Positions 1 to 64,000 of a stretch of DNA of 64,000 nucleotides are shown one piece after another. The stretch lies in NCBI GenBank assembly GCA_027053075.1, contig JALUEE010000078.1, positions 25,189 to 89,188 of the forward strand, in the 5' to 3' direction. Position 1 is the stretch's first letter, and each line of letters opens with the position of its first letter. This stretch comes from a candidate division WOR-3 bacterium. GTDB lineage: Bacteria; Hydrothermota; Hydrothermia; B15-G9; WFZT01. The notes under the pieces were generated by a model. That model was given only the letters and a program-made list of their open reading frames with translations. It was not told where the DNA came from and did no database searches. Position numbers and translations under genes: made by a program.

Positions 1-149
1 GAAGATTTTCCGGGTATATTGTTTTTTGTGTGAGATGGTCCCTGAAGCTATTTTGAAACTGAACAATAGCGTAACCGGGTCTCACAGGGTTAAGGGTGGA
101 AAATAAGAAAAGAAGAATAGAAGCAATCATAATTCACCGTATTTTAAAA

Positions 150-190
150 GTGGGGTGCGGATGCGCCCAAAGGGCGCATCCGCACCCCAC
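150..190 (-). terminator. GC-rich hairpin (GTGGGGTGCGGATGCGCCC-AAAG-GGCGCATCCGCACCCCAC) followed on the minus strand by CTTTTAAAA; likely rho-independent terminator of the 212..1849 gene; also a member of the hairpin repeat family
   Basis: Perfect 19-bp inverted repeat with 4-nt loop directly 3' of the minus-strand stop; U-run follows on minus strand. Confidence 0.55.
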
Positions 191-211
191 TCATTGGCTT
201 TTAAATCCTAA

Positions 212-1849
212 TTACTTAACAACCACAAATCTTGATACGACCTCTTTGCTCCCGGCGTTCATCTTCACAAGGTAAACACCTTCAGCGAGATTTGTGGGCA
301 GTGAGACAGCATGGGTGCCAGCTTCAGCTATACCGTTGTAGAGTGTGGAGACTTTTCTACCTGTAATGTCAAATACACTGATGTTCACTTTACCTGCAGT
401 GGGGACAGAGAACGTGAGTCTGGCATCTTTGTTCACAACGCCAGGAACGGTGAGTTTAACATCAACTGCACGATGGTTGTCTTCCTGGACTCCCACGGTG
501 TAGGTTGTACCGTAGAAGTAAACAATGTCAGGAGTATTCGCATCTGTGTAGGAACCCACCACATGGATGTTGTGGTTTGCGCAATACAGTTTTGCAGGCA
601 GCTCAAAGGCCTCCTCTTCCATGGAATCAGGAACTGCCTCGATTGTTGTATCTACCCATGTGGCACCACCATCTGTGGATACAAGCAATCCTATATCAGG
701 CAGTGTGTCTGATCCATGGATGAAAAAGCCTTTGTAAGCAGCAACCAAAACACCACCATCGGTAATGCCAATGGTAGGCTGGGTAGCCACTGTACCACCC
801 TGGCCATCGCCCTCAAGAACAGTTGCGGTCCAGTCGGTCCATGCACCAGGATGACCACCACCTGGAGTGTAGTACCACACATCACCATACTCGTGGTTTC
901 CACTTCCAAACTTCCAGATTATGTGAGGCTTATTGTTTGCATCCAGCACAAAGTCGTAACCATACCACCAACCCTGAGCCGAATCGTATGGGGCTCCACC
1001 TGTGACATTCCAGATAGGAATAGTGTCGACCCATGTCTGTCCACCATCCATAGACTCCATGAATACAGGCGCAATTGTGGCACCATAGCCATAGTCAAAG
1101 AGCCAGTCTGTAATGACAGCTATATATCCATTTGTTCCAATCCTCGGTATCGGTGTGTCATTCCATCCACCTGAGATTGCTGATGTGATGAATGTATCAG
1201 CATTCCATGTGGTACCTCCATCATAGGATGTCCAGTAGTATGTGCTTCCGTCAAAGATATTGGCGGCGAACACTATGATGGTGTCTCCAGATGCGTCAGC
1301 TGAAGGAAGCCAGCAGTTCCACTGCTGAGAATTGGGGAGCTCGACTACGTTGTAAAGACCACTTGGCCAGAGAACATCCCATGCAACTTTCACAGGGCTT
1401 GGTTGATAGGCTCCGTTCACATAAGCTGCCTCATGCCAGAAGAAGAGTGGTCCCTGATGAGCCCAGTGCTCTGGCCAGATAACGCCAGGATAGATCCTTC
1501 TAACTGCGTTAGTACTGAGGTCATGTGTAGTCCAGGTCTGGCCTCCATCAAAGGAAATAGCCACCTTAACATTCTGGAAAATGTTTGCAGGATCTCCAGA
1601 AGGCTCACCGTAAATAACAACAACTGTATCACCGTGAACAGCTATGTTTTTACCAGGTGAACCAAGCAGCGCCCTGATATCAGGTATAGGACCCACCGTA
1701 TCACGAGGCATGAGCTTTGCTGAGGTCGGATTGGTAGACCAGTATCCTTCCAGTTTGCTCAGCGCTTTCCTCTTCATAGAGGTGTTAGCGCTCACAAGCC
1801 CTACTGTTACAAGCAGGGCAACCATTACATTTACAACTCCTTTCTTCAT
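212..1849 (-). CDS. Secreted BNR/Asp-box repeat protein with T9SS C-terminal sorting domain
   Basis: N-terminal signal peptide; repeated S/TxDGGxTW motifs (DGGQTW, DGGTTW, DGGATW); C-terminus ...GVYLVKMNAGSKEVVSRFVVVK typical of T9SS CTD. Confidence 0.7.
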   Translation of the reverse strand: MKKGVVNVMVALLVTVGLVSANTSMKRKALSKLEGYWSTNPTSAKLMPRDTVGPIPDIRALLGSPGKNIAVHGDTVVVIYGEPSGDPANIFQNVKVAISFDGGQTWTTHDLSTNAVRRIYPGVIWPEHWAHQGPLFFWHEAAYVNGAYQPSPVKVAWDVLWPSGLYNVVELPNSQQWNCWLPSADASGDTIIVFAANIFDGSTYYWTSYDGGTTWNADTFITSAISGGWNDTPIPRIGTNGYIAVITDWLFDYGYGATIAPVFMESMDGGQTWVDTIPIWNVTGGAPYDSAQGWWYGYDFVLDANNKPHIIWKFGSGNHEYGDVWYYTPGGGHPGAWTDWTATVLEGDGQGGTVATQPTIGITDGGVLVAAYKGFFIHGSDTLPDIGLLVSTDGGATWVDTTIEAVPDSMEEEAFELPAKLYCANHNIHVVGSYTDANTPDIVYFYGTTYTVGVQEDNHRAVDVKLTVPGVVNKDARLTFSVPTAGKVNISVFDITGRKVSTLYNGIAEAGTHAVSLPTNLAEGVYLVKMNAGSKEVVSRFVVVK

Positions 1850-1865
1850 ACTACACCTCCTTTGT

Positions 1866-2792
1866 TTAATTTGAACCTATTTCCTCGTTAAGCTTATTCA
1901 GTATGATCCAGTAATTATCAGGATCATACGGATCTCCGTTAAATGTCCAGTTAGGATCAATTATCTTAAGCTCCCTGACACAGTTGGCCATAAGGCCACT
2001 CCAGAAGTAGCTTTCAGCAAGCACCAATCTTGTTCCCGTTTCATTTATGTATGGATAATGCACAAACCCTCTGGGCACGCCATGTTTAACAGCAGCATTT
2101 GCATAAGCAATAGCAGTCATGAGATATTTGCCTTCAGTATTGGAAGCAGCAGCAACTGCAGTTCCGATGTGAGCGAACAGATTGACCTGAACAGAATCCG
2201 AGTCTGCGACATTTTTAAATATGAAATAGTTTACCACAAGCGTGTCCTTGATATGTGGCCCCGCAACACTGTCGTTAATAATCTGTGCCGCAATTGTGAT
2301 GGTAGAATCTGTAATTTCCCTCAAAGTCTGATTCACATAGTTGATCGAAGCCGAACTTACACCGATAACAGGTCTATGCTGTAGTTCAACAACTGTAAAT
2401 GTATCCACTGCTCCGGCAACAGTATCAATCTCAAACCAGTAACGATCCGTATCTGATGGAAGAATGATTTCGTGGAAAACCGGCTGAGCCATACTACCGC
2501 CACTCAGGATCATGGCAAAGGAAAAGGCTGACTGTGCAAGGTCAGGCCTGTTCAGAGCAACCTCACTCCATGCGAGACCGAGATGAGCCTCAGGAATGGT
2601 ATTATCCATTCTTATAACTTTCTCAAATTTTGCTTTAGCGGTAGCAAAGTCGAGACTATCGTATCTGCTCCATGCAGTATCGAGAACAGCCTGGGGGTCT
2701 TCTGGTGGGGGAAAAGTGGTTGCATTTTTAACTCCGCATCCCACAGCTATAAAGCTAATTAAAGCCACTGCCAATAAGATCTTCTTCATCAT
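1866..2792 (-). CDS. Hypothetical lipoprotein
   Basis: Signal peptide with lipobox-like LISFIAVGCG; no recognisable catalytic motif. Confidence 0.45.
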   Translation of the reverse strand: MMKKILLAVALISFIAVGCGVKNATTFPPPEDPQAVLDTAWSRYDSLDFATAKAKFEKVIRMDNTIPEAHLGLAWSEVALNRPDLAQSAFSFAMILSGGSMAQPVFHEIILPSDTDRYWFEIDTVAGAVDTFTVVELQHRPVIGVSSASINYVNQTLREITDSTITIAAQIINDSVAGPHIKDTLVVNYFIFKNVADSDSVQVNLFAHIGTAVAAASNTEGKYLMTAIAYANAAVKHGVPRGFVHYPYINETGTRLVLAESYFWSGLMANCVRELKIIDPNWTFNGDPYDPDNYWIILNKLNEEIGSN

Positions 2793-2801
2793 TGTCCTCC
2801 T

Positions 2802-5800
2802 TTAATATTTGAGGAAAACTATCTTTTTAACAACGTTTCTCATAGATGTCTTTAATCTGATGAAATAAACTCCTGAAGTCAAATGGATATCGCTCGTGTT
2901 CACATCAAATGTGTGGATTCCGGCCTGAAGTTTTCCTGATACCAGACGCTTAACCATTCTACCAGCCGTATTGTAAAGAGAAATATCAACTTTATCCGCT
3001 CTGTCAAGGGAAAGGTTGAGCCTGATGTTCTTGTTGCTGTAGATAATTGGGCCATTTACCACAGCAAAGCTAAATCCAAATCTCTCGGGTGTACCTGACC
3101 TCAACTGGAATGCACCCAATTTCCTCGTACGGAAAATGTAAAATCCACTTTCCTCATCATAATAGGTCTTTATAGGCTCCCACTCGCCATTCCTGTATGC
3201 ATAAACTTTCTGTGCTTCTCTGCTCATTGGCCTGATTTTTATCGTTATCTCTCTCGCACTTGTGATTCGATTGTTACCGATTAGGTAAACATCTGACATT
3301 CCTGTGCTCGCTCCATGATAGGTAAGCTCGGCTAAATCTTTATCTATTTTATCAATCAGTACTGTGGTGACACCTGGAAATGCATTAGCAGGAGCTTCTA
3401 TGATCACCTGACCACCGAGTGCCGTGTAAACGCCTCCCTGCTCAGATATGGACTGAACACTAATGGTATCTGGTGATATGGATGCATCATTACCTGCAAG
3501 GTCCTGCGCTCTGACTGAAACTTCAACGTCTCCACGGAGATCAAGTAACACTGGGACAAAGTAGTTAAACAGGCTATCACCACTACTTAATAACTTCATG
3601 TTGTAAGCTCTCGTTTCAGGTGAAGAGTCAGCTAAGGTTGAAAATGTGACAATAGGATTTGGTGTTTTTACATCTGTCATAAGTCCATAAAATCTGCTGC
3701 CGACTTTGTCGTATCCAACAACATACATCTGTATCATGCGGGGATTACCTGGATTCTGGAGAGCATAAGTACCCACAATTTGAGGGGCAGTCGTATCTTC
3801 AGTCAGGTAATAAGGGATCGTTTTGCTTACGTTGAGGTTTGCAATTAAATATTTAAATGAACTACAAGAGTCATCATTAACTGTCATTGCAAATCTTCCA
3901 AGCGAATCAAGAGGAACCACTTTAGCCACTGAATCGGTCCCACATACCATAAATATCTTCAGATAGTCCTGATCACCATCTTTTGCGTTAAATCTCTCAC
4001 CAGTTATGGTATCTATCGCATCTCTCCAAACAGCAAACCCTGAAGGGGCCATAACCTGGGATGATTTCTGTTCCCCTGAGCCAGGAATATCTGATATGGC
4101 GGCAGATTTCACATGGATTGAGTCCATAGGAGGTGCATAACCAAAGGCTGTATCTACAATGGAACCGCTCGAATCCTGGAGGTAAAGTGTACGGTTGAAG
4201 GTCAATGCGAGATACCACTTTGGTGCAAAAGTCAGAAGTGAATCTTTGCCGTAACTATATTTTTTGATAACCTCATTTAAAGACCTATAACCTCTAAGGC
4301 CACCGTGTAAAACATCTTTTGTAACTACAGTATCACCATAAATCTGCGACATGTATTCGAACCACAGAAGCATTCTTTCACGGTCTATTTCACGGGCTAC
4401 TGGAGAATTTAGCCATTGGTGAGTATAGTCAAGAAGTGGACTATTCAGGTACTTTTTATTGCCAAGATAATCAATTCCACCTTTGACTCCGTCGGCAAAA
4501 TCAAAACCACACCTGTATGATGCCCATGCAGCAACACCTGTCAATTCAGCAGGATTAGCCTGCATGTCCACAGACCATACAGCGTATCTGCCATACAGGT
4601 ATGCCATGAAGGCCTGGAGTTTACTCCTATTGATACTTCCGTTTGAGATGAATTTCGAAAGGTCAACAACGAGGACTTCTCTCTTGGTAGAATAGTTGTC
4701 AAACAGGTCCTCATCTCTTGGGTCGAAATACCCAAACACCGGGATAACAGTTGGGTCTGTAGCATTTGATGTCTGAACCAATCTGGTCAGAATGATATAA
4801 ACTCGTGGATCATTATCCACATCAACAAGTACGTTAGGATCAATATGTAGATAAGAGATAATGGAATCAAAGACACTCACACTGTCGTTTTCAAGAACAC
4901 TGGCAACAGTTGAGACCGTTCTATCAGTCATCAAACTTCCAACGCCATTTGACACGTTTTCCCACTTGGCCAGAGTCTCATTATAATGGTAGACGCCCTC
5001 ATCGCAACCAAGATAAAGTCCCGTTGAATCGTTGAATATTGTGTATACGTTCTTACTACCAAGAAGTCTTAATGTCTCAAGACCATTGGAGAAATCATTC
5101 CATGAATTTCCATTATCAGGAGATTCCATCACACCGCCGCCGAGGAGTGAAACATACATATGTCCGTTGTCGATAACAACGTCTGTAACAGGATAATCAA
5201 AAGTGCCAACCGTGTTCCATGAATTACCATAGTCCGAAGTTTTAAATAAACCGCTGTCAGCTGCCACATAAAAGCTTCCAGCAATGTACCGAATGTTATA
5301 AACTTTACCAAAGTTTACATTGAGATGCTCCCAGTCATTACTGGACCATCTGTAAATCCCGCTAACGGCACCAATCAATAATCTTGAAGAATCCGAAGGG
5401 TCACCACAAATTGTCCAAACCGTGTCCGTCAAAGTTCCCAGTAACGAATCAGTTGATGGAGAATTAAATCCCTGGGTCTCAACTCTGTAAACACCGTAAG
5501 ATGTTGCTGCATAAAGAACCTGACCTCTGCCTCCAAATGATACGGTCATAGGGTTAACTGCAATTCCGTATACCGTGGTATCGGCAAAAGCCTCAAGCTT
5601 CCATGGACCAGGGCTTGATGTAAACAGAGTACTGAAAAGACCATCTGAGGTGGCCGCAAAAATTATCGCTTTGATCGCGGGCAAACTGTCTCTGACATAG
5701 TTAAAATCAAAAACATCCATGTCTGCAACGGTAACAGTATCACCTGTAGGTCTGATGTACCTGTCAATCTTCAAATCCATTCCAGAAAGCCCTCTCTCCC

Positions 5801-6119
5801 ATATCCAGTTAATTCCATCTGAGCTGTTATAGATGTAAGCAGGATTCTGTCCCGGTAATCTCTTCGATCCAATCCATAGTCTATTGTAATTGTTACCAAT
5901 CCTGAATCTGCCAATCTTTATTATAGCAACTCGGTCAGCAGACACAATATAAAAATTGTTTCCTCTGTATCTCACAACCCCAATATCAGGAACAGTATCC
6001 CGGCTCAGGATAAGGCGGAAGTTGTTAACATAAAAACTGATCGTATCACCTACTTCTTTAGCGGGAAGAGTTGATATGAATAAAAGTGAAAGCACTAATA
6101 AAATCTTCTTAAAGCGCAT
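2802..6119 (-). CDS. Large secreted protein (1105 aa) with BNR-like beta-propeller region and T9SS C-terminal sorting domain
   Basis: Signal peptide; SDYGNSW / SPDNGNSW Asp-box motifs; C-terminal ...GVYFIRLKTSMRNVVKKIVFLKY CTD-like tail. Confidence 0.6.
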   Translation of the reverse strand: MRFKKILLVLSLLFISTLPAKEVGDTISFYVNNFRLILSRDTVPDIGVVRYRGNNFYIVSADRVAIIKIGRFRIGNNYNRLWIGSKRLPGQNPAYIYNSSDGINWIWERGLSGMDLKIDRYIRPTGDTVTVADMDVFDFNYVRDSLPAIKAIIFAATSDGLFSTLFTSSPGPWKLEAFADTTVYGIAVNPMTVSFGGRGQVLYAATSYGVYRVETQGFNSPSTDSLLGTLTDTVWTICGDPSDSSRLLIGAVSGIYRWSSNDWEHLNVNFGKVYNIRYIAGSFYVAADSGLFKTSDYGNSWNTVGTFDYPVTDVVIDNGHMYVSLLGGGVMESPDNGNSWNDFSNGLETLRLLGSKNVYTIFNDSTGLYLGCDEGVYHYNETLAKWENVSNGVGSLMTDRTVSTVASVLENDSVSVFDSIISYLHIDPNVLVDVDNDPRVYIILTRLVQTSNATDPTVIPVFGYFDPRDEDLFDNYSTKREVLVVDLSKFISNGSINRSKLQAFMAYLYGRYAVWSVDMQANPAELTGVAAWASYRCGFDFADGVKGGIDYLGNKKYLNSPLLDYTHQWLNSPVAREIDRERMLLWFEYMSQIYGDTVVTKDVLHGGLRGYRSLNEVIKKYSYGKDSLLTFAPKWYLALTFNRTLYLQDSSGSIVDTAFGYAPPMDSIHVKSAAISDIPGSGEQKSSQVMAPSGFAVWRDAIDTITGERFNAKDGDQDYLKIFMVCGTDSVAKVVPLDSLGRFAMTVNDDSCSSFKYLIANLNVSKTIPYYLTEDTTAPQIVGTYALQNPGNPRMIQMYVVGYDKVGSRFYGLMTDVKTPNPIVTFSTLADSSPETRAYNMKLLSSGDSLFNYFVPVLLDLRGDVEVSVRAQDLAGNDASISPDTISVQSISEQGGVYTALGGQVIIEAPANAFPGVTTVLIDKIDKDLAELTYHGASTGMSDVYLIGNNRITSAREITIKIRPMSREAQKVYAYRNGEWEPIKTYYDEESGFYIFRTRKLGAFQLRSGTPERFGFSFAVVNGPIIYSNKNIRLNLSLDRADKVDISLYNTAGRMVKRLVSGKLQAGIHTFDVNTSDIHLTSGVYFIRLKTSMRNVVKKIVFLKY

Positions 6120-6131
6120 GGTGATCCTCCT

Positions 6132-7109
6132 TTATTTTGCAAACACAATTCCTAATCTAACAACATCAGGTAAGTGCCCAAAATCGTTGTAAGAAATATC
6201 AAATCTCTTATTTCCAAGGTTAAATGACGCTCCGGCACCGAATCCACCTTCGTCAAGGTTAAAGTGATACCCCGCTCTCAGAGTCAGGATTTCTACTGGC
6301 TGCATCTCAAAACCGATAGCAAAAGATTCCCTGTTATCCTTGGGATTGATAATTTCCACAGAACCTGTGAGTCTCTTGATTTTATTACCATTCTTTATGA
6401 AATCTCTTGCTAAGCCCAGCCTGAAGGTCAACGGGAGTGAATAACTCTGGTATTTTCTTTTCTCTGTAGTAACCTGGCTTCCTTTCATTATCCATAAATC
6501 ATATTCACCTTTAGGGGACATGTCAGCGCCAAGATTCTGCAAAGACATCGCAACTCTAATATCTTTAAAACCTGTGTAGAAGTAGGTTCCTGCATCTATT
6601 GCAACTGAGTAAGCACTTGTTACATTTCCAAGATTTTCATCAATAAATTTCACAGCAACACCGGCTGCAAATTTATCCGTGTAGAATCTTGAAACGCCAA
6701 ATCCAAGCTGCATTGCAGAATAAGAAAATGTGCCAGTTTCCACAATATTATGATTCTCGTCAAAGGCTACCCCTTCAAATCCTCCCATGTAAATTCCACT
6801 TGCAAAAACGGAGAAAGTACCAATAGGATATTTCGGGAAAATCACAGCAAAGGCCGGAACACGTCCATCTGCAATCCAGTTTGAATAACTCGTAAAGAAT
6901 GCAAACTGTCTCAAATGGGCAATACCTGCTGGATTCCAGAAAATACTCGATGGATCATTTGCAACAGCAACGAATGCGTCTCCCATTCCTGAAGCTCTCG
7001 GGGTAACGCTGATGGACAGGAATTTGGCCCCTGCACTACCCACAGGAACCTGTGAGTACAGGGGAGCGCTCATTAAGGCAATTATTAACAATTTCTTAAG
7101 CATCACCAA
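6132..7109 (-). CDS. PorV/PorQ-like T9SS-associated outer-membrane beta-barrel protein (FadL-like)
   Basis: Signal peptide; N-terminal motif ...GAKFLSISVTPRASGMGDAFVAVANDPSSIFWNPAGIAHL matching the conserved PorV/PorQ N-terminus; alternating beta-strand pattern; C-terminal aromatic residue. Confidence 0.5.
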   Translation of the reverse strand: MVMLKKLLIIALMSAPLYSQVPVGSAGAKFLSISVTPRASGMGDAFVAVANDPSSIFWNPAGIAHLRQFAFFTSYSNWIADGRVPAFAVIFPKYPIGTFSVFASGIYMGGFEGVAFDENHNIVETGTFSYSAMQLGFGVSRFYTDKFAAGVAVKFIDENLGNVTSAYSVAIDAGTYFYTGFKDIRVAMSLQNLGADMSPKGEYDLWIMKGSQVTTEKRKYQSYSLPLTFRLGLARDFIKNGNKIKRLTGSVEIINPKDNRESFAIGFEMQPVEILTLRAGYHFNLDEGGFGAGASFNLGNKRFDISYNDFGHLPDVVRLGIVFAK

Positions 7110-7114
7110 CCTCC

Positions 7115-9205
7115 TTATTTAAGGATGAGAAACTTCCCAATCTTGTATTTGCCATCCGGTGTTTCAACCTTATAAATGTAGACGCCAGTAACAACTTTCT
7201 GCCCTGATCTCGTCAGCAAGTTCCAGGCCTCTGAACCGTCAGTAGAAGAATTGTGAACTATTGTCTTAACCAGGTCACCACTCAGTGTGTAAATCCTTAT
7301 TACTGCCTGTGGAGGTAAATTGATGAATTCAACCTTATCGGCTATTTCAGATGCTGTCCATGGTGCCGAGCCCTTATAAGGATTGGGTACAACTTTAACG
7401 TTATCAACAGAGCTGGCTGGCTGAGTGCCTATAACAAGAGCAAGCGGGTTGCCATCCTCGTCTTTCTTATAGTTATTTTTGGGGCTTTCGAGAGAATCAT
7501 CATCAACTGCAACTACTACATAATAGTATGGGAATCCAACGGAAACTGTTGTATCAACATAGGAGTGCACAAATCCACCAGTTGAATCCTGGTGAAATTC
7601 AGCTATTAACTGCCAGTTGGAGGGTGCAAAAACGGCTCTATAAACTCTATATGCTACGACATCAACAACTCCCTTAATAGGATCAGGAGTCCTTTCTGCA
7701 TAATCATCCCATATAAGTTCAACGCCCCGCTTGGTATAAGAGTACCTCAACCCGGGCGCAGCTGGGGGAACAGGAATATTCCAGTGACGATCCTCATCCG
7801 GTGCTGATGGATGTGCAGGGTCACTATGCTCTGAACCTGCATAATAGGCTTTCAAAGCATTTTCCATCACCTGTCTCAAACCTAACAACCAGCCTCTACC
7901 CCAATAAGAATCATAGCCACCATTCATTCCCTGTCCTACTCCTACGACCCATACGAATTTTAGTGTATCACCAGGTCTCAAAGTAAACGGTCCTACAGTG
8001 GAAAGGAAACGATAATCAAATACAGATGCATGCAAATCCTCAGGATGTGGGGCATATCTATAATAGTGCCCATTCATATAGGTAGCTCTGTGATGACCCT
8101 TTAAATAGTTGTAAATATCCTCATCAGTAGCCGGGTCACTTTCCCAGTTCCACCACTGGTGAGACCATGGTCTTACTATTCTGCATGTATCACCATTAAC
8201 GACCCAGGTCGTATCTGAAGGTGCTGGAGGAGTATACAACCAGCTACCGCCTATATATCCAGCGCATGCTCCACCTTCACCTGTATCATCACCTGGATCT
8301 GCCGGATTATCACCATCGTAAATATAGGAAATGCCTCTTGGAATCAGATAACCCCTGATGGTGTCCGTATCACTTCTAACGATCGTCCATGCAGCAGCTG
8401 AATCAACAATATGTTCATTATCCTCGTCACCCCATACCAGATACTGGTCGGGAATACCATCGGGTTGTGCCAGAAAAGTATCAGGAAGAACTGTAAAGCT
8501 ATCTACTGGCTCTCTGTGTCTAAAATTCGGATTATTCCATTCACCGTTTGTCCAGCCATCAAAAGACACAAGGTCATCAATGTGTGGATCAGAAGGATCA
8601 GCTCCGCAAACATCACAGTCATACCACATTCCAAGGTACAGGCTGTCGAGTTCCGCAGGCGGAGAGGAACCAATGTCACATTCATTGGGGTCATAAGTTA
8701 TATAAAATTCATGAGCAATAAAATTGTTGTACGGGTAATGTGGCCAGGCGAGAGTGTGAATCACAACTTTAATTCCAGAATGTCTTCCCGGTGTATTCTT
8801 CGGATTAGATTTGTAATCATTGATAGAAGTATAAACATCCCATGCAGATTCTCTTGGACCCGCCACAGAGTTATAGTCACTCGTGTAGTTCCATTCTCCA
8901 TCAGGATAGTTATGAGATGTTACATACACATTATCACCGACTTTAAATCCGATGGTGAAATAGCTACCCCACAAGTAATATGGATGTCCATTACCGCCGG
9001 GCCAATCATATCCATAATCGTTGTTGTTGAAATCTCCTCCGAGACTTCCAAAATTACTTATGTAGTTCCACACATTGCCAACAGTAATGTTAAACTTCTG
9101 CTTCTTGGAGTCTTTGGTGCTCATTACACCCGTAGAAGAACCGGTATCTCTCGCACCCAACACAGTGAATGCAAGAAATGCACTTAGCAAAATTGCTCTT
9201 TTCAT
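7115..9205 (-). CDS. Secreted hypothetical protein (696 aa) with T9SS C-terminal sorting domain
   Basis: Signal peptide; Asp/Trp/Tyr-rich body; C-terminal VKVVPNPYKG...AVIRIYTLSGDLVKT...GVYIYKV...KFLILK CTD. Confidence 0.6.
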   Translation of the reverse strand: MKRAILLSAFLAFTVLGARDTGSSTGVMSTKDSKKQKFNITVGNVWNYISNFGSLGGDFNNNDYGYDWPGGNGHPYYLWGSYFTIGFKVGDNVYVTSHNYPDGEWNYTSDYNSVAGPRESAWDVYTSINDYKSNPKNTPGRHSGIKVVIHTLAWPHYPYNNFIAHEFYITYDPNECDIGSSPPAELDSLYLGMWYDCDVCGADPSDPHIDDLVSFDGWTNGEWNNPNFRHREPVDSFTVLPDTFLAQPDGIPDQYLVWGDEDNEHIVDSAAAWTIVRSDTDTIRGYLIPRGISYIYDGDNPADPGDDTGEGGACAGYIGGSWLYTPPAPSDTTWVVNGDTCRIVRPWSHQWWNWESDPATDEDIYNYLKGHHRATYMNGHYYRYAPHPEDLHASVFDYRFLSTVGPFTLRPGDTLKFVWVVGVGQGMNGGYDSYWGRGWLLGLRQVMENALKAYYAGSEHSDPAHPSAPDEDRHWNIPVPPAAPGLRYSYTKRGVELIWDDYAERTPDPIKGVVDVVAYRVYRAVFAPSNWQLIAEFHQDSTGGFVHSYVDTTVSVGFPYYYVVVAVDDDSLESPKNNYKKDEDGNPLALVIGTQPASSVDNVKVVPNPYKGSAPWTASEIADKVEFINLPPQAVIRIYTLSGDLVKTIVHNSSTDGSEAWNLLTRSGQKVVTGVYIYKVETPDGKYKIGKFLILK

Positions 9206-9219
9206 TTATTAATACCTCC

Positions 9220-12200
9220 TTAAAAACCCTTCAATTTGAATTCAAGACCCAAACGTGTCGTTCTACGTGGATAATAAACTGCAGGATTCTTTACCTCACC
9301 TTCTGGCATATGGAACTGCACGTACCAATCAACATTCTCAAAACGATTCAAGTCTTTCCTGTTTGTCACGTTCAACACATCAACGTAGAATCTGAACTTA
9401 GCCTTGCCTATCTCGAAATTCTTGATGAACTTCATATTAAGCTGCATGTGAGATGGCAATCTTGCCGAATTAATCTTTTCAACAGCATCACGTGGTGTTC
9501 TAATCGGTGGAGTATAAGGATAACCACTGCCATAGGTGAACTGGAACATCAAACTGAAGTTATCAAGATACCTGATATTAGCAAGGCTCTTGTTCTTGGG
9601 GAAAACTACGCCAAAATTGGCCACAAGGCTGTGCCTCTGGTCCCAATCAAGTGGAGACTCTTTGTGAGGCAGAGGATAACCTCTCCACATCCAGTCATAA
9701 GCATTAAATGGAGATGAGAAAGAACCATATGCATACTGCAGCGTGTAATCAATTGATAATGTCAGGAAAGGTAGCACCATTCCACCAGGCCTCTTGGAGA
9801 AAGAGAATTCGATTCCACGAACTGTACCCCAGTCTTCATTTACATAAGTCGAATAATTGGCGCCTGCAATTCCGTATGAGAACTGCTTTAATCTCGACCA
9901 CTTGAGTATGTCTTTATAAAACGCTGTCACGTCTACGACCATCTGATTATTTATAGCATGCTTAAGTCCCAGCTCATAAGATATAGTTTTTTCCGGCTCT
10001 ATATTAGCATTTCCTACAATAGGGAATGCTCCTGAGAATACATAATTACTCAAAATCTGATAAAATGGAGGTATCTGCAGATAATGACCGTAAGTAAAGT
10101 GCAGTACATCCCTGTCACTGATTGGATGTGATACTCCCAACCTTGGACTTATATACCACTTTGAACCAACCTTAACAGGATTCTTCATCATTCTTATGGT
10201 GTGCCACAGTGAATCTGATACAAAAGGATCATTACTGTCGGAAATAGCATATCCGCCAGAGTTGTAATAATCAATTCTGAAGCCCACTTTCGCGATCATT
10301 CCCTCCATCTCAATCTTGTCTCTCAAATAAGCGGCAAATACCCAAGGAACTGCCGGATGATCGTTAAACCAGTTGATAAACGTGTAAGGGTCTCCAGGCC
10401 TGGAGGTCAAATGAGGATTCAAAAGCGTGAGATACACGTTACCACCCGAGGCATAATCTGCACCGTAACGAGTGATGTTGATTCTCTTATACTCCATCCC
10501 TGCGAGGATTTCATGGTGTTTCGTAACCTGACTGGTCAACTTTGTTGTGAACGTGAGATAACTACTGTTTCCATAGTACCACTGGCTACGCTGCCACGTG
10601 TTCATTCCGGGCAGATACTGTCCGCCAACTTTCAACAAAGTATCAATCACAGTAACTATACTATCAGTAAACTCATGCCCTTTAAGAGGCCACCTGAATG
10701 GGAACTCGTAGAAATCATTAGATACCTGGAGCACAGTATCGACATAAGTATTACCGGAATCATCCATGGCTTCTACCACGAGCACCTTCAGGTCAACATT
10801 TGACCTCTGGCCCCATCCCTCCGTATTCAAAACACTGAAAATAGTGTCAACTGTGTCACGGAAAATAGGATCGACAATAAACATCTCCTCAGCTTCAGGC
10901 CACCACTTGGGACCTGAACCTATAGATGGATAAAGGGCCTGTACCTTCGTGTCCCACCAGTAATACGGAATCTCAACATAACCCGCCGACCAGTTAATCT
11001 CAGGGTGTACAGTATCTCCATTGGGAGATACATAACTGTATAGTGAATCAATATTTATCCACTCCCAGTGTGTATGGACTGAGTCTATCCTACCGTGAGT
11101 TCTAAATGTATCAATCACAAGTTTTTTAAAGTAATCAAGGTCTACCTCCACAAAACCATCTTTATCTCGGTCCGCAAAGTCATCCACTCCATCTCTGTCT
11201 ACATCTTCCATTACATTGGACTCAAGCTTTCTGCGGAAGTAACCAAGTCTCAGCTCCCAGTATGTTCTTGATGAAAATATCTTATTGATACCAAAGATAA
11301 ACTGGAGCTGGTTATCGTCATTGTATGAAGTGTGATCGAGTGCAAGCCTCCAGTATGGAGAATATCCTCTCGTGTGTGCCTTTGCCCAGAACCCACTTGT
11401 AAAGAACTTCCAGGAAGCGAGGGGATATGTAATCTTCCACTGGAAATTTTTCCTCACATTCCAGAATTTAGGGTCAGGAGATACAGGGAATCTGCCCTTA
11501 TTGGTCTGATATTGCCCAGAAATGAAGAATTTAGCACCACTCCTATTTCTGGGATTTATTGGGCCACCAAAGCTAAACTGAGTGATGTAATCCCTTGAAT
11601 GATGTCTTCCAACAGGACTGTTGAAATCAAGATTCTTACCGGTCAGAAAGTCATAATATTCGTCGCCCCAGTTTCTATCCAGAAAACCGTATATTTTGTC
11701 TCCAAGGAAAGAAAAGTCAGATGTAACGGTCTCAAGTGTGAATCCATATTTAGGACCACCTTCTTTTGTAACAATATTAATAGTACCGGATGAGACCGTT
11801 CCCTGATCCACATCAAATCCACCTTTCGATATTGATGTTTCTTCGATGGAGAGGAGGGGAATATTCGCAAATGTATTATTACTATAAGGATCGCGAATTT
11901 CTACACCATCAATAACGTATACCACTTCGTCAGGACGACCACCTCTAACATGAAGACCTCCTCTTGCAATAACTCCGGCCTGCTGGGATACCACCTGAGC
12001 AACATTTGTAACAGGCAGCTCGGCCAATTGCGAGGATTTTACTATGTCCACACTTGCAGTCAGGTCTTTTTTAATGATGGGTTCCTTTGCAACTGCGACA
12101 ACCTCTTTTGTCACAAGAGTTGCAGGCTCAAGTTTAAAATTGACCTCTGTGGTTCTATCTACATCAACTGTTACATTCTCTACCTTCATCGTTTTGTAAC

Positions 12201-12435
12201 CGATGTAGGAACACGTCAGGGTATACGTACCAGGAGGCACATTTAAAATAACATAATAGCCATCCTGGTCAGAAGATGCTCCCATTCTCGTCCCCTCTAT
12301 TATTATGTTAGCAGCCGGAAGTGGTTCACCAGTATGCTTGTCGGTGACTCTACCGACAATTTTACCAGTAGTTCCGGCTGTGAGGGACGAAAATGCAAAT
12401 AGGAGCGCCAGCACCCACACATTCTTAAGCCTCAT
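9220..12435 (-). CDS. TonB-dependent receptor with N-terminal carboxypeptidase-regulatory-like domain
   Basis: Signal peptide; TGKIVGRVTD...GYYVILNVPPGTYTL (CarbopepD_reg-like); plug motif VDIVKSSQLAELPVTNVAQVV...GGLHVRGGRPDEVVYVIDGV; 1071 aa; C-terminal ...LKGF terminal Phe. Confidence 0.8.
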   Translation of the reverse strand: MRLKNVWVLALLFAFSSLTAGTTGKIVGRVTDKHTGEPLPAANIIIEGTRMGASSDQDGYYVILNVPPGTYTLTCSYIGYKTMKVENVTVDVDRTTEVNFKLEPATLVTKEVVAVAKEPIIKKDLTASVDIVKSSQLAELPVTNVAQVVSQQAGVIARGGLHVRGGRPDEVVYVIDGVEIRDPYSNNTFANIPLLSIEETSISKGGFDVDQGTVSSGTINIVTKEGGPKYGFTLETVTSDFSFLGDKIYGFLDRNWGDEYYDFLTGKNLDFNSPVGRHHSRDYITQFSFGGPINPRNRSGAKFFISGQYQTNKGRFPVSPDPKFWNVRKNFQWKITYPLASWKFFTSGFWAKAHTRGYSPYWRLALDHTSYNDDNQLQFIFGINKIFSSRTYWELRLGYFRRKLESNVMEDVDRDGVDDFADRDKDGFVEVDLDYFKKLVIDTFRTHGRIDSVHTHWEWINIDSLYSYVSPNGDTVHPEINWSAGYVEIPYYWWDTKVQALYPSIGSGPKWWPEAEEMFIVDPIFRDTVDTIFSVLNTEGWGQRSNVDLKVLVVEAMDDSGNTYVDTVLQVSNDFYEFPFRWPLKGHEFTDSIVTVIDTLLKVGGQYLPGMNTWQRSQWYYGNSSYLTFTTKLTSQVTKHHEILAGMEYKRINITRYGADYASGGNVYLTLLNPHLTSRPGDPYTFINWFNDHPAVPWVFAAYLRDKIEMEGMIAKVGFRIDYYNSGGYAISDSNDPFVSDSLWHTIRMMKNPVKVGSKWYISPRLGVSHPISDRDVLHFTYGHYLQIPPFYQILSNYVFSGAFPIVGNANIEPEKTISYELGLKHAINNQMVVDVTAFYKDILKWSRLKQFSYGIAGANYSTYVNEDWGTVRGIEFSFSKRPGGMVLPFLTLSIDYTLQYAYGSFSSPFNAYDWMWRGYPLPHKESPLDWDQRHSLVANFGVVFPKNKSLANIRYLDNFSLMFQFTYGSGYPYTPPIRTPRDAVEKINSARLPSHMQLNMKFIKNFEIGKAKFRFYVDVLNVTNRKDLNRFENVDWYVQFHMPEGEVKNPAVYYPRRTTRLGLEFKLKGF

Positions 12436-12460
12436 ACTTTATACCTCCTATTTTTTCTTA

Positions 12461-13108
12461 TCAATGCTCTAACTTAAATATGAATGGAATTGCGACCCAG
12501 ACCTTTACTGGTTTGTCTCTCTGACGACCCGGGGTAAATACAAACTGTTTGGCCGCAGCAATCGCTGGCTTGATAAATATGGGGTTCGTGGCTTTTAAAA
12601 CAACCACTGAGTCCACTCTCCCCTGTTCGTTCACAAGCACTTTAACAAAAACTCTTCCCTCAATACCAGCTTTACGTGCAAGCTCAGGGTATTGAGGCTC
12701 AACCTGCTTTACAACCTTTGGCTTAACTTCTACTGCAAAGAATTCATATGTTTTTTCAACCTTTGGGGGAGGTGGAGCTTCAAGCTCATTAAAGGTTGTG
12801 GTGGGAGTAAATTCGATCTCTTTCTCTGCTTCCTGCTCTTCTTCATCGGAAACATCATTACTCTCTTTAATTTCAACTGGTAATTTTGGCTTTGGTGGAG
12901 GCGGCGGTTCTTTAATCTCCTCCACCTGTGTATTAACCTGCTCCACGATGGTGGTTATCTCAGATTTGGGTTTATAAGGACTAACCTCTACTTTCTTAAC
13001 CCCAACAAAAATTGCGATAAACATAGCAAGGGTTATACCCACCGCGAGGAGCATATTTGTTCCATACTCTTCTTCGAGAGTCAAATTCTTCTTTTCTTTC
13101 TCTGCCAT
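12461..13108 (-). CDS. tonB: Energy transducer TonB
   Basis: N-terminal TM helix, Pro/Lys/Glu-rich spacer (EPPPPPKPKLP), C-terminal TonB domain (PQYPELARKAGIEGRVFVKVLV...). Confidence 0.75.
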   Translation of the reverse strand: MAEKEKKNLTLEEEYGTNMLLAVGITLAMFIAIFVGVKKVEVSPYKPKSEITTIVEQVNTQVEEIKEPPPPPKPKLPVEIKESNDVSDEEEQEAEKEIEFTPTTTFNELEAPPPPKVEKTYEFFAVEVKPKVVKQVEPQYPELARKAGIEGRVFVKVLVNEQGRVDSVVVLKATNPIFIKPAIAAAKQFVFTPGRQRDKPVKVWVAIPFIFKLEH

Positions 13109-13164
13109 CTAATCACCTCGTGGTTATCATTTATATATATTCAAAGTCTCTTTACTGTCAAGAC

Positions 13165-13575
13165 TTACTTCTTTGGATACAGTGTTGCGAATACCACACG
13201 AAAGGCCTGTGCATCCCTTAGAGCGTCCATAACCTCATTAACGTATTTGTATTCAACTCTCTTATCGGCCTTGATGTAGGCAATTGTGGAAGGATTCTCT
13301 GAGAGTTTAATCTTGAATGCGACAGTCACCTGAGGAGGCTGAACTATCTTGTCATCCACAGAAATTCGACCATCTTTGTCAATGTATATATGCGCAAGGT
13401 CTCTCTGCTTGATAATCCTCTCCGTGGTTTTTGCTGTGGGCAGGATAACTTTCAAGCCGATCTCCTTACGGAATACAGTGGTGACCATGAAGAATATGAG
13501 CAACAGGAATGCAATATCTGACATGGACGCTGTTGGAATATTAACCTTCATCTCTCTTTTGCGTTCGAGCTTCAT
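13165..13575 (-). CDS. exbD: Biopolymer transport protein ExbD/TolR
   Basis: 136 aa; single N-terminal TM (MSDIAFLLLIFFMVTT) characteristic of ExbD/TolR. Confidence 0.8.
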   Translation of the reverse strand: MKLERKREMKVNIPTASMSDIAFLLLIFFMVTTVFRKEIGLKVILPTAKTTERIIKQRDLAHIYIDKDGRISVDDKIVQPPQVTVAFKIKLSENPSTIAYIKADKRVEYKYVNEVMDALRDAQAFRVVFATLYPKK

Positions 13576-13579
13576 GTCG

Positions 13580-13999
13580 CTAACCTCCAGCCTTAATTAT
13601 ACCCAGTGCCACCCTCGTGGCTTTAGGCACCTGTTTCACCTGGTCAAACACCTGTATCATCCGCTCATAAGGCGCTTTTTCGTTGGTCTTGATAAGAATG
13701 ATCAGCTTGGGATTCTTTTCGAGTCTTTCTTTAAGAATAGGCTGAATCTGATCAAGAGTAACCGGCTTATCTCCAATAAATATCTGACCCTGGTCGTTAA
13801 TCGAAATTTTGAGGATATTCTTCGACTTGATCTTAACGATTTCCGTGGTTTTTTCCGGTAGAACAAGCTTCAACCCTTTATCACGGGCAAAGATAGTCGT
13901 AGTCATAAAGAAAATGATGAGCAGGAACGCAATATCAGCCATTGATGCGGTGGGGATTTCGGCTTCCTCAGGAGGTTTTGCTTTTCTAAAAATAGCCAA
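13580..13999 (-). CDS. exbD: Biopolymer transport protein ExbD/TolR (second copy)
   Basis: 139 aa; MADIAFLLIIFFMTTT N-terminal TM; paralog of adjacent gene. Confidence 0.8.
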   Translation of the reverse strand: MAIFRKAKPPEEAEIPTASMADIAFLLIIFFMTTTIFARDKGLKLVLPEKTTEIVKIKSKNILKISINDQGQIFIGDKPVTLDQIQPILKERLEKNPKLIILIKTNEKAPYERMIQVFDQVKQVPKATRVALGIIKAGG

Positions 14000-14013
14000 T
14001 TTAATTACCTCCC

Positions 14014-14649
14014 TCAGGCTTCTTGTTTAATAATCTCTTTCTCGAGGAGATACTCTATAAGTTCATTAGCGGCCTCTTCTGTGGCCCTTGAATATCCATT
14101 AATCTTGGACTGGAAAATTGCATAGAAAAGAGCGACAGGCGCCGCGATCAAAAGTCCGGTAGCCGTTGTGATCAATGCCTCTGAAATACCAGAGGCAACA
14201 AGCGTAGGCTCCACTTCTCCGGCAAGAGCAATTGCCTGGAACGCCTTAATCATTCCTGTAACTGTTCCCAGGAATCCGATGATCGGCGCAAGTGTAGCCG
14301 TAGCTGAAAGATAAATCATACCTCTGTCAAGAAATCCCATCTCTGAAGAGGCCTTCGCTGCCATTGCCTCTTCAACAACTGTCCTTCCTCTGTGGACCTT
14401 CTCAAGTCCGGCAAGAAGGACCTTTGCAATAGGCTTCTTATTTTTCTGCAAATACTCTATTGCAGCATCCAGACCCTCTTCCTCAATGAGGGTCGTGACC
14501 TTTTCCACAAGCTTGCGCGGGTTCGTGCTCGCCTTCACAAGCAGTGTAATGATTCTCTCTATGATGATTGCGGTTCCAAGGATAGCTAACGCGAGGAGCA
14601 ACCACATCATTGAACCGCCCTTATTGAAGTATTCAACAAGTCCTTGCAT
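14014..14649 (-). CDS. exbB: MotA/TolQ/ExbB proton-channel protein
   Basis: 211 aa, three TM segments, ...ATLAPIIGFLGTVTGMIKAF... motif typical of ExbB/TolQ. Confidence 0.8.
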   Translation of the reverse strand: MQGLVEYFNKGGSMMWLLLALAILGTAIIIERIITLLVKASTNPRKLVEKVTTLIEEEGLDAAIEYLQKNKKPIAKVLLAGLEKVHRGRTVVEEAMAAKASSEMGFLDRGMIYLSATATLAPIIGFLGTVTGMIKAFQAIALAGEVEPTLVASGISEALITTATGLLIAAPVALFYAIFQSKINGYSRATEEAANELIEYLLEKEIIKQEA

Positions 14650-14687
14650 TATTTAACCTCCCTTGTTTTTGTTTTTCGCAATAGTCC

Positions 14688-14716
14688 ATTTTAAATTCAT
14701 AAAACCCAATTGTCAA
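14688..14716 (-). promoter_or_regulatory. Putative sigma-70 promoter for the exbB operon: TTGACA-N17-TAAAAT on minus strand
   Basis: -35 TTGACA (rc of 14711..14716), 17-nt spacer, -10 TAAAAT (rc of 14688..14693); GGGAGG SD 8 nt before exbB ATG. Confidence 0.4.
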
Positions 14717-14724
14717 GCAAAAAA

Positions 14725-15525
14725 CTATATTTTAAGAGGCTTTAGACCGCCTAACTTATCTCCATTGTAGTCCACTTCTGCAAGGAGAATTTCTTTACCC
14801 TTTTGGGCTGCTTCCCTTAAAAGCTTATCCATGTTTCCACCCTCCCTGATGCAAATGCCCACTATCACATCAGAAAGGGCTACAACCACTCTATCCCGCA
14901 TAAGCATGGAGCCTGGCGTTCCCATATCGTCAAGCCCTGAAAATGAGATAATAGCATCAAATCCTAAATTGAGCCTTCGCTTCGTTATCTGGAATATTCC
15001 TCTGTCACTCACCGCAACTCGCTTTCCACCTATATTTTCAAAAAACCTATAATTTCTTCCATAAAGCCCTCCAACTGCCACACCAGAAAAACTTTTCCCT
15101 GCATCAAGTGAAAGTCTCATACATTTCTCATCTGCATCTCTGGAATTCAAGAGAGAAAAGGTCTCACTGTTTAATAATTCCATATCCCCACGCGCGTAAA
15201 TAATAGGTGGCGGATAATCCATAAAATCCTTGAGTTTAGAAGGATATGTTTCATCAAAAACTGAAACAGCCCTAAACCCCGACTCGCGCATTTTCTCACT
15301 CGCCTCTCGAGCTTTATAAATCAAATTGTTAAGCTGGTTACCAAGGGCGTTAGCCGAGACTTCAAGGAGTCCAAACCTCTCCCTGTAAACTTCAAAAGGG
15401 AACTCAAGAAACCTCGAGGGAGAAATTCCCTCAAAATACAAAGCACGCAAAACTTTATAAATTGTCCTGTCTCTGATTCCAGGAACAAGATGAAGCAGTA
15501 TGAGGAAAAATTCCATTTCCCCCAT
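14725..15525 (-). CDS. Divergent DprA/Smf-like (DNA-processing protein A family) Rossmann-fold protein
   Basis: YPSKLKDFMDYPPPIIYARGDMELLN... aligns with DprA YPxxLxxIxDPPxVLYxRGxLELLN; downstream Rossmann-like segment; canonical GLARGID motif not conserved. Confidence 0.4.
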   Translation of the reverse strand: MGEMEFFLILLHLVPGIRDRTIYKVLRALYFEGISPSRFLEFPFEVYRERFGLLEVSANALGNQLNNLIYKAREASEKMRESGFRAVSVFDETYPSKLKDFMDYPPPIIYARGDMELLNSETFSLLNSRDADEKCMRLSLDAGKSFSGVAVGGLYGRNYRFFENIGGKRVAVSDRGIFQITKRRLNLGFDAIISFSGLDDMGTPGSMLMRDRVVVALSDVIVGICIREGGNMDKLLREAAQKGKEILLAEVDYNGDKLGGLKPLKI

Positions 15526-15584
15526 TCAACTATTATGGAATCCTCACCTTCCTTTTTCAACTTAGAGGGTATAGAATCAATCCC

Positions 15585-16499
15585 ATGCAATGTGCAGTTA
15601 TTGATGTAGGCTCAAATTCCGTTCTTCTTGCCGTTGCAGACGAGAATGGAAATCCCATCCTCGAGCTTGATCGTGTTACAGCATTAGGTGAGGGACTAAA
15701 TACCTCGAAAAGGCTCAGGCATGATGCAATGGAGAGAACCGCCCTCGCCATGTGCGATTTCAAAAGGAGAGCAGAAGAGATGGGAGCTGAAAGGGTGATT
15801 GCGGTCGGTACAATGGCTCTCCGGGTAGCTTCAAATTCAGGTGATTTTCTAAAGCTGGTAAACGACCTTTGCGGCATCGAAATAAAAATCATATCCGGTG
15901 ATGAAGAAGCAAAACTCTCGTATGAGGCAGCCGTTTCATCACTTAAACTTTCCGGCAGCACCGTAGTGTCAGACGTTGGAGGAAGAAGTACAGACATAGC
16001 CTATGGTGAAGGTGAAAATCTTATCCGCACCTATAGTCTTGATTTGGGTGCCCTGAAAATCCTTGAGGGCAGCCATCTCAATTTTAAAGAAACTTCGCAC
16101 TTTAGTGACATCCAACAACTGAAGAAAGAAATTTTCGAATATCTCAGCGAAAATCTTCTTAAAACCACCCCTCAGAACTTCGTTATAATAGGCGGAACAG
16201 CCACCAATCTTGCCGCCATGAAACTACAACTCAGGCAATATGCCCCCGAGAAGGTTCACGGCTTAGAACTTTCGAGGACATCTATTGAAGAACTCCTCAA
16301 TAAGCTTATCTCAATGCCGATTTCGGCTCGAAGGAAACTGATCGGACTTCAACCCGAGAGGGCAGAGGTAATAATTCCGGGAACAATAATTATCCTTGCT
16401 TTAATGGATTTTTACGGCCAGGATTATGCTATCGTGAGCGATAGAGGGTTGAGACACGCGATTCTTGCCCGGTGTTACTCAAACAAACTCAAGAGGTAG
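15585..16499 (+). CDS. Ppx/GppA family phosphatase (exopolyphosphatase / pppGpp phosphohydrolase N-domain type)
   Basis: N-terminal AVIDVGSNSVLLAV motif and actin-like ATPase fold signatures of Ppx/GppA. Confidence 0.7.
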   Translation: MQCAVIDVGSNSVLLAVADENGNPILELDRVTALGEGLNTSKRLRHDAMERTALAMCDFKRRAEEMGAERVIAVGTMALRVASNSGDFLKLVNDLCGIEIKIISGDEEAKLSYEAAVSSLKLSGSTVVSDVGGRSTDIAYGEGENLIRTYSLDLGALKILEGSHLNFKETSHFSDIQQLKKEIFEYLSENLLKTTPQNFVIIGGTATNLAAMKLQLRQYAPEKVHGLELSRTSIEELLNKLISMPISARRKLIGLQPERAEVIIPGTIIILALMDFYGQDYAIVSDRGLRHAILARCYSNKLKR

Positions 16500-16906
16500 A
16501 AAAAGGCAAAAACGTATCCTTCAAAGCCCATTCCAGCTATCACAGCATCCGCAGCCCTCGCAGTGATAAGGGAATGACGAATCTCCTCTCTTTTAAACAC
16601 GTTTGATATGTGAACCTCAACGATCTTGCCATCAAATGCCCTTAGCGCGTCAAGAATGGCAATACTGTAATGAGAATAAGCACCTGGATTTATGATAATT
16701 CCATCCACTGAGCCAATGCATTGATGAATAAAATCCACAATCTCACCCTCGCTATTGGACTGGAAAAACTTAAATTCAACATTCTTCCCTTCAGAAGCTT
16801 CTATAAGCATCTTCTCAAGCTCTTCAAGGGTGCCAGAGCCGTATATCTCAGGCTCCCTTCTGCCAAGAAGGTTGAGATTTGGCCCATTGATCACAGCTAT
16901 CTTCAT
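16475..16906 (-). CDS. aroQ: 3-dehydroquinate dehydratase, type II
   Basis: MKIAVINGPNLNLLGRREPEIYG...IIINPGAYSHYSIAILDAL... strongly matches type II DHQase. Confidence 0.85.
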   Translation of the reverse strand: MKIAVINGPNLNLLGRREPEIYGSGTLEELEKMLIEASEGKNVEFKFFQSNSEGEIVDFIHQCIGSVDGIIINPGAYSHYSIAILDALRAFDGKIVEVHISNVFKREEIRHSLITARAADAVIAGMGFEGYVFAFFYLLSLFE

Positions 16907-18546
16907 AATAAACCTCCTTTCAACCTGATAATTTCATCTGGCTCCATAGGGTTTATGATAACATCACCGGGTTTGCGCGGTATTACAAAGTCAATCTTAC
17001 CACGAGAGGCCTTTTTGTCCTGTACGATTTTTTCAAGAATCAACCTCTCATCCACGCGCTCAGCATCAGGCAACTTCCGCAGTAATCCAAATTTACCGAG
17101 CAACTTCTTTGTTCGCTCAAGGAGCCCAGTCTCAGTAATTCCAAGTCCTATCCCAATTTCAATTGCCTTAACAAGACCAATGGCAACAGCCTCGCCATGA
17201 CTTATTCCCAGTATCACCTCATAAGCATGACCAAGTGTATGCCCAAGATTGAGTAACTTCCTCTTACCAGTGGACTCCCTGAAGTCTTCCTCCACGATCC
17301 CGAGTTTTACTTTCGCAGTTCTCTTTATCACCTCAGTGAGTGTCTGAAGATTACGCCTTAGCAACTTATCTACATTTGCCTCAAGGAATTTGAAAAATGC
17401 ATCCCCGTGATCGAAAGAATTCCCCCCACCTGACTCCTCCCCCCACGGACGAAGTCCGTGGGGGGAGGTCGGGAGGGGGGCACCATCTTCTAATTTATTT
17501 GAAAACGTAGTCTCACCAATTATTGCAGACTTCACAATCTCCGCAAATCCCTGGCGAAAATCCTTTCCATCAAGCGACAAAAGAGCTAAAGGATCAATCA
17601 AAATCAAATCCGGGTGATAGAATGTCCCAATGACGTTCTTTATCCCCCTGAAATTCAAAGCATTTTTCCCACCAAGACCTGCATCAACCTGGGCAAGAAG
17701 GGTTGTGGGTGCATTAATAAACCTGACACCTCTTTTGAAAGTAGATGCTGCAAATCCCACCACATCTGAGGCTGCACCTCCTCCTATAGACACCACAGTG
17801 GTTCCCCTTGTTGCCCTTGAATTCAGCAGGAATTCATAGATTCTCGTAAGAGTTTTTAGGCTCTTTGCCCTATCACCATCAGGTAACACAAAAACACTCT
17901 CTGGCAGAAACTCACCAAATAATCTGTAAGCTCGCCTCTGGGCAAAATATCTGACATCCCCCTTTGTGAAATTCCCCAAATCCTTTAAAATCCCGGGCCC
18001 GAGTAAAATTTTCTCTATGCCATCCAGTTCTTCTTTGATGTCCCAATCAATAAGATAGAGTATACTCTGAGCCACGGTCCATGGATTAGCAACCGCATCC
18101 ACAGTATTACCCACCCTTTCGTATATTTCCCGTCTTTCATTCAGAATTTTTCTCAGGTTATCCTCAATCCCCCCTTTCAAAAGAGGCCTCACATCACTTT
18201 TTCCCCTGCACCTTCTAACAAGCTCTTTAAGTGGAACCTCAAGATACACTCCCAGTGACTGCTCTCCAATCAACTTGAGATTTTCCGAATCTGTCACCAC
18301 TCCCCCACCGGTGGCAATCACCGTATTCTCAAGACGCATTGCGGACTGCAGAACCTCTTTCTCCAACCTTCTGAAATAGTCCTCACCGTAAGCTCTAAAA
18401 ATTTCAGGGATTTTAAGGCCAGAGCGCTGTTCGATAAGCCTATCCGTGTCAACAAAATCCCATCCGAGTGCCGCGGCAAGCCTCTTTCCAACAGTGGTCT
18501 TGCCACTGCACATCATACCTGTGAGAACGATTCTTCTGGGGATCAT
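16903..18546 (-). CDS. aroKB: Bifunctional shikimate kinase / 3-dehydroquinate synthase (AroK-AroB fusion) carrying an in-frame hairpin-repeat insertion
   Basis: N-terminus LTGMMCSGKTTVGKRLA (shikimate kinase P-loop); C-terminal DHQ synthase motifs (GGGAASDVVGFAASTF...NAPTTLLAQVDAGLGGKNALNF; LNLGHTLGHAYE); 20-aa insert encoded by repeat at 17422..17481. Confidence 0.8.
   Translation of the reverse strand: MIPRRIVLTGMMCSGKTTVGKRLAAALGWDFVDTDRLIEQRSGLKIPEIFRAYGEDYFRRLEKEVLQSAMRLENTVIATGGGVVTDSENLKLIGEQSLGVYLEVPLKELVRRCRGKSDVRPLLKGGIEDNLRKILNERREIYERVGNTVDAVANPWTVAQSILYLIDWDIKEELDGIEKILLGPGILKDLGNFTKGDVRYFAQRRAYRLFGEFLPESVFVLPDGDRAKSLKTLTRIYEFLLNSRATRGTTVVSIGGGAASDVVGFAASTFKRGVRFINAPTTLLAQVDAGLGGKNALNFRGIKNVIGTFYHPDLILIDPLALLSLDGKDFRQGFAEIVKSAIIGETTFSNKLEDGAPLPTSPHGLRPWGEESGGGNSFDHGDAFFKFLEANVDKLLRRNLQTLTEVIKRTAKVKLGIVEEDFRESTGKRKLLNLGHTLGHAYEVILGISHGEAVAIGLVKAIEIGIGLGITETGLLERTKKLLGKFGLLRKLPDAERVDERLILEKIVQDKKASRGKIDFVIPRKPGDVIINPMEPDEIIRLKGGLL
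17422..17481. repeat. Composite GC-rich hairpin repeat (CCCCCCACCTGACTCC-TCCCCCCACGGAC-GAAG-TCCGTGGGGGGA-GGTCGGGAGGGGGG) inside aroKB coding sequence, in frame
   Basis: Near-identical architecture to copies at 21167..21226 and 26105..26164; translated as APLPTSPHGLRPWGEESGGG in a predicted surface loop. Confidence 0.7.
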
Positions 18547-19850
18547 CAGAGGCCAAATCTTTTGAAAATTGCGTCCACGTTCCTCAAATAATCGTGGTTT
18601 AAAACCTCTTCGAGTTCCTCTGGTGTTAAATACTTCGCGATGTTTTCATTTTTTCTGATTAGCTCTTCAAAGGGCTCACCGCTCTTCATGGCCCTGTGGG
18701 CAGATTCCTTCACCCATTCGTAAGCCTCACCTCTCCTGACACCCTTTTTTACAAGGGCAAGGAGAATCGCCTCCGAGAGATAAAATTTCCCGTATTTGAC
18801 CAGATTCTCGTTGATCCTCTCCACATTCACAACCAGCCTGTCAACTATATCCTTTAGCAATGTGACCATGTAGTAATAAAGGGAAAGGGCATCTGGCATC
18901 AAAAATCTCTCGGTTGAGGAATGGGATATATCTCTCTCGTGCCAGAGTGCAATATTTTCCATGGATGTGTGGGCATAGCCTCTCAAAAGGCGTGCGAGAC
19001 CGCATAATCTCTCACTTTTTATAGGGTTCCTCTTGTGGGGCATGGCAGAGGAGCCCCGCTGTTTCCTTCCAAACGGTTCCTCAAGCTCTCCCACTTCTGT
19101 TCTCTGAAGCAGACGAATTTCTGTGGCAAATTTTTCAATATTACCTGCAGAAATGGCAATCACATCAAAAACATAGGCATAGCGGTCTCTCGGCACAATC
19201 TGGGTTGAAACTGGCTCGGGCTTCAATCCAAGCTTATGAAGCGCCTTTTCCTCGACCTCAGGGCTTATGAAGGAATAGTTTCCCACGGCGCCGGAAATTT
19301 TACCGTAGCTTATTTTTTCAATGGCGGAGCGTAGATTTTCTATATCTCTTAAAAAAGCCGAATAGTAGGAGAGAAATTTCAAACCGAGACTCGTGGGTTC
19401 AGCAAAAACCCCATGAGTCCGGCCCATTATGGGTTGATAACGGTACTCATTGGCCTTCTCTCTAAAGCTCAAAGAGAGCTCACTCAGGGCTTTTAGATTT
19501 AGCTCAAGGGCATTTTTCAAAATGAGTGAATTGGCGGTGTCTACCACATCAGAAGAGGTCATGCCAAAGTGCAAATACCTCGCAGGATCACCGGCTATCT
19601 CCTCAATCGTAAGCAGGAAGGCGATAACGTCGTGGTCAACCTCTCGCTCGATCTCCTTTGCTCTTTTCGCCACCCAGTTGAAATCCACATCTTCCATAGA
19701 TTTTCTGACCTTTTCCGGGACATCTGATGGGATAATGCCCATATCTGCCTCTACCTCAGCCACTGCGATCTCCACTTCGTACCATTTCCTGTACTTGAAT
19801 TCATCCGTGAAAATTTTCTTTATCTCGTCTTTCCAGTACCTTTCAATCAT
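18546..19850 (-). CDS. purB: Adenylosuccinate lyase
   Basis: Start assigned at [10 protein letters not shown] (matches Bacillus-type PurB N-terminus MIERYSRPEM); fumarate-lyase signature [10 protein letters not shown]. Confidence 0.85.
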
Positions 19851-19851
19851 T

Positions 19852-20691
19852 TCAATCCATCCTGTAAAGTATTTTGAAACTCCCAAGCTCTCCCTCAAGA
19901 CGATTAATCAAAAGGTCAATGAGGGAGAACCTCTTCTTTTCTTTTTTGTAAACAAGACTCACGTGTCCTTTTATTCCGGCAAGTTTTTTAAGAATGTTAA
20001 CTGCATCCTCTATCGAGCCGAGTGTATCAACGAGACCAGCCTTTAGTGCCATCCTGCCCGAAAAAATCCTCCCATCCGCAAGTTTCCTTACGCTGTCAGC
20101 TGGAATGTGACGAGCCGATGCCACCTCTTCAACAAACTGCTTATAGACATCCATCAAGACGCCTTTTAGCAACTTCTTCTCCTCCGGTTTCATCTTTCTG
20201 AAAGGAGTGCCTGAGTCCTTGAATTTTCCTGTTTTTATAATCTCGTACTGGATACCTAACTTCTTTAGAAGGTCTGAGACCACAGGAAATTCGGCGATAA
20301 CACCAATGGAGCCGGTAATTGTTCCGGGATTCGCAACAATCTTATTAGATGCAAGGGAAACGTAATATCCACCAGAAGCTGCAACACTTCCGAAGCTCGC
20401 AACGATGGGCTTTCCGGCTTTTCGTGTCTTTTTCAGTGCCTCGAGTATCTCCTGAACAGGTCCAACGGCACCTCCCGGAGAGTCCACCCTGAGGAGTATG
20501 CCCTTGATATCAGAATCCTCCCTCAGACGCTTTATCCAATTGACGAGGGTGTCCGAACTCCTGATCGTGCCTTTGACCTCCACTACACCAATTTCGGCTC
20601 CAGAAATGCCAATGTGGGATGGCTTGAAGAACTTCCATAGGACGGCGAGAACAATTATCAGGACAATAAATTTGACAATCGGATTCTTCAT
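19852..20691 (-). CDS. sppA: Signal peptide peptidase SppA (36K type)
   Basis: N-terminal TM, ...[18 protein letters not shown]...[35 protein letters not shown]... S49 peptidase motifs. Confidence 0.8.
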
Positions 20692-21104
20692 GGGAGCGTA
20701 TCAACGTAGAAGATCAATCCCGCCCGAAAATCAGAGCCATCAACAAAGAGATTTATGTACCACTGTCCCCTCTCGTAAACGCGTTTGGAGAATGAGGTAA
20801 TGATATTCTCACCCGGTGGAATTCTCACCGTTGAGGAATCCGAAAAAGTGCTGTCCGGCCTGTACCATTTGGTCGTGACATAATGGGAATCTGCCGAAGA
20901 TGACCAGAGTATCCACAGGTTCACAGTATCTCCACTGTGAAAAAACTGTGTGATACCGGAGGGGTAACCATTGACAAGGTGTCTTGAAAGCTCAATATCC
21001 CCGATGTAGGGGTCACGACTGTATGAAATCCTACCTATGGTATTTGACTCCTTGGTACAGGAGACAGCAAACATCATAATAATTATTGCAATGACCCATC
21101 TCAT
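20688..21104 (-). CDS. Hypothetical lipoprotein
   Basis: Signal peptide with FAVSCTKE lipobox; 138 aa. Confidence 0.4.
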   Translation of the reverse strand: MRWVIAIIIMMFAVSCTKESNTIGRISYSRDPYIGDIELSRHLVNGYPSGITQFFHSGDTVNLWILWSSSADSHYVTTKWYRPDSTFSDSSTVRIPPGENIITSFSKRVYERGQWYINLFVDGSDFRAGLIFYVDTLP

Positions 21105-21166
21105 AATGTGTCTATTTTAAAGTCAAACTAACCACGTTGGAATGCCCTTTGAGCTTGGTCGAAAAT

Positions 21167-21226
21167 CCCCCCTCCTCTCCTCCCCCCACGCACTTTGTGC
21201 GTGGGGGGAGGAACAAGGTGGGGGGA
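21167..21226. repeat. Composite GC-rich hairpin repeat (core CCTCCCCCCACGCAC-TTTG-TGCGTGGGGGGAGG)
   Basis: Inverted repeat seen directly; same family as 17422 and 26105 copies. Confidence 0.75.
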
Positions 21227-21275
21227 ATTTTTCCTCAAAAATCAGAGAATTTGAGATTTTTTCGAACAGGCTCAT

Positions 21276-21330
21276 GCCCTTTGCGGGGCGGGGTCGTGCA
21301 CTTCGTGCACGACCCCGCCCCGCAGCAAAG
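21276..21330. repeat. GC-rich hairpin repeat (TGCGGGGCGGGGTCGTGCAC-TTC-GTGCACGACCCCGCCCCGCA)
   Basis: Perfect 20-bp arms with TTC loop. Confidence 0.75.
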
Positions 21331-21570
21331 CTCGTTTGAAAAATCCTGAATTTTAGTTACCATCCTTTCCAGCGGATTCTCACTACCTCACTGATAATTA
21401 CAGTCCACACCCATCCAGAATTTTCTAAACTGTGAGAAATCTTTGATTATTTCTTTTAAAAGCACATTTCCCCATCATGGGTGCTCTTTACATGCTTTCC
21501 CACCATTTTACCTATCTGTGGAATTTCTTCTTTTTTCCATTCACCTGTGAGACTTCTACCACATTTTCTT

Positions 21571-21609
21571 CCCCTCCCGCAAAGCGGGAGGGCATTGAGG
21601 GGGGAGGGC
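21571..21609. repeat. GC-rich hairpin repeat (CCCCTCCCGC-AAAG-CGGGAGGG plus G-rich tail)
   Basis: Inverted repeat with AAAG loop. Confidence 0.6.
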
Positions 21610-21634
21610 AAACCTTACATCTATCCTCCCAAAT

Positions 21635-23695
21635 TTGAAAAAACTGCAAACATTGTCCTATAATACTTCCAGCATGGTAAATCTACTTTTTGGCATACAC
21701 TGCCATCAGCCGGTGGGTAACTTCGATTACGTTATCAAACACGCCTTCGAGAAATCCTACAAACCTTTCCTCGAGACACTTTACAACTATCCGGATTTCA
21801 AGTTTTCCATCCATTACACAGGCCCACTTTTAGAATGGATTGAGCAAAATGAGCCTGAATTCTTTGAAATCATCCGCGAAATGGTCAGCAGAAAGCAGGT
21901 TGAAATATTTGTCAGCGGATTCTATGAGCCTGTACTTGCTTCTATTCCGGAAAATGACCGCGAGGCACAGATTCTCATAGCCCGTGAATACGTCATTAGA
22001 AAGTTTCATTACATGCCCGATGGCCTATGGCTCACCGAACGGGTCTGGGACCCATCAATCGTGAAATCTCTTATTAAATCTGGCATTAACTACGTTCTCG
22101 TCGATGACTTCCACTTCCTATCAGCAGGGTTTGACAAAGCTAACCTCCACGGCTATTACCTCACAGAATCTGAAGGGCAAACCCTCGGGATATTCCCGAT
22201 TGATGAGAAACTCCGCTATCTAACCCCATTTAGACCGGTTGATGAAACCCTAAAATACCTGAAAGAGCTCCATGAAAGCCAGAAAGAAGCTGCCATCATC
22301 TTTGACGATGGGGAAAAATTTGGTATCTGGCCAGGGACCCACGACTGGGTTTACAAAAAAGGATGGCTCAAAAAATTCATAGAAGGCATACTATCCCTCG
22401 AATTTGTCCAGACTTCAACATACAGGGAATTTTTTGAATCGCATAAACCCTTAGGAAGAGCCTACCTTCCAACAGCTTCCTATTTTGAGATGAGCGAATG
22501 GTCCCTGATGCCTGAAAAAGCTCTTAAATTCGTGGAATTTGTTAATAGGCTCAAATCCGAAGGCATATTCGAAGAAAACAAAATTTTTGTCCGTGGGGGA
22601 ATCTGGCAAAATTTCCTCGTAAAATACAGCGAAGCCAACAGAATGCACAAAAAGATGGTCTATATTTCCGGAGAGCTCAAGGACACTCCCGTGGAGGAGA
22701 AAATCCCCCTCTATAGGGCTCAATGTAACGACGCCTACTGGCACGGAATCTTTGGTGGACTTTATCTTCCGCATCTTAGACATGCGAACTATTCAAATCT
22801 TCTAAAAGCTGAGCGAAACCTTCCTGCACCAATCTTTGAGGAAATTGACATTGATTGTGACGGATTTTATGAAATTTACGCGAGGACAAAATTTATCGTC
22901 GCGCAGATAAAGCCATCCTACGGTGGTGCCCTAACAGAGTTTTCCTCCCTCAAACAGGCTCTGAACTTTCAGGACACCCTCATGAGAAGATTTGAGCACT
23001 ACCACAAGGGGCTTAAAGAGACACACCATAGTGAGAGTGGAGTGGCCTCCATCCACGAGATGCCAAAAAAGGTTGACAGAAAGAAACTGATTTACGATTG
23101 GTCGGAGAAATTTTCGTTACTTGACCATTTTATAGAGGACTCTCCGGAGGCAAAGAGCCTTGCCCGCGTTGAATTTAAAGAATTGGGAGACTTTGTTAAC
23201 CAGCCATACGAGTACTTTATGGAGAAAAACGGGGTGAAGCTTCACCGCTCTGGTGGTGTATTTGATGGGGGAAAACGCCCAATCGAGATTGAAAAGGAAA
23301 TAACCATACCGCTCGAGAGACCTGAGGTTATTGCAAAATACAGAATCCCTGGAAGGTCTGGCAATGCAGTTTTTGCCGTGGAATTTAATTTCTCCATGCC
23401 TTCTGCCGATTCAAAAGAATCCCGTATCATCCTGGATGGCAAAATCATTGGCAATTTCCACGACATACTTGATGCGAGGGGACACGAACTCATTTTAGAC
23501 GACACCGTTTTCAACACAGCCGTAAAGCTCAGAAGTGAAAGGGAAACAGTTTTCAGGATATTCCCGGTTTATACTGTATCACAATCTGAGAGTGGACTTG
23601 ATTACACGTATCAGGAGACGGGGATTTTTATGTTATTTGGTCCGGTTGAAGGGATATTTGAAAATACCATAACTATTTCGATACCTGGAGGATGA
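21635..23695 (+). CDS. Glycoside hydrolase family 57 (alpha-amylase / 4-alpha-glucanotransferase type)
   Basis: N-terminal LLFGIHCHQPVGNF...; GH57 conserved blocks (FSIHYTGPLLEW, VSGFYEPVLASIP, TERVWDPS); alternative start at 21674. Confidence 0.8.
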   Translation: MKKLQTLSYNTSSMVNLLFGIHCHQPVGNFDYVIKHAFEKSYKPFLETLYNYPDFKFSIHYTGPLLEWIEQNEPEFFEIIREMVSRKQVEIFVSGFYEPVLASIPENDREAQILIAREYVIRKFHYMPDGLWLTERVWDPSIVKSLIKSGINYVLVDDFHFLSAGFDKANLHGYYLTESEGQTLGIFPIDEKLRYLTPFRPVDETLKYLKELHESQKEAAIIFDDGEKFGIWPGTHDWVYKKGWLKKFIEGILSLEFVQTSTYREFFESHKPLGRAYLPTASYFEMSEWSLMPEKALKFVEFVNRLKSEGIFEENKIFVRGGIWQNFLVKYSEANRMHKKMVYISGELKDTPVEEKIPLYRAQCNDAYWHGIFGGLYLPHLRHANYSNLLKAERNLPAPIFEEIDIDCDGFYEIYARTKFIVAQIKPSYGGALTEFSSLKQALNFQDTLMRRFEHYHKGLKETHHSESGVASIHEMPKKVDRKKLIYDWSEKFSLLDHFIEDSPEAKSLARVEFKELGDFVNQPYEYFMEKNGVKLHRSGGVFDGGKRPIEIEKEITIPLERPEVIAKYRIPGRSGNAVFAVEFNFSMPSADSKESRIILDGKIIGNFHDILDARGHELILDDTVFNTAVKLRSERETVFRIFPVYTVSQSESGLDYTYQETGIFMLFGPVEGIFENTITISIPGG

Positions 23696-23696
23696 A

Positions 23697-24731
23697 ATGC
23701 CAGAGTTAAGATATGACCCAATACGCCAGAGATGGACAATAATCTCTATTGAACGAGGCAGGAGACCTCACGAGTATGTTACCGAAAAGGAAGAGGTGAA
23801 GAAAGTAGACTCCTGCCCATTTGATTATGGGAACGAGCAGAGAACTCCGCCTGAGATATATGCCATTTCTGACCAACCGAGGCAGCCAAATACACCTGGC
23901 TGGAAGGTCAGAGTGGTGCCCAATAAGTATCCGGCACTGAGAATCGAGGGAGAGTTAAAAAGGGAAGGAGTTGGCCTCTTTGATGTGGTCTCTGGAATCG
24001 GAGCCCATGAAGTGATCATCGAAACACCTGACCACAACCGTGAAATGAGCGACAGAACCCCTGAGGAGATAGCGCTGGTTTTGAAAGCCTACAAAGAGAG
24101 ACTCCTTGATCTGAGAAAGGATACACGATTCAGGTACATCCTGGTCTTTAAAAATCATGGAAAGGATGCAGGGGCATCTCTCTCGCATCCGCATTCACAG
24201 TTAATAGCGACGCCGATTTTCCCGCCCGTGGTTAAAGCAGAGCTCGTAAGCGCACGCGAGTATTATTTGAGGAAAGAACGCTGTATTTTCTGCGACATCA
24301 TAAAACAGGAGCTCACATTGAGGGACAGAATCGTATGGGAAAGCGACAAATATGTTTTATGGGAACCATTTGCCTCTTCCTTCCCCTTTGAAACCTGGCT
24401 ATTCCCCAAATACCACTCTCACGATTTTGCACTCCTTCCGGATGAGGAACTCTACGACCTCGCAGTGGCATTAAAGGAGATGCTCGTAAGGATAAAGGCC
24501 TTATTAAACGATCCTCCGTACAACATGGTGCTTCACACTGCTCCTCCACCCCATCCGAGGCCGGGGCATGCGGATTACTGGGAAACCCTTGAATTTGACT
24601 TTCATTGGCATATTGAATTGATTCCAAGAATCACAAAAATCGCGGGGTTTGAATGGGGATCAGGTCTTCACATAAATCCAACTCCACCAGAAGAGGCAGC
24701 AAAATATTTGAGAGAAGTAGAGCTAATTTAA
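23697..24731 (+). CDS. GalT-like HIT-family nucleotidyltransferase (galactose-1-phosphate uridylyltransferase / ADP-glucose phosphorylase family)
   Basis: RYDPIRQRWTIIS..., CPFDYGNEQRTPPEIY, NKYPAL, HEVIIETPDH, GASLSHPHSQLIA (HxHxQ-like HIT motif). Confidence 0.75.
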   Translation: MPELRYDPIRQRWTIISIERGRRPHEYVTEKEEVKKVDSCPFDYGNEQRTPPEIYAISDQPRQPNTPGWKVRVVPNKYPALRIEGELKREGVGLFDVVSGIGAHEVIIETPDHNREMSDRTPEEIALVLKAYKERLLDLRKDTRFRYILVFKNHGKDAGASLSHPHSQLIATPIFPPVVKAELVSAREYYLRKERCIFCDIIKQELTLRDRIVWESDKYVLWEPFASSFPFETWLFPKYHSHDFALLPDEELYDLAVALKEMLVRIKALLNDPPYNMVLHTAPPPHPRPGHADYWETLEFDFHWHIELIPRITKIAGFEWGSGLHINPTPPEEAAKYLREVELI

Positions 24732-24749
24732 AACGAGGAGGTTTTTCTA

Positions 24750-25921
24750 TGTTAGGAGACCTTATAGGCCACCTTGAGAAGGAGGAGCACAGGATTTTGC
24801 GGGACACTGTTGCCCGCTTTGCAAAGGATAAGATTGCACCAATCGCAGCAAAAATCGACGAAGAGGATTGGTTACCCGAGGAGATATTCAAAGAGATGGG
24901 ACAGCTCGGCTTCACAGGGATTATGATTCCAGAGGAATACGGTGGCTTTGGAATAGACCCTCTCTCCGCTGTCATCGTTTTAGAAGAGATTGCGAAGCAA
25001 AGCGCCTCTGTTGCTCTTTCACTTATGGTTACCTCGGTTTTATTTGGTCATAATGTAGCCTATTGGGGGCAAAACGAGGAGCTAAAGAAGAAATACCTGC
25101 CAAGGATTGCCTCTGGTGAGATCATCGGCGCTTATGCACTCACAGAGCCTGATGCGGGCTCCGATTCTGTTAGTATTAAAACCCGCGCTGAAAGGAAGGG
25201 GGACTACTTTATTGTCAATGGTCAGAAGATGTTCATCACCAACGCACCTGTTGCCGATGTTTTCTATGTTTTTGTCTATACTGACCCATCCAAGAAAAAA
25301 GAGGGCATGAGTGTGCTACTGATTGACAGGGATATGGAAGGGGTGACAATTGCGAAAAAACTCGAAAAAATGGGTATGCGCGGCTCTCCCACAGGCCTCA
25401 TCTTCTTTGAAGACGTCAAAGTACCTGTTTCAAATATTATCGGAACAGAAGGTATGGGATACCCTCAGATGTTGAAAAGCCTTGAAATCGAGAGAATGGT
25501 AATTTCTGCCATTTCCACAGGTGTTTCTCTTGCTGCACTCGACTGGATGGTGAGGTACGCAAATGAGAGGAAACAGTTCGGGAAACCTATAGGTCAGTTT
25601 GAAATGATAATGAAAAAAATAGCCGATGCTGGTGCCCAGCTTGATGCTGTAAGAACCTATCTCTATACCTACGCAGCAACCTATGATGAAGAGAGGGACA
25701 ACAGATTCGAATCAGCATCAGTCAAATTCCTGGCCTCCGAGACAGCGGTGAAGATTACTCTCGATGCCATACAGGTACTTGGTGGATATGGTTACACCAA
25801 AGAGTATCCGGTTGAAAGATACATGAGGGATGCGAAGCTCCTTGATATCGGCTCCGGAACCTCTGAAATTATGCGCTTTGTAGCGGCAAAATCCCTGCTC
25901 AAGGCCGGAAAGATTATCTAA
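24750..25921 (+). CDS. Acyl-CoA dehydrogenase
   Basis: Start at MLGDLIG with AGGAGG SD; ACAD motifs (YALTEPDAGSD, QVLGGYGYTKEYPVERYMRDAKL). Confidence 0.8.
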
Positions 25922-26104
25922 CCGGGGAGTTTTTAAAAACTAAATCTATTTGAAACTTTGCTTCTTTCAGCACATCTTTTTGCGGAAGGGTTTATATGGA
26001 AAAATTTCCTCAAAAATGGGGATTTCTGAATTTTAAGAACAGGATTTCCAAAGGGTGAGCTGTTTAGAAAAAATTCAGAAGTTAGTAGATTTATAAAATG
26101 AATT

Positions 26105-26164
26105 CCCCCCACCTGTCTCCTCCCCCCACGCACAAAGTGCGTGGGGGGAGGATGGGAAGGGGGC
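26105..26164. repeat. Composite GC-rich hairpin repeat (CCCCCCACCTGTCTCC-TCCCCCCACGCAC-AAAG-TGCGTGGGGGGA-GGATGGGAAGGGGG)
   Basis: About 85 percent identical to the intragenic 17422 copy. Confidence 0.75.
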
Positions 26165-26239
26165 ATTTTCGAACACTTTTCCAAAGGGTTTTAAATAAAC
26201 TCCCAGAGTCGTATAATTGTCAAAAATGGGAGGTGTGAA

Positions 26240-28474
26240 ATGATAGAAATTGTGTTATCGGTCATTTTAGCATTCAATCCTTCGGTAAACAACTGGCAAT
26301 GGAACTCCATCGGTCCTGATGGGGGTACAGTTCTGTCCATTGCCTCCAACTCAGACGGGACAAATCTTCTGGCTGTTACAATTGGAGCGGTGTGGAAATT
26401 TAATGGTTCAAGCTGGTCAACCGTATTTCCAATCTCAGGTCCCGGTACTATTCTCAATACCGGCCAGGATAGTTTCTGTTTGATTATCTCAGACGACTCT
26501 ACTCTTGTCTACACTTCATCTGATGGAGGTAATACCTGGACCCAAACCTACTCCTCAGACCGTTGGTTTGCGGGAGCTTCCAACGTGAATTCGCATTATG
26601 TGTATATCGCAAATGGAGACTCGGTATACATTTCTTCAGACGGTGGGAATACCTGGACAAGTGTCCCCAGACCGATAAATTCATCAAACAACATAAACTT
26701 AAATGGATGCCGAATCTCGTACTCCCCCAACTTTCCCTCAGTTGTTTTTATGGCAGTATCCGGCGATAGCATGGGAAACCCAATGCTCTGGCTCTTTAAA
26801 TCCAGTAACTATGGTCAGAGCTGGTCACTTGTTTTTAATGATACCATCATAAGCGAAATTGACGCATTCCTCGTAGACCCTGATGACACTAATAGATTAT
26901 TCATCGGGGCAGGAATTGGAGAAGATAATTCCATTCCAGGAATATATGTTTCCACTGATGGAGGAGCAACCTGGACACCAACAATTGCATCCATTCAGGC
27001 GGGTATAATTTTCCCGAGTGATCTAAAGATGTATAACGACACACTATATGTCGCTTCCCTTATAAACCCAGGAATATATAAAGGATTCCAGGTAGCGGGT
27101 TTATGGTATTTCAACGCTTTATCCACAGACTATATCACTTACTCTCTTGATATAACTTCGAATGGTACAATGTATGCTGGGATCAGTGGCGGGGTGATGC
27201 AATCATCTGATAGAGCAAACTTCCAGGATATAACTCAGGGACTTCGAGCAGTTTATACACCTTACACACACGGAGTTATTGGAACTTACTACTCAGTCGA
27301 GGCCAATGGGTACATTTACATGATTGATGGAGTATTTACAGCGGAGTGGACTGGTCCTGTTTTCACAAATGTCCTTTATTACAGCTCCAATGGCGGTAAC
27401 ACATGGTCAAAGCGGTTCTTGCCAGGAATAATCATGCCGGTCGGGGTACAAACTTCACCTACAAACCCATCTGTTGTCTATCTTTCGGGACTCGGATACA
27501 ACTTTGATCCAACAGGTAACTTCCGACTCCATTCCATTTACAAAAGTACCGATTATGGAGCCACTTTCACCGCAATGGACCCTGGATTCACAATAGATAG
27601 TTTAGCATATTTCTACGACGTTACATGGGTCTCACCTTCAGACCCCAACAGAATTATTGTCAAAGCCTACACATTTGATAAAAATGGCCCGAAGCCAGGA
27701 GGCGCCTCATTGCTCCTCTCAACTGATGGTGGTGCCTCGTTCAGCGCTATCCTGCCAAACTTTGTGCCATTGAGGGTAGTGGGAACTGACACAGTGTATG
27801 CGGCAGGATATAATCCAACCCCCACAATCCTCATAAGCCGAGACGGCGGAGATAACTGGAATCTCTTTACCATCCCTCCAGGAGTGGTCAACGATATGGC
27901 CATCGAAAACGGCTATCTCTACTACTGTTTCAACGGTCAAAATGGTCTTATGGTGGAGAGATCCTCTAATGGGGTAACAATTGATACTCTTTGGTCTTTT
28001 AGCATTTACACCGATTTTGCGAAGCTCGTAACCAACGGAAATGATGTGTTTGTAAGTTTCAAGACTTATCAAGAAGCTGAGCAATTCGTTTATCATTACA
28101 AAAATTCAAACTGGTCGGCCGACACCGTTGATTTTACAGTGGGAGGCCTCATGCTATCTGACACATCATTGATGGCGTTTACAGCGGGAAGGAGCATCTA
28201 CTCGAGCACAGAAGCACTGACAGGGGTTGGTGAATCCGCTCCCATCGGCTACACAAAACATGTAAAAATCCTCTATACAGCAAAGGGACCGGAAATGTTT
28301 GTTAGCACGAATTCTCCGTACAAACTCAGGGTTTACGACGCCACCGGAAGGGAAATACTGGATAAGAAGGTTATGAGTCATAGGGTGATTATGAATTTTA
28401 GGCCCGGGGTATATTTCTATCGGGTGGAGAGCAGCAAACTTCGTGAGACGGGAAAATTTGTGATTTTTAGGTAA
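26240..28474 (+). CDS. Secreted BNR/Asp-box repeat beta-propeller protein with T9SS C-terminal sorting domain
   Basis: Multiple SxDGGxTW motifs (SDGGNTW x2, STDGGATW, SNGGNTW, STDYGATF, STDGGASF, SRDGGDNW); C-terminal ...YKLRVYDATGREIL...GVYFYRVESSKLRETGKFVIFR. Confidence 0.7.
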   Translation: MIEIVLSVILAFNPSVNNWQWNSIGPDGGTVLSIASNSDGTNLLAVTIGAVWKFNGSSWSTVFPISGPGTILNTGQDSFCLIISDDSTLVYTSSDGGNTWTQTYSSDRWFAGASNVNSHYVYIANGDSVYISSDGGNTWTSVPRPINSSNNINLNGCRISYSPNFPSVVFMAVSGDSMGNPMLWLFKSSNYGQSWSLVFNDTIISEIDAFLVDPDDTNRLFIGAGIGEDNSIPGIYVSTDGGATWTPTIASIQAGIIFPSDLKMYNDTLYVASLINPGIYKGFQVAGLWYFNALSTDYITYSLDITSNGTMYAGISGGVMQSSDRANFQDITQGLRAVYTPYTHGVIGTYYSVEANGYIYMIDGVFTAEWTGPVFTNVLYYSSNGGNTWSKRFLPGIIMPVGVQTSPTNPSVVYLSGLGYNFDPTGNFRLHSIYKSTDYGATFTAMDPGFTIDSLAYFYDVTWVSPSDPNRIIVKAYTFDKNGPKPGGASLLLSTDGGASFSAILPNFVPLRVVGTDTVYAAGYNPTPTILISRDGGDNWNLFTIPPGVVNDMAIENGYLYYCFNGQNGLMVERSSNGVTIDTLWSFSIYTDFAKLVTNGNDVFVSFKTYQEAEQFVYHYKNSNWSADTVDFTVGGLMLSDTSLMAFTAGRSIYSSTEALTGVGESAPIGYTKHVKILYTAKGPEMFVSTNSPYKLRVYDATGREILDKKVMSHRVIMNFRPGVYFYRVESSKLRETGKFVIFR

Positions 28475-28483
28475 AATAAAAAT

Positions 28484-28517
28484 GTGTGGGGGCGGGCGCA
28501 AAGCGCCCGCCCCCACA
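28484..28517 (+). terminator. GC hairpin TGTGGGGGCGGGCGC-AAAG-CGCCCGCCCCCACA then TTTAAT; probable terminator and member of the hairpin family
   Basis: 15-bp perfect stem directly after stop of the 26240..28474 gene. Confidence 0.5.
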
Positions 28518-28584
28518 TTTAATATCCTGCTATCTTAGAAGTTTGGTACTCCTAACATCCTGAGAACACCAATTATATCGTTCA

Positions 28585-29787
28585 TTACCATGTTGAGGGT
28601 ATTCTTATTGTGAATTTCAATCCATTGCCAGGATTGCCTTTTACATCTATTTCCCCACCGTGAGCTTCTACGATTTTTTTAACAAGATACAGCCCAAGTC
28701 CAAGTCCCCGGGTTTTGGTGGTATAAAACATATCAAAAATATGCGTAAGTGCTTCTTCACTCATTCCACTGCCATTATCTGAAATCTCCAGAATAAAGCT
28801 ATGTCCCCTCCTTTTTACATCTACCCTTATTTCCGTAGCATCTGCTTCAATAGCGTTTTTAAAAATGTTATAGAGCACCTGTTCCATCCAGTGCGGATCG
28901 CAAAAAACATCTGTTTCCTCATTGACTTTCACGCTGATATTTCTCGCAAGTTCAGCCTGTAATCCAGAAACAACCTTATCTATCAGTTCACTCAATTTAC
29001 AATTTGCCAGTTTCAACTTGATGTGACGCGATACATTTCTGAAATCGTTAACAATGGAAATCAACCTCTTAGTTTCATTTCTTATCATCTCGGTAAACCT
29101 GTCTCTCCCACATTTTGACTCAATCATCTGGAGAGCAAGATGGATAGTATTTAATGGATTTTTTATTTCATGAGCGATAAGGGAGGAGAACGATGAAAGT
29201 TCCTGAAATCTCTTTTTCTCAGCTTCTTCCTCTTTTATTCTTGCCTCCATTCTTACAATTCTTTCGTGAAATTTTAGTATTCCAACGAGGGCTATAAGGA
29301 AGATCAGGGTGGAGAAAAAAACGAGTGTCAGACCAGTCCTCTTCTGCTTTTTGAGTAATACGTCAAGGAATTTTAGGGAGTATCCTCCCACAAGAGATGA
29401 ATGTCTCCCAAGATTAACCTTAAATTCGAGGATGTCGTGGTCGATGGTTTTTACAATCCTCAAGGAATCGCTTATCCCCGGCTCTATAGGGAGGAAATAA
29501 TCATATTTTGATTGCCAGTAAACCACACTGTCACCGATCATGTAAGCAAGATAGTCAAATTCTCCTTCTTTTGTTAGTTTATCGATTACTCTCGATATAT
29601 CTTCCAGTTTCAAGTCTCGATGACATGAAAACACTGTAAAAGTTTGCTTTATCCCTGAAATGTAGTTTCTTGCGATTTTTAGATAAGCATTTCTTGTGGA
29701 CGTGTAATTTCTGAAGAAAATGAAGCCCACAAGGGAGACGAAGAGAATGTAAACAAGGAGTATCAGGAGGCCGAATCGCTTAGCCAT
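28585..29787 (-). CDS. Membrane-bound sensor histidine kinase
   Basis: Two N-terminal TM segments; HisKA H-box LIAHEIKNPLNTI; HATPase_c (DNGSGMSEE, GLGLGLYLVKKIVEAHGGEIDV). Confidence 0.8.
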   Translation of the reverse strand: MAKRFGLLILLVYILFVSLVGFIFFRNYTSTRNAYLKIARNYISGIKQTFTVFSCHRDLKLEDISRVIDKLTKEGEFDYLAYMIGDSVVYWQSKYDYFLPIEPGISDSLRIVKTIDHDILEFKVNLGRHSSLVGGYSLKFLDVLLKKQKRTGLTLVFFSTLIFLIALVGILKFHERIVRMEARIKEEEAEKKRFQELSSFSSLIAHEIKNPLNTIHLALQMIESKCGRDRFTEMIRNETKRLISIVNDFRNVSRHIKLKLANCKLSELIDKVVSGLQAELARNISVKVNEETDVFCDPHWMEQVLYNIFKNAIEADATEIRVDVKRRGHSFILEISDNGSGMSEEALTHIFDMFYTTKTRGLGLGLYLVKKIVEAHGGEIDVKGNPGNGLKFTIRIPSTW

Positions 29788-30170
29788 TATCGTCTTCCGT
29801 GCCGGCCTCTCCTTTGTTTAAAGCCATGTCCCCGCCACACGGGAAAGCCGTTTGGGTCACGTAGAGTCAGTTTTTTCTTCAGAGTTTTATCGTTAATTTT
29901 CCCTGCGATTATTATGTTGTTGTGAATACTACCATAAATTTCCACCGTGTCTCCGGTACGTGGAAGCCACGGCATTCCAAATCGTGGCCCAAGGAGTACC
30001 TCAAAAGTATCCTTTTTTTCAGTAACAATGTCCATTCTTATAGGCCATGCTGTGTCGTGCACAGCATCAACCACCCCTCCTACAGTCTTCAAACTCTTGA
30101 GATTATAGTACAATCTCTGCCCCCCTGGTTGGGCAAATAATGTGAACGTTAACAGTAAACTAAGAATCAT
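29787..30170 (-). CDS. Small secreted protein with Gly/Arg-rich basic C-terminal tail; paralog of 31872..32267
   Basis: Start MILSLLLTFTLFAQ overlaps upstream stop (ATGA); VGGVVDAV...GDTVEIYGSI...WRGHGFKQRRGRHGRR; shares architecture with the 32267 protein. Confidence 0.45.
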   Translation of the reverse strand: MILSLLLTFTLFAQPGGQRLYYNLKSLKTVGGVVDAVHDTAWPIRMDIVTEKKDTFEVLLGPRFGMPWLPRTGDTVEIYGSIHNNIIIAGKINDKTLKKKLTLRDPNGFPVWRGHGFKQRRGRHGRR

Positions 30171-30991
30171 TTTTGCAGCTCCTCCCATATTTCGTATGGG
30201 GTTTTCCCTATTTTATCCGAAAATTCACGCAAAGTCATGTTCTTATCCATCTTTACCCCATACTTTAAAAATAGACTTTTGACCTTCTTTTCACTTACAC
30301 CTTGCCTCTCAATCAGTTCCTCAAAAGTCATCCTGCCGAGTCCCATTATCTGTTTACCGGAAAATCTTTCCTTTAGAAGATCATAAATATGCTCGGGAGA
30401 AGTTGAGTTTTTAGCTGCTATGTCTTTTAATTTTTCGTCAACGCTTTGTACCTTTATTCCTCTATTATTCAGATATTTGAGGGCAATTTCTGGATCACCT
30501 TTCAAATCTTCCACCACTTTTTTCAGAGAATAAAGTTCCATGTGAGGAATCGGTGGAGACTGGAGTTTCTTCTCCCATGAATTCTTGAAGTAATCCCCGA
30601 TATCCATAACAGTTTTGAAAGGTGGAACGTTTCCTGCCGACCCAACTATGATTACGACGGTCAAAACTGTAGCAACTGCGAGCTCCTTTTTCAGATAAAA
30701 TGCATGCTTTGCCTTTCTGTACACGTAGTTATAAAGAGATTTCCAGTTGTAGTAAATGTGGAAGATAGCGAATATCAAAAACGCGTATCCAAGGTTTGTA
30801 TGCAATGATTCCCACTGGGTTTTTGTGAGACCCAGTAGTTTCCAGTTTGTCCATTGTGCAATTCTCCCAGGTGGCACGATGTATAGGATGATCCCTGAAA
30901 AAACGAGACCAATAAATGAGAGTGCCATCAGAAATGCTACGAATCCACGAGAATGCCACTTCTTTTCTTTCCTCTTTACTGCTGTCATTTT
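30167..30991 (-). CDS. DUF4405-like membrane protein (cytochrome b-like four-helix membrane domain) with soluble C-terminal extension
   Basis: RGFVAFLMALSFIGLVFSGIILYIVPPGRIAQWTNWKLLGLTKTQWESLHTNLGYAFLIFAIFHIYYNW resembles DUF4405; start moved to MTAVKRK because the upstream part of the ORF is a GC hairpin repeat. Confidence 0.45.
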   Translation of the reverse strand, partial: KMTAVKRKEKKWHSRGFVAFLMALSFIGLVFSGIILYIVPPGRIAQWTNWKLLGLTKTQWESLHTNLGYAFLIFAIFHIYYNWKSLYNYVYRKAKHAFYLKKELAVATVLTVVIIVGSAGNVPPFKTVMDIGDYFKNSWEKKLQSPPIPHMELYSLKKVVEDLKGDPEIALKYLNNRGIKVQSVDEKLKDIAAKNSTSPEHIYDLLKERFSGKQIMGLGRMTFEELIERQGVSEKKVKSLFLKYGVKMDKNMTLREFSDKIGKTPYEIWEELQK

Positions 30992-31057
30992 TAGAACCTC
31001 CTGTGTGTAACGTCCAGTGGGCTTAAAGCTATACAGAGTTCCCGGCTGAATTCCAGG

Positions 31058-31087
31058 GGGGGGCGTGCCCCTGCGGGGCACGCCCCC
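31058..31087. repeat. GC-rich hairpin GGGGGCGTGCCCC-TGC-GGGGCACGCCCCC
   Basis: Perfect 13-bp arms; followed by a T-run on plus strand. Confidence 0.7.
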
Positions 31088-31099
31088 TGATTCCTGTTT

Positions 31100-31774
31100 T
31101 TATCTTGCTCTCCCACGATATCTAAATCTACTTCTTCCGTTTGAACCCGAAATAATCCCGTCAAATCTCTCCTGTGAAATATACTGAGGAGAGTATGTGC
31201 CACCATTCCTTAAAATCTGTCTATAAAATGCCCTCATGTGGTTCTCTGAACCATTAACAAGGTGTGTGTAAACCCTGATCACGTCAGAATTGACGGCAAT
31301 ATTTGCGAGGGCCTCATCCAGATCGTAAATATCAAGGTCTTCAATGGTTGCTCCCACCACGAGGGCGTCAAGTAACGACCTGCTCCCCTGTTCCACAAGT
31401 CTCTGGTAGAGAGCCGTTAAATTTGGATCCTGGAAGAATCCAATCGAGTCATTTGTTACGGGATCAGCAATTCCATATCTGTCAAGTAATGTTTTTACTG
31501 CATTTGTGTGTCTCTGCTCACTCGAGGCAATGTTATTGAATATTCTTGCTCCCCATCTTTGGTATAGAGTGAGGTACACGTCTCTTGCAAGCTTTTCTTC
31601 CTGTCTCATGTGTATGAGACTCTGGATTTCATCCTGGGTCAAATCAGTTGTCGTGGGTTGAACAGCAGTGGTCTGTGCCACTGGATCATTCATGGAAATA
31701 GCTGATGATTGACCGCAGGCAGTGAATGCAAATACAGAACCTACTATTATAGTTAGTGCTAACAATCTTCTCAT
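31100..31774 (-). CDS. Lipoprotein with ferritin-like DUF2202-type domain
   Basis: Lipobox AFTACG; DLTQDEIQSLIHMRQEEKLARDVYLTLY...SEQRHTNAV...IEDLDIYDL...SENHMRAF resembles DUF2202 ferritin-like di-iron helices; Arg-rich tail. Confidence 0.5.
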   Translation of the reverse strand: MRRLLALTIIVGSVFAFTACGQSSAISMNDPVAQTTAVQPTTTDLTQDEIQSLIHMRQEEKLARDVYLTLYQRWGARIFNNIASSEQRHTNAVKTLLDRYGIADPVTNDSIGFFQDPNLTALYQRLVEQGSRSLLDALVVGATIEDLDIYDLDEALANIAVNSDVIRVYTHLVNGSENHMRAFYRQILRNGGTYSPQYISQERFDGIISGSNGRSRFRYRGRAR

Positions 31775-31835
31775 ATTAACAACCTCCTTTTTAAAATTTT
31801 TTATTTTTCATTAAAAATCAAAGTTTTTTGACTTT

Positions 31836-31868
31836 GTGTGTGGCGGCCTTAAAAAGGCCGCCACACAC
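31836..31868. repeat. Hairpin GTGTGTGGCGGCC-TTTAAAAA-GGCCGCCACACAC
   Basis: Perfect 13-bp arms. Confidence 0.6.
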
Positions 31869-31871
31869 GCC

Positions 31872-32267
31872 TTACCAATGCCCTGGGCCCCTCCAGAATC
31901 CTGCGCATCTACGTGGACCGTATGCCCACCTCAATGCATATACCCTTTTAGCCGTCAGGTTTCGGACAAAACTTACAAGTATCCCTGAACTGGCATACTG
32001 GAATGAGATTCCCTGGAGTTCAACCCTATCTCCTATACCAATCTGTATGCCGAATGACCATGTGGGTGGTATCCATGCGTAAACTATTCTTCCCGGAGCA
32101 GTTCTTACTCCAATTCGCATGTATTTGCAGCAGGCCCATGAATTGGGTGCGACATACTCGATCTTTTCTACCACACCTGTTACCTTCATTTGTGTTGTGT
32201 CCTGTGCCATCAAAGCTCCAGAGAACAGCCCAAGACCTATTATGGCGGAGAATATTGCCCTCCTCAT
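31872..32267 (-). CDS. Small secreted protein with Gly/Arg/Trp-rich C-terminal tail; paralog of 29787..30170
   Basis: Start at MRRAIF preceded by AAGGAGG; signal peptide; VTGVVEKIEY...GDRVELQGIS...GPRRCAGFWRGPGHW. Confidence 0.45.
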   Translation of the reverse strand: MRRAIFSAIIGLGLFSGALMAQDTTQMKVTGVVEKIEYVAPNSWACCKYMRIGVRTAPGRIVYAWIPPTWSFGIQIGIGDRVELQGISFQYASSGILVSFVRNLTAKRVYALRWAYGPRRCAGFWRGPGHW

Positions 32268-32318
32268 GGTCTCATCCTCCTTCATTTTTAAATATCAATT
32301 TTGTCACTCTATCTAACG

Positions 32319-32333
32319 GCAATTTATCTGCCA
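32319..32333 (-). promoter_or_regulatory. Sigma-54 (RpoN) promoter TGGCAG-ATAAA-TTGC upstream of the 32267 small-secreted-protein gene
   Basis: Minus-strand sequence GTGGCAGATAAATTGCC matches the TGGCAC-N5-TTGC consensus with correct spacing; about 40 nt upstream of the start codon. Confidence 0.6.
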
Positions 32334-32426
32334 CAAAATAAAATTTTAGGTTTGATGCGTTTTTCACAATGGACTCCTATGGAATCGCATACAAAATTGT
32401 CGAATGATAGGATACGCACAGGATAG

Positions 32427-32448
32427 AATTCGACAATTTTGTCGAATT
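32427..32448. promoter_or_regulatory. Inverted repeat AATTCGAC-AATTTT-GTCGAATT; candidate enhancer/UAS for the adjacent NtrC-family activator (extra half-site AAATTGTCGAAT at 32394..32405)
   Basis: 8-bp perfect arms about 100 bp upstream of the sigma-54 promoter; repeated half-site 25 bp away. Confidence 0.5.
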
Positions 32449-32530
32449 GAAGGAAATTAAACTCCCTGGCTGGATTTTACCACGTTAGATATGTTAGAAA
32501 ATTAAGGGATTGAGAACGGAAGCTATATGA

Positions 32531-33895
32531 TCAGCTATGTTTTTCCTTTATTCCAAGTTTTTCCATCCTGTATCTAAGTACCCTTTCTGAGATCCCAAGT
32601 TCCTTCGCAGCTCTTGTCTTCACCCAGTTATTCTTCTTTAGTGCCTCGAGGATTAGACTTTTTTCAATAAGCTCGAGTCTCTCTGGCAAGGATAAATTTT
32701 TATTGCTTTCAACCTGAAATTCGCTCGATAGAAGATGAACAGGCAAGTCATCAGTTGTGATAAGGTCACCTTGGGCCATCACAACGGCCCTTTCAACGAT
32801 ATTTTCCAGTTCTCTTACATTGCCAAGATAATCGTATCTTATTAATGCCTCATAAGCCTCTCTTGTAAAACCGTGGATTTTCTTTCCCTCTTTTTGACTG
32901 AATTTTTTGAGAAAGTGAGCGAGGAGATACGGAATATCCTCTCTCCGCTCCCTCAGAGGTTTGATGTGAATATGGATGACATTCAGTCTGTAGTAGAGGT
33001 CTTCTCTAAAATTTCCCTTCCTGACTTCTTCTTCGAGATTCTTATTTGTAGCTGCAATGACTCTGATATCCACTTTGACAGGTTTGGACGAACCAACCGG
33101 GAAAAATTCACCTTCTTGCAAAGCCCTCAGTAGTTTGGGCTGAAGATTTAGAGGGAGTTCACCAATTTCATCGAGGAAGATAGTGCCACCATCTGCCATC
33201 TGAAAATACCCCTTTCTGTCTTTAACTGCATCAGTGAATGCTCCTTTTACATGTCCAAAGAGTTCAGATTCGATCAAAGTCTCCGGAATGGCTGCAACAT
33301 TCACTGGTATGAAAGGTTTGTCTTTTCGAGGGGAATAACGGTGGATAAATCTCGCTATAAGCTCTTTCCCGGTCCCTGTCTCTCCTGTAATTAATACAGA
33401 GGCACGGGATTTTGCAACTTTGAGAGCAGTGGCAAGAACCCTCTTCATCTCGTATGATTCAGCTACGATACCCTCCACATCAGGATAGAAAAGTTCTTTT
33501 TCTTCTTTGAGTAGCTCGATTTCTTTCACGAGATTTAGATGTTTTATTGCACGGGAAATGACAATGAGCAATTCATCAAGATTTATCGGTTTTACCAGAT
33601 AGTGGAATGCTCCAGACTTCATTGCTTCGATAACGAGATCGACATCAGAGTAAGCAGTGGTCATTATAACCGGGATTTGTGGATTAATCTCCCTGATTTT
33701 CTTTAACAAATCGATACCCGACGTGTCTGGCAATTTGATATCGAGAAGGATAGCATCAAAAATTCTGGACTCGAATTTTTTTAACGCTTCTCCACCAGAC
33801 TCCGCTCCTTCGGTTTCGTAACCTTTACTTTCGAGAAATTCCTGGAGAATCTCTCTTTGATTTTTTTCGTCCTCTACTATCAATATTGTTGACAT
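32531..33895 (-). CDS. Sigma-54-dependent response regulator (NtrC family: REC + AAA+ + Fis-type HTH)
   Basis: ILIVEDE...DAILLDIKLPDTSG (REC); GETGTGKELIARFIH Walker A; GAFTDA variant of GAFTGA; C-terminal HTH ...WVKTRAAKELGISERVLRYRMEKLGI. Confidence 0.85.
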   Translation of the reverse strand: MSTILIVEDEKNQREILQEFLESKGYETEGAESGGEALKKFESRIFDAILLDIKLPDTSGIDLLKKIREINPQIPVIMTTAYSDVDLVIEAMKSGAFHYLVKPINLDELLIVISRAIKHLNLVKEIELLKEEKELFYPDVEGIVAESYEMKRVLATALKVAKSRASVLITGETGTGKELIARFIHRYSPRKDKPFIPVNVAAIPETLIESELFGHVKGAFTDAVKDRKGYFQMADGGTIFLDEIGELPLNLQPKLLRALQEGEFFPVGSSKPVKVDIRVIAATNKNLEEEVRKGNFREDLYYRLNVIHIHIKPLRERREDIPYLLAHFLKKFSQKEGKKIHGFTREAYEALIRYDYLGNVRELENIVERAVVMAQGDLITTDDLPVHLLSSEFQVESNKNLSLPERLELIEKSLILEALKKNNWVKTRAAKELGISERVLRYRMEKLGIKEKHS

Positions 33896-33973
33896 CTCAA
33901 CACCCCTTTGGGCATTATGAATATAAAAGATGGCAGAAGTTTTACAAGTATCTTCATAAACTATGAATCAAAC

Positions 33974-34864
33974 TTAAAAGATTTTCTTCACAAAACTCAG
34001 GGTCTCATATTTTTTTGCCCCCATACGCCGTTTAAATTCCTCCACTCCGGGCAATCCCAGGCTCGAGCCCAGGTTGTAAATGTGGATATCCAGCTTTTCT
34101 ACAACAGTTTTATGCAGGAGATTGTTGGGCCTCAGGTCTAAAAACTCCTTTTTTGCCACTCCATAGTGGTAAAAGGCATATTTCTTCCCCAATACCACGA
34201 AGATATGCGCTACAGGCTGATCCCGGTAAACAGCCGAAAAAAGCCGGGCAACTCCACTTTTTATCTGCTCTTCAAAAAATACCCTCTTACCTTCCACCCG
34301 CTTATCAAGCCAACCCTCCCGGGAAAATAACTCTTCAAGAAATTCATTCAAGTTACTATTTATCTTCACTCTCACACCTTCCCGCTCAGCCTTTCTTGCC
34401 CCGCGTAAGAAAGATTCTGTGAAAGCGTCCCCCTCTTTTAAATTCAGGATATGCGTGAATCCCCTAAATTCTTTCATCCCCGAGAACACCACCGGGGCTA
34501 TCTGATTAAAGGGCTCCAGATTAACCACAAAACGCACAAGCCCTTTCGAAATTCTACTTATAAACTCCCTGATACACTCAAAATCATGCTCACCCTCCAC
34601 TAAAACCGGGCCTCCGTAAGTTCCAAGCGGCCCGCTGTAGATTGCCCGGAGGAGGTAGGTTTTTGATAGAAGAAACGGGAAAAGATACGTAGAATCACGG
34701 CATCTTATTTCATAGGCACCGTGCTCGTAATTCTTTCTCAAACTTTTATAGATTTTAAGCCATTGAGGTGAGTAAAAAGGTGGGTAAACCTCGAGCCTGT
34801 TCAGAAGTTCAACCCACCTTTCCTCACCTATACGCTCATAATTCAATTGTTTATGCTCATACAT
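33974..34864 (-). CDS. FemAB/Acetyltransf_6-like GNAT-fold protein
   Basis: About 300 aa; conserved GNAT-like core near C-terminus (HIFVVLGKKYAFYHYGVAKKEFLDLRPNNLLHKTVVEKL); weak assignment. Confidence 0.4.
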   Translation of the reverse strand: MYEHKQLNYERIGEERWVELLNRLEVYPPFYSPQWLKIYKSLRKNYEHGAYEIRCRDSTYLFPFLLSKTYLLRAIYSGPLGTYGGPVLVEGEHDFECIREFISRISKGLVRFVVNLEPFNQIAPVVFSGMKEFRGFTHILNLKEGDAFTESFLRGARKAEREGVRVKINSNLNEFLEELFSREGWLDKRVEGKRVFFEEQIKSGVARLFSAVYRDQPVAHIFVVLGKKYAFYHYGVAKKEFLDLRPNNLLHKTVVEKLDIHIYNLGSSLGLPGVEEFKRRMGAKKYETLSFVKKIF

Positions 34865-34995
34865 TAATCAGAATGACACTCCAAACCACTCGCCCGCACA
34901 AAGTGCGTAAGGGAAGGAAAAGGTATTGGCTTTAACGTGTTCGAAAATTCTGGGATTTTTCTCCTTTTCTCTTCACTTTTCCCATTCCACCCCAT

Positions 34996-35022
34996 CCCTC
35001 CCTTCCCAAAGGGAAGGGAGGG
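34996..35022. repeat. Hairpin CCCTCCCTTCCC-AAA-GGGAAGGGAGGG
   Basis: Perfect 12-bp arms. Confidence 0.6.
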
Positions 35023-35153
35023 TGAAAAAATTTGAATTTCTGGATTTTTTGTAGAGACACCTATCCACTGCGCATTTCGTAAGTGAAGATAAAGTGTAGT
35101 GACATTTTTGAACACGCCTGGAAATCCTTTGAGTGTATTCACAAACATTTCCA

Positions 35154-36299
35154 TTACTTATTTCTTAAAAAGGCACGGGCGATGGTTAGCCTGTGGGCCT
35201 CGGATGTCCCTTCATAAATTTCTGTAATCTTGGCATCTCTGTAATGTCTTTCCACATCAAAGTCCTCGGTATATCCATAACCACCGTGAACCTGAATGGC
35301 TTCACGAGTTACCTTCATTGCTACATCTGATGCAAATAGCTTTGCATAAGCAGAGGCGACAACATAATTCTCGCCTCTGTCCTTTAGAAATGCAGCCTTT
35401 AGATAGAGCAGCCTCGCAGCCTCAATAAGCATTGCCATATCCGCAATTTTCCACTGAATAGCCTGGAATTCGGCTATAGGTTTTCCAAACTGCTTTCTTT
35501 CCTTGGCATAGGCTACTGATTCTTCAAAGGCTGCCCTCGCAATCCCTGTGGCCTGTGCAGCAATCCCGATTCTTCCACCATCGTAGGCATCAAGGGCTAT
35601 ATAAAAACCTTTACCACGCTCACCAAGCATATTTTCATCTGGAACCCTCATATCCTCAAAAATGAGCTCGGCAGTGGATGAAGCCCTGATTCCAAGCTTA
35701 TGCTCTATCTTTCCAATAGAAAAGCCAGGGGTATCCCTTTCCACAATAAATGCCGAAAGTCCCTTGTGCCCGAGCTCCGGATCAGTTTTGGCAAAAATCA
35801 GATAAATACCTGCCTCTCGACCATTTGTAATGAAAATCTTCCGACCATTTATCACCCATTCGTTGCCATCCTTTACAGCACGGGTTTTGATGCCCGCAAT
35901 GTCTGTCCCTGCCTCTGGCTCGGTCATTCCGTGGGCTCCGATGGCCTTCCCTGAGGCAAGAAGTGGGAGATACTTTTTCTTCTGTTCCTCTGTGCCGTAT
36001 TTCATGATGGGATCAACAACGAGGGAAGTGTGAGCAGACATAATTACACCTGTTCCAGCGCATGCCCTTGAGATTTCCTCAACCATCAAGGCATAGCTCA
36101 CAACGTCCATTCCAGCACCACCATATACTTCGGGGACATAGACCCCAAACATACCGAGTTTTGCCATCTTTTTCACGATTTCAGCGGGGAATTTTGCCTC
36201 TCTGTCCAGCTCACGGGCCACGGGCTTTATTTCCTTTTCTGCAAATTCCCGTGCCATATCCCTTGCCATTTTTTGTTCTTCAGTTAGCTCAAAATTCAT
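35154..36299 (-). CDS. Acyl-CoA dehydrogenase (short/medium-chain, butyryl-CoA dehydrogenase-like)
   Basis: MNFELTEEQKMARDMAREFAEKEIKP...; HGMTEPEAGTD; QVHGGYGYTEDFDVERHYRDAKITEIYEGTSE. Confidence 0.85.
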   Translation of the reverse strand: MNFELTEEQKMARDMAREFAEKEIKPVARELDREAKFPAEIVKKMAKLGMFGVYVPEVYGGAGMDVVSYALMVEEISRACAGTGVIMSAHTSLVVDPIMKYGTEEQKKKYLPLLASGKAIGAHGMTEPEAGTDIAGIKTRAVKDGNEWVINGRKIFITNGREAGIYLIFAKTDPELGHKGLSAFIVERDTPGFSIGKIEHKLGIRASSTAELIFEDMRVPDENMLGERGKGFYIALDAYDGGRIGIAAQATGIARAAFEESVAYAKERKQFGKPIAEFQAIQWKIADMAMLIEAARLLYLKAAFLKDRGENYVVASAYAKLFASDVAMKVTREAIQVHGGYGYTEDFDVERHYRDAKITEIYEGTSEAHRLTIARAFLRNK

Positions 36300-36302
36300 A
36301 AC

Positions 36303-36920
36303 TCACCTCCTAAAATTCGTCTTTTCCGGTGCATCAAAAAGCAATCTATTTAAAAAATAATGCCCAAATCTACTCCCTCTCCTCACATCATAAATGACAA
36401 AAACTGTCCTTCTGAAGATAAGGAATAAAGAAACAAAAAGCAAAGCACGAAAATATTGCGGAGCAAAAAATGGGGCAATAAATGGCATGGAGAGGATGGC
36501 AAAAAAATTACTCAAACCCGCCTCCCTTAAAGCCAATCCGGCAATGGAAATTGCGACAAAAATACCAAAAATTACAGGGCTTATAAAAAGTAGCACTCCC
36601 AGTGTTGTGGCTATACCTCGTCCTCCCTTAAATCCAATAAAAATCGAATAGCAATGTCCGACAATGGGACTGAGAAGTGCTATGTCCTGAATGATACCGG
36701 GTGTAGTCAACTTTAATACAAGAACTGCAGCCACCAATCCTTTTGCAAAATCAAGTAATCCGGCGACAATTCCTGTGACTTTACCTGCATTCCTAATGGC
36801 ATTTGAGCCCCCAACGTTGCCCGTCCCAACTTTTCTAATATCTATCCCCCTGGTAACCCGGGGCAGGATGAAGGAGAACGGAATACTACCGATCAAATAA
36901 CCTGCAATAATAGCCAGCAC
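36303..36920 (-). CDS. plsY: Glycerol-3-phosphate acyltransferase PlsY
   Basis: IAGYLIGSIPFSFIL...GTGNVGGSNAIRNAGK motifs. Confidence 0.85.
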   Translation of the reverse strand: MLAIIAGYLIGSIPFSFILPRVTRGIDIRKVGTGNVGGSNAIRNAGKVTGIVAGLLDFAKGLVAAVLVLKLTTPGIIQDIALLSPIVGHCYSIFIGFKGGRGIATTLGVLLFISPVIFGIFVAISIAGLALREAGLSNFFAILSMPFIAPFFAPQYFRALLFVSLFLIFRRTVFVIYDVRRGSRFGHYFLNRLLFDAPEKTNFRR

Positions 36921-36974
36921 GCATGAAGTATAACACTAGAAGCCCAAAATTTTCAAAGTTTTGGAGATTTTTCA

Positions 36975-37007
36975 GGCGGGCCCACGCACGAAGTGCGTGG
37001 GCCCGCC
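36975..37007. repeat. Hairpin GGCGGGCCCACGCAC-GAA-GTGCGTGGGCCCGCC
   Basis: Perfect 15-bp arms containing the CACGCAC core. Confidence 0.7.
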
Positions 37008-37145
37008 GAAGCAATTCCAATAACCTTAAAAAAAAGACATACTGGATGGGACCAGGGCTTCTGGCAAATTGAAAGAGCAATAAATATGGGGTCATTAATC
37101 TTCCACGAAGATTTTTTGTGGTCAACTCAAGGCAAATGCATTAAA

Positions 37146-37607
37146 ATGATTGATATGAGAAAATTTCTAATTGGTGGCATAGTAATTCTGCTTCTTACTT
37201 CCTGCACGGCAGTGAGACAGGTCGTGGCTATTAAAGACCTGAAGATTAAGTTTCAAAACGTGGAGCTGGCACGCATAACCTTAGAAGGGGTGGACCTGAA
37301 CCTCAACTTTAAAGCCTACAATCCAAATAGAGTGAACGCAGTACTCTCTGGATTTGCCGTTGATATATTTGCCAACAATATGAAAGTAGGAAAAGCGACC
37401 CTCAATAAAACCCTGAAAGTCCCTGCCGGTGGTAACGCAACCTTCACCATTCCCCTTCATCTGAGCTGGAGGGAGCTTTCTAATTCTCTCTCAAATGCAA
37501 TAAGGAAAAAATCCGTTACCTTTCGCGCCACAGGTTATGCTTTGATAAATACCCCACTTGGCAAACTCCGTTTTAAAGTCGCTGATTACACAAGAGAGAT
37601 CAGGTAG
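37146..37607 (+). CDS. Lipoprotein with LEA_2/WHy (late-embryogenesis-abundant type 2) domain
   Basis: Lipobox LLLTSCTAV; LKIKFQNVEL...LEGVDLNLNFKAYNPNRVNAVLSGFAVDIFANNMKVGKA typical of LEA_2. Confidence 0.55.
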   Translation: MIDMRKFLIGGIVILLLTSCTAVRQVVAIKDLKIKFQNVELARITLEGVDLNLNFKAYNPNRVNAVLSGFAVDIFANNMKVGKATLNKTLKVPAGGNATFTIPLHLSWRELSNSLSNAIRKKSVTFRATGYALINTPLGKLRFKVADYTREIR

Positions 37608-37609
37608 GC

Positions 37610-39415
37610 TCAATCTCCGTGCAGGTGGTAGTAAATCTTTTGGGCAAGTTTGGGGCCAATACCCTCCACCCTCTGGATTTCCTCAACTGAAGCAGACATC
37701 AGTCTCGATAGACTGCCAAAATAGGAAATCAGTGCCTGCTTGCGCTTTTCACCTATGTCTGGAATTGTATCCAGAAAAGAAACAAACCCCTCTTTTGTCC
37801 TCAAATCCCTGTGGAAGGTTATGGCAAATCTGTGGGCCTCGTTCCTCAACCGTTGGATAAGCTTAAGTGCTTCAGAGCGTCTTGGAAGCATTAGAACCTT
37901 CCCATCCTGGGTGTAAAGCTCATCAAATCTCTTTGCTATTGCAAGAAAATAAACATCCTGTACACCAAGTTCCCTTGCCGCAGCAAGAGCCTGGTTGAGC
38001 TGCCCCACTCCCCCATCAATGACAAAAATATCTGGCAATCTCTTGCCCTCCTTTGTGAGTCTGCGAAGTCTCCTCTTTACCACCTCGTGAATCATACTAA
38101 AATCATCAATTCCCTGAACAGTCTTAATCCTGTACTTCCTGTAATCAGACTTTTTGGGATACCCCTTTTCAAAAACAACTATACTGCCTACCGGGTTGTT
38201 ACCAAAGGTGTGTGAAATATCCACAGCCTCGATTCTCTCAGGCACACGATCAAGCTTTAAAAGGTCCTTCAATTCAAAAAGTGAGGGATGAATTGCCCTG
38301 TCCTCTATTTTTAGCTTTTGGATCTCAATCTCAAGCTCCTTTTGCGCGTTTTCCATGGCCAGCTTGAGAAGGGAATTCTCATCTGAAACAGGCTTCCTGA
38401 TCTTAATTTTCTTCTCGGTCTTTTTCTCAAGATAGGCCCTCAAGTAATCAACACTTGGGGGCAATTCCGGGACAATGATCAAATTTGTCCACAAAGTGGC
38501 AGTTGAATAGTACTGCCAGAGGAATTTTTCAAACGCTTCTATTTCAGAGATTCCCGGTTCTGTATCAACAAAGAACGTCTCCTTATAGACGAGCTTGCCG
38601 GTTTTGACATTCAAAACCACAAAAACCCCAAAATTGCGGGAGAGTGCGTATCCCCAGACCTCAAGGTCTTTGCCATTGGGTGAAACAACACTCTGAGGAG
38701 ATAAAAGCTCCCTCAATGCAAGAAGATTATCTCGAATTTTAGCCGCGCGCTCAAACTCAAGATTCTCCGCGGCTTCCTTCATCTCCTCCTCGAGTATCTT
38801 CTCAACCCTTGTGGTTCGACCTGATAGGAGTTCGATTATTCCATTAACGAGCTTCATATACTCTTCTCTGGGCACATCCACCACACACGGACCAATGCAT
38901 TTTCCGATATGATAGTCAATGCAGGCAGGGAATCTCTTCCCTGGAGCAAGTTTATAGGTGCAGGTTCTAACAGGGAAAAGATTTCTCACCATCCTGATGG
39001 TTTTTCTAAGGGCTTTTGCAGACGTGTAGGGACCAAAGTAAATGGAATCTCGATCGCTCAGGTCCCTCGTTGCAAAAATTCCCGGATAGTAGTCTTTAAT
39101 GGTGATCTTGAGATAAGGATACTTTTTATCGTCCTTTAGACGAATGTTGTAGTACGGCTTGTACTGCTTGATAAGATTTGCCTCCAATAGAAGGGCCTCT
39201 GACTCTGAACCTGTGAGGATAAGCTGCAGGTCCCGTATTTTTGAGACCATCACCCTGAGTCTTGGATTTTCCTGTGGCTGGAGATAACTCCTCAAGCGAT
39301 TCTTCAGATTTTTTGCCTTGCCCACGTAGAGTACGTGTCCATTTTTATCCTTAAAGATGTAAACACCGGGCTTTTCCGGAACCGTCTTTATCCTCTGAAG
39401 CAGGAACTCATTCAT
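37610..39415 (-). CDS. uvrC: Excinuclease ABC subunit C
   Basis: GIY-YIG motif PEKPGVYIFKDKNGHVLYVGKAKNLKNRLRSY; UvrBC-interaction and C-terminal HhH/RNaseH-like region; start set at MNEFLLQ. Confidence 0.85.
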   Translation of the reverse strand: MNEFLLQRIKTVPEKPGVYIFKDKNGHVLYVGKAKNLKNRLRSYLQPQENPRLRVMVSKIRDLQLILTGSESEALLLEANLIKQYKPYYNIRLKDDKKYPYLKITIKDYYPGIFATRDLSDRDSIYFGPYTSAKALRKTIRMVRNLFPVRTCTYKLAPGKRFPACIDYHIGKCIGPCVVDVPREEYMKLVNGIIELLSGRTTRVEKILEEEMKEAAENLEFERAAKIRDNLLALRELLSPQSVVSPNGKDLEVWGYALSRNFGVFVVLNVKTGKLVYKETFFVDTEPGISEIEAFEKFLWQYYSTATLWTNLIIVPELPPSVDYLRAYLEKKTEKKIKIRKPVSDENSLLKLAMENAQKELEIEIQKLKIEDRAIHPSLFELKDLLKLDRVPERIEAVDISHTFGNNPVGSIVVFEKGYPKKSDYRKYRIKTVQGIDDFSMIHEVVKRRLRRLTKEGKRLPDIFVIDGGVGQLNQALAAARELGVQDVYFLAIAKRFDELYTQDGKVLMLPRRSEALKLIQRLRNEAHRFAITFHRDLRTKEGFVSFLDTIPDIGEKRKQALISYFGSLSRLMSASVEEIQRVEGIGPKLAQKIYYHLHGD

Positions 39416-39554
39416 GGGATAAAAAATACACTTAAACCTATTTCTCCACCACCCACAACAGATACGAGCTAAAATTTTATCAACCATATCTTGACAGATT
39501 TTATCAATCAGATTACTTATAAAACATAATAAGACTATTAGGAGGTTTTTAGAT

Positions 39555-40247
39555 ATGAGCGTTCTGGAACTTAGAGAATTACAGGCATTGAACACCCTTG
39601 TCTTCGAGACCCTTGGACAGCCAGAGAAGGAGAGAGAATTCAAATTCAAATCTCTCAAGAAATGGGGTCTGGATTTGATTTTGGGTAAAAAGGGAGGGAA
39701 AACCACGTATTTTGTCGCTGAGTATGGGAAAAGGAAGTTGGGTGATATTTATGAAGAAAGCGGTGTTAAATACGAAGTTGACGAGATCCTTTACGAAATG
39801 CCCAAAAATAAGAGGTTATTTGCCCACATTGAAATGGAGGACGGTAGAGCCTACCTTGTTGGTCAGCTCAGAGAAGGAGATGAAAACATCGAAATCCTTA
39901 GGTTACCCGCTGCATCACTACTTCTTGCCTATTTCAAAAAGCACAGGTTGCACCACTTGATCGAGGCAATGAGAAATGTTGGAACAGCTACGGAGTTGGT
40001 TAAGCAAAGAGGTCAGGAGGGAAAGCCATATCCATTCAGCAAATTGCCCAATGTAGCAAGAAGATTCCTGAGAGAAGCCAAGAAAATCGAGCGCGAAGCA
40101 GGATTTGGAAGAGTCGCACTTGCATACTACGGTGAAAACAAGGACGGAGATGCAAGATTCAGAGTCTCATGGTTACTCCCAACCATTGCTCTCTTTGAAA
40201 TCGATATCGCGGAGAAGGCAGACAAAATCCTTGGAGCTTTCAAGTAA
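39555..40247 (+). CDS. Hypothetical protein (230 aa), first gene of the prefoldin-containing operon
   Basis: AGGAGG SD; no motif I can assign. Confidence 0.45.
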
Positions 40248-40248
40248 G

Positions 40249-40968
40249 ATGGAACTTCTTTTCTGGACACCTGTTTTATACTCACGTAAGGGTTTCCCGA
40301 GGGACGAGGAGGGCAACCCTTTTATTGAAGGAAAAGTCATTGAAGAGTCCATTACTTCGGCCCTCATTTTTTATCACATAAAAAAGGACAAGCTCCTCGA
40401 AAATCAGATTAAAAAGCTCCTCATGGAGCTTTCACCTCGTGATGTGATGCCCATGGTGAAGAAATTGATATTTGAAAAATACAATCTGCACTCTCTTTTG
40501 ACTTTACCCGATAGAATTCCTCTAATTGGTGGTAAAATCTACAAAACTCCCGTTGATGTAATGGACCTTCAGACGTGGGACGAGGTGGATTCATTTATAG
40601 GAGAGGTCTTCGAGGGTATCCTCAGAATACCCGTCGAATCTGAAAAGCTGGAGCTTATCATGGCAGCCGGACATTCATACACAGAAGCCCTGCTCAAAAT
40701 GGAGATGGAGCTTTTAGGTGATCATCCACTGGTAGAGACCTTCTACATTCCCATGATCAATGAGGTCAAGAAATGGGAAATCCCACTCAGGACAGGGTGG
40801 TGGACCGTGGAAAAATTTAAGGGAAATCTTCTCTTCTTCTGGAGGGTTAAGGAAATAAGAGAAAGATTCTTGCGCGAATTTAAGCTGGATATAAGGCCAC
40901 AGAAAATCCTCTTTCTCCCACGGGAGGGGGTGACGGCAGGATGGGCAGAACTTAAAAAGGAGGTGTAA
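40249..40968 (+). CDS. Hypothetical protein (239 aa), translationally coupled to the upstream gene
   Basis: ATG 1 nt after upstream TAA; no recognisable motif. Confidence 0.45.
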   Translation: MELLFWTPVLYSRKGFPRDEEGNPFIEGKVIEESITSALIFYHIKKDKLLENQIKKLLMELSPRDVMPMVKKLIFEKYNLHSLLTLPDRIPLIGGKIYKTPVDVMDLQTWDEVDSFIGEVFEGILRIPVESEKLELIMAAGHSYTEALLKMEMELLGDHPLVETFYIPMINEVKKWEIPLRTGWWTVEKFKGNLLFFWRVKEIRERFLREFKLDIRPQKILFLPREGVTAGWAELKKEV

Positions 40969-40971
40969 GTC

Positions 40972-41430
40972 ATGGCAGCAAAGAAAGAAGTAAAAAAGGA
41001 CGACAAAAAAATGGCTGAACTCAATAGGGAGCTGAGAAGCTATATAAACCAGATAGAAACACTCAGGGTAAATATTACAAACATTGATGCCCTGATTTCG
41101 GAGTACAGGACAACCATAACAACCCTTCAGAACCTGAAAGACCTTGGTAAAGGTAAAGAAGTGCTCCTGCCTGTAGGAAGGATTGCACAGGTTAGCGCGA
41201 AATTAGAGGCAGTTGATAAAGTAGTGGTAAGCATTGGAAGCAGCATATCTGTCGAGCTCACATTCGACGAGGCCGTCAAGCAGATCGAGAAGGAAATCTC
41301 AGCTCTAATACTGCTCAGACAGGCACTTGAGAAGACGATGGTAGAGCTCTATGGGAAAGTGGAAGAATTAACCCAGAAGATAAGAGAACATGGAAGAGAA
41401 GAAGCAACAGCAGAAGAAGGAAAGAAATAA
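40972..41430 (+). CDS. pfdA: Prefoldin alpha subunit-like protein (archaeal PfdA/GimC-alpha type)
   Basis: AAAAAGGAGG SD; coiled-coil N and C helices flanking GKGKEVLLPVGRIAQVSAKLEAVDKVVVSIGSSISVELTFDEAVKQIEKEI, matching the PfdA double beta-hairpin consensus EiLVPiGxGxfvxgxixdxxkvlVxlGsGyxvExsxdEAixxLek. Confidence 0.6.
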   Translation: MAAKKEVKKDDKKMAELNRELRSYINQIETLRVNITNIDALISEYRTTITTLQNLKDLGKGKEVLLPVGRIAQVSAKLEAVDKVVVSIGSSISVELTFDEAVKQIEKEISALILLRQALEKTMVELYGKVEELTQKIREHGREEATAEEGKK

Positions 41431-41557
41431 GTGGATAGAGGAATTTATCTCAAAGTTGCCAGAAGGCAGAAAAATTTACTACCGATTTGGGAATCTTATG
41501 GTAGAGGTGTCTCGCAAGGAGGCACTGGAACTCATTAAAAAGGAGGAAAAGAAATGA
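41390..41557 (+). CDS. Possible 55-aa mini prefoldin-beta-like ORF (not in supplied ORF track), overlapping pfdA 3' end and the next gene start
   Basis: MEEKKQQQKKERNKWIEEFISKLPEGRKIYYRFGNLMVEVSRKEALELIKKEEKK; hairpin segment IYYRFGNLMVEVSRKEALELIKK resembles prefoldin beta IYKxVGxLLVKVxKEEAxxxLKEK; ATGA overlap with downstream gene. Confidence 0.3.
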   Translation: MEEKKQQQKKERNKWIEEFISKLPEGRKIYYRFGNLMVEVSRKEALELIKKEEKK

Positions 41558-42027
41558 GGAAACCAGGAACTCTCATAGTGATTGTTACAATTGTCGCGCT
41601 GGCTCTCGGATGGGTGATCGGTGGATTTTTCACCAGCACCTCGGTGGCAAAAGCAATTGCATCCATCCCTGCGTCTCCGATAGTTGTGGATGCCAAGTAC
41701 AAAAGAGACCAGCATACAATTGAATATTCAATGCTAAATCCAGGAGGGATGCCCCTCACCATTGTGCAGGAATCTTTTGTCTTCACACCCGGTAAAGAGA
41801 CTAAAGAGAAGAGCTACATCGTGTCCAACGTACCTGTCAACGTAAAACTGCTTCCCGGGGTGATTACAAAAGTTGAACTTAAGCTCAAACCCGGAACCGA
41901 GAAACTCCAGCTCGGAGACGTGGTACTTGCTACCTTTGCCTACCATCATCCTCTTTCAGAGGACCTTTATACGGTGGTTCACTCGTTTACCATGGAAACA
42001 GCAGACACCACTGGAGGTAAGAAGTAA
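41554..42027 (+). CDS. Membrane-anchored hypothetical protein (single N-terminal TM, beta-rich ectodomain)
   Basis: AAAGGAGG SD; TM LIVIVTIVALALGWVIGGFF. Confidence 0.45.
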   Translation: MRKPGTLIVIVTIVALALGWVIGGFFTSTSVAKAIASIPASPIVVDAKYKRDQHTIEYSMLNPGGMPLTIVQESFVFTPGKETKEKSYIVSNVPVNVKLLPGVITKVELKLKPGTEKLQLGDVVLATFAYHHPLSEDLYTVVHSFTMETADTTGGKK

Positions 42028-42551
42028 TGAAGGGTGAAAGAGTCCTGTGGTGGATATTCTTTGTAGTATTCGTTGCCTTCCTGATTTTCGGTACTCTCGT
42101 GTTCACTGCTACGATCATAGCAAATCCTGTTGCAGCAACATTCTTTCTGGGTCTAACAGGTTTCTGGCTCTTTGCCAATAGACTCATATTCGGTTTCGCA
42201 GGAATCACAAACACCGCAAATCAGGTTGCAAAAGGAGAGGAAGTTGACAGGAAAAAATTGGCCTCGTACTCAAAGGAACCTGAAGAAAGGACAAGGGAGC
42301 TCAGTCTGGTTTCGCTTCTGATCCTCTGGAGAAATGCTCTTGAACCTTACAGGTACGCTTACTACTTCGCATTCTTTATAGTGTTCATCATCGCAATGCT
42401 TTTCCAGCTAAATATAATCCAGTCATACGTAGGAGTGATAGCGAAGTCCATCATGTTCGGTGCATCCGTGCCAACGCTGATAGTGTGGGTACTTGACATA
42501 TTTTCACGTGCTTACTTAAACGGAGCGATTAAGGCTTCAATGGGGGCCTAA
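42027..42551 (+). CDS. Polytopic membrane hypothetical protein (4-5 TM)
   Basis: ATGA overlap with upstream gene; multiple hydrophobic helices. Confidence 0.45.
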   Translation: MKGERVLWWIFFVVFVAFLIFGTLVFTATIIANPVAATFFLGLTGFWLFANRLIFGFAGITNTANQVAKGEEVDRKKLASYSKEPEERTRELSLVSLLILWRNALEPYRYAYYFAFFIVFIIAMLFQLNIIQSYVGVIAKSIMFGASVPTLIVWVLDIFSRAYLNGAIKASMGA

Positions 42552-42694
42552 TAGACACCCTCCTTCCGTTTAAAGCAGGAGGGGGCGGGATGGTGGGGAG
42601 CTTTTTATATAAATTTGAGTGGGAAGCGAATTTAAGAGATAGTTAACGTTTATACCGTATAGAGAGCAAATTCGAACTTTTTATAAGATGTTGG

Positions 42695-42722
42695 GAGGGG
42701 CTGCCCGAAGGGCAGCCCCTCA
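42695..42722. terminator. Bidirectional hairpin GAGGGGCTGCCC-GAA-GGGCAGCCCCTC between convergent genes
   Basis: Perfect 12-bp arms, T-run upstream on plus strand, located between the 3' ends of 42027..42551(+) and 42728..45472(-). Confidence 0.5.
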
Positions 42723-42727
42723 TCTCA

Positions 42728-45472
42728 TCATTCCTTCACCTCTTCCTTTATAACCTCAATTGCCTTCAAAAGCTGGAGGTCTTCATCTGGCCTGTTGGGG
42801 TCATTTTCCACATAAACATCAGGCTTAACCCCAAGACCCTCTAAGTTGGTTCCATCCGGCAAATACCAGCCAACATAAGGCACGTTGAGACTCGAACCGT
42901 CGGGCAATTTAACGTGGTCGGTTCCTATCACCCCACCACCTGTGGGCACACCCACAAGCTTTCCGATTCCGAGATACTTCACAGCAGCCGGGAAAATCTC
43001 CGCATCCGAGAACGAGTACTGGTTAATGAGCACCACAAGGGGCTTGCCCCATCTGAGCCTGGGCTGAACCTGTATCTTTCCACCTCTCCTTCTGAATTTT
43101 GCATAGGCCTTTTTCGTAAGGATATCAAGAAGGGCCTCGTGAATGCGACCACCAGGGTTGTAACGAATATCAAGGATTAACCCCTCTTTCTTCTGCCTCA
43201 AAAATCTCATTATTGCTCGCCTGAATCTTGCAAGCTCATCCTCGTTCATTGCTCTGATATGATGATACGCAACCTTTCCACCTGTCAGGCTATCCACGAT
43301 ATGTGCATTACGCCTCTCCCACTCTTCCCACACGAAAGTCCTCATGGTGTCAGCAGGTAGAACCTTCATGGAGAGCACACGCTCGTCCACTGTTTTCACC
43401 GTTATGCTATCCCTGTTGAAAGTTTCTTTGTAGAAGTTGAAGTGTGGATTTTTAGTGCTGTGGCCGTTGATTTCAACGATCATATCACCCACTTCTAAAC
43501 CAGCAGAGTCTGCAGGTGAACCCTTGAAGACCTTTGCCACCTTCAGCCCGTATTCCGTCAGTTTCCCTCTGAATCCTACAAATCCCTTTATCTTGATTTT
43601 GCTCTTAGGTGGTGAGATTCCCATGTGGGACGCTCTAAGCTCACCGGTCATAAAGAGGATAGCCTTTCTAAGCTCACTGTAAGTTTCGATATAGTCAAGA
43701 AGTGGCTCGTAGTATGCCTTTACCGCTTTCCAATCGACTCCATTCATGGTAGAATCGTAAAATCTCGTCTTCAACTCCTCCCAGGCCATATCGAATATGC
43801 GACGGAAATCCTTTTTACGATCAACCATCTCTTCCGCCGTGAATTCCACAGTTTCAGGCAGAATAAGTTCTTTAGGAGCCTTGATTTTCTGGATTTTCCC
43901 GTGGTTTGTGAAAATAATCAGTCCATCTGCCCAGTTGGGCCCACGCCCAGGGGTGAGCTGCACGTGGTGCTTTCCAGCGGCATCCATGACATAGATATTT
44001 ACACCAGACTGTGATGAGACCTCATAAGCCACCATATTGCCGTCAGGAGAAACTGTTGGAATCTGTTTATAACCCGGCCCTGACGTGAGTTTTTGTGGCT
44101 TGCCTTTGGCCTTACCGTCCTCAAAAGCAACTCGGTAAATTTCTCCGTTACCACTCCTCTGAGAATCAAAATAAATCCATTTTCCATCTGGAGAAAATGT
44201 GGCATCATCGTCTGCCTTTTCGTGGTGGGTAATCTGGAAAACCTTCCTATCACTCAGTCTGATAACAAAAATGTCTTTGTTCCCCTTTCTCATTGATGTA
44301 AACACAATGTAGTTCCCATCAGGTGACCAACTTTCGAAGAAATCATCGTGTTTATCCTTTGTAATCTGCTCGGGCTGGCCACCATCCACAGGAATTACAA
44401 AAATGTCATTATTGCCATTTCTATTCGAAAAGTAGGCAATTTTCTTGCCATCAGGAGAAAAGCGGGGCCACTTATTTGCGTAAGGGTCATCGGTTATTTT
44501 CCTTGCCTCACCTCCATTCGCAGGCACAATCCAGATATCTCCTCTCATAGAAAATGCGATGTATCTGCCATCAGGAGATAGAGCAGGTGATTCGCCCGAA
44601 TCTGTAAATTTCCTCAAAAATTTCTCCGGAAGCTTGTCATCAGTTCTGATAATAATATTCAACGGGCTGACCTCACCTGTAGCAAGATCAAGTTTGTAGA
44701 GCATCAATTTGTGCTCAAATATTGCGAATCTGCCGTCTTTAGATACGGTTAGGTGAAGCGCGTCTCCCCTTTTTAGGTGGGTGAGCCTCACGGGTTTGCC
44801 TTCAAATTTATAAACCTGCAGGCCACTATCCCTTTCCGAAATAAAATAGAGGTTGCCCTTGCCATCAACTGCAGGGTCCCTGTCGGTGCCATCAAAGTGT
44901 GTGATTCTTTCAAACTTACCATCCTTGAGCTTGTAAATTTCTCCATTTGCCGAGCCCCTATATCCCTTTCTGAAGTACGAAACTCCATTTCTCACAAAAT
45001 ATATGGAGCTGTCAGGAGAATATACGGCACTGTGAGATTCAAAGAAGGTTACCCGCTTTGCCGGACCTCCATCTTTGTGAATTTTATAGACACTATAGAC
45101 AATTCCGTCTCGGTAGGAATAAAAAAGTATGGTGTCACCCTTCCAGTCCGATGGGATATCGGTTGAAGGGTTGTAAGTGAGTCTTTTTGGCATACCACCT
45201 TCTGAGGGGACAATCCAGATGTCGTAATTCCCCGCGCGTCTTGAGCCAAAGGCTATGAACTTTCCATCAGGTGACCAGACAGGCTTTGTATCCGTAGAAT
45301 CGTGAAGTGTTATGCGCTTTAATGTGCTGTCTTTCAGCCCATAGACCCAGATATCTCCCCGATAGGTAAATGCAACTTTATTGCCATCCGGAGAAATAGC
45401 CGGGTAAAAAAGTCCAGGGGTTGGCTTCCCCTGCGTAACGGATAGAAAAATAAAGAGAAGATACTTTATCAT
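42728..45472 (-). CDS. Tricorn protease-like (TolB-type beta-propellers + PDZ + S41 C-terminal peptidase)
   Basis: Signal peptide from MIKYLLFIFLS; repeated SPDGKxIAF / DIWIVPxxGG propeller blades; PDZ (KVFKGSPADSAGLEVGDMIVEING); S41 core LILDIRYNPGG...LINQYSFSDAEIF. Confidence 0.7.
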   Translation of the reverse strand: MIKYLLFIFLSVTQGKPTPGLFYPAISPDGNKVAFTYRGDIWVYGLKDSTLKRITLHDSTDTKPVWSPDGKFIAFGSRRAGNYDIWIVPSEGGMPKRLTYNPSTDIPSDWKGDTILFYSYRDGIVYSVYKIHKDGGPAKRVTFFESHSAVYSPDSSIYFVRNGVSYFRKGYRGSANGEIYKLKDGKFERITHFDGTDRDPAVDGKGNLYFISERDSGLQVYKFEGKPVRLTHLKRGDALHLTVSKDGRFAIFEHKLMLYKLDLATGEVSPLNIIIRTDDKLPEKFLRKFTDSGESPALSPDGRYIAFSMRGDIWIVPANGGEARKITDDPYANKWPRFSPDGKKIAYFSNRNGNNDIFVIPVDGGQPEQITKDKHDDFFESWSPDGNYIVFTSMRKGNKDIFVIRLSDRKVFQITHHEKADDDATFSPDGKWIYFDSQRSGNGEIYRVAFEDGKAKGKPQKLTSGPGYKQIPTVSPDGNMVAYEVSSQSGVNIYVMDAAGKHHVQLTPGRGPNWADGLIIFTNHGKIQKIKAPKELILPETVEFTAEEMVDRKKDFRRIFDMAWEELKTRFYDSTMNGVDWKAVKAYYEPLLDYIETYSELRKAILFMTGELRASHMGISPPKSKIKIKGFVGFRGKLTEYGLKVAKVFKGSPADSAGLEVGDMIVEINGHSTKNPHFNFYKETFNRDSITVKTVDERVLSMKVLPADTMRTFVWEEWERRNAHIVDSLTGGKVAYHHIRAMNEDELARFRRAIMRFLRQKKEGLILDIRYNPGGRIHEALLDILTKKAYAKFRRRGGKIQVQPRLRWGKPLVVLINQYSFSDAEIFPAAVKYLGIGKLVGVPTGGGVIGTDHVKLPDGSSLNVPYVGWYLPDGTNLEGLGVKPDVYVENDPNRPDEDLQLLKAIEVIKEEVKE

Positions 45473-45520
45473 ATCACACAGCCTCCTTTCAAAAATTTTG
45501 GTAAGTTTAAGGTGCTCACA

Positions 45521-46684
45521 ATGGATTTTCAAAAAATGTTGATAGCAAAGAGAAACGACCAGATTACCTCCTTCATCGTGATGGAGATTCTGGAGAAAGC
45601 GGTGCGTCTCGAGCGTGAGGGGAAGAGTATCATTCATCTTGAAATAGGTGAACCTGACTTTGATACCCCGGAGCCCATCCGAAAGGCTGGTATCCGGGCC
45701 ATAAAAGAGAGTAAAACCCACTACACGCCGAGCCTTGGAATCCCGCAGCTCCGAGAGGCAATAGCTGAATTTTACCACGATTACTACGGTGTAGATGTGT
45801 CTCCGGAGCGAGTGGTGGTAACAAACGGCACATCAGGGGCATTTTTACTCGTTATGGCTGCAATCCTTGACATAGGAGACGAGGTCATCTTCACTGATCC
45901 GGGATACCCCTGCTATCCAAATTTTGCACGAAGCTTTGATGCAAATCCCGTGTTTGTCCCGGTTTACGAAGAAGAAAACTTCGAAGTGGATATCAAGCGC
46001 CTAAAAGAGGCTTTGAGTCCCCGCACAAAGGCAATTCTTATCGCCTCACCAGCTAATCCCACGGGAACACTTACAAGCCCCGAAAAACTGAAAGAGGCCC
46101 TTGAGCTTGTACCGTTTTTCATTTCAGATGAAATTTATCACGGCCTCGTATATGAAGGGGAGGAACACACTGTGCTGGAATTTTCAGATAGGGCAATTGT
46201 GATAAATGGATTCTCAAAGCTCTTTGCCATGACCGGATGGAGGCTCGGCTGGGTCATCGTGCCAGAGGATTTATTGAAAACCATCCATAAACTTGCTCAG
46301 AACCTGTTTATCTGTCCAAACTCAATTTCGCAGTATGCTGCTCTGGCAGCCTTTAAAGAAAGCTGGGATTATGTTCTTGAAATGAAAGAAAAATACAACG
46401 AAAGACGACTTGAAATGATAAAGGGGCTCCGCGAGATTGGGTTTGAGATAAAGTCCACCCCGGCAGGTGCCTTTTACGTTTTTGCCAACATTTCAAAGTT
46501 TTCAGATGACTCTTTTAAATTTGCCCATGAGCTCCTGGACAATGCAGGAGTTGCGGCAACTCCGGGAGTTGACTTCGGGAAAAACAGGACCAATCATTAT
46601 ATCCGATTCTCTTATGCCAACTCCCTTGAGAATATCAGGGAAGCGATCGAAAGAATAAAAACTTATCTGAAGGAGAGAGCATGA
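45521..46684 (+). CDS. Class I/II PLP-dependent aminotransferase (aspartate aminotransferase family)
   Basis: SPANPTGT and FSKLFAMTGWRLGW (PLP-Lys) motifs. Confidence 0.8.
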   Translation: MDFQKMLIAKRNDQITSFIVMEILEKAVRLEREGKSIIHLEIGEPDFDTPEPIRKAGIRAIKESKTHYTPSLGIPQLREAIAEFYHDYYGVDVSPERVVVTNGTSGAFLLVMAAILDIGDEVIFTDPGYPCYPNFARSFDANPVFVPVYEEENFEVDIKRLKEALSPRTKAILIASPANPTGTLTSPEKLKEALELVPFFISDEIYHGLVYEGEEHTVLEFSDRAIVINGFSKLFAMTGWRLGWVIVPEDLLKTIHKLAQNLFICPNSISQYAALAAFKESWDYVLEMKEKYNERRLEMIKGLREIGFEIKSTPAGAFYVFANISKFSDDSFKFAHELLDNAGVAATPGVDFGKNRTNHYIRFSYANSLENIREAIERIKTYLKERA

Positions 46685-47115
46685 GGTTACTAACAAGATC
46701 AAGATATGCGGTTAGAGCAATACTTGACCTTGCAATGAATCAGGATGATAAACCTGTGTTTATCAGGCAAATTGCTGAAAGAGAGGGGCTCTCCGAGCGG
46801 TATCTTGAGAATCTTTTTCTCCAGCTTAAGAGAGCAGGGATTCTTGAAAGCTCGAAGGGACGCGGAGGTGGATTCAAACTGGCAAAGCCACCGGAAGAGA
46901 TCACAATTCTCGAGATTGTCGAGGTGGTTGAAGGCAGGATTAGTCTTGTGGCTTGTGTGGAGGACGAATCCGTATGCGAAAATGTTGACATCTGTGCTCC
47001 ACACGACCTTTGGAAAGAACTTGCTGAAAATATCAGGGATTTTTTGAGAAATTACACCCTTAAAGACCTTATCGAGTTACAGAAAGAAAAACTCCAGCGA
47101 GTTTTGGAGAAGTAA
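46681..47115 (+). CDS. Rrf2-family transcriptional regulator (IscR/NsrR-like, three-Cys Fe-S ligand set)
   Basis: RYAVRAILDLAMN...FIRQIAEREGLSERYLENLFLQLKRAGILESSKGRGGGFKLAKP; CVEDESVCENVDIC cysteines; ATGA overlap with aminotransferase. Confidence 0.8.
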   Translation: MRLLTRSRYAVRAILDLAMNQDDKPVFIRQIAEREGLSERYLENLFLQLKRAGILESSKGRGGGFKLAKPPEEITILEIVEVVEGRISLVACVEDESVCENVDICAPHDLWKELAENIRDFLRNYTLKDLIELQKEKLQRVLEK

Positions 47116-47429
47116 TACCAACACCTATTAAACACCGGGCTTATAAATTTTAAGCTGATTACAGTGGTGAGCAAATAAGTTTAGCCGATGGATGATGTAG
47201 AAAATTATCGGTCCCATTCTCATCTAACTCCACTTTGACGAAGGAGAAGGAATTCTTAGCTTACTGGTAAAGATTCCGTCCCTGCTGACTCGAGCAAGAA
47301 TAGTGTTACCCTGGGGAAGGGATGTTCGGGGCAGGGTTTATCAATGCTAAACGCTATAAATTTTCCCGATTTGAACTATGCACACTTAAAGATAGCGCAA
47401 GAAAGGAAAATTTCGGTTTGTATAGACTT

Positions 47430-47457
47430 CCCCTCCTTCCCTTCGGGAAGGAGGGGG
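47430..47457. repeat. Hairpin CCCCTCCTTCCC-TTCG-GGAAGGAGGGG
   Basis: Perfect arms, UUCG-type loop. Confidence 0.65.
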
Positions 47458-47606
47458 TTAGGGGAGAATGGGGAAAGCTAAATTTAGTAGGTTTGAGAGC
47501 CATGCGCACAAAATTTCTGAGAATACAAGGACTGGACTTTTTGAAGTATTATAAAATTTCAGATGTCCCCATTCATCTAACTTCTCCCCGCAATTTCAAG
47601 ACTTTT

Positions 47607-47639
47607 CCCTCCCCCGCTTGCGAAGCAAGCGGGGGAGGG
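47607..47639. repeat. Hairpin CCCTCCCCCGCTTGC-GAA-GCAAGCGGGGGAGGG
   Basis: Perfect 15-bp arms. Confidence 0.65.
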
Positions 47640-47701
47640 GTAGGGAGGGGGCATTCCGCTTAAATTCTATAAAAATTTAAGATGTGGCCCCTCACCTCAA
47701 T

Positions 47702-47735
47702 CCTCTCCCCGCAAAAAAATCTATGCGGGGAGAGG
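47702..47735. repeat. Hairpin CCTCTCCCCGC-(11 nt)-GCGGGGAGAGG
   Basis: 11-bp arms with longer loop. Confidence 0.55.
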
Positions 47736-47900
47736 AAGTTTTCTGACGCGGGCAGGTGAATGACTTTCAATCAATATGGGTAAAAATTAGTGCAACCAGC
47801 ATTGATAAGCCTTGGGGTTGGGATGGAATGGGTGATTTTGGATTCATCTACACTATAGTGGAAATATTTGGATGATTCTTAATCGCTATTGTTATAAATT

Positions 47901-48875
47901 CTAATCCCCGAGGTGCCTATCCTTTTCGATGTAATCTTTTATATACTCGGAGATTGCATTTTCAAATGTGTAAAATTTCCCGGGATAGCCAAGACGACGA
48001 AGCTTTGAGATATTTGCCTGTGTGAAATACTGATACCTCGACTTTAGCCATTCGGGCATATCCACAAATTCGATTTGAGGCTCCATGTTAAGGGCCCGGA
48101 AAACTGCATTTGCAAGATCATGCCAGCTGTGTGCACGCCCGGTACCTACATTGTAGATTCCATGGGCATTTTCAGATTTGTATAAAAACATAACTATCTC
48201 GACCACATCCTTGATGTAAATGAAATCTCTCTTCTGCTCCCCGTCTTTAAACTCTGGATTGTAGGATTTGAAAAGTCTGATTTTTCCTGTGTTTTTCACC
48301 TCTTCGTAAGCTTTTAACACTTTGCTCCGCATCTCTCCTTTGTGGTACTCATTGGGACCATATACGTTGAAGAACTTCAGTCCAATCACGTTTCTCAAAA
48401 GATTATTTTCGTATAACCAGAGGTCAAAAAGGTGTTTTGAGAATGCATAGGGATTAAGGGGTCTTAATGAATGCAAAAGCACCTCATTGTCATCAAAGCC
48501 CAATTTTCCATCTCCATAGGTTGCTGCACTTGAAGCATAGATGAATTTGATCCCTCTTTTTATTGCGTATTGAGCCAGAACCTTTGAATAACGAAAGTTG
48601 TTTTCAATGAGGAATCCCGCGTCCTTTTCAAGCGTGTCACTCCTTGCCCCCATGTGAAAGATGGTATCGAGCCCCGGAATATCCTTATCCTGCTCGACTA
48701 ATTTCAAGAATTCATCCTTCTCGATGTAATCCCGGAAGTAAAAGGGAGAAAGATTCTTCCATTTATCAGAGGTGGAGAGATGGTCAACGATAATGATGTC
48801 GCGTACATCTTCCTGGTTTAATCGCCACACAATGGCACTTCCTATAAAACCCGCACCACCAGTTACAACAATCAT
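47901..48875 (-). CDS. hldD: ADP-L-glycero-D-manno-heptose-6-epimerase
   Basis: MIVVTGGAGFIGS...YASSAATYGDG matching HldD/RfaD; SDR extended family. Confidence 0.8.
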   Translation of the reverse strand: MIVVTGGAGFIGSAIVWRLNQEDVRDIIIVDHLSTSDKWKNLSPFYFRDYIEKDEFLKLVEQDKDIPGLDTIFHMGARSDTLEKDAGFLIENNFRYSKVLAQYAIKRGIKFIYASSAATYGDGKLGFDDNEVLLHSLRPLNPYAFSKHLFDLWLYENNLLRNVIGLKFFNVYGPNEYHKGEMRSKVLKAYEEVKNTGKIRLFKSYNPEFKDGEQKRDFIYIKDVVEIVMFLYKSENAHGIYNVGTGRAHSWHDLANAVFRALNMEPQIEFVDMPEWLKSRYQYFTQANISKLRRLGYPGKFYTFENAISEYIKDYIEKDRHLGD

Positions 48876-48977
48876 GCATAAACTTTACATTAAGGATTGA
48901 ATTATTTCAACGAGAAATTGAGCGCGTTCGAAAAATTTCAACTTAATTTGAAATTTTAAGAGGAATTCACTCACATA

Positions 48978-49017
48978 TCTCCTTCCCCCACGCACGAAGT
49001 GTGTGGGGGGAAGGAGA
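48978..49017. repeat. Hairpin TCTCCTTCCCCCACGCAC-GAAG-TGTGTGGGGGGAAGGAGA (one mismatch)
   Basis: CACGCAC-core family member. Confidence 0.7.
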
Positions 49018-49133
49018 GGATATTATCAGCTCTATTTACAAGTGTGAGCAAACTTCTGGAACGCCGAGAATAATGCACCTTTCCAAATTTTCTAATTTTC
49101 AAGCAAATCTCCCTGCCTCAAGTTAAAAAGAGT

Positions 49134-51068
49134 CTACCTGATGAGATACACACCCAATTGAACTTTGAAGACTTCCTTATCCTGCTTCAAATCAAAGCCC
49201 ATACCTTCATCCTCGTAACGGCGATTAATAGCGAGGTAAATCCCTGAAAAAGCGGAGGGTTCGTAAGCCAGGATACCATTTAGCTGAAACTTTTTCTTAT
49301 TCAGCATCCTGTCGTCGGTGTAGTTGAGATAAGGTTTTAAGAGGACTTTGTAAGGTAGAGGGATTTCACCATAAACCTGGGCAACACGCTTGTCATCGTA
49401 ATTTGACTTGAAATAGTCGAGTTTGAAACCAAGATTAACCCCGTAAAGGCTAACCGCAAATCCACCTTCAACCTTTTTCAGATCACCGCCGAGATAGCGG
49501 CCTTTATAAAACTCAACGTACATGTTTTTCCAGGCAGAGATCTGATAGGCCAGTGCGAGCATGAGAAGGTTTACTCTGGTCTCAGGATAGTATCCTCTCA
49601 AATACCCCAAATCCTGTGTAATATAGCCAATACCGCCAAGGTAGGGGAGTTTTCCACCGGAGAAGTAAAGCATCCCGCGATTTCTTACAAGAGTGTTGTC
49701 ATAAAGGTCACGTGTTACTGAATAATTTGTGTGTACACCGAAATAGCGATTATTTTCACTGAATTTTTTGTAAACCGCAGCGACAAAGAACGACTTTACC
49801 CCATCGAAATAGAGGTTAAGCATGTTCAAAGGGGAAATGAATGCGCTGTCGATATAACTGCCCTCGAGTCTGAAAAGAAAGCCCTGAATTGGATTCCTAT
49901 TTACCGCAAAGTGTATTAGATTGGAAGATTGGTCAAGTCTCCTTGAGAACTGAGCGCTGGCCGTGAGACTGTATTTTCTCAATGCATAAAAGATATCTCC
50001 TGAGACCACGTTGTAACCTATAGAATTTGCATCAAGAAAGGTACCAAAACTGAGGTTTTTTGAAGGAGAATATCTGATTCTTGTAAAAGAGACTGTCCCG
50101 AGCGAATCGTCATCAACGTACCATATCCCGAAAGCACTCATGTCGCTCACGGAGTAAAACTTCAGTCCATAATTCGGATAGGCGAGGTTTCTTGTTCTGA
50201 TCAGACCGATTGGAAGATTAAGAATTGACTTGCCTTCCACAAAAAACGGTCTTTTCTCTGGATAGTTTACCGGGAGACGTGATATATCGACCTTTATAAT
50301 GTCTGCCTCTACCTCAGAGAAGTCTGGCTTGTAGGTAAAATCCAGCAGGTCTCCTGAGCCTTTTTTGAATCTTGTAGTGAAGCCACTGCTAAATTGATAG
50401 GTTTTATCAGCAAATGGATTCCTTTCAATCCTTGTTGATGGAACAAAGTAAAGATTATAGTCACGGGTTTTCTTGATATAATTGAAGTCAAGCTCAAAGC
50501 TCAATGTGTTCCTTGGAGAAAGTTCCTTTGTGGGATAAAGTAGCTGAATGTGCGCGTTTTTTGAGATTACCCGCATCACCTGAAGGCCCCAAGGGGATTT
50601 TGTATAGGATAAGTTTTTGAAAGGTACAAAAACGAAGGCGTCCCAGTAGTCGGATTTCCTGTGAGTTTTTACCTTGATATTTGCATCCCATTCCGTGATT
50701 CCGTTACTGGTGTAAATTTTGTCAAGGATGGTGCCAAGAGGGTTAACACCTATGTAATAGGCGTTTCGTCTATCTGAAGTCGTAGAGACGAAGAAATAAA
50801 CCGCGTCCTCTGCCTGTTTGAAAAGGGCATCGGAATCCCTTTTGCGGGAACTTGCATTTATACCCTCTTTCTGCCACATCCTGACATAGAAGACCAGCCC
50901 ATCTTTTGTGTAACCTAAATAAATCTGGCTCGAATCTGACGGCATGCTGTCCACTTTAGGGATAACTTCAATAAGTTTCAGATGGTCCTTTACAGTTAAG
51001 ATTTGCTGGGGAACCTCGAGTTTATGGAAGGTAAGATTGAACGACAGAAGAAACATTAACCAAAACAT
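49134..51068 (-). CDS. Hypothetical outer-membrane protein, DUF5916-like (N-terminal carbohydrate-binding-like domain + beta-barrel); paralog of 61039..62901
   Basis: Signal peptide; shared motif YPEKRPFF with the 61039 paralog; alternating amphipathic beta strands; C-terminal aromatic/hydrophobic end. Confidence 0.4.
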   Translation of the reverse strand: MFWLMFLLSFNLTFHKLEVPQQILTVKDHLKLIEVIPKVDSMPSDSSQIYLGYTKDGLVFYVRMWQKEGINASSRKRDSDALFKQAEDAVYFFVSTTSDRRNAYYIGVNPLGTILDKIYTSNGITEWDANIKVKTHRKSDYWDAFVFVPFKNLSYTKSPWGLQVMRVISKNAHIQLLYPTKELSPRNTLSFELDFNYIKKTRDYNLYFVPSTRIERNPFADKTYQFSSGFTTRFKKGSGDLLDFTYKPDFSEVEADIIKVDISRLPVNYPEKRPFFVEGKSILNLPIGLIRTRNLAYPNYGLKFYSVSDMSAFGIWYVDDDSLGTVSFTRIRYSPSKNLSFGTFLDANSIGYNVVSGDIFYALRKYSLTASAQFSRRLDQSSNLIHFAVNRNPIQGFLFRLEGSYIDSAFISPLNMLNLYFDGVKSFFVAAVYKKFSENNRYFGVHTNYSVTRDLYDNTLVRNRGMLYFSGGKLPYLGGIGYITQDLGYLRGYYPETRVNLLMLALAYQISAWKNMYVEFYKGRYLGGDLKKVEGGFAVSLYGVNLGFKLDYFKSNYDDKRVAQVYGEIPLPYKVLLKPYLNYTDDRMLNKKKFQLNGILAYEPSAFSGIYLAINRRYEDEGMGFDLKQDKEVFKVQLGVYLIR

Positions 51069-51298
51069 AACTCACCTCCTTTTCAAATTAAGGGCAAAAG
51101 AGAAGTAAATAAAAGGATGGATTCCCCATCCCATCTTTGTTTCTCTTTATGACCCAGGGCAATCCATCTTTGTTTTTCAATTTGTAACCCCCAAGATCAA
51201 AATAAAATATTCAAATTCCAAGCAGGGATTATTATAAATTCAAATATCGAACTTTTGCAAGAGGGAAATTTTAATGGACAATGACTCGAAGTGAAAGC

Positions 51299-52255
51299 CT
51301 ATAAATCAGCGAGGTGTTTTCTAAGTTTTTCTGCGGCTGTTTCAGGCGAAACGGTGTTAATGTAATATCCGGTTCCTACCTCAAAGCCAGCAAGCCCTAC
51401 AAGTCTCGGTAAAATCTCTATATGCCAGTGAAAGTCATGGTCTTCAATTGAGTGAATTATGAGATTGTAAGAAAATCCGTTGAGTTCCATGCGGTAAGAT
51501 TTGAGAAGCTTGAGTAGAAATTTGGCGAGGTATTTGAGGCGTTCATCACTTGCCTCTCCGAAGCTCGACTCGTGCTCCGATGGGACAATCCAGGATTCGT
51601 AGGAAAATCTTGAGCCAAAGGGAGCTATTGCCACAAATCCAGATTCGTTCATTATCAGGCGTTCTTTGGTTCTCACTTCAATATCCAGCACTCTGCATAG
51701 GGCTTTCCTCCTCTTCATGGCCTCCAATTCCCTTTTTATATGCTCGGGAATAGCCCTAAGAGCGAGTATCTGGGTGTGCGGATGCGGCAGAGATGCCCCT
51801 GCATATTTCCCCCAATTGCGAAAGATGTGCACATATCTGATACCGGGTTTGCCGATAAGCGCCCGGTATCGCTCTCTATAAACCCTTAAAATTTCAAAAA
51901 GATGCTCCTCGCTTTGATCTGCGAGGTCTTTAAAGTGGTCTGGAGTTTCGATTACGACCTCATGATATCCTGTAGCGAGCTCTCCCCTGTAAAACTTGTG
52001 CCTGAAGAACTTCTCATTGTGTTCCTTTGAAACCACTGCAGGGAATTTGTTTGGCACCACCCTGACAATCCACTTGCCGTTTCTTTCAACTCTCATAATT
52101 TCCGGCGGTGTCCTTTCTTCTCGTCCGGGGCAGAAGGGGCATGTGTCCACTGTGTGAGTATATTCATCTGGAGAAAACGCTATCGGTCTGAAACCGCGCT
52201 CAGGAGAGATTATAACTGTAGAACCTGTGACAGGGTCGTGTCTGATTTCAGGCAT
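51299..52255 (-). CDS. GalT-like HIT-family nucleotidyltransferase (second paralog)
   Basis: RHDPVTGSTVIIS, CPFCPGREERTPPEI, NKFPAV, HEVVIETPDH, GASLPHPHTQILA. Confidence 0.7.
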   Translation of the reverse strand: MPEIRHDPVTGSTVIISPERGFRPIAFSPDEYTHTVDTCPFCPGREERTPPEIMRVERNGKWIVRVVPNKFPAVVSKEHNEKFFRHKFYRGELATGYHEVVIETPDHFKDLADQSEEHLFEILRVYRERYRALIGKPGIRYVHIFRNWGKYAGASLPHPHTQILALRAIPEHIKRELEAMKRRKALCRVLDIEVRTKERLIMNESGFVAIAPFGSRFSYESWIVPSEHESSFGEASDERLKYLAKFLLKLLKSYRMELNGFSYNLIIHSIEDHDFHWHIEILPRLVGLAGFEVGTGYYINTVSPETAAEKLRKHLADL

Positions 52256-53657
52256 CCTTTAGTCCTTTCGACATCCTCAAGACAGAATTACGGAGTTGCC
52301 TGCGGCGGAATGCCACCTGACGTGCCATATTCTTTGTGAATACCCTGTACCAGGCCGGCCTTGTTACGTCTGTTGATCCGGGATGTTTTCTGTAACGATA
52401 GAGCACCTTGTGCACTCTTATAACCTGGTACTTTTCAGAGACTTTGAGTACCATGTCGTAGTCTTCACCGTAATTTCCGTAGTTCTCTTCGTCGAAAAGT
52501 CCCATTTCAAAAAGTACCTTTTTCCTCCAGGTGCGAACAGCACCCGCTCCTTCGACTCTTAGAATATTGTTTCTATCGTATTCGAGATGCCTGATGACCC
52601 CAAACTCCTTAAGAGGATTACCAGCCTCATCCATAAGCTCGTAGTATGAGATAGCAAGTCCTGCGTAAGGGTTTGATTCCAGTGCCTCCACCATGTAGCG
52701 AAGGGTATAGGGAAGATAAACATCGTCGGAATCAAGCTGCGAAATATATTTGCCACGCGCATTTCTTATCCCGGTATTGAGGGCAAGGGCAATGGTCCCG
52801 GTAGGATTTTGAAAGAGTTTTACCTTCCCGGTTTGTGTGTATTTTCTCACAATGTCCTGTGTGCCGTCAGTTGAACCATTATCAACAACAATAACCTCGT
52901 AAGAATCAAAGTCCTGGTTGAGCACACTTTCGATGGCAGTCCCAATAAACTTTGCCCGGTTTAACACGGGAATGACGACACTCACCATGAGCTCATAATT
53001 CTCGACGGGGTCATAGACCTTCTCGTAGTGTCCATCGAGGAAAGCATCGTTCCGTAGGAGAAAATCTTTAAAAACCTTCTCGTATTCCATCTCTTCTTCG
53101 GGCTTGTAAAAAAGGTATCTAAAACTCCGTGAATGTAGTTTCTTAGCAAGCTCGTCATCTTCCACCTCAAGTGTGGAGTAAAGCGGCTCCTTAACGTGTA
53201 CAAATGGAGATTTTCTGTCGATCATCTTGAGTTTAAGATCGTAGAGGTACGCGTAATTCAGTCTATCGAGTGCGTGGACCTCAATGGGTTGATTTAACAC
53301 CATCACGTGACCGAAATCGAACCTTTCGGTAAAGTCACCGTTAAAATCAAAAAGGTCCTTCTTCTCACCGGCTTCGATATAATCAGAGTAAAGCCAGCAG
53401 CCGGTGCAGGTTGAAATCTTTTCAAGAAAGTTATCGGCTGGAACGATCGCCGGTGAGGCGAAAATAAGAGAATATCCTGCATCGAGGAGACTGTTTATCA
53501 TAGCGCCGACATTCGCGCGAGGATAAGTCTCAATTCCATCGATTTCCGTATCCGAGATGGCAATTACTTTTTCTGCAAACTTAAAATTTTTTGCTCCCTT
53601 TTTGACAAACTGCTTCTCTTCTGGATTTAAAAGGTCAAAGATTACTGCGTACATCAA
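52248..53657 (-). CDS. Two-domain glycosyltransferase (degenerate N-terminal GT-A-like domain + C-terminal GT family 2 domain)
   Basis: C-terminal VSVVIPVLNRAKFIGTAIESVLNQDFDSYEVIVVDNGSTDGT...LDSDDVYLP (DxD); 8-nt overlap with the downstream GalT-like gene. Confidence 0.7.
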   Translation of the reverse strand: MMYAVIFDLLNPEEKQFVKKGAKNFKFAEKVIAISDTEIDGIETYPRANVGAMINSLLDAGYSLIFASPAIVPADNFLEKISTCTGCWLYSDYIEAGEKKDLFDFNGDFTERFDFGHVMVLNQPIEVHALDRLNYAYLYDLKLKMIDRKSPFVHVKEPLYSTLEVEDDELAKKLHSRSFRYLFYKPEEEMEYEKVFKDFLLRNDAFLDGHYEKVYDPVENYELMVSVVIPVLNRAKFIGTAIESVLNQDFDSYEVIVVDNGSTDGTQDIVRKYTQTGKVKLFQNPTGTIALALNTGIRNARGKYISQLDSDDVYLPYTLRYMVEALESNPYAGLAISYYELMDEAGNPLKEFGVIRHLEYDRNNILRVEGAGAVRTWRKKVLFEMGLFDEENYGNYGEDYDMVLKVSEKYQVIRVHKVLYRYRKHPGSTDVTRPAWYRVFTKNMARQVAFRRRQLRNSVLRMSKGLKDA

Positions 53658-54638
53658 CTATCCCCAGCGAATGATATTGGCGCCCCATGTGAATCCGGCA
53701 CCAAAGGAAACGGTTAGAACAAGGTCACCTTTCTTCAGGAGACCCTTTTGTTTCATCTCTGTGAGGGCTATGGGGATGGATGCTGCGCTTGTATTCCCGT
53801 ATTTGTCAATGTTAATGTAAACCTTCTCAGGTGGTAGCCCCAGCTTTTCCCTTGTGGCATCAATGATTCTCACGTTTGCCTGGTGAGGAACAAGCCACGT
53901 GATATCTTCCTTTTTCAATTCAGCCTGCTCGAGAACCTTTAAAGCTGCCTTTTGCATGTTTAATACAGCGTATTTGAAGACCTCACGACCTTTCATAACC
54001 GTGTAATGCAATCTTTTCTCAACAGTTTCACGTGAAGCAGGCATCCTCGAACCACCGGCAGGCAGGTAAAGCAGGTCTCCAAGATTCCCATCCCCACCAA
54101 GGTGAGATGTTATAATCCCATAGGGGGTGTCATCCATAGTGAGGACAGCGGCTCCCGCACCGTCACCGAATAGAACGTAGGTGGCACGGTCTTCCGGGTC
54201 CATGAATTTTGTCAAATTTTCAGCACCAATCACAAGTATTTTCTTGTAGTTTGGAAGATGGAGTAATCCTCTTGCCACCTCAAGTCCGTAGATAAAACCA
54301 GGACATGCAGCTTCCATGTCAAAGCAGGGTTTGCCCTTGATACCAAGATTTTTCTGCACGAGACACGCTGTTGCGGGATAAAACATATCAGGTGATGCTG
54401 TACCGACGATAATCATATCGAGTTCTTCTGGAGTAACTCCAGCATCTTTCAAAGCCATTTTTGCAGCTTCTGTCGCAAGGTCTGATGTTGCCATTTCAGG
54501 GGGCGCAATTCTACGCTCCACTATTCCTGTCCTCGTTCTTATCCATTCATCAGAGGTATCCAGGAACTTCTCAAGATCAAAATTTGTCACGACATTTTCG
54601 GGGACATAACTCCCTATACCGATAATTCTTACACCCAT
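53658..54638 (-). CDS. fabH: 3-oxoacyl-ACP synthase III
   Basis: MGVRIIGIGSYVPENVVTNFDLE...; catalytic Cys (MEAACPGF), His (VPHQANVRII), Asn (GNTSAASIP). Confidence 0.85.
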   Translation of the reverse strand: MGVRIIGIGSYVPENVVTNFDLEKFLDTSDEWIRTRTGIVERRIAPPEMATSDLATEAAKMALKDAGVTPEELDMIIVGTASPDMFYPATACLVQKNLGIKGKPCFDMEAACPGFIYGLEVARGLLHLPNYKKILVIGAENLTKFMDPEDRATYVLFGDGAGAAVLTMDDTPYGIITSHLGGDGNLGDLLYLPAGGSRMPASRETVEKRLHYTVMKGREVFKYAVLNMQKAALKVLEQAELKKEDITWLVPHQANVRIIDATREKLGLPPEKVYINIDKYGNTSAASIPIALTEMKQKGLLKKGDLVLTVSFGAGFTWGANIIRWG

Positions 54639-54782
54639 TTTCTCTCGCTCCAGGGGAAACGTTGAAAATAAATGTTAATCACTGGCAGTTAGATTAATCA
54701 AGTATTTTATGCGTGAATCCTACTTTCTTGCCGTTATCCATGCGGTATTTAAAAACTTTGAAGAAGTCAGTCATGTGTTTTT

Positions 54783-54819
54783 CCTGGGGGGCCACGCACT
54801 TCGTGCGTGGCCCCCCAGG
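54783..54819. repeat. Hairpin CCTGGGGGGCCACGCAC-TTC-GTGCGTGGCCCCCCAGG
   Basis: Perfect 17-bp arms, CACGCAC core. Confidence 0.75.
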
Positions 54820-54924
54820 AAAAACAATTCCTTTATAAGATGCATCTAATGCTTTGAATCTCCCATCGTGCTTTTACAACTCTATTTTGTCAAATTCCTC
54901 ATGCAGGTGTAAAATTTATATGAA

Positions 54925-56013
54925 ATGTTTCCTTTCACTGCCTTTGTCGATCAGGAAGATTTAAAGCTCGGCCTTCTCATTGCTGTGGTAAATCCAAAAG
55001 TCGGTGGTGTCCTTCTCACCGGTGAAAAGGGGACAGGTAAGACCACCCTCGTGCGCTCCCTCGCGGAAATATTACCCATGATCGAAGCTGTAAAAGGGTG
55101 CCCCTTCCATTGCTACCCCTACGATAAAAGACGTCAGTGCCCAGAGTGCCGAAAGAAAGAGCATATCGAGGTAGAAAAGATTCCCATGAAGATAGTGGAA
55201 CTTCCCATTGGAGCCACAGAGGATATGGTTCTTGGCACCATCAATATTGAAAAGGCTGTGAAAGAAAAGACCATAAGCTTTGAAATTGGCATTCTTGGCC
55301 GTGCAAACAGGAATATTCTCTACATCGACGAGGTGAATTTGCTTCCTGATTACCTGGTGGATGTCATCCTCGATGCTGCTGCAACGGGATGGAATACCGT
55401 TGAGCGTGAGGGAATTTCCTATTCTCACCCTGCAGAATTTATCCTCATTGGAAGTATGAATCCTGAGGAAGGAGACCTGCGACCCCAGTTGCTCGACAGA
55501 TTTGGTCTGAGTATTGAAGTTAAGCCTATAAGGGATCCAAAATTGAGAGTAGAAGTTTACAGACGACGTGAAGAGTACGACCGCGACCCCGAGGGTTTCA
55601 GGAAAAAGTGTGAAGATAAGCAGAATGAGCTTAAAATGCGAATTGCACATGCGAGGGAAATTCTGGACGAGGTTGAAATTCCAGAAAATGTAATGCTCCA
55701 GACTGCAGAGCTCATGATTTCTCTTGGTGTGAAGTCCAACCGTGCGGAAATAACAACCTTCCGTGCAGCAAAGGCAGTCGCAGCCCTTGATGGCAGAAAA
55801 ATTGTAACCTGGGATGATGTAAAGAGGGTGGTAAAATTTGCCGTTGCTCATAGGATACCTGCCGATAAAAGAAGAGAAATCGATGGTTTACTCAAGGAGA
55901 AAATCGAGGAAAAGGTGGTAGTTCCAGAGAATAAGGGGCCTCAAAAGACCACCCGTGGAATAATTGATTTCTTTGTTCAAAAGGTGAAGGGTAACAGCGA
56001 AAAAAAAAGTTAG
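54925..56013 (+). CDS. Mg-chelatase ChlI/BchI-like AAA+ ATPase
   Basis: MFPFTAFVDQEDLKLGLLIAVVNPKVGGVLLTGEKGTGKTT... nearly collinear with ChlI ([40 protein letters not shown]); sensor-2 PQLLDRFGLSIEV; Cys4 insert CPFHCYPYDKRRQCPECRK; 0-frame TAG stop at 56011-56013, 3 nt after an A9 tract (56000-56008). Confidence 0.8.
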   Translation: MFPFTAFVDQEDLKLGLLIAVVNPKVGGVLLTGEKGTGKTTLVRSLAEILPMIEAVKGCPFHCYPYDKRRQCPECRKKEHIEVEKIPMKIVELPIGATEDMVLGTINIEKAVKEKTISFEIGILGRANRNILYIDEVNLLPDYLVDVILDAAATGWNTVEREGISYSHPAEFILIGSMNPEEGDLRPQLLDRFGLSIEVKPIRDPKLRVEVYRRREEYDRDPEGFRKKCEDKQNELKMRIAHAREILDEVEIPENVMLQTAELMISLGVKSNRAEITTFRAAKAVAALDGRKIVTWDDVKRVVKFAVAHRIPADKRREIDGLLKEKIEEKVVVPENKGPQKTTRGIIDFFVQKVKGNSEKKS

Positions 56014-56198
56014 CCAGAATCACAGGGGACAATAAGGGAACCAAACCCCTTATTTCCGAGCTCGGCATCAAAGGTAAGGAGATTTTCCTCGGACAGGATG
56101 TCAAAAGGGAGTTTAAGGAAATTGATTTTGGTGAAGTTGAGGAAGGGATAAAGAGAGGGAGAGGGAGAAGGTTTTTTGATTCATTTAAGGGTAAAAAG

Positions 56199-56873
56199 GT
56201 GGGGGAGAGGGCTTATCACCGTGGTGATAGGGTGGACATTTTCTCAACTTTCTTGAGAATGCTGAAAAATGGGGGAGAGGAGATAGATGAGCTTAGGTCT
56301 GCCAGGTTTGAAGAGCCCAAAAAGCGTCTCATTCTGGTACTCTTAGATGCCAGTGATTCCATGGAAAGGGTGATAGATGCAACAAGGGAGGCCGTTGTTA
56401 AAATTCTCAAGGATAGCTATGTTTCAAGGGATGAGGTGGCAATTATCAAGTTTCAGGGGGCAGATGCAGACCTTGTGATAAAACCCACAAGAAATGCCAT
56501 ATATGCTGATGAAAAGTTGAGAAGTATTCGGGTCAAGGGTTCAACTCCGTTAGCTGCCGGGTTTAGGAAATCTATTGATTTCTTAAGGAAGGTGAAGCCC
56601 CACTACAAAAACACACTTTTTGTTCTTGTCTCAGATGGGAATCCCAATGTTTCGCGAGATGGTGACCCTGTGGAAAGTGCGGTAAAACTTGCAGGGGAAC
56701 TCAGACGTCTTGCCGATGTCCGTATCTTTATCAACCCCAATCCATCCCTTGTAGAGGTCCCAAGAAAAATAGCCGCAGCCCTCGGTGCAAAGTACGTCGA
56801 GCTAAAAAGCGAAGAAAAAACCACCGAAGCATTATCTAAAATGATCGGCTCGAAAGGTGGTCAGAGAATTTAA
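56199..56873 (+). CDS. von Willebrand factor A (vWA) domain protein, ChlD/BchD C-terminal-like; probably extends upstream (no stop from 55995)
   Basis: MIDAS motif LVLLDASDSMER; ...TPLAAGF...LFVLVSDGNPN; ORF-track start is GTG at 56199, but the frame is open for 68 codons upstream. Confidence 0.65.
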   Translation: MGERAYHRGDRVDIFSTFLRMLKNGGEEIDELRSARFEEPKKRLILVLLDASDSMERVIDATREAVVKILKDSYVSRDEVAIIKFQGADADLVIKPTRNAIYADEKLRSIRVKGSTPLAAGFRKSIDFLRKVKPHYKNTLFVLVSDGNPNVSRDGDPVESAVKLAGELRRLADVRIFINPNPSLVEVPRKIAAALGAKYVELKSEEKTTEALSKMIGSKGGQRI

Positions 56874-57090
56874 ATCCGTGGATGTTGCCTGTAATCCCAC
56901 TTAGGAGTTTTTCCCGGGTTTTTCGGAGTCGATTGAAGAAATTTCCTGCGAAAGATGGGTGTTTAAAAATTTTTTGATGTTTTCTCATGTAGTGAAATTT
57001 AGATAACTGATACTTTTATGTGTTGTTAGTCCAGTAAAGATAAATATTCGAACATTGTTTAAGTTGAGATGCTTTTGTTTATTGTGCGGT

Positions 57091-57139
57091 ATTAATGGGG
57101 GTGGTGGGGCACGCACTTCGTGCGTGCCCCACCCATTAA
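57091..57139. repeat. Hairpin ATTAATGGGGGTGGTGGGGCACGCAC-TTC-GTGCGTGCCCCACCCATTAAT (core arms interrupted by a 3-nt bulge in the 5' arm)
   Basis: Longest copy of the CACGCAC-core family. Confidence 0.75.
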
Positions 57140-57332
57140 TAAAAATTTTTGACTAATGGTTATATCTCATAAGTGACCTGGATGTTTTATAGAACTATTC
57201 AAAGGTCCCAGATTTGAGTACAAAAAGAAATGGATATGTAGATTTTTATGTGTGGATTTTTGATTGGGTTAAAATTTGTCTAATAGTTGTATTTAGTACT
57301 TCATTTTGACTCATTTCTAAGAACTATTTGAA

Positions 57333-58289
57333 ATGTTTACTATCCGTCCTTTACAATCTCCCAGAACAGGAGTGGTTAGTATGAATTTTGCTGGACTGCC
57401 CTTGGGGATCAGGGAAAAAGTTTTAAGGTGCCTCGAGATGTTTAATAAAGGATTCCCTATTCTAATCAGAGGAGAGACAGGGGTGGGGAAAAGTTTCCTC
57501 GCCCGGGAAATTCATAGAGCATCCAGATGGAAAGATGGAGAATTTGTACGAGTTGATCTTGCATCTCTTGAAAATGACCTCTTTGAATCGCAGCTGTTTG
57601 GATACGATAGGGGAACTTTCACCGGCGGATTAATCGAAGGTAAAGTAGGACTGCTCGATCTGGCGCAGGGTGGAACTGTTTTCTTTGATGAAATTGGGAA
57701 TCTGGACCTCCGATACCAGAAAAAGTTGCTTATTTTCCTGGACGAGAGGAGATACAGAAGGGTGGGAGGTAAAAATTATATCCATCTAAACGCAGGTATA
57801 ATTTTTGCGACAAACATATATATAAAGGGTGCCCTGACCGAGGGGAAATTGAGGGAAGACCTGTACCACAGGATTAAAACATGTGAGATAGAACTGCCTC
57901 CTCTTCGGGCAAGACTCTTTGTGTTAGAGGAAATCATAGAGTTATTGATAAAGATTAAGAATCTCAAACCATTGAAGTTTACCCCGGATGCAATCGAAAA
58001 GATGAAAGAGTATTCCTGGCCCGGCAATTTGAGGGAGCTATTGAATTTTCTTGTGGAATTGAACTCATTGGGGAAGCATACAATAGAGATATCAGACCTA
58101 CCAGAGAACGTAAGGAATCACAATAAAGCGGATAGCAATGGAAGGATTAGACCTGAGCTGATAATAAATGAGCTGAGTAAAACAGGAGGGAATGTAAAAG
58201 AAACGGCAAGCCGGCTGGGGGTTTCGAGGCAATACCTATATAAGATGTTCCGCGCTTACAGGATAAATCCCGCGGATTATAGACGGTAA
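57333..58289 (+). CDS. Sigma-54 activator-like AAA+ protein lacking an N-terminal sensor/receiver domain (PspF-like architecture), with GTFTGG instead of GAFTGA
   Basis: ILIRGETGVGKSFLAREIH Walker A; ESQLFGYDRGTFTGG; GTVFFDEIGNLDL Walker B; C-terminal HTH ...VKETASRLGVSRQYLYKMFRAY. Confidence 0.7.
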   Translation: MFTIRPLQSPRTGVVSMNFAGLPLGIREKVLRCLEMFNKGFPILIRGETGVGKSFLAREIHRASRWKDGEFVRVDLASLENDLFESQLFGYDRGTFTGGLIEGKVGLLDLAQGGTVFFDEIGNLDLRYQKKLLIFLDERRYRRVGGKNYIHLNAGIIFATNIYIKGALTEGKLREDLYHRIKTCEIELPPLRARLFVLEEIIELLIKIKNLKPLKFTPDAIEKMKEYSWPGNLRELLNFLVELNSLGKHTIEISDLPENVRNHNKADSNGRIRPELIINELSKTGGNVKETASRLGVSRQYLYKMFRAYRINPADYRR

Positions 58290-58510
58290 GTTTTTATTTT
58301 TATTTATGAAGAATTCTCTTCCGGACACGATGGAGCCGGAGGCTGCCAAAATTTTGCGATTAAAAGGTGTAAACAGGGTAGTTGACACAGCAAAACCCGC
58401 ATGAAGACTGAGAAAATTCCACAAATAGCATAAAAATACTGGAGAAATATAAAACATGATGATAGTATCTCTAACTTTGTAGACTCTTTGTAACAATATA
58501 TAATTCCCAA

Positions 58511-59470
58511 ATGGATATTGTTGTCAGTGTAAAAAATCTGGAAAAAGTATATAAGAGGCAGCGTCGAGAATCTGGTCTAAAGAACGTAATAAAGGATTTT
58601 TTTAGAAGGCAATATACACAGATACAAGCGCTTAAAAAAGTAAGTTTTACTGTAAGAAAAGGAGAAATCATAGGTTATATCGGACCCAACGGAGCAGGTA
58701 AAACTACTACCCTAAAAATACTATCGGGTATACTTTATCCATCTGGAGGGGATGTGGAGGTTCTTGGTTTTACTCCCTGGAAACGTAAAAGGGAGTTTCT
58801 GAAAAAAATAACCCTTATAATGGGACAAAAAAATCAATTATGGTGGGATATTCCGGCAATGGATAGTTTTTTACTCTTCAAAGAGATATATGAGGTACCT
58901 GATCATATTTTCAAAAAGCAAATTAATACTTTATTGGATATGCTTGATGCTGGAAAACTTGTCAATTATCCTGTCAGACATCTTTCTATGGGAGAGAGGA
59001 TGAAGATGGAGATTGTTGCCGCTTTAATTCATAACCCGGACATAATATTTCTTGACGAACCGACTATTGGACTGGACGTGATGTCTCAAACTTCTATAAG
59101 AGAGTTTTTATCCGCTTATAACAAGGAATTTCAGAAAACCATAATCCTGACAAGTTACTACATGAAGGATATTGAAGAATTATCCAATAGGGTGATCTTT
59201 ATAATGAATGGAGAAATTATTTATGATGGATCTATAGATAAATTAATCTCCAGAACTCTTTCTCACGAATATGTTGAAGTAACGTTTGGTACAGGTAAAG
59301 GATTTGTGAAAAAATCTTATAAAGTTAAAAAAGAAGAAATGCCAGATTTTCTAAGGAAAATTTTAACAAGTAACAACGGTTCTATAGTTGAGATTAGGCA
59401 TAGAAAACCTGACCTTGAAGAAGTTGCTCGTATTATTATGGCCTCTAAGGGGATTAAGAAAGATGAGTAA
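58511..59470 (+). CDS. ABC transporter ATP-binding protein
   Basis: Walker A GPNGAGKTTTLKILSG; signature LSMGERMKMEIVAAL; Walker B IIFLDEPTIGLD. Confidence 0.85.
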   Translation: MDIVVSVKNLEKVYKRQRRESGLKNVIKDFFRRQYTQIQALKKVSFTVRKGEIIGYIGPNGAGKTTTLKILSGILYPSGGDVEVLGFTPWKRKREFLKKITLIMGQKNQLWWDIPAMDSFLLFKEIYEVPDHIFKKQINTLLDMLDAGKLVNYPVRHLSMGERMKMEIVAALIHNPDIIFLDEPTIGLDVMSQTSIREFLSAYNKEFQKTIILTSYYMKDIEELSNRVIFIMNGEIIYDGSIDKLISRTLSHEYVEVTFGTGKGFVKKSYKVKKEEMPDFLRKILTSNNGSIVEIRHRKPDLEEVARIIMASKGIKKDE

Positions 59471-60245
59471 ATATGTGAGATTAATTTACAATTCTATGGC
59501 GGAAACCCTAACTTATAGAGCAAATCTTGTTATCAGTTTTGCTGTTATAGCTATTCCTTTTATTATCGCTGTTATTTTCTGGAGGGGAGTATTCTTTGCC
59601 AATAATTCTGTAGCAGATTACTCGCTTAAAGACATAATCACTTATTATTTTATAGTATTGTTTGCGCAGGATTTTACCTACCCTGTGTTAAATTATGATA
59701 TTGTTATGGATATTAAAAACGGGCGGTTAAATTTTTTACTGATAAAACCTGTTAATTATTTCTGGTATACATTTTTCTTAAGACTCGGGAGTAATATAGT
59801 TTATTTGAGTGTTGTCACGGCTTTTTTGATAATATATGTACTCATTTTCGCTAAGTTTCTGATACTGAATCCAAATAAGATACCCGCATTTCTATTATCT
59901 TTTTTGCTTTCTTACATATTAGGTGCACTTATTAGTTTCTTTTTTAGTATTTTTACTCTGTTTTTAGAAAACTTTGCAGGGCTTGAAAGTTTTGTAAACT
60001 TTATTGTTCCAGTTTTTTCTGGAATTTTGTTACCAATTAGTATGCTCCCGGGTTTATTATATAAGATATCCTTATACTTGCCCTTGAGATTACTTGTTTT
60101 TTATCCAGTAGAGATATATCTCGGAAAGAAAGATCTGAATAAAGGTATAATATATTCGTACCTTTTTTGGATATTGCTTTTCGCTATAATCAATTTATTT
60201 GTCTGGAGGGAGGGTTTAAAAAAATATAGAGCAGTGGGTGGATAA
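59463..60245 (+). CDS. ABC-2 family transporter permease (ABC2_membrane_6-like)
   Basis: 6 predicted TM; motif IKNGRLNFLLIKPVNYFWY (GxLDxxLxKP-type); 8-nt overlap with ATPase gene. Confidence 0.6.
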   Translation: MSKYVRLIYNSMAETLTYRANLVISFAVIAIPFIIAVIFWRGVFFANNSVADYSLKDIITYYFIVLFAQDFTYPVLNYDIVMDIKNGRLNFLLIKPVNYFWYTFFLRLGSNIVYLSVVTAFLIIYVLIFAKFLILNPNKIPAFLLSFLLSYILGALISFFFSIFTLFLENFAGLESFVNFIVPVFSGILLPISMLPGLLYKISLYLPLRLLVFYPVEIYLGKKDLNKGIIYSYLFWILLFAIINLFVWREGLKKYRAVGG

Positions 60246-60248
60246 CAG

Positions 60249-61037
60249 ATGAGGAAGTATCTAAAAATATTCAAATTACAACTGGTAAATCAAATTGTAT
60301 CCTACAGTATTTTTAAGGGCGACGCTATTCTGCTTATAGTATCTGATACTTTTGGGCTGATTTTTTCGGTGATATTTTTCAAAGCACTTTACAACAACAT
60401 AGATTCTATTGGTAGCTGGAACTATGAATCAACACTTTTATTGGTAGGTATTGCAAATTTTGCGGATTCTTTTTATAGGTTATTATTTGAGAAAAATGTG
60501 CGAAGGATTTCTGCTTTTGTAAGAAAAGGTACATTGGATTACGCGCTAATTAAGCCTATTGATGTACAATTTTTTCTTAGTATAGGAAGATTCAAATTCC
60601 AGACTTTATCTTCCCTGCTTTTCTCGATTTTGGTTATCCTTCACGCTATGAAATTATTACAACTTACAATTAATGTTTTTAACGTAATTGTATTTATCAT
60701 TCTTTTGATAACAGGTGTGTCTTTGCGTTATATATTCAGTTTATATTCTTCTATCATTTCTTTTTACACTACCAGAGTTTCTGCTTTCTATTCTTTACAA
60801 ATGGAGATTTTCAAATACGCTGAATATCCCTTTGATGTGTTTAGAGGATTAATTGAAAGGATATTTTTCACGTTTATATTTCCAATTGTAATAATTGCCA
60901 ATGCCCCGGCTATAGTTATTATACAAAATAGAAACTATTGGGTGATTTTAAGCGTCTTTATCAGTGTAGTACACTTCTATTTATCTCGAATTTTGCTTTT
61001 TGCTTCAATAAATAAATACCAGAGTGCAGGAGGTTGA
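60249..61037 (+). CDS. ABC-2 family transporter permease (second paralogous subunit)
   Basis: 6 predicted TM; motif VRKGTLDYALIKPIDVQFF paralleling upstream permease. Confidence 0.6.
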   Translation: MRKYLKIFKLQLVNQIVSYSIFKGDAILLIVSDTFGLIFSVIFFKALYNNIDSIGSWNYESTLLLVGIANFADSFYRLLFEKNVRRISAFVRKGTLDYALIKPIDVQFFLSIGRFKFQTLSSLLFSILVILHAMKLLQLTINVFNVIVFIILLITGVSLRYIFSLYSSIISFYTTRVSAFYSLQMEIFKYAEYPFDVFRGLIERIFFTFIFPIVIIANAPAIVIIQNRNYWVILSVFISVVHFYLSRILLFASINKYQSAGG

Positions 61038-61038
61038 T

Positions 61039-62901
61039 ATGTTTGTGTTGTTGATCATTGCGCTAAGCTTTAACAATTTTCACCGTTTCTTCCCGAATAG
61101 TGGGGAAATGATGGAAAACCGGACATTTGCGACTGTGGAACTGGTTAATGACACACTCGTGATTAATGCAAAATGCCACTCTAAGTATGGAATTTACACG
61201 GAATCTCTTGACAGGGATGAAATAAAGCCCGGTGAAGATTTCTTCGGTATTGTAATCACACAGGACAGGAATACGGGTTATTTCTTCCTGATAAATGCAA
61301 ATGGTATAAAAAGCGACGGAGTAATCGTCCATAAAAGCACAAAAAGAAAAGCCTGGGATTATGTCTGGAATGTGAGCTCAAAGAGGTTTGATGATTCTTT
61401 ATGGGTTGCAAATGTCAGGATTCCTCTTGATCGACTAAACCTTGAATACAAAGACAGTCTCATCCTGTACGTCAACCTCGTCAGGAGCGCAAAGCTCGGA
61501 GGCGTAGGCAGGTATGAGTCAGGGACTTATGTGCCCATTGTGGGCTCAAACTTCTATGATCTCACTTTTACTCAGAGGGTTGCTCTCCCGGTTGAGAAGA
61601 GAAAAGCAGGGACAAAGTTATTTATTGAGCCCTATGTGGCGGTTTACCGTGACAGTGGAGGTGTTTTCTTTAAAGAAGGGGAGGACATAACTTTAAAGAA
61701 TCAGACTGGAGAGCTTGCGATAACAGTGAATCCGGACTACGCAACAGTGGAAAGTGATGTGGAACGATTTAATCTCGACAAATTACAGATGCTCTACTAT
61801 CCGGAAAAGCGTCCCTTTTTCATGCATGGTTTTGAGCTATGGAACCTGCCCTTTATGGTACTTTACACGAGGAGCCTGACGGAGATAGATGCAGGGGTAA
61901 AGGCAAATGTTAAGAGAGAAAATATGAGCTTCAATGCATTCCTTATTGAGGAAGGGGACACACTGTCAGGCTATTTTAGAAGGAAACGTCTCACCGGTGG
62001 AGTCAGGGGATTATACTCAACCGAATACGGGGACTTTGGGCTCTTTTATCTAAGTAGCAGGGACAGTTTTGAAGCAAAAGGTCTTGATGCAATGTTTTAC
62101 CTTCCCTTTCAGCTCAGAGTAAATATGCAATATACACTGGACCGTTCGTCAAAGAGTGATTTCTTTTTACACATTTACCGGTTTGTTGAATCCGGAGTGG
62201 ATGTGGAAGCCGGGTTGGAGAGACTTGATAGTGTGAGAATAAATACAGCTTACATACCATATCCCTTATACACTCGCTCCGCATGGCTTTATCTCACCTA
62301 CAATTTTTCAAGGGATAGCAAAATCTTACCCAATGGCTACTTAAGTATAGGTGGGACACATGGAGAATACCTAAACGGAAAACTCTATGAAAATAGTGGT
62401 TCAATAGTGGCCTCAGCTGGAATTCTCAGTAATCTACGGGTGGTATATAACCTTATACCCTAGAGAAGGAACGCTGGCAATACGATATATGATAACTTGT
62501 TGCATTACTTTGAGATAGACTACCAGCCCCTGACACATCACTACATTGAAATTGAGACACAGTTTGGTCGTTACTTTGGAGGGGTCCAAAAATACTACTC
62601 TGCAGAATATTCGTACAAAGGTGAAAAGCTCTTGCTCGCATCTGGATACGGCTACGACAGCGAGCCTTTTTACACGCAGAAGCGCATATATTTGAAGGCA
62701 AAATACAATCTTACCAATGACTTAAGGGCAAGACTCTTTGTGCAGCATTCTGAGATTTCAAAAAGGAATGAGGTAAACTTTTTGACGGAATACCGCATAA
62801 AGCCTGGAACTTTCCTTTATTTTGTGATAAACAGGACCGAAATAAATGGCTCCCCGCAGGTTAATTTCATGGTTAAGTTTAAAAGTTATGTGGGGATATA
62901 G
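61039..62901 (+). pseudogene. DUF5916-like outer-membrane protein paralog interrupted by a single in-frame TAG (62461..62463); both halves in the same frame
   Basis: AGGAGG SD before ATG 61039; ORFs 61024..62463 and 62497..62901 share a frame; combined length about 620 aa, matching the 644-aa paralog at 49134..51068; shared YPEKRPFF motif. Confidence 0.4.
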
Positions 62902-63008
62902 ATACAATAATAAATCCTCATTTCTAATACCATAATGTCTTTAAATTAACCGGGAATATTTCCATAATCAGCACATAACGTGGAACATCAAATTCATCTC
63001 ATTGAATT

Positions 63009-63040
63009 CCTCCCCCACGCACTCTTGTGCGTGGGGGAGG
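63009..63040. repeat. Hairpin CCTCCCCCACGCAC-TCTT-GTGCGTGGGGGAGG
   Basis: CACGCAC-core family. Confidence 0.7.
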
Positions 63041-63087
63041 TTGGGAGGGGGTAACCTTGATATAAATTTAAAGAGGCCCCTTCCCTA

Positions 63088-63118
63088 CCTTCCCCACAAG
63101 CAAAGCTTGTGGGGAAGG
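63088..63118. repeat. Hairpin CCTTCCCCACAAGC-AAA-GCTTGTGGGGAAGG
   Basis: Perfect 14-bp arms. Confidence 0.65.
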
Positions 63119-63236
63119 AGATTCTTAAAAAATTTAAAAGTGCATCATTTAATCGGTTTTAGTATAATAAAATGTGTGGTTCCACATTCACCATGGTAAA
63201 TTTGATTTAAGTCGATATTAATTCCCTGGGGGATTT

Positions 63237-64000
63237 ATGGTGCTGATACTTTTATTGGCAGGAATTTTGGTTAGAGTAAATGTTGTTGATTCTTCGTTGA
63301 GGCATATAAAAGATGCTGAGATAGTGATAAAATCCGATGGAGAGGTTAAGAGGGTGGGGGAGGGCGACTTCGTCGCCCTCCCCCACCCTCTTAATATTTT
63401 CTACATCTCCGCTCCCGGCTGGCACTCCATTCAGGATACACTCTACCTGACCAAAGACACCACTCTAACCTTCATCCTTACCCCAATCGAATACAAAACT
63501 GAAGAAGTTGAAGTTATCTCTTCACCATTACCATCAGGAGATGTGAAAATTAAGAGAGAATCTATTATTGAAACACCATCTCCCATAGCTCCTGATCCCT
63601 TAAGGCCCATATTGAATCTACCGTTTGTTGAGCCTGGAAATGAGCTCTTACCTTTTTCATTCTATGTAAAAGGTGCTGTACCAGGTGAAAACTCTGCCTT
63701 TATCGAAGGTTACCCCCTTGTTTTCCCTTTCCATTTTGGCTTTACAACCGCTGTTCCTGTCTATTCTTTAAAATCTTATGACTTTTACACGGTCTATATT
63801 CCACCTGAACTTTCCCTGAAGGTGTCTTCGGCCATCAATTTTCATTTAAGGAATGATAGGACAGATGAACTCTTTGTTGATCCAACCTCATCTATCAATT
63901 TTGTCCATTCGAGAAAGGACTTTTTAGCTTCAATAAGATTCACATCCATGTCGCTTCCGGTCTATTTAATGACCAAAAATATTCTCTACTATTTTGGAGA
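63237..64000 (+). CDS. TonB-dependent receptor, N-terminal part (runs off window end), carrying an in-frame hairpin repeat
   Basis: VRVNVVDSS...IKSDGEVK...TLYLTKDTTLTFILTP CarbopepD_reg-like; TEEVEVISS plug start; repeat at 63349..63391 encodes KRVGEGDFVALPHPL. Confidence 0.55.
   Translation, partial: MVLILLLAGILVRVNVVDSSLRHIKDAEIVIKSDGEVKRVGEGDFVALPHPLNIFYISAPGWHSIQDTLYLTKDTTLTFILTPIEYKTEEVEVISSPLPSGDVKIKRESIIETPSPIAPDPLRPILNLPFVEPGNELLPFSFYVKGAVPGENSAFIEGYPLVFPFHFGFTTAVPVYSLKSYDFYTVYIPPELSLKVSSAINFHLRNDRTDELFVDPTSSINFVHSRKDFLASIRFTSMSLPVYLMTKNILYYFG
63349..63391. repeat. Hairpin AGAGGGTGGGGGAGGGCGAC-TTC-GTCGCCCTCCCCCACCCTCT inside the TBDR coding sequence
   Basis: Perfect 20-bp arms; in frame within ORF. 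Confidence 0.7.

Follow-up and report, generated by a model that had tools for sequence, protein, structure and literature searches.

A conserved A9 tract between ChlI-like and vWA reading frames in a WOR-3-like bacterium: a probable case of programmed −1 recoding in a chlD-type gene

The I and D subunits of the chelatases usually come from two separate genes. The recoding genes of the magnesium/cobalt chelatase, designated fs-chlD, have been described by Antonov et al. (2013, NAR; PMC3711429), by Kuznetsov, Milenkin, and Antonov (2022; PMC9227772), and, as cited in the latter paper, by Antonov (2020, MBE); and Atkins et al. (2016; PMC5009743) devoted a section of their review to the Mg-chelatase frameshift genes. 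When such Mg-chelatase fs-genes were assayed in E. coli, shifting amounted to 63%, 40%, and 10% with 11, 9, and 7 As, respectively (PMC3711429). In the scheme of PMC9227772, the orphan fs-chlD genes, lacking chlH or cobN as well as a chlorophyll or B12 pathway, constitute stage 1, as exemplified by Spirochaeta thermophila and Brevefilum fermentans; the organisms with separate, adjacent chlI and chlD genes represent stage 2, and those with fs-chlD and cobN both present, stage 8. The function of the I/D complexes that have no large subunit was explicitly left open by those authors. The recoding device that we consider below is therefore not new: the literature already has it for chlD genes annotated as "magnesium/cobalt chelatase."

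We analysed a window of 64,000 nucleotides from a candidate division WOR-3 bacterium (assembly GCA_027053075.1, contig JALUEE010000078.1, forward-strand positions 25,189 to 89,188), within which the locus of interest comprises the following features, numbered from the first nucleotide of the window:

54887 to 54915, + strand: promoter-like TTGTCA-17-TAAAAT, a putative element with 10 of 12 matches in a consensus scan, ending about 10 nt 5' of the ATG.
54925 to 56013, + strand: zero-frame ORF of 362 aa, the short product, a ChlI/BchI-like AAA+ ATPase according to Pfam, TIGR02030, and PDB ChlI matches.
55021 to 55044, + strand: Walker A, GEKGTGKT, within the ChlI-like ORF.
55096 to 55149, + strand: four-Cys insert within the ChlI-like ORF.
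55315 to 55335, + strand: Walker B, ILYIDEV, within the ChlI-like ORF.
55474 to 55503, + strand: Arg-finger region, DLRPQLLDRF, within the ChlI-like ORF.
55995 to 56873, + strand: −1-frame ORF with linker and vWA domain, a stop-free frame that on our reading is reached only through recoding.
55997 to 56013, + strand: core GCG-AAAAAAAAA-GTTAG of 17 nt, invariant; no other invariant block of the six-sequence DNA alignment is as long.
56000 to 56008, + strand: A9 slippery tract, containing the zero-frame heptamer A_AAA_AAA at 56001 to 56007; proposed site of a −1 ribosomal shift, of the insertion of an A by RNA polymerase, or of both.
56010 to 56318, + strand: conserved linker of 103 codons, from the protein alignment and dN/dS.
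56011 to 56013, + strand: zero-frame TAG stop, one codon past the heptamer, lying inside the −1-frame Leu codon TTA plus the following G.
56056 to 56065, + strand: palindrome CCGAGCTCGG, noted in the initial annotation; not part of the signal.
56319 to 56870, + strand: vWA/integrin-I domain with intact MIDAS (Pfam VWA_2 and VWA_CoxE; match to the BchD structure).
56346 to 56360, 56538 to 56555, and 56631 to 56642, + strand: the MIDAS pieces DASDS, GSTPLA, and SDGN, invariant in the protein alignment.

By direct reading, the ChlI-like ORF begins with the ATG at 54925 and ends with GAA AAA AAA AGT TAG, and the vWA ORF stands in the −1 (= +2) frame relative to it; that frame, which is preceded by a TAA at 55992–55994, is open from 55995 up to the TAA at 56871–56873. 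The two ORFs overlap by just 19 nt, with the A9 tract at the centre of the overlap. Conceptual translation with a −1 shift or with one added A gives a 649-aa ATPase–linker–vWA product. With respect to the length of the A-run in the mRNA, A9 specifies the 362-aa protein and A10 or A7 the fusion, while A8 and A11 lead to proteins of 369 and 370 aa, since the frames thus reached run into stops soon after the tract. The initial annotation had described an A9 just before the ChlI-like stop, a −1 frame free of stops into the vWA gene, 68 intervening codons (those from 55995 to the GTG at 56199), a DASDS motif signalling an intact MIDAS, and a fusion of about 650 aa, all of which points were borne out. 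Its further statement that the vWA frame offered no ATG and only the GTG at 56199 is correct upstream of that position, but not downstream, where a GTG at 56232, a TTG at 56253, and an ATG at 56259 also precede the MIDAS. At the 5' end of the locus, a TTTG...TTTAAAAT(A) element similar to the promoter-like sequence lies 7–10 nt 5' of the ATG in all five of the lineages compared below, and the position of this putative promoter suggests that the leader of the ChlI-like mRNA may be short or absent.

We consider it very likely that the locus is a single chlD-type gene expressed via programmed −1 recoding on the conserved A9 tract. Standard decoding of the A9 mRNA would stop at the TAG and yield the ChlI-like ATPase, while in a fraction of the events the frame would step back by one base, which step might occur by two routes: either the ribosome would slip −1 on the A_AAA_AAA heptamer, or the RNA polymerase would stutter on the A9 template and thereby generate an A10 (or A7) mRNA. 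Both routes would lead to the same 649-aa protein, composed of the identical AAA+ module, the linker, and a vWA domain with its MIDAS, the domain order known from chelatase subunit D. Transcriptional slippage on the A9, a mechanism absent from the initial annotation, would by analogy with Thermus dnaX be an equally good candidate. Judging from the homology with BchI/BchD and CobS/CobT, the 362-aa and 649-aa products would together form an AAA+ motor with an I and a D tier, whose I/D stoichiometry would be set by the slip frequency. We infer the occurrence of slippage at this locus from the sequence, the anatomy of the locus, the conservation of the signal, and the selection on the linker being observed. 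The earlier proposal that one gene furnishes both I-like and D-like subunits by a −1 slip on the A-tract thus gains support from the bridged orthologues, from the selection on the linker, and from distant natural fusions.

The relationship with the chelatases was examined for each part and for the conceptual fusion. The ChlI-like part matched the Pfam families AAA_lid_2, AAA_5, and Mg_chelatase, the TIGR02030 BchI-ChlI model (E=1e-119), and, over residues 1–330, the PDB ChlI entries 8osf and 6l8d (E about 1e-98), this N-terminal module being about 50% identical to ChlI. The C-terminal part matched VWA_2 and VWA_CoxE, and residues 466–618 matched the C-terminal domain of BchD (2x31_A, E=1.8e-12). 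The fusion accordingly displays the architecture of the ChlD/BchD medium subunit, namely AAA+, then a linker, then at the C-terminus an integrin-I/vWA domain that carries a MIDAS (DxSxS...T...D). Against TIGR02442, "putative cobaltochelatase," residues 2–627 of the fusion aligned with positions 1–640 of the 641 of the model (E=7.6e-173); yet the score of 576.4 is under the trusted cut-off of 779.45, and the scores with TIGR02031 BchD-ChlD (315.6) and TIGR02030 (399.6) are likewise under theirs (499.55 and 466.95, respectively). This full-length but sub-threshold match indicates that the fusion is a divergent relative and no certified TIGR02442 equivalog; and because it remains below the NCBIfam trusted cut-offs, a chelatase function is putative only.

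No ChlH/CobN-like partner was present among the three ORFs of at least 1000 aa or the other ORFs scanned in the window, in agreement with the initial annotation, nor was a CobN or ChlH encoded within about 10 kb of the locus in four other lineages; with no such gene in these stretches, the locus may be comparable to the orphan fs-chlD genes placed in stage 1. As to the neighbourhood, three lineages have a CMAS-like methyltransferase downstream of the locus, encoded on the opposite strand, and two have an aminotransferase upstream of it, neither of them occurring in the window or in L084, for which reason conserved synteny was dropped as a clue to function. A MoxR/vWA-type anti-phage or conflict system was also rejected, as PADLOC gave only a P-loop-level match of 23 bits.

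Orthologues were gathered through protein searches, the contigs encoding the matches, and one metagenome scan. A contig scan with the ChlI part was swamped by the ChlI of cyanobacteria, about 50% identical, and those matches included no orthologue. In a search of 5.8 billion proteins, the six closest relatives (78–99% identity) were ChlI-only ORFs of 362–363 aa, and all the relatives beyond those six were single fused proteins of 590–770 aa; with one such natural fusion (P0011), the conceptual fusion aligned in one unbroken BLASTP segment over residues 1–624 at 40% identity. We dropped one candidate (L083), at first sight a relative with the shift site relocated to a T9, upon finding a 1-nt deletion near its N-terminus and a CGA-to-TGA nonsense codon; its frame changes at A5, T9, and A7 runs, and it is either a copy in decay or the product of an assembly prone to errors, and as such is excluded from the comparison.

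In the remaining contigs the comparison of orthologous loci, which the initial annotation had recommended, revealed that these loci, too, are bridged by an A-tract, with the A9 and the GTTAG invariant in five lineages and the vWA ORF likewise overlapping in the −1 frame. Sixteen contigs from those lineages carry GCG-A9-GTTAG without any difference, and in a further contig (L088) the core departs from it only by an additional A; the DNA alignment that defines the invariant core consists of six sequences from the five lineages. These lineages are 71–83% identical to one another at the amino-acid level, and among the deep pairs the synonymous sites are saturated (pS 0.75–0.97). Calculated naively from the codon usage of these genes, the probability of GAA-AAA-AAA plus TTA in all five lineages is about 5e-9; the coding of E-K-K-K, for its part, sets the length of the A9 to some extent, so that the length alone is no proof of selection for slippage. 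TTA makes up only 9–17% of the Leu codons in these genes, yet is invariant at the TAG site, the A10 allele of L088 included. In none of the five lineages do these Lys-rich genes contain a second A-run longer than six. The window as a whole has 1 A9/T9 run versus 4.9 ± 3.2 in dinucleotide shuffles; such runs are thus, if anything, avoided, and what exceeds chance is not the A9 itself, but its position in the 19-nt overlap together with its conservation across lineages. The 17-nt core is invariant beyond the coding requirement.

Concerning additional elements of a signal, we found no conserved RNA structure downstream of the tract, the covariation term from RNAalifold being −0.22 kcal/mol, and no unusual stability in the single-sequence fold (z=−0.29), nor did Rfam give any match in the window, whether to a cobalamin riboswitch or to a frameshift element. 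In the lack of a conserved downstream structure, a purely ribosomal shift might be inefficient. The palindrome noted earlier does exist, but stands 47 nt after the tract rather than 42; its DNA encodes the conserved peptide S-E-L-G, and as a stimulator it was rejected, since synonymous changes in the relatives break it (tctgagctcggt, tcagaacttggc, tcagagcttgga). Likewise discarded was a short GGG...CCC hairpin, located some 25 nt downstream, which shows no covariation and is too distant. Purine tracts rich in G occur 9–15 nt upstream of the A9, and are only suggestive as an upstream element.

The length of the tract itself was compared across assemblies. Two independent assemblies of this organism (L096 and L097, from ENA and Logan) reproduce the window over 1,949 nt without a difference, A9 included, so that the assembly error envisaged in the initial annotation finds no support there. 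The A9 state was assembled in 16 of the 17 clean contigs, which come from NCBI, ENA, JGI, and Logan assemblies and span the five lineages as well as over ten samples. The seventeenth, L088, carries an A10 and an uninterrupted ORF of 640 aa, while the near-identical L090 and L091 carry the A9 and are split; apart from the run, L088 departs from these two by 2 synonymous changes and 1 that is non-synonymous. The A10 was read in contig Ga0256833_1004112 of the JGI metagenome 3300028398 and, being the only one, might stem from a miscalled homopolymer; variation in length at the DNA level, or homopolymer error, thus also happens at this tract. One could go further and postulate a two-level rheostat, in which an A9/A10 switch in the DNA would flip the default product and slippage at the level of the RNA would supply the other, in a motor operating without a large subunit of the CobN/ChlH type and whose function, in consequence, would not be tetrapyrrole metal insertion; this elaboration we regard as unlikely.

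If, as another possibility, DNA phase variation were the main route, the A9 would be a contingency locus at which slipped-strand mispairing toggled between A9 (ChlI-like product only) and A10 (fusion only), and the vWA part would be made only in an A10 subpopulation, without recoding at the RNA level. Nine-base homopolymers are classic contingency tracts, and the pair formed by L088 and L090/L091, fused and split but otherwise nearly identical, is in line with such toggling. The predominance of the A9 in the clean contigs, however, speaks against this explanation, as does the strong purifying selection on the vWA part (dN/dS 0.06–0.12), which would be hard to keep if that part were silent in the majority state; the retention of the zero-frame TAG within TTA-G in the A10 allele suggests, moreover, that both products matter in both states, and the lone A10 carries the doubt already mentioned. 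We thus judge phase variation as the main route to be very unlikely, although the two processes can be compatible with each other.

The selection on the linker bears on a second alternative, that of two independent genes, with the vWA protein arising from an internal start such as the GTG at 56199 or the ATG at 56259, perhaps by coupling or reinitiation, and with the A-tract incidental. Gene callers do annotate a separate vWA ORF in every relative, a weak promoter-like match lies at 56233–56260, and separate adjacent chlI and chlD genes are known elsewhere (stage 2; PMC9227772). Over the 103 codons of the linker, nevertheless, the −1 frame has 0 stops versus 5–14 in the other two frames, in all five lineages; the dN/dS in that frame is 0.12–0.125 against close relatives; and in the deep pairs pN is 0.11–0.26 while pS is saturated at the values given above. 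The linker is therefore under purifying selection in the −1 frame, and at least 68 codons 5' of any start are stop-free and selected in exactly that frame back to the A-tract. Those upstream codons hold the most conserved peptide block, PLISELGIKGKE.FLG at 56046–56093, and no other invariant peptide in the C-terminal half of the protein alignment is as long. In the alignment of the five lineages no start codon ahead of the vWA domain is conserved: the GTG at 56199 (V69) is replaced by Ile or Thr in other lineages and the ATG at 56259 (M89) by Thr or Ala, and the gene callers picked four different starts, with products of 163–272 aa. Neither of the two patterns that the initial annotation had named as contrary to its proposal, a well-separated vWA gene with an ATG start or stops in the linker frame, is present in the orthologues. 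With the homology to natural fusions unbroken across the junction and the core invariant beyond the coding need, the existence of two independent genes appears most improbable.

Finally, an artefact or pseudogene, whether a homopolymer error that conceals a genuine A10 or the recent inactivation of an ordinary fused chlD-like gene by a 1-bp deletion, might be imagined because homopolymers are error-prone, fused relatives exist, and the related Logan contig L083 is full of frame errors and has a nonsense codon, but this reading is effectively refuted by the same A9 in 16 contigs of four assembly sources and five lineages with saturated dS, by the agreement of L096 and L097 with the window over 1,949 nt, and by a downstream ORF that is stop-free and under strong purifying selection, with which decay does not fit.

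A single chlD-type gene recoded on the A9 tract would extend the fs-chlD family to an uncultured WOR-3-like lineage, and would make the two-gene annotation ("ChlI-like ATPase" plus "hypothetical vWA protein") wrong for this clade, for which one recoded chlD-type gene with two products would be the better description. Although no new principle is revealed by the locus, it provides a clean comparative case, in which a 17-nt invariant core stands against saturated synonymous divergence and a natural A9/A10 allele pair is available, as well as a further, apparently orphan, I/D pair without a large subunit nearby, which pair bears on the role of such complexes.

With the BchI/BchD (ChlI/ChlD) Mg-chelatase and the CobS/CobT cobaltochelatase motor, the locus shares the order AAA+, linker, vWA, and with BchD in particular a C-terminal domain that matches the integrin-I domain, MIDAS intact; it differs from both in having no H/N large subunit nearby. 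The ATPase of canonical ChlD is usually degenerate, whereas the ATPase of the D-like product predicted here would be that of the I-like product, and apparently intact.

The initial annotation had spoken of a dnaX-style frameshift. That analogy with E. coli dnaX holds for a −1 shift on a Lys-codon A-run giving two AAA+ forms in a set ratio, as proposed here, but not for the remaining attributes: the heptamer is A_AAA_AAG there and A_AAA_AAA here; the signal there includes a defined SD-like element 5' of the site and a hairpin 3' of it, whereas here no hairpin is conserved and no structure is unusually stable; and the shift leads to the short product there, but would lead to the long one here. 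Another comparison is with the dnaX of Thermus thermophilus, whose tau and gamma forms arise when transcription slips at an A/T run of 9 bases: both genes encode an AAA+ protein and contain a homopolymer of nine (an A/T run of at least nine bases), both have stops near in the two alternative frames, and both would give two products with a common N-terminal AAA+ module that co-assemble, as we propose here. In Thermus the zero frame specifies the long product and slippage the short one, which order is reversed here in the A9 state; the A10 allele of L088 would fit the Thermus arrangement.

The comparison with the fs-chlD genes reveals several differences. The host here is a WOR-3/Caldifarciminota-like FCB bacterium, of a phylum not named in the fs-chlD papers; the run is phased xAA_AAA_AAA_Axx, as opposed to xxA_AAA_AAA_AA in the 9-A cassette tested; no downstream structure was detected, while the usual signals include one (PMC9227772); a natural A9/A10 pair exists among near-identical relatives; and for both ChlD and cobaltochelatase the score of the fusion does not reach the NCBIfam cut-off. 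In the defining attributes the correspondence is nonetheless close: a ChlI-like AAA+ ORF overlaps a vWA ORF in the −1 relation; a poly-A site (A_AAA_AAR; 7–11 As) lies in the overlap with the zero-frame stop right behind it; the slippery site is under purifying selection, here conserved beyond the coding requirement; and fused homologues exist, with which the junction aligns, the output proposed in both instances being a small and a medium subunit from one gene.

Direct reading of the junction bore out the initial annotation in its placement of the A9 tract, of the end of the ChlI-like ORF at 56013, and of the vWA domain in the -1 frame. The ChlI-like ORF starts with the ATG at 54925, encodes 362 aa, and by direct reading ends as ...AAC AGC GAA AAA AAA AGT TAG, the elements of the overlap being:

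56000-56008, plus strand: A9 tract (direct reading)
56011-56013, plus strand: zero-frame stop TAG (direct reading)
55995-56873, plus strand: vWA ORF in the -1 (= +2) frame, open from 55995 to the TAA at 56871-56873 and preceded by a TAA at 55992-55994

Because the -1 frame opens only after this preceding TAA, the two ORFs overlap by just 19 nt, with the A-tract at the centre; and either a -1 shift or a single added A joins them, upon conceptual translation, into a fusion of 649 aa, in keeping with the approximately 650 aa anticipated. By itself, the A9 is statistically unremarkable; the window contains one A9/T9 versus 4.9 ± 3.2 expected from dinucleotide shuffles, so that such runs are rather avoided, and this sole instance falls exactly inside the ORF overlap. 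The only two other long homopolymers of the window are a G8 at 31056-31063 (C8 on the coding strand), inside the first 25 nt of a minus-strand DUF4405 ORF (30167-31081) directly downstream of a minus-strand DUF2202 ORF (31100-31774), and an A8 at 37028-37035, close to the 5' end of a plus-strand LEA_2-domain ORF (36993-37607); these, too, are conceivable sites of slippage or phase variation.

Judged by its sequence, the upstream product is a AAA+ ATPase of the ChlI/BchI type: Pfam assigns AAA_lid_2, AAA_5, and Mg_chelatase to it, NCBIfam TIGR02030 matches at E=1e-119, residues 1-330 match the ChlI structures 8osf and 6l8d at E about 1e-98, and the Walker A, Walker B, and Arg-finger regions are all intact. 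The downstream ORF encodes a vWA/integrin-I domain, with the Pfam assignments VWA_2 and VWA_CoxE, a match to the C-terminal domain of BchD (2x31_A, E=1.8e-12), and a complete MIDAS site, in which GSTPLA and SDGN accompany the DASDS already recorded. Residues 2-627 of the fusion match positions 1-640 of the 641 of TIGR02442 ('putative cobaltochelatase'; E=7.6e-173), which end-to-end correspondence agrees with the ChlD-like architecture—AAA+, linker, and vWA—initially proposed. Since the score falls under the curated cut-off (576 versus 779 bits), and those of TIGR02031 and TIGR02030 are likewise not reached, the fusion is best classed as related to the chelatase I/D proteins but divergent from them, and as no certified equivalog. 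The ChlI-like module also carries a four-cysteine insert at 55096-55149, GCPFHCYPYDKRRQCPEC (C-x3-C...C-x2-C), shared with the naturally fused archaeal protein P0011 (GCPFNCNP...MCEVC), which insert may be a metal-binding ribbon inside the AAA+ domain.

When the fusion was used as the query against 5.8 billion proteins, the closest six relatives (78-99% identity) were all ChlI-only ORFs of 362-363 aa; all the further relatives, mostly archaeal, were one protein each of 590-770 aa with AAA+ plus vWA, named putative cobaltochelatase, Mg-chelatase subunit D, or VWA domain protein. P0011 aligned with the fusion unbroken through the junction (residues 1-624, 40% identity). The -1-frame part as the query retrieved just four relatives, called as short vWA ORFs with differing starts (163-221 aa). 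We then considered the relatives' DNA, collected per locus and through one metagenome scan: at all the clean loci a -1-frame vWA ORF comes after the ChlI-like ORF and overlaps it by 16-28 nt, and the junction GCG-AAAAAAAAA-GTTAG occurs in 16 contigs, drawn from assemblies in NCBI, ENA, JGI, and Logan that cover more than ten samples, in five lineages sharing 71-83% aa identity:

Lineage i: window, L081, L095, L096, L097, L098
Lineage ii: L082
Lineage iii: L084, L085, L086
Lineage iv: L089, L092, L093, L094
Lineage v: L090, L091

Since 16 contigs share the junction, and L096 (ENA) and L097 (Logan, another assembler) match the window at 1,949/1,949 nt, the A9 among them, an assembly error is effectively excluded. 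The Logan contig L083 (SRR26701729; 4666-6657), a 59-72% relative, has several lesions—one nucleotide deleted close to the N-terminus, a nonsense codon (CGA to TGA) within the Arg-finger region, and shifts of frame at runs of A5, T9, and A7—and is either a copy in decay or the product of an error-prone assembly. Two Bathyarchaeia MAG contigs illustrate arrangements without a frameshift among the archaeal relatives: in L008 (5813-8980) a separate chlI-like gene directly precedes a second ChlI-like module and vWA match in one frame (chlI plus fused chlD), and L028 (6001-7977) holds a single fused gene.

Between the five lineages the synonymous sites are saturated (pS 0.75-0.97), and in the junction DNA alignment GCGAAAAAAAAAGTTAG forms 17 invariant columns in a row, by far the longest such block. 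The genes use AAA for 45-66% of Lys, GAA for 44-59% of Glu, and TTA for 9-17% of Leu, and though containing 62-69 Lys codons each, have no A-run >6 apart from the tract; the naive chance of GAA-AAA-AAA plus TTA in all five lineages is, independence being assumed, about 5e-9, where the TTA matters because, with the next G, it carries the zero-frame TAG. The linker, 103 codons from the tract to the first vWA strand, has zero -1-frame stops in any lineage versus 5-14 in the other two frames, which result extends to all the lineages the stop-free bridge originally described. From its counterparts in L081 and L095, both close relatives, the linker differs by 8-12 synonymous and 4-6 non-synonymous changes (dN/dS 0.12-0.125); in deep pairs its pN is 0.11-0.26 at saturated pS, the vWA domain being similar; and its PLISELGIKGKE.FLG is the longest invariant peptide within the whole C-terminal half. 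The GTG at 56199, initially taken as the only start in the vWA frame, proved to be one of several, with GTG 56232, TTG 56253, and ATG 56259 also preceding the MIDAS. Upon comparison of the orthologues, as the initial annotation had proposed, the clean loci were all A-tract-bridged and no vWA start codon was conserved in the five lineages: the position of GTG 56199 encodes Ile or Thr in the others and that of ATG 56259 Thr or Ala, and the sole invariant Met (56361) is downstream of the MIDAS DxSxS motif. A stop-free, constrained linker and no conserved start together argue that translation runs on from the A-tract into the vWA part, and therefore that recoding would be required; the feature is real and conserved, and almost certainly functional.

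As for the mechanism, we propose a tandem -1 slip on the zero-frame A_AAA_AAA, with the P-site at 56002-56004 and the A-site at 56005-56007, after which the ribosome would read AAG TTA GCC... and produce ...NSEKK-K-LARITG.... Of the dnaX-class heptamer initially noted, the form in the zero frame is A_AAA_AAA (56001-56007) and not the A_AAA_AAG of dnaX. Stuttering by the RNA polymerase would lead to the same protein: upon translation, an A9 mRNA gives 362 aa, an A10 or A7 mRNA the 649- or 648-aa fusion, and an A8 or A11 mRNA a stop after 369 or 370 aa. Other frameshifted chelatase genes in E. coli shifted at 63%, 40%, and 10% for 11, 9, and 7 As (PMC3711429), which rise with A number fits a transcriptional contribution, and bacterial RNA polymerase slips efficiently at nine A/T, as in Thermus dnaX (PMC5009743); ribosomal and transcriptional slippage may both contribute. 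A stimulatory RNA structure was not found, the consensus-fold covariation term being -0.22 kcal/mol and the 92 nt downstream of the tract folding no better than shuffles (z=-0.29). The palindrome earlier pointed out downstream of the tract, located at 56056-56065 and encoding S-E-L-G, does not survive in relatives, where synonymous changes disrupt it, and we discarded it as a signal. G-rich purine tracts lie 9-15 nt upstream in all the lineages; a role like that of the dnaX SD-like stimulator stays suggestive, since the tracts at the same time specify Gly, Arg, and Lys residues. The comparative evidence supports the original proposal that a -1 slip would supply I-like and D-like subunits from one gene.

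Pure phase variation, by DNA-level change between A9 and A10, would be another route to the fusion. L088, from the same JGI metagenome as L085 and near-identical to L090/L091 (two synonymous and one non-synonymous change), has an A10 (2838-2847) and an uninterrupted 640-aa ORF, versus the A9 (11076-11084) and split ORFs of L090/L091; this A10 reflects either real polymorphism in the DNA or a miscalled homopolymer. Because L088 retains the A-run and the TTA-G, and meets a stop after only a few codons in each of the two alternative frames, it could make the short product by slippage, as in the Thermus dnaX arrangement. With A9 outnumbering A10 by 16 to 1, pure phase variation is unlikely as the main route; A9/A10 switching is possible as a layer on top of recoding.

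The flanks of the gene pair contain the following elements:

54887-54915, before the ChlI-like ATG: promoter-like TTG(T)...N17...T(T)TAAAAT(A), also in L082, L084, L090, and L092
L082 4100-5386, L090 15823-17109, and L092 11931-13424: CMAS-like methyltransferase

The promoter-like site ends 7-10 nt ahead of the ATG in the five lineages, which constant proximity makes the gene look like its own transcription unit and suggests a very short or missing mRNA leader. Upstream of that site, between the divergently oriented fabH (minus) and ChlI-like genes, is a perfect palindrome (54778-54824; 20-bp stem, TTTTTCCTGGGGGGCCACGCAC-TTCG-GTGCGTGGCCCCCCAGGAAAAA) with the shape of a bidirectional terminator, of which L095 and L098 (97-99% relatives) retain just the inner stem CCACGCAC/GTGCGTGG. 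The window lacks CobN/ChlH, as had been remarked, the three ORFs that reach at least 1000 aa encoding a tricorn-like protease, a SusC-like TonB-dependent receptor, and a protein with a T9SS Por_Secre_tail; also in the neighbourhood are fabH, a GT2 glycosyltransferase, GalT, a sigma-54 activator, and an ABC-2 transporter, and Rfam gave zero matches on the window, cobalamin riboswitch included. Neighbour genes vary from lineage to lineage, and no large chelatase subunit lies within about 10 kb in the relatives' lineages. Three of the five lineages have the CMAS-like SAM methyltransferase, with DUF7884, in convergent orientation downstream of the pair, and two of these three have an aminotransferase upstream; both genes are absent from the window and L084. 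The window also holds a GH57 amylase and a true UvrC of 601 aa (versus a 698-aa mechanical ORF), whose nearest named relatives are WOR-3 (now Caldifarciminota) and Ca. Hydrothermia MAGs (only 42-45% identity); the UvrC, T9SS, SusC-like, GH57, and tricorn-like genes together suggest an uncultured host that branches deeply within the FCB superphylum.

Antonov et al. (2013; PMC3711429) described 23 'magnesium chelatase' genes annotated as adjacent ORF pairs of about 1 kb each, a cluster with a -1 shift on poly-A, fused homologues, and shifting of up to 63%; and Atkins et al. (2016; PMC5009743), under 'Magnesium chelatase: also regulatory?', reviewed the case, with ORFs that overlap and an A_AAA_AAR on which purifying selection is strong. 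As cited in Kuznetsov et al. (2022; PMC9227772), Antonov (2020) proposed that one chlD gene provides the small and medium subunits; Kuznetsov et al. themselves assigned orphans without a large subunit or a Chl/B12 pathway, such as those of Spirochaeta thermophila and Brevefilum fermentans, to a 'stage 1' of unknown function. In every sequence-level trait of the family, the locus corresponds to this published fs-chlD situation, while differing in the host lineage, in the phasing of the A-run, in being without a detectable downstream structure, and in having a natural A9/A10 pair; its practical value lies in a corrected annotation and a clean comparative example. With dnaX it would share the principle of one gene for two AAA+ products; it lacks the signal of E. 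coli dnaX, however, and its polarity in the A9 state is the opposite, because here the shift yields the long form.
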